This document shows positions 1 through 18,497 of a DNA stretch of 18,497 nucleotides, one piece after another (the stretch's first letter is position 1; each line of letters opens with the position of its first letter). The position numbers were made by a program, and so were the translations under genes. The notes under the pieces were generated by a model. It worked only from the letters and a program-made list of their open reading frames with translations, searched no databases and was not told the DNA's origin. Where the stretch lies: contig JANKJI020000002.1 of assembly GCA_024626585.2 (NCBI GenBank), positions 10,441,612 to 10,460,108 on the forward strand, read 5' to 3'. Source of the DNA: Ginkgo biloba (Eukaryota; Plantae; Ginkgophyta).

Positions 1-59
1 TTACAAATTGATTTACAAGAGACACTTCCTCTTATACGTGATCATTTTTAGGAAGGAAA

Positions 60-1300
60 CACCATTTTAGATGATAAAACCATAGATATATACTTGAAAC
101 TTGACCCAAACCTAAAGATAACTAAAATTCGGGCCAACTACTTCCAATTTGAGGTCAAAGAGCATAATTTATTATTCTAAGAATATTCCTATATGTTTTT
201 CTTCAAATTAATTTTATATGAAGGTATATAAATGTAACCTGACACAAGATCTATTTGTCAAAAGTTACATCCTATGGATCTTAAAGTATCAGTTATTGTG
301 AATAAAGAATAGTTATGGATCAATGTTGTGTTCATAACACTTAGTGATTATACATAGTGGGTATCCAGTATAGTTTATTAATGAAGAAAAATGGTTTAAT
401 TAGAGTATGCATTGATTTTTGCAATATTGATGAAGTGAGTCCTAAGGATAATTTTCCTTTACCCTTCATTAATAAATTTATAAATCACACTATTGGGATT
501 GATCTCATGTCACTCATGGATGGATTCTCTATATATAACCAAATTCTCATATCTCTATAGGATTGCCATAAAACCTCATTTATGACACCTTAGGGAACAT
601 TTTCCTACAATATTATGACTTTTTAACTTAAGAATGTTAGATAAAATCCTTAAAGGTTTATGATCTTTGTATTACATGACCTCATAAATTATATCATATA
701 AGTATATTTTGATGATCTCCTTAATTTTTTAATAAAATATAATAATCCCTTTAATTATCCATGATATTTATTTAAGATGTATAGAAAGTATTGCATAATC
801 ATAAAACCTCTTAAATATTTTTATAAAATCATACTTGAGAATATTTTAAATTATATTACTTGACATAGAGGAATAGAGGTTGACCTAAAACAACTTAGGG
901 TTATCCTTGAAAATCTTCATCCCCAATCACCAACAAAACTCAAGGTATTCTTAATAAAATTTGGATTCCTAAGGAGGTTTTTGGTTGATTTATCTTTGAA
1001 AGATAAACCATTAACCAACCTCCTTAAAAACCATGTCATATTATAGTGGTTTTAAAAATATTAAGAACCCTTTGAACAAATAAAACAATCTTGTATTTTC
1101 ACTCAAATTGTAATAGCACTATATTTTTATAAGTAATTTATCCTCTGCACATCAACTATTGATTCCTTACTTAGGGGTATGCTCGTACAAGAGGAAAAAA
1201 ATAGAAAATAAACAAATTTACTCTATAATTTAAATTTTGATATATTATGAGATCAATTATTAATGGGTTAAAAAATAATTCCTTTGGTTGGTATTTACAA
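60..1300 (+). pseudogene. Degenerate Ty3/gypsy pol fragment (reverse transcriptase and start of RNase H), Tat/Ogre (non-chromovirus) type
   Basis: Translation through stops: WVSSIV..KKNGLIRVCIDF..PKDNFPLPFI..LMSLMDGFSIYNQI..DCHKTSFMTP*GTFSY..LHDLI..VYFDDL (YxDD at 705-716)..HRGIEVD..FLRRF..KPLTNLLK..FILCTS..GMLVQ. The PKDNFPLP, MDGFSGYNQI and TPWGTFCY-like signatures are typical of Tat/Ogre RTs. Many stops and frameshifts; runs into the gap at 1393. Confidence 0.9.
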
Positions 1301-2055
1301 ATAATAAAGTAAGGAAATATCTTCTCATCTAATAGACATATGTTATAGCCCAATTAGATCCACTTAGGTTCAAATTCAATAAACTTAATCTTNNNNNNNN
1401 NNNNNNNNNNNNNNNNNNNNNNNNNNNNNNNNNNNNNNNNNNNNNNNNNNNNNNNNNNNNNNNNNNNNNNNNNNNNNNNNNNNNNNNNNNNNTAAGCACA
1501 TATGCTAGGTTGAGATAATGTCTCCCAATTTTAGAGAAAGGAAATAATTATGCTCCAAAAGTTACTATAAGAAGCTTTGAATTTGTAAGGTTATCTTTCA
1601 CCTCTTAAGAGAGTTCTGATGATAAAGAGAATTTTTTCTAAGAACACAAACATAGGAGATGATGATAAAAGGATGTAGAGAGTGATACATGTTTGAATAT
1701 TTTCAAGATTGAGAGTTATGCACTAAAGTAGACTCATATCCAATTTATAGTAGTAGGAAATATGTGGAAATTAAAAACATATACCAAGTGAAAAAATGTG
1801 TTCCTTATTACCTAATGGACACCCTCTCTTATTTGAAAATCCCTATCTAAATGCTTTATTGTGGTTGTAGATTCCTCATTAGGGTCACTCAAAAAATATG
1901 TCCAAAGTGCTCTGAATGAATTTGAGTTTGAGATGATTTAAGGGTGTCCCAACAAGGTGAAGGAAAATTGGAGGTGTGGTGTGGTCATATCTCCTAGTTC
2001 ACATTCTTGTCAATCGATAATAATATTATCTTATAAGTTTTATAACTAAAGGGGA

Positions 2056-2656
2056 TGTAGACTTTCTCCTATGCAAGTATTTATTTTTTATTCAATCCAA
2101 ATGTTTCATCAAATTTATGATCTTGGTTTTTTTGCATATGTAGCATGCTTTCCTTTTCAACCCTTATTTACTCTTCTTTATTATAACTACTTCTAAATGT
2201 GGTGTTGAGATTTATGTTCTAAATGCAAGTGCAATGGAGCAACTAGATTCCACTAGTTGTAATTCCCTTCTTTAACCACTGGATCAAACCCTCTTATGCA
2301 TGAAGAGAATCTAAGGATGAATTATATGATAGTCCGTCTACTTATTCCTATGAGAATTCCTTCTTCCATAACTGTCTAATTAGGAAAATGACTGAGAGGT
2401 GACCTCCTTCTACGATGTGTGACCTAATTCAAAGTAATATTATTATTATTATTCTATTTTATTCTAGTGTTCCTTTAATACCTATATGTATGATCATTGA
2501 TTACTATAATTATGACTAAGTTCATAGGTATTCTTTGGTTATTCCATCACTTCCCATAATATCATTTTAATATATAATATTTAATTGGGTGTTGAGATGA
2601 ATTTGGTTTGGTGTATGCGTTTATAAATGCCTTGAGTGAAAATTTTATATAACACA
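2056..2656 (+). mobile_element. Possible 3' LTR remnant of an unidentified LTR retrotransposon
   Basis: A purine tract AAAGGGGA (2048-2055) lies directly before TGTAGAC (2056), and the segment ends in AAAATTTTATATAACACA (to 2656). No partner LTR or TSD was found. Confidence 0.3.
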
Positions 2657-4488
2657 ATGTTGCTTCCAACTTTCAGTAATNNNNNNNNNNNNNNNNNNNN
2701 NNNNNNNNNNNNNNNNNNNNNNNNNNNNNNNNNNNNNNNNNNNNNNNNNNNNNNNNNNNNNNNNNNNNNNNNNNNNNNNNTGTAAATCCTAACTTAGTTG
2801 CTAATTATTTTTATTACACATTTTTTAGTCTATTGTATGTAGATAATAAGTGAGAATTTTATTCAAAAAAAATATATATCTTCAAATAATTTTTTTTATT
2901 GAATTTATAAGAAATAAAATTTAAAATAAATAAATTAATGAAAAAATTCAATTTATGTAACTTTCACACATAATAACTTGACTAATGACAGAAACAAAAA
3001 ATAAAAAGTAGAATGAAAATTCCATACAATATACCACCTTTTTTTAATTTTTATGTCATTGTGAAAAAATCTACTCTAGTTTAATGGGTTTAGTGTGCCT
3101 TTTTTTATACTATAGAAATCCAATATAAAAATATCAATTCATATTTTCATAGCTCAAGAAAAATATTGCATGGTATCAAAATCCATGTTGATTAGTGGAA
3201 ATTGATGCCTCTACATGTACAAAAAATATGTAGGGAGAAAATTTACGTATTCAAAGTATAATGAACCTTATAATGGAATAATAAGTACTATGTCTGAGTG
3301 AACTATGATTTTGGATTTGTCCTTTATGAGAAAATAAATCATAAGGAGATAATATATGATTCTCTTAGTTCTAGAAAATAAAACATGAAAATTATAAAAA
3401 TAAATACTAAAATTATTCTCAAGTGGAGTATCCAATCTATTGTAAGGGATATATAGAATCCTAATATACCATCCCTAATATCCATCTACTTGCAGGGTAG
3501 TATCCATTCATGACACTTTAAAAGATAAGAAAACTTGGAGAAGGTAAATGTATACCTGCCAATTACTATTTTCTAATTTGAGTTGACGCTTCCTTTAAAT
3601 CTTCATGTGGAATGAGAATTGTATCTTAAACTCTATGTAACTACAAAATGAGAGATAAAAGACAAAGTAAAGTGCCATAAGTTTCAACTCAATGCTCAAA
3701 ATAATAGAAATTGATAGAAAATATTTATAATAAGCTAAATTTCCATTGAATTAAGAATGAGTTACAATAATAGAGAAAATATAATAAAGAGAAGGGAAGA
3801 TATTATGCTACTACTTGTGCTTAATACTAGTTTTATCCTTCATACTAGTTTTGTAGTCTTCTCCAAACATCAAATTCTTCACTAGAAAATTTGACAAAGG
3901 TTTTGTATGTAATAATGTTTCCTCCCATCTTACTTCTTTATGAAGACGTGTTTATATATGCATAGAGAGAAACTTCCATTCCTTAGATTGTTCACATTAT
4001 GAGTGATATTAACCAATATTTTTGGGATTAGATCCCATCTTAACTTACTCCTCCTTTGTGAGTAAAGTAAGGTCCCTTTTATGAACATAATTTACTATTT
4101 TTATTTTGTAATTTGAGCAAATTATTCCCCACTTTTCAAGAAGCTCCATTCTTTTTCCATATAGTGTAGGGAACTTTTCCATGGGAAACCATATGAGAGT
4201 ACTTTACCATTTTTGGTAATATAACACCTAGTGCTCTTAGGTATTTTGTAACCAATTTTTAATGGGAATTTTTTTAGGTATTAATAGATTACCCCTTGAA
4301 GTGTGAGGAAACATGGGATTAGACAGGGAGNNNNNNNNNNNNNNNNNNNNNNNNNNNNNNNNNNNNNNNNNNNNNNNNNNNNNNNNNNNNNNNNNNNNNN
4401 NNNNNNNNNNNNNNNNNNNNNNNNNNNNNNGCTATTACTAAAATCATGTCAAGCACCTCTAAGGTGGTATTGACATTAATGATAGCTA

Positions 4489-4707
4489 GTGGTTGATTAT
4501 TGGCAAGTGATAGTAGAGAAAGTTGAGGTTCCAATACTATTGGATGGTACAAATATGTTGAACCTTGTTGGCATTGAGCTAAAATATGTTGAACCTTGGT
4601 GGTTGATTATTGGCAAGTGATAGCAGAGCAAGTTGAGGTTCCAGTACTATTGGATGGTACAAATATGTTGAAACTTGTTGGAACTGAGCTAAAATATGTT
4701 GAACCTT
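4489..4707 (+). repeat. Tandem duplication, 2 copies, 110-bp period
   Basis: GTGGTTGATTATTGGCAAGTGATAG...AAATATGTTGAACCTT at 4489-4597 and 4599-4707, with 6 mismatches in 109 bp. Each unit carries the 16-mer AAATATGTTGAACCTT (or a 1-mismatch variant) twice. Confidence 0.97.
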
Positions 4708-5282
4708 ATCTCACTGAAGCTATCATAGAATTCCATCCAAATCTTTCTTCACTCCTCAAATACATCTAGAGAAAGATGCCAACATTATCTTTGAGAAAAT
4801 TTGATCATATTTTGCCTCTGAGATTTATGAAAAATTATGTAATCCATATGCCCATCAATGATATGGTTGAATTTAAGATTTTGCTAATAAAATGTTCTAA
4901 GTAACCATGTGATCTACACAAGGGTAAGGATTAGAAGTTTCATGAAGGTTCCAACAACCTTACATGCATAGTTGAATTGGAAGATCTTAGTAGGAAATGG
5001 GAGGTGGTTGTGATTGATGAAATCCAACTGATTGGGGGCACAAAAAGAGGCAAAGCATGGAATCATGTTGTCCTTGGCTTACAAGCCATAGAGATCCATC
5101 TCAGTGGAGGTCTGAGTGCTTTGCACATGGTCAAGAATATTACCAATCCTGGAATAAACTATCTAGCCTACAGTTGGATGGGTCCCACTGTTGACTAATG
5201 CTAGAATCTGATTGACGGAAAATGGGGTTGTGGAAATGTCATTGTTTCTAGAATTACAATAATTTTTCAATTAAATAGATGA
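4599..5282 (+). pseudogene. SUV3: SUV3-like (organellar DExH-type ATP-dependent RNA helicase) gene fragment
   Basis: Frame starting at 4599 reads *PCDLHKGKD*KFHEGSNNLTCIVELEDLSRKWEVVVIDEIQLIGGTKRGKAWNHVVLGLQAIEIHLSGGLSALHMVKNI (4902-5140). This matches the Suv3 pattern PCxLxTGQE..CTVEM..YEVAVIDEIQ..RGxAWTxALLGLxAxEIHLCG, with DEIQ at 5016-5027. Only 3 internal stops (4767, 4902, 4932) occur between 4599 and 5195. The boundaries outside 4905-5160 are less certain. Confidence 0.85.
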
Positions 5283-6070
5283 TGACGCATGCTAGTATCT
5301 CGTGCACATGGGCGTGAGGGTAAAGCATGGGAGTGGAATGAAAGAGATTCTAAGATCAAAGCTCAGAGTTGTTGGAATTGTGGTTTTGCTGCAATTCTAG
5401 GAATGGAATTGTAACAAAAAATTTCACTAGAAATTTTTGTGCTCGAAAAATGGTGTGCCTCAATATTTAATCACCACACAACTGTAGTTTAGATAGTTTG
5501 CTCCACCAATCCTATGTGAAAACAATAGTTACAATGCATGTTTAAAATCTGTGTGCCAACCCTAAGGTACAATAAAACTACCATTTGAAAGAAGTACCTA
5601 TATATTTGAAGAGATGTTGGAATGCTAATAAAAATGGGTTAGTCTACCTTGTTGCAATCAACACTTTGATATGTCATATTTATATGGGGCCAACCAAAAA
5701 TACAAAGCAATATGTTTTTTTGTAAAGTTCATCGATACCTTGTGACTATGATGACAACTACCAATTATGATGTGTGTGGGTGATCATTAATGGGGGAATT
5801 TTTTCTAGAAATGATTCATTATTATTTACAAAAAATAAAAATATGTATGTGACTATTAAGCATGTTGAAAATATATACATATAGTCTAAAATGATTGACC
5901 CCCAAAATGAAATTATACAAGAACGGTTTTAGAATTGTCCAACACCCTAAGAATGTATAAAGAGTTGACATGGAGGTCATCCATTGTAGAGGTCTATGCT
6001 AGAGGGAGGCCTAAAAACATATATGATTCTTACTTTTATATACAATAGTACATGCATACATGCATGCACA

Positions 6071-8774
6071 TATACTATATATTAAAAATATGACTTCTAA
6101 AAAAAATGCATCCATCCATTTAAAATATACACCAATCCAATCAAAGTATAAATGCGAATCCAAGATAAATATGTTACCAATACTAATATATTACTATATA
6201 ATTATAAAAACCCATGTCTCTTCGAACCCCACATTAAAAAAAAAAAAAAACCCAATTACAAAATAATCTANNNNNNNNNNCTTAAAAATAAAAATAAAAT
6301 CTCTAACCGATCACCCCCTTATTAATGAATGTACGGTATCTTCTAATATCGAATAACAACATGTAAATAGAAATTGGTTAAATAATTATTAAATATCAAA
6401 TATTATATTAAATTAATAAAAAAACATTAATAAGAACTTGATCGAATCAACTCTATATATCAATATTAAATGCATTTAAGATTTGATGGNNNNNNNNNNN
6501 NNNNNNNNNNNNNNNNNNNNNNNNNNNNNNNNNNNNNNNNNNNNNNNNNNNNNNNNNNNNNNNNNNNNNNNNNNNNNNNNNNNNNNNNNNNNNNNNNNNN
6601 NNNNNNNNNNNNNNNNNNNNNNNNNNNNNNNNNNNNNNNNNNNNNNNNNNNNNNNNNNNNNNNNNNNNNNNNNNNNNNNNNNNNNNNNNNNNNNNNNNNN
6701 NNNNNNNNNNNNNNNNNNNNNNNNNNNNNNNNNNNNNNNNNNNNNNNNNAGGATAGCTTTAAAAACCCTTTGTTCTTTGACTTCCACTTTTCATAAATGG
6801 TCACCTTGACCTTCACCCACTGCTCCTTGGCTTCCACTTATCATAGTCTTCTCATAGATCCTTCAGACTCGTTGCTCCCTCATTCATAGATCCTTAATCA
6901 ATGGCCTCCACTTGACCCTCGTCTCTCTTTCTCTAACCTTTATCCTTCACCTATGGCACACCTTCCCTTTGCTTTGCCACATTTGTCTCCTAGATCTGTT
7001 CTTCTTCCATGACCCTTAATGGATCTCAATCATTTGGACCTTATGTCCTTCTTCCCTTGTTCCCTCTCACATCTGCCCACTCGACCCCTCTACTCACTCT
7101 CTTCTCCTCTATTCCTTGTCACATCCTCCTAGAATGCACCTACTAATGGAGCTATCCTGCTCCAATTCAACTCCGCATACTACCCATGATCATCTCTCTC
7201 TCCATCTTATCCTTCTCATCTACCTTCACCACCTGGACCTCACATCTTCTTCTAAGTTCTCTTCCTTTGACCTGTTCTCTCGTCGTCTAAGTGCCTCTCT
7301 TATTAGGAGTCCTTTCTTTTGTCTCCTTGGGGTCCCTCTATGCCTCCTCATCTTAGGATTCTCCTCCCATCAAAATTATTCTTGTCACCAACTTATTTTC
7401 CTTACTTGTGCGTTTCTTGCCAAAACTTTAAACTCGCCTACCTCTCTCCTTTGTTCCTAGTTGGTGGAGCATTAAATGAGCCATTCAATTCAGCTATGTA
7501 TAGAATGAATACTTTTGTGTGGGTCACCTACTTGCCATAACGCTAACTGCTTCAAAGCTTAATTTTATTGCCATTTTCTTTTCTCTCATTAGGCACATTG
7601 CTCGTTCACTAAAATCAAGATGAATGACCTAAGCCATTCATTAGCCCATTTTCCTCTACTAAATCCTTTACACCATTCGCCACCTTGTCTTCCTGTTCGC
7701 TGGGTTTGTCGTAATTTGCCAAAACCTTCTGCATTGTTCATCGATATCTATTCCTCATTCGTCAACCTTGGTTTTGCTAAACCTCATCCGTCTTTTAGTG
7801 AACTCCCTTCATCGTCATTGACCACTTTATCCATACTTTGGTCCATTCGTTGACCTCTTTTTTCTATTTGACAAATGACCCTCTTTGACACTAGCTATTC
7901 TTCTTTTCTTCCTCCTTTTCGCTTGTTCATTGNNNNNNNNNNNNNNNNNNNNNNNNNNNNNNNNNNNNNNNNNNNNNNNNNTTTGTTCACTTAACTCAAC
8001 CCACCGATTCCTCAAAATTATGCATAACTGCCTTCACCAAAACTAATTCGGCCAAAATGGATGATGCCCCTACATCACACAAGTAAGGACTAGAATCATA
8101 AAAGAAAGAAAAAGCATGTCTGATCGACCACCTCTTATTAATGAATATAATAATAATCCATCAATATTATTTTGATCAAGTCATTTTAACATGTTAACAT
8201 TAAATACATTAATATATTTGAGTTCAATCAGTGGCATATTTCATATATCATGATAATCTANNNNNNNNNNNNNNNNNNNNNNNNNNNNNNNNNNNNNNNN
8301 NNNNNNNATTAAATACATCAAACACATTTAAAATTTAATGGATGGAAATTATTTACTGCGAATGACCTCTATTTAATAACTAAGCATTTTAATTTCAATG
8401 TTTAAAAATTAATGAATCTTGATAAATTTGCACATAATATGAGGAATTCAATTCAAAAGTGATTAGTTTTATTGATTTCAAAACATAAAGTCCATTTAAC
8501 CACCTCCTTATTAACGAAGACATGATTAAAAAATGCATTTAAGATTTCACGGGTGGCAATTATTTGCCAAAGGTAGGGACTAGTAATAAATTATAAATTA
8601 ATCTAAATGAAAAGTATGTGGATAACTATTTGAATCCATACTTAATTGTTACTGGCTTAATGCTTAATTAAGCCATACTTAATATTAACTATTATTACTT
8701 CAAAATAATATTAAAGTTTTACCAAAGTTTTAATAAAATAATATATCATGGCAATTATTTTCCATGGGTGTGCA

Positions 8775-8778
<4 letters not shown>
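6071..8778 (+). mobile_element. Tandem array of short non-autonomous Helitron-like units, interrupted by an LTR
   Basis: Canonical 3' end at 8554-8583: hairpin TGGCAA-TTAT-TTGCCA, 10-nt spacer, CTAG, then T. Related ends at 8747-8778 (CATGGCAA-TTAT-TTTCCATG..TTAG|T), 8342-8372 (degenerate) and 8078-8093 (split by the LTR). Shared internal motifs CACCYC(Y)TTATTAAYGAA (6312, 8129, 8501) and AAATGCATTTAAGATTT (6468, 8531, variant at 8320). Candidate 5' end A|TATACTATATATTAAAA at 6071 is weak because it lacks the canonical TC. Confidence 0.7.
6750..8077 (-). mobile_element. CRM-family LTR in reverse orientation, probably solo; 3' end lost in gap 6490-6749
   Basis: The reverse complement from 8077 reads TGATGTAGGGGCATCA, versus TGATGTAGGAGCACCA at 9432. 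Further shared blocks with LTR 9432-11402 are AATTTTGAGGAA, GCTAAYRAATRGCTTAGGT and AATGGCAAT..AATTAA. Both flanks belong to the same Helitron-like unit. Confidence 0.85.

Positions 8779-8812
<34 letters not shown>
8779..8812. repeat. (TG)17 microsatellite, followed by degenerate alternating purine-pyrimidine sequence to about 9000
   Basis: Read directly from the sequence. Confidence 0.98.
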
Positions 8813-8817
<5 letters not shown>

Positions 8818-9431
8818 GCATGTGCGTGCATATATGTCACAGGTTTGAACTAGTATGTGTATATATGTGTATACATATGAATGCACACACATATGTGTGC
8901 ATGCGTGTGCATATGTGTTTACATCACCATGTTGGTATGTGTGTGCACTTATATCTAAGAAATTAAGCAACCCTATATATGTGTGTACGCACATATGTGA
9001 ATGCCATCACTGTGTGAGTCACATTGGGTTGGTTATTTATTATGGCTATTATTACTTATCAAGGATTCTCACACTATGAATTCCAACCTGTGCAATGCAT
9101 TAGACATGAACNNNNNNNNNNNNNNNNNNNNNNNNNNNNNNNNNNNNNNNNNNNNNNNNNNNNNNNNNNNNNNNNNNNNNNNNNNNNNNNNNNNNNNNNN
9201 NNNNNNNNNNNGAGACAAGTTATATTATATCTAAATGTATCACCTTATAAGTATGGTTAATGTAAATAATTTTTAATTCTTAAGTCTTATCTTAGGAATA
9301 TTATTTCTAGAATTTATTTCCTAAGTTTGAGATAGGACATTTAATTTGGGCTTGTGAGGTATAAGAGTCTTTTACTCCTTATTTGTCAGTAGTGGTAAGT
9401 AGACATTAGTCTTTTGTAATTAGTGAATTGG

Positions 9432-11402
9432 TGATGTAGGAGCACCAATCAAATTTACAGGGATTCAAGTGTGATAGCTAAATTTTGAGGAAGTGGCAAG
9501 CAAGTGTTAGGAAAATAGAATAAACCATTCAACAAATGACCTAAGTGGCTTGATATTGTTCGAAAAAATTGGAGAAATAATTTTGGAAAATGACCCATAG
9601 GGTTTGACAAATAAGCTAAGGCACAATGACAAACAAGTTTGTAGCTCAGTGAATGAGCTAAAGAGTGGGGAGAAGAAAATGGGTTGATGATGTAGTGGGG
9701 TGTTCACTAGATAGGAAAGAGGTGGTGACAAATGAACCAAAGGAATAGAATATGGTAAATGACCCATGAAGTAGAAGGGAATTCATTAAACTTGGGAGTG
9801 TAGTCAGCGAATGGTGTATGGGGAAGAAAAAAAGTAAAAAGGACCAATGATGTAATTGGACATTCGTCGTATGGGTAGAGGCATGCAGTGAATGATGTAA
9901 AGGAACTAAAAGTTGAGAGAAGTGAGAAGATGCAGTTGGACATTTGTCAAGCAGTGAACAAAGGTGGAGCGAATGGGCAAGGTTGTGAGGTAAGTGAAAA
10001 GTGGATGGTGAACAAGGAAGGATATTCATTAAAGGATGAATAGAGCTCAGAAAATAATCCAAAGAACCATAAGTGGAGGAAAAATATTGACAAACAAAGA
10101 GGTTCATTCATCAAGGGTGACGAGTGGCTCAATGAATGAGTGAATGAGAGTAGTGAACAAAGAGAAATTTTCATTGAACAATAAATAGAGGGTGGCAAAT
10201 GGGCCTAAGATCCAAAGGAGAGAGAAATAGCTAACAAATAGCTTAGGTTATTTATGAAATGAGTCAAGGGACTTAGGTAATGATGTGAAGGAGTTGAGTT
10301 CAATGATAAAAAATAATGGCAATCATAAATTAATGCTAGATATGGAGGATTTATGATAATTGATGACTTATGCGGGAGAAGTTAATCCAACTACAGATAG
10401 AAGTAAAGGCGCCGCGGGGGAAATGATGGCGAAGGAAATGAAGCCCACCAATTGACTTAAATGAAGGGATATTTTTGGCTCTTGAGGTAAAGGGGCACAT
10501 ATAGTCATAGTTGAGGAGGAAGGAAGGGGGAAGAAGAGAGTAGGTGAGATAGACATATATAAAGGAAGAGAAGGCACAATAGGTGCATGAGGCCAGAGGG
10601 AATGAGTAGGTCTAAGGAGGGATGCAAATGTTCATTGGAGGAATAACTAACCAAACGAAAGAGGGAGAAGGAGGAGAAGTAGGACAAAGAGGGCTATGGG
10701 GGAGGATGAGTTGTGCAACAGAGAGTGCATAGGAAGAAAGATGTCTTAGATGCACAATAGAGCATGTAGAGTAGAGTCAGGATTGAGGAAATTAGGGCCA
10801 TGTGGATGTATAAGAGAGCCATGAAGAATGTGGAAGAGGTAAGAGAGAAAATAGCAAGGAGGAAATGAATATGACAAAACTATTGATAAAGGCAGTTGGG
10901 AAGGAGGAACTGTGAGCAGTGGAGAAGAGAGGAAAGAGGTAGCGATAAAACTATCGATAGAGGAAGGTATAAAGTAGAGGAAGAGAAGAGAGATAGAAGA
11001 GCAAACTAATAGAACTATCAATAAAGGAAACTAGATAAAATAGAGAAGAAGGGTGGACTGTGTTTGGAGAATCCCTCCCAAAAGGAGGTCAGTGATTTTG
11101 TAAATGAACCCCTATGGGGATGTATGTAAATATGTGAGTAGGTTAGTGGCCCAAATATAATGTAAATAAAAGTTATTATGTAATGAAAGAAATTTGTTTA
11201 TGAATTCCTTCTAATGTGTATACTTGATATGCGGTGAGCAAGTGGCTTGCATGCTAATGAATTTATGTTTTCTATTATTATTTTAAATTATGTGTGAATT
11301 ATATGTTGTTGAAATGTGAACAAAAGGGTAAAATGGAATTGAACAAATATCCCTCCAGAGATCTTAGGTACAAGGGCGATATCTGGGAGGTTTCCTACAT
11401 CA
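9432..11402 (+). mobile_element. 5' LTR (1971 bp) of a CRM-clade Ty3/gypsy element
   Basis: Perfect 10-bp terminal inverted repeat TGATGTAGGA...TCCTACATCA (TGATG/CATCA termini are typical of CRM). It is followed after 3 nt by a PBS and is homologous to 17124-18398 and to 6750-8077 (minus strand). Confidence 0.92.
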
Positions 11403-11405
11403 TCT

Positions 11406-11416
11406 TGGTATTAGAG
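11406..11416 (+). promoter_or_regulatory. Primer-binding site complementary to initiator tRNA-Met
   Basis: TGGTATTAGAG, one C>T change from the consensus TGGTATCAGAG, 3 nt after the LTR end. Confidence 0.88.
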
Positions 11417-12075
11417 TAAATGAACTTGTGAGAAAGCAATGAGGAGATCATAGGTTACACATTGAAAAGCTAATACCATAGGAAGGCTCTAAGAATAGAT
11501 CCAAGTATTGTCTAAATTAGTGGTTGAGGGAGTGAAGTGCATAATAGAGAAGATTGTGGAAGTGGTATAGTAGTAAGATAAGTAAAGATGGTTATTAGAA
11601 GGGTCAAAGGAGGAATGAAGNNNNNNNNNNNNNNNNNNNNNNNNNNNNNNNNNNNNNNNNNNNNNNNNNNNNNNNNNNNNNNNNNNNNNNNNNNNNNNNN
11701 NNNNNNNNNNNNNNNNNNNNNNNNNNNNNNNNNNNNNNNNNNNNNNNNNNNNNNNNNNNNNNNNNNNNNNNNNNNNNNNNNNNNNNNNNNNNNNNNNNNN
11801 NNNNNNNNNNNNNNNNNNNNNNNNNNNNNNNNNNNNNNNNNNNNNNNNNNNNNNNNNNNNNNNNNNNNNNNNNNTGCTTAATATTCTATATTCATATCAG
11901 TGAAGGTTTCACTGATGAGACATACTATAATTTCCAATTGAGGAGATTTCCATCATCATCGATAGGGGTCTATTTGCTAAGATCCTATAAATAGGCTACG
12001 TCGACGTAAATTTTGTTAAGGGAAGATCACCTAACCGATAAACACTCAGGTAATTTCTAATTACCCCATGTAATT

Positions 12076-12086
12076 TGGTATTAGGC
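12076..12086 (+). promoter_or_regulatory. Second, degenerate tRNA-Met PBS-like site after a possible different LTR end (11875-12073)
   Basis: CCCCATGTAA-TT-TGGTATTAGGC, 168 nt upstream of the gag ATG at 12244. A TATA-like CCTATAAATAGG lies at 11984-11995. Confidence 0.5.
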
Positions 12087-12243
12087 ATTAGTTTGATGCA
12101 TTGATAGGCATGAAAAGTGTTCAATGATAACCCTACCCTACATTAGCTACTGTTAGAGCTAAGCAAAGACTTATGGGTGAAGAAGAGCATCACCATGTGT
12201 TGAAAAGTAATTGGAAAGTATCAACTAGTCATAAGAGCACAAA

Positions 12244-13260
12244 ATGATACCTAGAATGGACATAACTCTTATTAATATGATGGAGGCTTTGGTGAAGAAG
12301 GTTGATGACCTTGAAAATGAATTAAGAAGGCAAAGACGTACATAGAATGATGTTGAATCCAAACCTAAATGTGAAGGACCAAAACAAAGTAAACCAAATG
12401 AAATGAATATGATAATGAGATTATTGAAGAATAAATACGGTGGATAAAAGGTGGAAGTATCAAGATTCAATGGTAATTTGAATCCAAAATACCTATTGGA
12501 TTAGGTAAGATCCATGGAGAAGTATTTTGATTAGGAAAAAATAAATGACCCCAAGAGGGTGAAATTTGCATGTACCAAGTTGATGGGACATGCATCCTTA
12601 TGGTGGGAGAATCTACAAAAGGAGAGGATACATAAAGGTAAGGAAAAGGTTTAGACATGGAACAAGATGGTGACTAAACTCAAGGGGAAATTCTTACATG
12701 AGGAATACATACAAAGATTATTCAGAGAATTTTATAATTTGAGACAAAAGGATAAAAGTGTACAGGGGTACATTGATGAATTTTACAAGTTGTCCATCAG
12801 GAGTGAGTATGAAGAGAATGAAGAGTAGTTGACCACAAGGTATGTGAATGGGATTATTTGTTTTATTCAATATGAAATCGAAATGCACTGAATGAGGACC
12901 ATAGAAGAAGCATATCAATTGGACTTAAATGCAGACGAGAAATTGACCCAGAGTGTAAGGAAGAGGCCAGTCACTAAGGAAATTGGATCTTCAATGTAGA
13001 AGTGGAGAGGAAGCATGATAACATGGATCCGAGGGAGTAGGTCTAGAAGAAAAAGAACTACAAGTTTTAGGCATGAATTATTGTTGAGGCTAAGAGGAGA
13101 ATAAATTGTCTAAAGGACTAGAGGGCAAGGAGGATTTATACCGCAAAGAGGACAAGGATTTGGTGGAAATTTTAATGTGACAAGAAGATATGTAATGTGC
13201 TACAGGTGCAGAGTTAAAGGACATAGGGAATTTGAGTGTCCTATTATAAATGATGGCATA
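12244..13260 (+). pseudogene. gag: CRM-type gag with zinc knuckle
   Basis: Frame 1: KVEVSRFNGNLNPKYLLD*VRSMEKYFD..KRVKFACTKLMGHASLWWENLQKER..TWNKMVTKLKGKFL..FYNLRQKDKSVQGYIDEFYKL..RYVNG. CX2CX4HX4C knuckle CYRCRVKGHREFEC at 13198-13239. Multiple in-frame stops. Confidence 0.93.
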
Positions 13261-13411
13261 CCAAGGAGGGAGGAAGAGAGATCAAATTTGGTTAAGGGGA
13301 AAGACATATCTGAAATATCTATCATAAAAAAGGATGCATAGAGTTTTCTAGTACGCAGAATATTGTTGGCACTAAAAATGGCAAAAATGGGTGAGTGAAC
13401 CAAGGCGTGGT

Positions 13412-13612
13412 TGAAAATTTTCTAAGATAAATCAATAAACTAATTAAGGAGGGAAACAAAAGATCTTAGGAGTTCCACAAATGGATAGTGGAAGTCAATA
13501 AATAGACAATGGAGGACAACAAACATCCAACAAAGTTCAACAAATAACCATGGGAGTTCAATGAATGACCTATTAGAGTTGAGTGAATGGCCTAAGTGAA
13601 ATTTAGTGAACA
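13412..13612 (+). repeat. Degenerate 21-bp tandem repeat in the gag-protease spacer, in frame
   Basis: Clearest units at 13468-13572: AGGAGTTCCACAAATGGATAG / TGGAAGTCAATAAATAGACAA / TGGAGGACAACAAACATCCAA / CAAAGTTCAACAAATAACCAT / GGGAGTTCAATGAATGACCTA, translating as RSSTNG*, WKSINRQ, WRTTNIQ, QSSTNNH, GSSMNDL. Confidence 0.85.
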
Positions 13613-13638
13613 AGACAAAGGCAGAAGAGGATTTGGAA

Positions 13639-14010
13639 CAAATTAGGAATATTTTTAGGACAAAATAAAAAGCTAGAGGTAGATTGTATAAGGTCATCAT
13701 TGATAATGGAAACTGTGAGAACATGGTGGCCGAGGAGATGGTCCAAAAGCTAATTTTTCCTTGCCAAAAGCATGACTCACCATATAGGATTTATTGGTTC
13801 AATAAAGTGGGTAAGATCAGCATGAAGGAAATATTTTTGGTGATGATGTAGATTAGGAATTACCATGATTAGGTGTGGTGTGACATTGTACCCATAGAAA
13901 CATGTCACGCTCTATTGGGGCAATCATGGCAATTTTATGGGAAATCCATCCATGATGAAAGAAAGAACGCCTACACCATCATAAAGGAAATAAGAAGGTT
14001 TAATATCATA
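13639..14010 (+). pseudogene. CRM-type aspartic protease domain
   Basis: QIRNIFRTK..KVIIDNGNCENMVAEEMVQKL..HDSPYRIYW..VWCDIVPIETCHALLGQSWQF..HDERKNAYT. The catalytic Asp codon is at 13702, in the same frame as gag. Confidence 0.92.
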
Positions 14011-14145
14011 CTACTAAAGGAGGAAGAACCCTCAAAAGTGATTCTTTATACTATGCAGTTCATGAGGAATGTGCAGATCATAAGTGCATACTACACCTTA
14101 CTAGGCAAAAAGATGGATAAAGAACAACTAGGAAAACTGCCATAA

Positions 14146-15275
14146 GAGGTGAGAGGATTGTTGGAGGAATTCAAGGATATCACTCTAGATGAATTACAAG
14201 CTAGTTTTCCACTTGAAAGAGGCATCACCCATCATATAGACTTGATCCCAAGGTCTAGTTTTCCAAACCAAGTACCATGCTAATAAAATCCTCAAGAGAA
14301 CGAGGAGATAAATAGGTAGGTGCAATTGTTACTAAAGAAGGGGATGATTCAAGAGAGTTTGAGTATGTGTGCAACACTCACACTTTTGACATCAAAGAAG
14401 GATGTAATGTGATGCATGTGTGTGAATTCAAGATCCATAAATAATATAACTATAAAGTACATATTTTCAATGCCATAGATGGACGATATGATGGAATTCT
14501 TGGCAAACATTTCATTATTTTTGAAGGTGTACCTAAGGAGAAGTTATTATCAGATCAAAATTTGAGAGGTAGATGAGTGAAATATGGCATTCAAAATAAG
14601 AGACAACTTGTACGAGTGGAGAGTTGTTCCATTTGAGATGTTGAATGCACCTAACACACATGGATTTGATGAACATAGTCTTGAAATATCTCATAGGTAA
14701 ATGTGTTATTGTGTTCTTAGATGATATTTTGGTTTTTAGTAAATTGAGTGAGGAATAGGTGGATCACTTGAGATTGGTGTTTGATATACTCTAGAAGGAG
14801 TATTTGTATGTGAATTTGAAGAAAGAAAACTTCTTTCAAAGAATCTTTGGGGTACTTTGGGTTTGTAATTTTCCAAGAAGGATTGAGAATGGATCCGAAG
14901 AAGGTGAAGGAAATCTTGGAGTGGACAACACTGAGTAATGTCACTGAGGTGAGGAGTTTCTATGGATTGGACATATCTTATCGAATGTTCATAAGGAATT
15001 TTAGTATCATTGTAGCTTCTATGATATATTGCATCAAGGGGAAGGCCTTTGAGTGGACAAATGCAACACAATGCAACTTTGGGGTGTTAAAGAGGAAGGT
15101 GACGGAAGCCCCATTTTTAGCATTACCATAGTTTGGTAAGGTGTTTAAAGTTGAATGTGATGCTTCAGTCATTGGAATCAAAGTAGTGTTGATCAAGGAA
15201 GGCAAGATGGTAGCATTTTTTAGTGAAAAGTTGAATGATGCCAAAAATAGGTATTCAACATATGATCTGGAATTT
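14146..15275 (+). pseudogene. pol: Reverse transcriptase and RNase H of the CRM element
   Basis: LLEEFKDI..RGITHHIDLIP..KGMIQESLS..KKD..MCVNSRSINNITIKY..YYQIKI..LYEWRVVPFEMLNAPNT, a frameshift near 14658, then VIVFLDDILVFSK (FLDD 14714-14725)..MDPKKVKEILEW..EVRSFYGL..FKVECDASVIGIKVVLIKEGKMVAFFSEKLNDAKNRYSTYDLEF. Confidence 0.96.
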
Positions 15276-15507
15276 NNNNNNNNNNNNNNNNNNNNNNNNN
15301 NNNNNNNNNNNNNNNNNNNNNNNNNNNNNNNNNNNNNNNNNNNNNNNNNNNNNNNNNNNNNNNNNNNNNNNNNNNNNNNNNNNNNNNNNNNNNNNNNNNN
15401 NNNNNNNNNNNNNNNNNNNNNNNNNNNNNNNNNNNNNNNNNNNNNNNNNNNNNNNNNNNNNNNNNNNNNNNNNNNNNNNNNNNNNNNNNNNNNNNNNNNN
15501 NNNNNNN

Positions 15508-16983
15508 GATGAATAATGAGGTCATAGGGTTTAAATCCATTAAATATATATGTAGGGGATAAGGAATTTGGTTAAGTGATGGTGTATCTCAATAATCTGG
15601 TGGATACTAAGGGATAGCTCTATGTTGATTATTTCTTACAAGACAGATACTTGTTTAAAGGCAAGAAACTTTTCATATTGGATAGTTCCATGAGAGATAA
15701 CATCATTTGAAAATTGCATAATGGTGGATTGGGAGGCCACTTCAGCATAGACAAGATAGTGGTAATGGTTGAAGAGATATATTATTATCCAGGTTTGAGG
15801 AGGCAGGTGAGTAGATTCATGAATAAGTGGATTTTTTTAAAATGGCAAAAGGATAATCCCATAATGCCAGGTTGTACAAATTGTTATCCATTCCAAAAGG
15901 ACCATGGACAAAAATCACAATGGACTTCGTATTGGGACTTCCCTACACCCAAAAAATCAATGAATCAATGTTTGTTATGGTAGATAAATATTTAAAAATG
16001 GCACACTTCATCCAGTTCAAGAAGATGAATGGTGAAAGTAGGACATCAAATTTGTTCTTTTGAGAAGTTATCAGATTAGATGGGATGCGAAGAAGAATTA
16101 CCTCATTTTGGGATAAAAATTTATTAATCCATTTTTGGTGAATGTTGTGGAATAAATTGGACACTAAGTTGCAGTACAATAGTGCATATCACCTGCATAT
16201 CGATGGGCAAATAGAGGTGGTAAACAAGTATTTGGAAAACTTGCTGAGGAGCTTAGCTAGGAGAAAACCCAAGTAGTGGGATGTAGTATTAGAACATGAT
16301 GAATTCGCCTATAAAAACTTAGTGAATCAATCACACATATTAGTTTCATTTTAAGTAGTGCATGGGAGAGCACCAAAGACAATGGTGGATTTGGTGGAGT
16401 TTTCAATCAGTAAATGGATCAACAATGATGCTAAGGCATTAGCGGAGGATATAAAANNNNNNNNNNNNTGCATAATGAGGTGAGACAACAACTAGAAAAG
16501 AGAAGTAGTAAGTAGAAAGAGGCAATTGGTTAGTTGATAAGGCATCAAAAGTTTAAAGAAGGGGACATAGTCATGGTCTACCTAAGGAAGGATTGATTCC
16601 TAAAGGAGACATACAACAAACTAAAGTACAAAAATATCTAGCCTCGCCAGATCTTGAAAAAGATCAATGTGAATGCCTNNNNNNNNNNNNNNNNNNNNNN
16701 NGATATTTCACCTTTGTTTAATATTATAGACTTATGCAGGTACCATAAAAGAGATGAGGAAACCTGGGTGCAAATGGAAGATTGCCAGTAGCAAATTTCA
16801 ATGAAGAAAAGAGAGGAAACCATAGAGGTCATAGATAATAAGGAAGTTGAGATGCAAGGATAAAATTATTGTAGATACCTGGTGAGGTGGGAGGAATTAC
16901 TGCCTGAAGATGATACTTGGATCACTAAGGAGGGATTGTGAAGGTTGGGTGAGCAGAAATAACAATGCTTCGAGGAGAAATAT
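15508..16983 (+). pseudogene. Integrase with C-terminal chromodomain
   Basis: LHNGGLGGHFSIDK (HHCC zinc finger start), GPWTKITMDFVLGLP..FVMVDKYLKMAHFI..SAYHLHIDGQIEVVNKYLENLLRSL, FKEGDIVMVYLRKD..YNKLK..ILKKINVNA, then IEVIDNKEV..YCRYLVRWEELLPEDDTWITKEGL (about 16820-16940). Confidence 0.93.
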
Positions 16984-17123
16984 NNNNNNNNNNNNNNNNN
17001 NNNNNNNNNNNNNNNNNNNNNNNNNNNNNNNNNNNNNNNNNNNNNNNNNNNNNNNNNNNNNNNNNNNNNNNNNNNNNNNNNNNNNNNNNNNNNNNNNNNN
17101 NNNNNNNNNNNNNNNNNNNNNNN

Positions 17124-18398
17124 GAATATACTAGACTGTTCGATAAACAACCTAAACGACTCAATGTTTTTTAGCAAAACTAGAGATTTTATTTTGGCAA
17201 ATGACCCATGCGGTTCGACAAATGAGTTAAGGCATGGAGAAAAATAAGTTCATAGCTTAGCGAACAAGCTAAAGAGTGGGAAGAAGAAATATCCTGATGA
17301 TGTAGTGGGATAATCATTGAATAAGAAAGAGGTGGCGACAAATGGACCAAAGGATTGAAAGATGGAAGTAGAANNNNNNNNNNNNNNNNNNNNNNNNNNN
17401 NNNNNNNATGGTGTATGGGAAAAAAAAAAAGTAAAAAGGACCAATGATGTAGTTGGATGTTCTTTGAATGGGAAGAGGCATGCGATGAATGGTGTAAAGG
17501 AATGGAAAGCTTAAAGGAGTGAGCGGATGTCGTTAGATGTTCATCGAGCAAAGAACGAAGTGGAACAAACAAAGGTGGTCATTTGTTGAATGATGAACGA
17601 ATGTCAACAAATGGGTTGAGTAGTTGAGGGATTATGAAACAAAGAGCGATCGTAGTGAGGCATTCGTTGAAAAAGTGGCTTAAGGAATGGTGCACAAGAA
17701 AAGTAGGGGTCAACAATGCAAGATAGAATGACATGGAAAAATTAAAATTGAATGGGAGAATTCAATGAGGCAAGGACCAATCATGTTACTTGAGTTAATA
17801 TGCTTGTAAGCAGAGTAATGGTATCCATGAAGACTCCACTAACCAATTTGTAGGAGGAGCAATTTTTGGCACCTAGGAGAGAGAAGGGGAGGTAGGGAAG
17901 GAGGAACTAATGATGAGAAGGTTAGAAGCATGAAGCTAAAGGAGAATAATATGAACAAGAAAAGGAAAAGAGAACATAGATAAGGACAATCGACTGCAAG
18001 GAACAATAAGAGGGAGGTAGAGTTAAGGAGGAATAAAAGGACAAACTTTGGAAGCTTTGGATGAACATAAAAGTCTAGGAAGAAAAAAGGATAGGAAAAA
18101 GGTCAGGTTGGAGATGCGAAATTCAAGTGGCAGAAGGAGAAACTAGAAGATTTGGGTGTGTTCTTGAAGAAGAGAGTTAGCAATTAGTATGTGTTTTATA
18201 AATTTTCCCCAAAAGGGATACTGACAATCCCTATAATCATAATAATTCCCTTTGAGGATTTATGAATGTAAAAATCATTATCTTTTCTTTTTAAGGAATC
18301 AAATTTTACGTGTTCTCTTAGTGTTCCCTACTTTGTTGAATTATGAATTTCTCCCCTTGAGCAAGAAAGTAGAGGGTGACTAGGGTTGTGCCACATAA
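17124..18398 (+). mobile_element. CRM-family LTR in 3' position; start hidden in gap 16984-17123
   Basis: 17190-17570 aligns colinearly with 9580-9975. The terminus TTGTTGAATTATGAA..GTAGAGGGTGA..GGG..GCCACATAA (18398) aligns with TTGTTGAAATGTGAA..GTACAAGGGCGA..GGG..CCTACATCA (11402). Confidence 0.85.
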
Positions 18399-18497
18399 TC
18401 CCCCACCTTCTTCATTTGGGGATTAGTCCATTTGTAAATCCACCATCTATGTGTCCTTCTTCACATATAGGTGTCCTCATTTTCTACGTTTATCATA
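18399..18497 (-). pseudogene. Possible fragment of the gag C-terminus of another gypsy element, forming the insertion target
   Basis: The minus strand translates to YDKRRK*GHLYVKKDT*MVDLQMD*SPNEEGGG. This resembles CDxKWxxGHxC followed by an acidic stretch in chromoviral gags if both TAT codons derive from TGT. Only 33 codons are visible. Confidence 0.35.

Follow-up and report, generated by a model that had tools for sequence, protein, structure and literature searches.

Nested cryptic sub-repeats around a degenerate nine-base motif in the LTR of a decayed Ty3/gypsy element of Ginkgo biloba

The nine-base pattern YRRYRAAYR, which is strongly over-represented in the first part of the 5' LTR of an old Ginkgo biloba retrotransposon, appears to be the best-preserved core of nested tandem sub-repeats that occupy roughly the first 800 bp of the LTR. 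The most likely reading overall, to which we give about an even chance, is that of a reiterated cis-regulatory module in the U3 region, which multiplied while the element lineage was active.

The LTR and its element

The window, which is the whole stretch of 18,497 bp analyzed here, has a GC content of 31%, is strongly depleted of CpG (observed/expected 0.26), and is interrupted by 14 N runs. The motif lies in the 5' LTR of a degraded Ty3/gypsy element. The features of this element and of a further LTR of the same family are as follows.

9432..11402, + strand: 5' LTR of 1971 bp, with TGATG at 9432-9436 and CATCA at 11398-11402
11406..11417, + strand: PBS-like site TGGTATTAGAGT, 3 nt past the 5' LTR end, two transitions from the tRNA-Met complement
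12655-12825: Retrotrans_gag, in the internal region of the element
13114-13338: zinc knuckle, in the internal region of the element
around 14645-15128: RT-like pieces, the RVT_1 match at 14645-14755 being weak
15711-15980: integrase H2C2, in the internal region
16864..16938, + strand: chromodomain remnant at the integrase C-terminus (Pfam Chromo, E 1.1e-4, 22.4 bits)
17124..18497, + strand: 3' LTR, its start hidden in the N run 16984-17123 and its end outside the window
6786..8077, - strand: inverted LTR of the same family, with TGATG at 8077-8073 and an uncertain lower end

The contig of a second copy starts fitting precisely at 9432, the same position as the 5' LTR start. The RT-like piece at 14820-15128 matches proteins bearing RT/RNase H domains. 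The Chromo match scores below the gathering threshold because the piece is only 25 aa long, and it is followed by a stop codon (16939-16941) about 100 bp short of the inferred 3' LTR start. The 3' LTR is homologous to 9513-9975, with an identity of about 69% and about three transitions per transversion, and no CpG is common to the 5' and 3' LTR copies, so that the element must be very old. On the minus strand, the inverted LTR opens at 8077 with this TGATGTAGG terminus too; beyond the terminus it is barely alignable, and its overall similarity is weak. Two N runs (7933-7981 and 16984-17123) fall within the starts of two LTRs and a third (9112-9211) sits about 220 bp upstream of the 5' LTR, so the LTR 5' ends are readable only in part.

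The copy analyzed is a dead, low-copy element. Few extra family copies were found at a likeness of at least 80% in three DNA runs; in the same three runs the depth was low and no satellite-like amplification of the arrays was seen. A homologous-protein search with the integrase piece as query returned no relatives. With the RT piece as query, HMMER pointed to a Logan contig of 1.6 kb that lacks an LTR and to four loci from assembly GCA_026074375.1, the source of the nearest RT relatives; the last locus from this search, an angiosperm element with 48% GC, has no motif cluster and is uninformative on this family.

The first-pass annotation had assigned the LTRs to the CRM family. Neumann et al. 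(2011, PMC3059260) describe CRM group C as having TGATG...CATCA termini and report an LTR length of 299-1225 bp. The 5' LTR has these termini and the inverted LTR also starts with TGATG, the PBS is of the tRNA-Met type, a feature that is not clade-specific, and a type II-like chromodomain ends near the 3' LTR, as it does in other chromovirus clades. The termini, PBS type, chromodomain position, and gymnosperm host thus all resemble group C as described there (PMC3059260). The LTR, in contrast, is 1971 bp long and exceeds 299-1225 bp, which is a reported range rather than a strict criterion. The element is therefore a candidate CRM member, the label being compatible with its structure. LTR sub-repeats of the present kind are not described in those parts of PMC3059260 that were searched.

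Several neighboring features were also observed. A repeat of about 140 bp (9264-9406) adjoins the LTR upstream and has a summed contig depth in the thousands, compared with 5-30 on the LTR; a few poly(A) RNA reads fit it, with a likeness below 90%, and it may be a SINE or MITE-like family. An isolated open frame at 4935-5195 matches the Suv3 DEXQ-box helicase domain (Pfam E 3.3e-18); a mitochondrial RNA helicase gene is its probable source, as an exon or as a pseudogene fragment. Two adjoining 109-bp direct repeats with 94% identity lie at 4489-4707, and RT-like open frames from another, unrelated retroelement fragment are found at 348-1043 on the + strand.

Enrichment of the motif

The array on which the following analyses center is located within the first half of the 5' LTR.

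9530..10240, + strand: motif array with 16 exact sense YRRYRAAYR sites and near-matches at 9584, 9967, 10048, 10118, and 10172

All 16 + strand matches listed by the first-pass annotation were recovered at their positions, as were the eight in the 3' LTR (17141-17613) and the minus-strand matches in the inverted LTR, which number eight at 7603-7932. Its rough expectation of about one site proved accurate: 2000 local dinucleotide-preserving shuffles of 9530-10240, used as the background model, yield 0.81 sites on average and never more than 4, which the observed count of 16 far exceeds.

The pattern had been picked by eye, and as a post hoc control we enumerated all 9-mer patterns in which two letters are fixed and the other seven are R/Y. 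Within this class, YRRYRAAYR alone takes first place in 9530-10240 (16 observed, 0.79 expected, log10 P -15.2), the best pattern from any of 200 shuffles reaching only -7.0, and it therefore survives correction for the choice by eye. In the same enumeration it ranks first in the 3' LTR, fifth in the inverted LTR, where most higher-ranked patterns are close variants, and third in 13440-13640 of the internal region, where YARYRARYR and YARYRRAYR are two of its close variants. As controls, the distal LTR, which is equally purine-rich, and two other internal stretches contain 0, 1, and 2 sites, at or below expectation.

A composition artefact of the purine-rich, CpG-depleted strand was considered, the + strand being 69% purine and poly-purine patterns being common in it. 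The shuffles preserve this composition at the dinucleotide level and yield 0.8 sites against 16, the pattern remains first of its class after family-wise control, and the distal LTR, just as purine-rich, lacks sites. We regard this explanation as ruled out, its probability being practically nil.

The comparisons below cover three LTRs, two of them homologous, and natural sequences only. The 16 sites do not represent 16 independent events, since many have been copied by descent inside duplicated blocks.

Nested repeats beneath the motif

The DNA between the motifs was initially taken to be free of tandem repetition. This view is not supported: nested cryptic units of 21 nt and about 81 bp, together with duplications of 145-160 bp, were found in it. 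The recurrent spacings of 20-22 bp, including those to the near-matches 9584 and 10172, had been described correctly. The description as a same-orientation array is right as regards the excess of sense sites (16 to 5) and wrong as regards exclusivity, because five antisense copies (0.09 expected) are interleaved with them.

9584..9668, + strand: four-unit run with spacings of 21, 22, and 20 bp
10130..10214, + strand: second phased run at 21 bp (10130, 10151, near-match 10172, 10193)
9701..10113, - strand: five exact antisense motif copies (9701, 9861, 9941, 10023, 10105)
9691..10176, + strand: six cryptic tandem units of about 81 bp, each with an antisense motif, 16 bp, and a sense motif

In three of the five exact antisense copies of the 5' LTR, an exact sense copy begins precisely 25 bp downstream, and five such exact pairs with the 25-bp spacing are found across the three LTRs. 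If near-matches are included, the antisense copies lie at 9701, about 9781, 9861, 9941, 10023, and 10105, which is 80-82 bp apart, with a sense copy about 25 bp after the antisense copy in each of the six units. These units align in register almost gap-free, with an identity of 0.41 (shuffled maximum 0.37), rising to 0.70 (shuffled maximum 0.61) if transitions are counted as matches. About 50 of the 81 columns are alike, the most invariant being those of the antisense motif. On a larger scale, blocks of 145-160 bp are duplicated in the array region. Intervals of 20-22 bp make up 9 of the 33 between successive sites, and intervals of 41-42, 63, and 78-82 bp also recur.

The 21-nt unit can be seen in flank positions that lie outside the pattern. 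Position +10 is a purine in 30/30 sites, and the information at positions +12 to +14, +20/21, and -21/-22 lies above the 99th percentile of controls with random anchors, while positions -20 to -2 are at background and the information also falls to background after +14. The similarity among units is thus concentrated in about 15 nt. The repeats emerged only under transition-tolerant and motif-anchored analyses; TRF detected no array in the region, and in a plain autocorrelation the peaks, at 145, 21, and 81-82, were no more than weak.

The basic unit is about 21 nt long: the core occupies positions 1-9 and is followed by a purine (+10), by conserved positions (+12 to +14), and by pyrimidines (+20/21). 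In each of the six higher-order units of about 81 bp, an antisense copy is separated from a sense copy by a spacer of 16 bp, and later duplications of 145-160 bp added more. This structural description, as nested and decayed sub-repeats, is in our judgment very probable.

The tandem architecture at 21 and about 81 bp also speaks for a neutral decayed minisatellite. In that case a 21-bp unit prone to slippage would have spread in the LTR and the gag-protease linker without service to the element, and the 9-mer would be no more than the least scrambled part, picked by eye. Tandem repeats inside transposable elements are common, with Retand and others named in the references of PMC3059260. The Ginkgo arrays share with such repeats of plant LTR retrotransposons, which can seed satellites (Retand, for example, cited in PMC3059260), the occurrence of short-unit arrays inside a Ty3/gypsy element, and differ from them in being short and cryptic. 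A simple decayed minisatellite should keep residual similarity evenly over its whole unit; such evenness was not found here, the information being concentrated in the core and at +10 to +14. The similarity is sharply concentrated in about 15 nt although the core has three hypermutable CpGs, the upstream flanks are at background, and a simple array does not account for the spacings of 27, 39, 52, 54, and 66 bp. We judge the neutral minisatellite possible rather than probable, and its remaining strength comes from observations on the internal array and on the decay of the copies, described below.

Traces of CpG in the core

The claim that the three YR positions of the motif descend from CpG was examined in 32 LTR sites. 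The CA:TG ratios at the three positions are 11:11, 11:12, and 10:17, whereas TA occurs in only 5, 3, and 3 of the 32 sites, compared with about 35% TA among background YR dinucleotides. CG itself is retained in 5, 6, and 2 of the 32, in copies that have decayed less. Comparison of the 5' LTR with the 3' LTR gives nine TG/CA pairs. The homologous pairs 9530/17141 and 9647/17258 are as originally given, and the YR differences between homologous sites are TG-versus-CA and CG-versus-TG/CA pairs, as methyl-CpG decay predicts. The sequence therefore supports a derivation of the three YR positions from CpG, with a qualification: for positions 1-2 and 8-9 it applies generally, and for positions 4-5 it applies to GCGAA/GTGAA-type sites and does not extend to ACAAA-type sites. 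The few read variants at motif positions (9612 T>C, 9634 C>T, 9629 A>G, 9807 G>A) are transitions, in line with expectation, and are too few to weigh. We propose that the core originally held up to three CpGs, which decay through cytosine methylation would have turned mostly into TG or CA.

The 5' LTR part 9513-9975 is poorer in CG than its 3' partner 17124-17565 (5 versus 11), and over wider spans the CpG observed/expected ratio is 0.30 for the 5' LTR part and 1.05 for the 3' LTR part.

A second array in the coding region

The same unit is also found in the internal region of the element.

13494..13625, + strand: internal 21-bp tandem array of 5-6 units of the LTR type, between the gag zinc knuckle and the protease

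A PWM trained on the LTR sites alone, with 2 upstream and 6 downstream flank positions and a cut-off of at least 8 bits, gives 5 matches in 260 bp (13381-13640) versus 2 in the other 5.3 kb of internal sequence, and no + strand match in the first 6.8 kb of the window. The short spacers of the internal array resemble the spacers of the LTR runs, and the ratio of sense to antisense sites is 5 to 0 there, compared with 16 to 5 in the LTR. The array lies in the frame common to both flanking coding pieces, which is now interrupted by stops.

An array of the same unit within a coding region suggests a sequence prone to tandem amplification and speaks against a functional module; that the unit was amplified here too is what the minisatellite explanation would lead one to expect.

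The two arrays could also be read as serving one purpose. Conceivably, the 21-nt unit recruits a single element-wide factor through the U3 and gag-protease arrays, be it an element-specific or host protein or an RNA-binding protein on the genomic RNA, with the CpG core making the recruitment methylation-sensitive; we consider this improbable. Another reading places the action in the genomic RNA, where the sense-strand unit would serve packaging, export, or stability, since the U3 and the gag-protease region are both in the transcript and in the same orientation. The sense bias in both arrays fits such an RNA-level element, and the inverted pairs can form stems of 6-10 bp, one of them with a z of -3.2. 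However, shuffled sequences fold as well as five of the six hairpins, the CpG-rich cores and the antisense copies point to DNA, and about 6% of one run yielded no RNA reads on the LTR. We find an RNA-level element very unlikely.

Decay between the copies

Between the 5' and 3' LTRs, of which 460 bp are well aligned, the identity is 0.74 for the motif, 0.81 for the 10-bp flanks, and 0.74 for the spacers, and the corresponding transversion rates are 0.052, 0.052, and 0.068. Core positions 5-7 are unchanged in 25/25 comparisons, a figure subject to ascertainment bias, as the sites were picked for a match in one copy, and to A being a stable base here. Compared with the spacers, the core is better kept among the paralogous units and not between the two LTRs, with three copies only available. 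Beyond the first 460 bp or so, the 5' and 3' LTRs align poorly and show a shift of about 190 bp, which on sequence grounds is consistent with a gain or loss of repeat units.

The lack of extra conservation of the core between the 5' and 3' LTRs is a further point for the minisatellite. Equal decay of motif and spacers is what dead copies would show; function gains no positive support from it. Taken with the internal array, it leaves the neutral minisatellite a strong rival of the regulatory module.

The inverted LTR, which has diverged almost beyond alignment, still keeps eight sense sites with the same flanks, a retention of the core that a neutral minisatellite explains poorly. Two observations thus argue for past constraint in the active lineage: the concentration of similarity in about 15 nt despite three hypermutable CpGs, and the core kept in a much-diverged LTR. 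The concentration must predate the insertion, because the later decay is not site-selective except at CpG.

Position upstream of the promoter and comparison with known systems

In LTR elements, U3 is where the native promoter and enhancer reside (PMC13192763). One feature of the 5' LTR helps to place the array relative to it.

10556..10563, + strand: TATA-like box TATATAAA, the only one in the LTR

The array starts 100 bp inside the LTR and stops 316 bp before this box, so that its sites lie about 320-1030 bp upstream of the box, from which we infer that the array is most likely in U3, upstream of the promoter. Poly(A) RNA reads on the LTR numbered 0 in about 6% of one run. We propose that the array acted as a reiterated cis-regulatory, putatively protein-binding, module that was multiplied by slippage or unequal exchange and that, in the present dead copy, would merely be decaying. 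Whether the array had a regulatory function is, in our estimation, an evenly balanced question. To our knowledge, none of the TGACG/as-1, CGACG element, DRE, AuxRE, HSE, W-box, and MYB core motifs fits the CpG-restored core at all sites.

Reiterated elements are familiar from several LTRs, among them Tnt1 with its BII boxes, HTLV-1, whose U3 has three 21-bp repeats, and MLV with its 75-bp enhancer repeats. The LTR of Tto1 has a functional element of 13 bp that is likewise reiterated (Takeda 1999, cited in PMC10794571). The Ginkgo array resembles these four in having a short core with many repeats upstream of the promoter and tandem duplication, and in a spacing of about 21 bp, roughly two helical turns. 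It differs from them in its core, which is CpG-rich and present in at least 16 copies, in the nested 81-bp units with inverted pairs, in the second array in the coding region, and in its function, which is putative here.

The analogue first proposed for the motif was the arrays bound by VANC proteins, a system that had been described accurately (PMC5735166). The target motif of VANC21 in VANDAL21 is YAGTATTAY, AT-rich and without CpG, and its binding has been demonstrated (PMC5735166). Like the VANC21 arrays, the Ginkgo array is a dense set of a degenerate 9-base motif, mostly in one orientation, that grew by tandem repeats and is found in several element parts; it has 16 sense sites in 711 bp within repeats, with the 5 antisense sites interleaved. 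VANDAL21, however, is a DNA transposon with a dedicated VANC protein, whereas no such gene was seen in the Ginkgo element.

A comparable platform in Ginkgo would be a dense array through which an anti-silencing or chromatin factor, encoded by the element or by the host, is brought to the LTR and element body, its recruitment being possibly sensitive to methylation. The precedent of VANC21, with its dense, mostly one-orientation 9-base motif grown by tandem repeats (PMC5735166), would favor such a platform, as would the occurrence of the CpG-rich motif in more than one part of the element. No gene for a VANC-like cognate protein and no extra ORF were seen in the decayed internal region, where the recognized pieces are all gag-pol (gag, zinc knuckle, RT, integrase, and chromodomain), and an antisense copy is built into each 81-bp unit. 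On balance we find a VANC-like platform very unlikely, and the reiterated U3 module remains our preferred reading.

Implications

The motif array is a familiar kind of promoter-region repeat and not a demonstrated new binding-site system. A 2026 preprint (PMC13192763) describes the U3 regions of plant LTRs as largely uncharacterized in their regulatory content, and our literature search found no paper on gymnosperm LTRs. Should the unit prove to be a true element-wide recruitment site, it would be a retrotransposon counterpart of the VANC system. At present it is mainly a well-documented instance of cryptic sub-repeats in U3. A core that truly served as a binding site would provide a concrete, testable cis-element for one old gymnosperm chromovirus family, and also an example of how methylation decay can hide such elements, since the motif is visible only in the purine/pyrimidine code.
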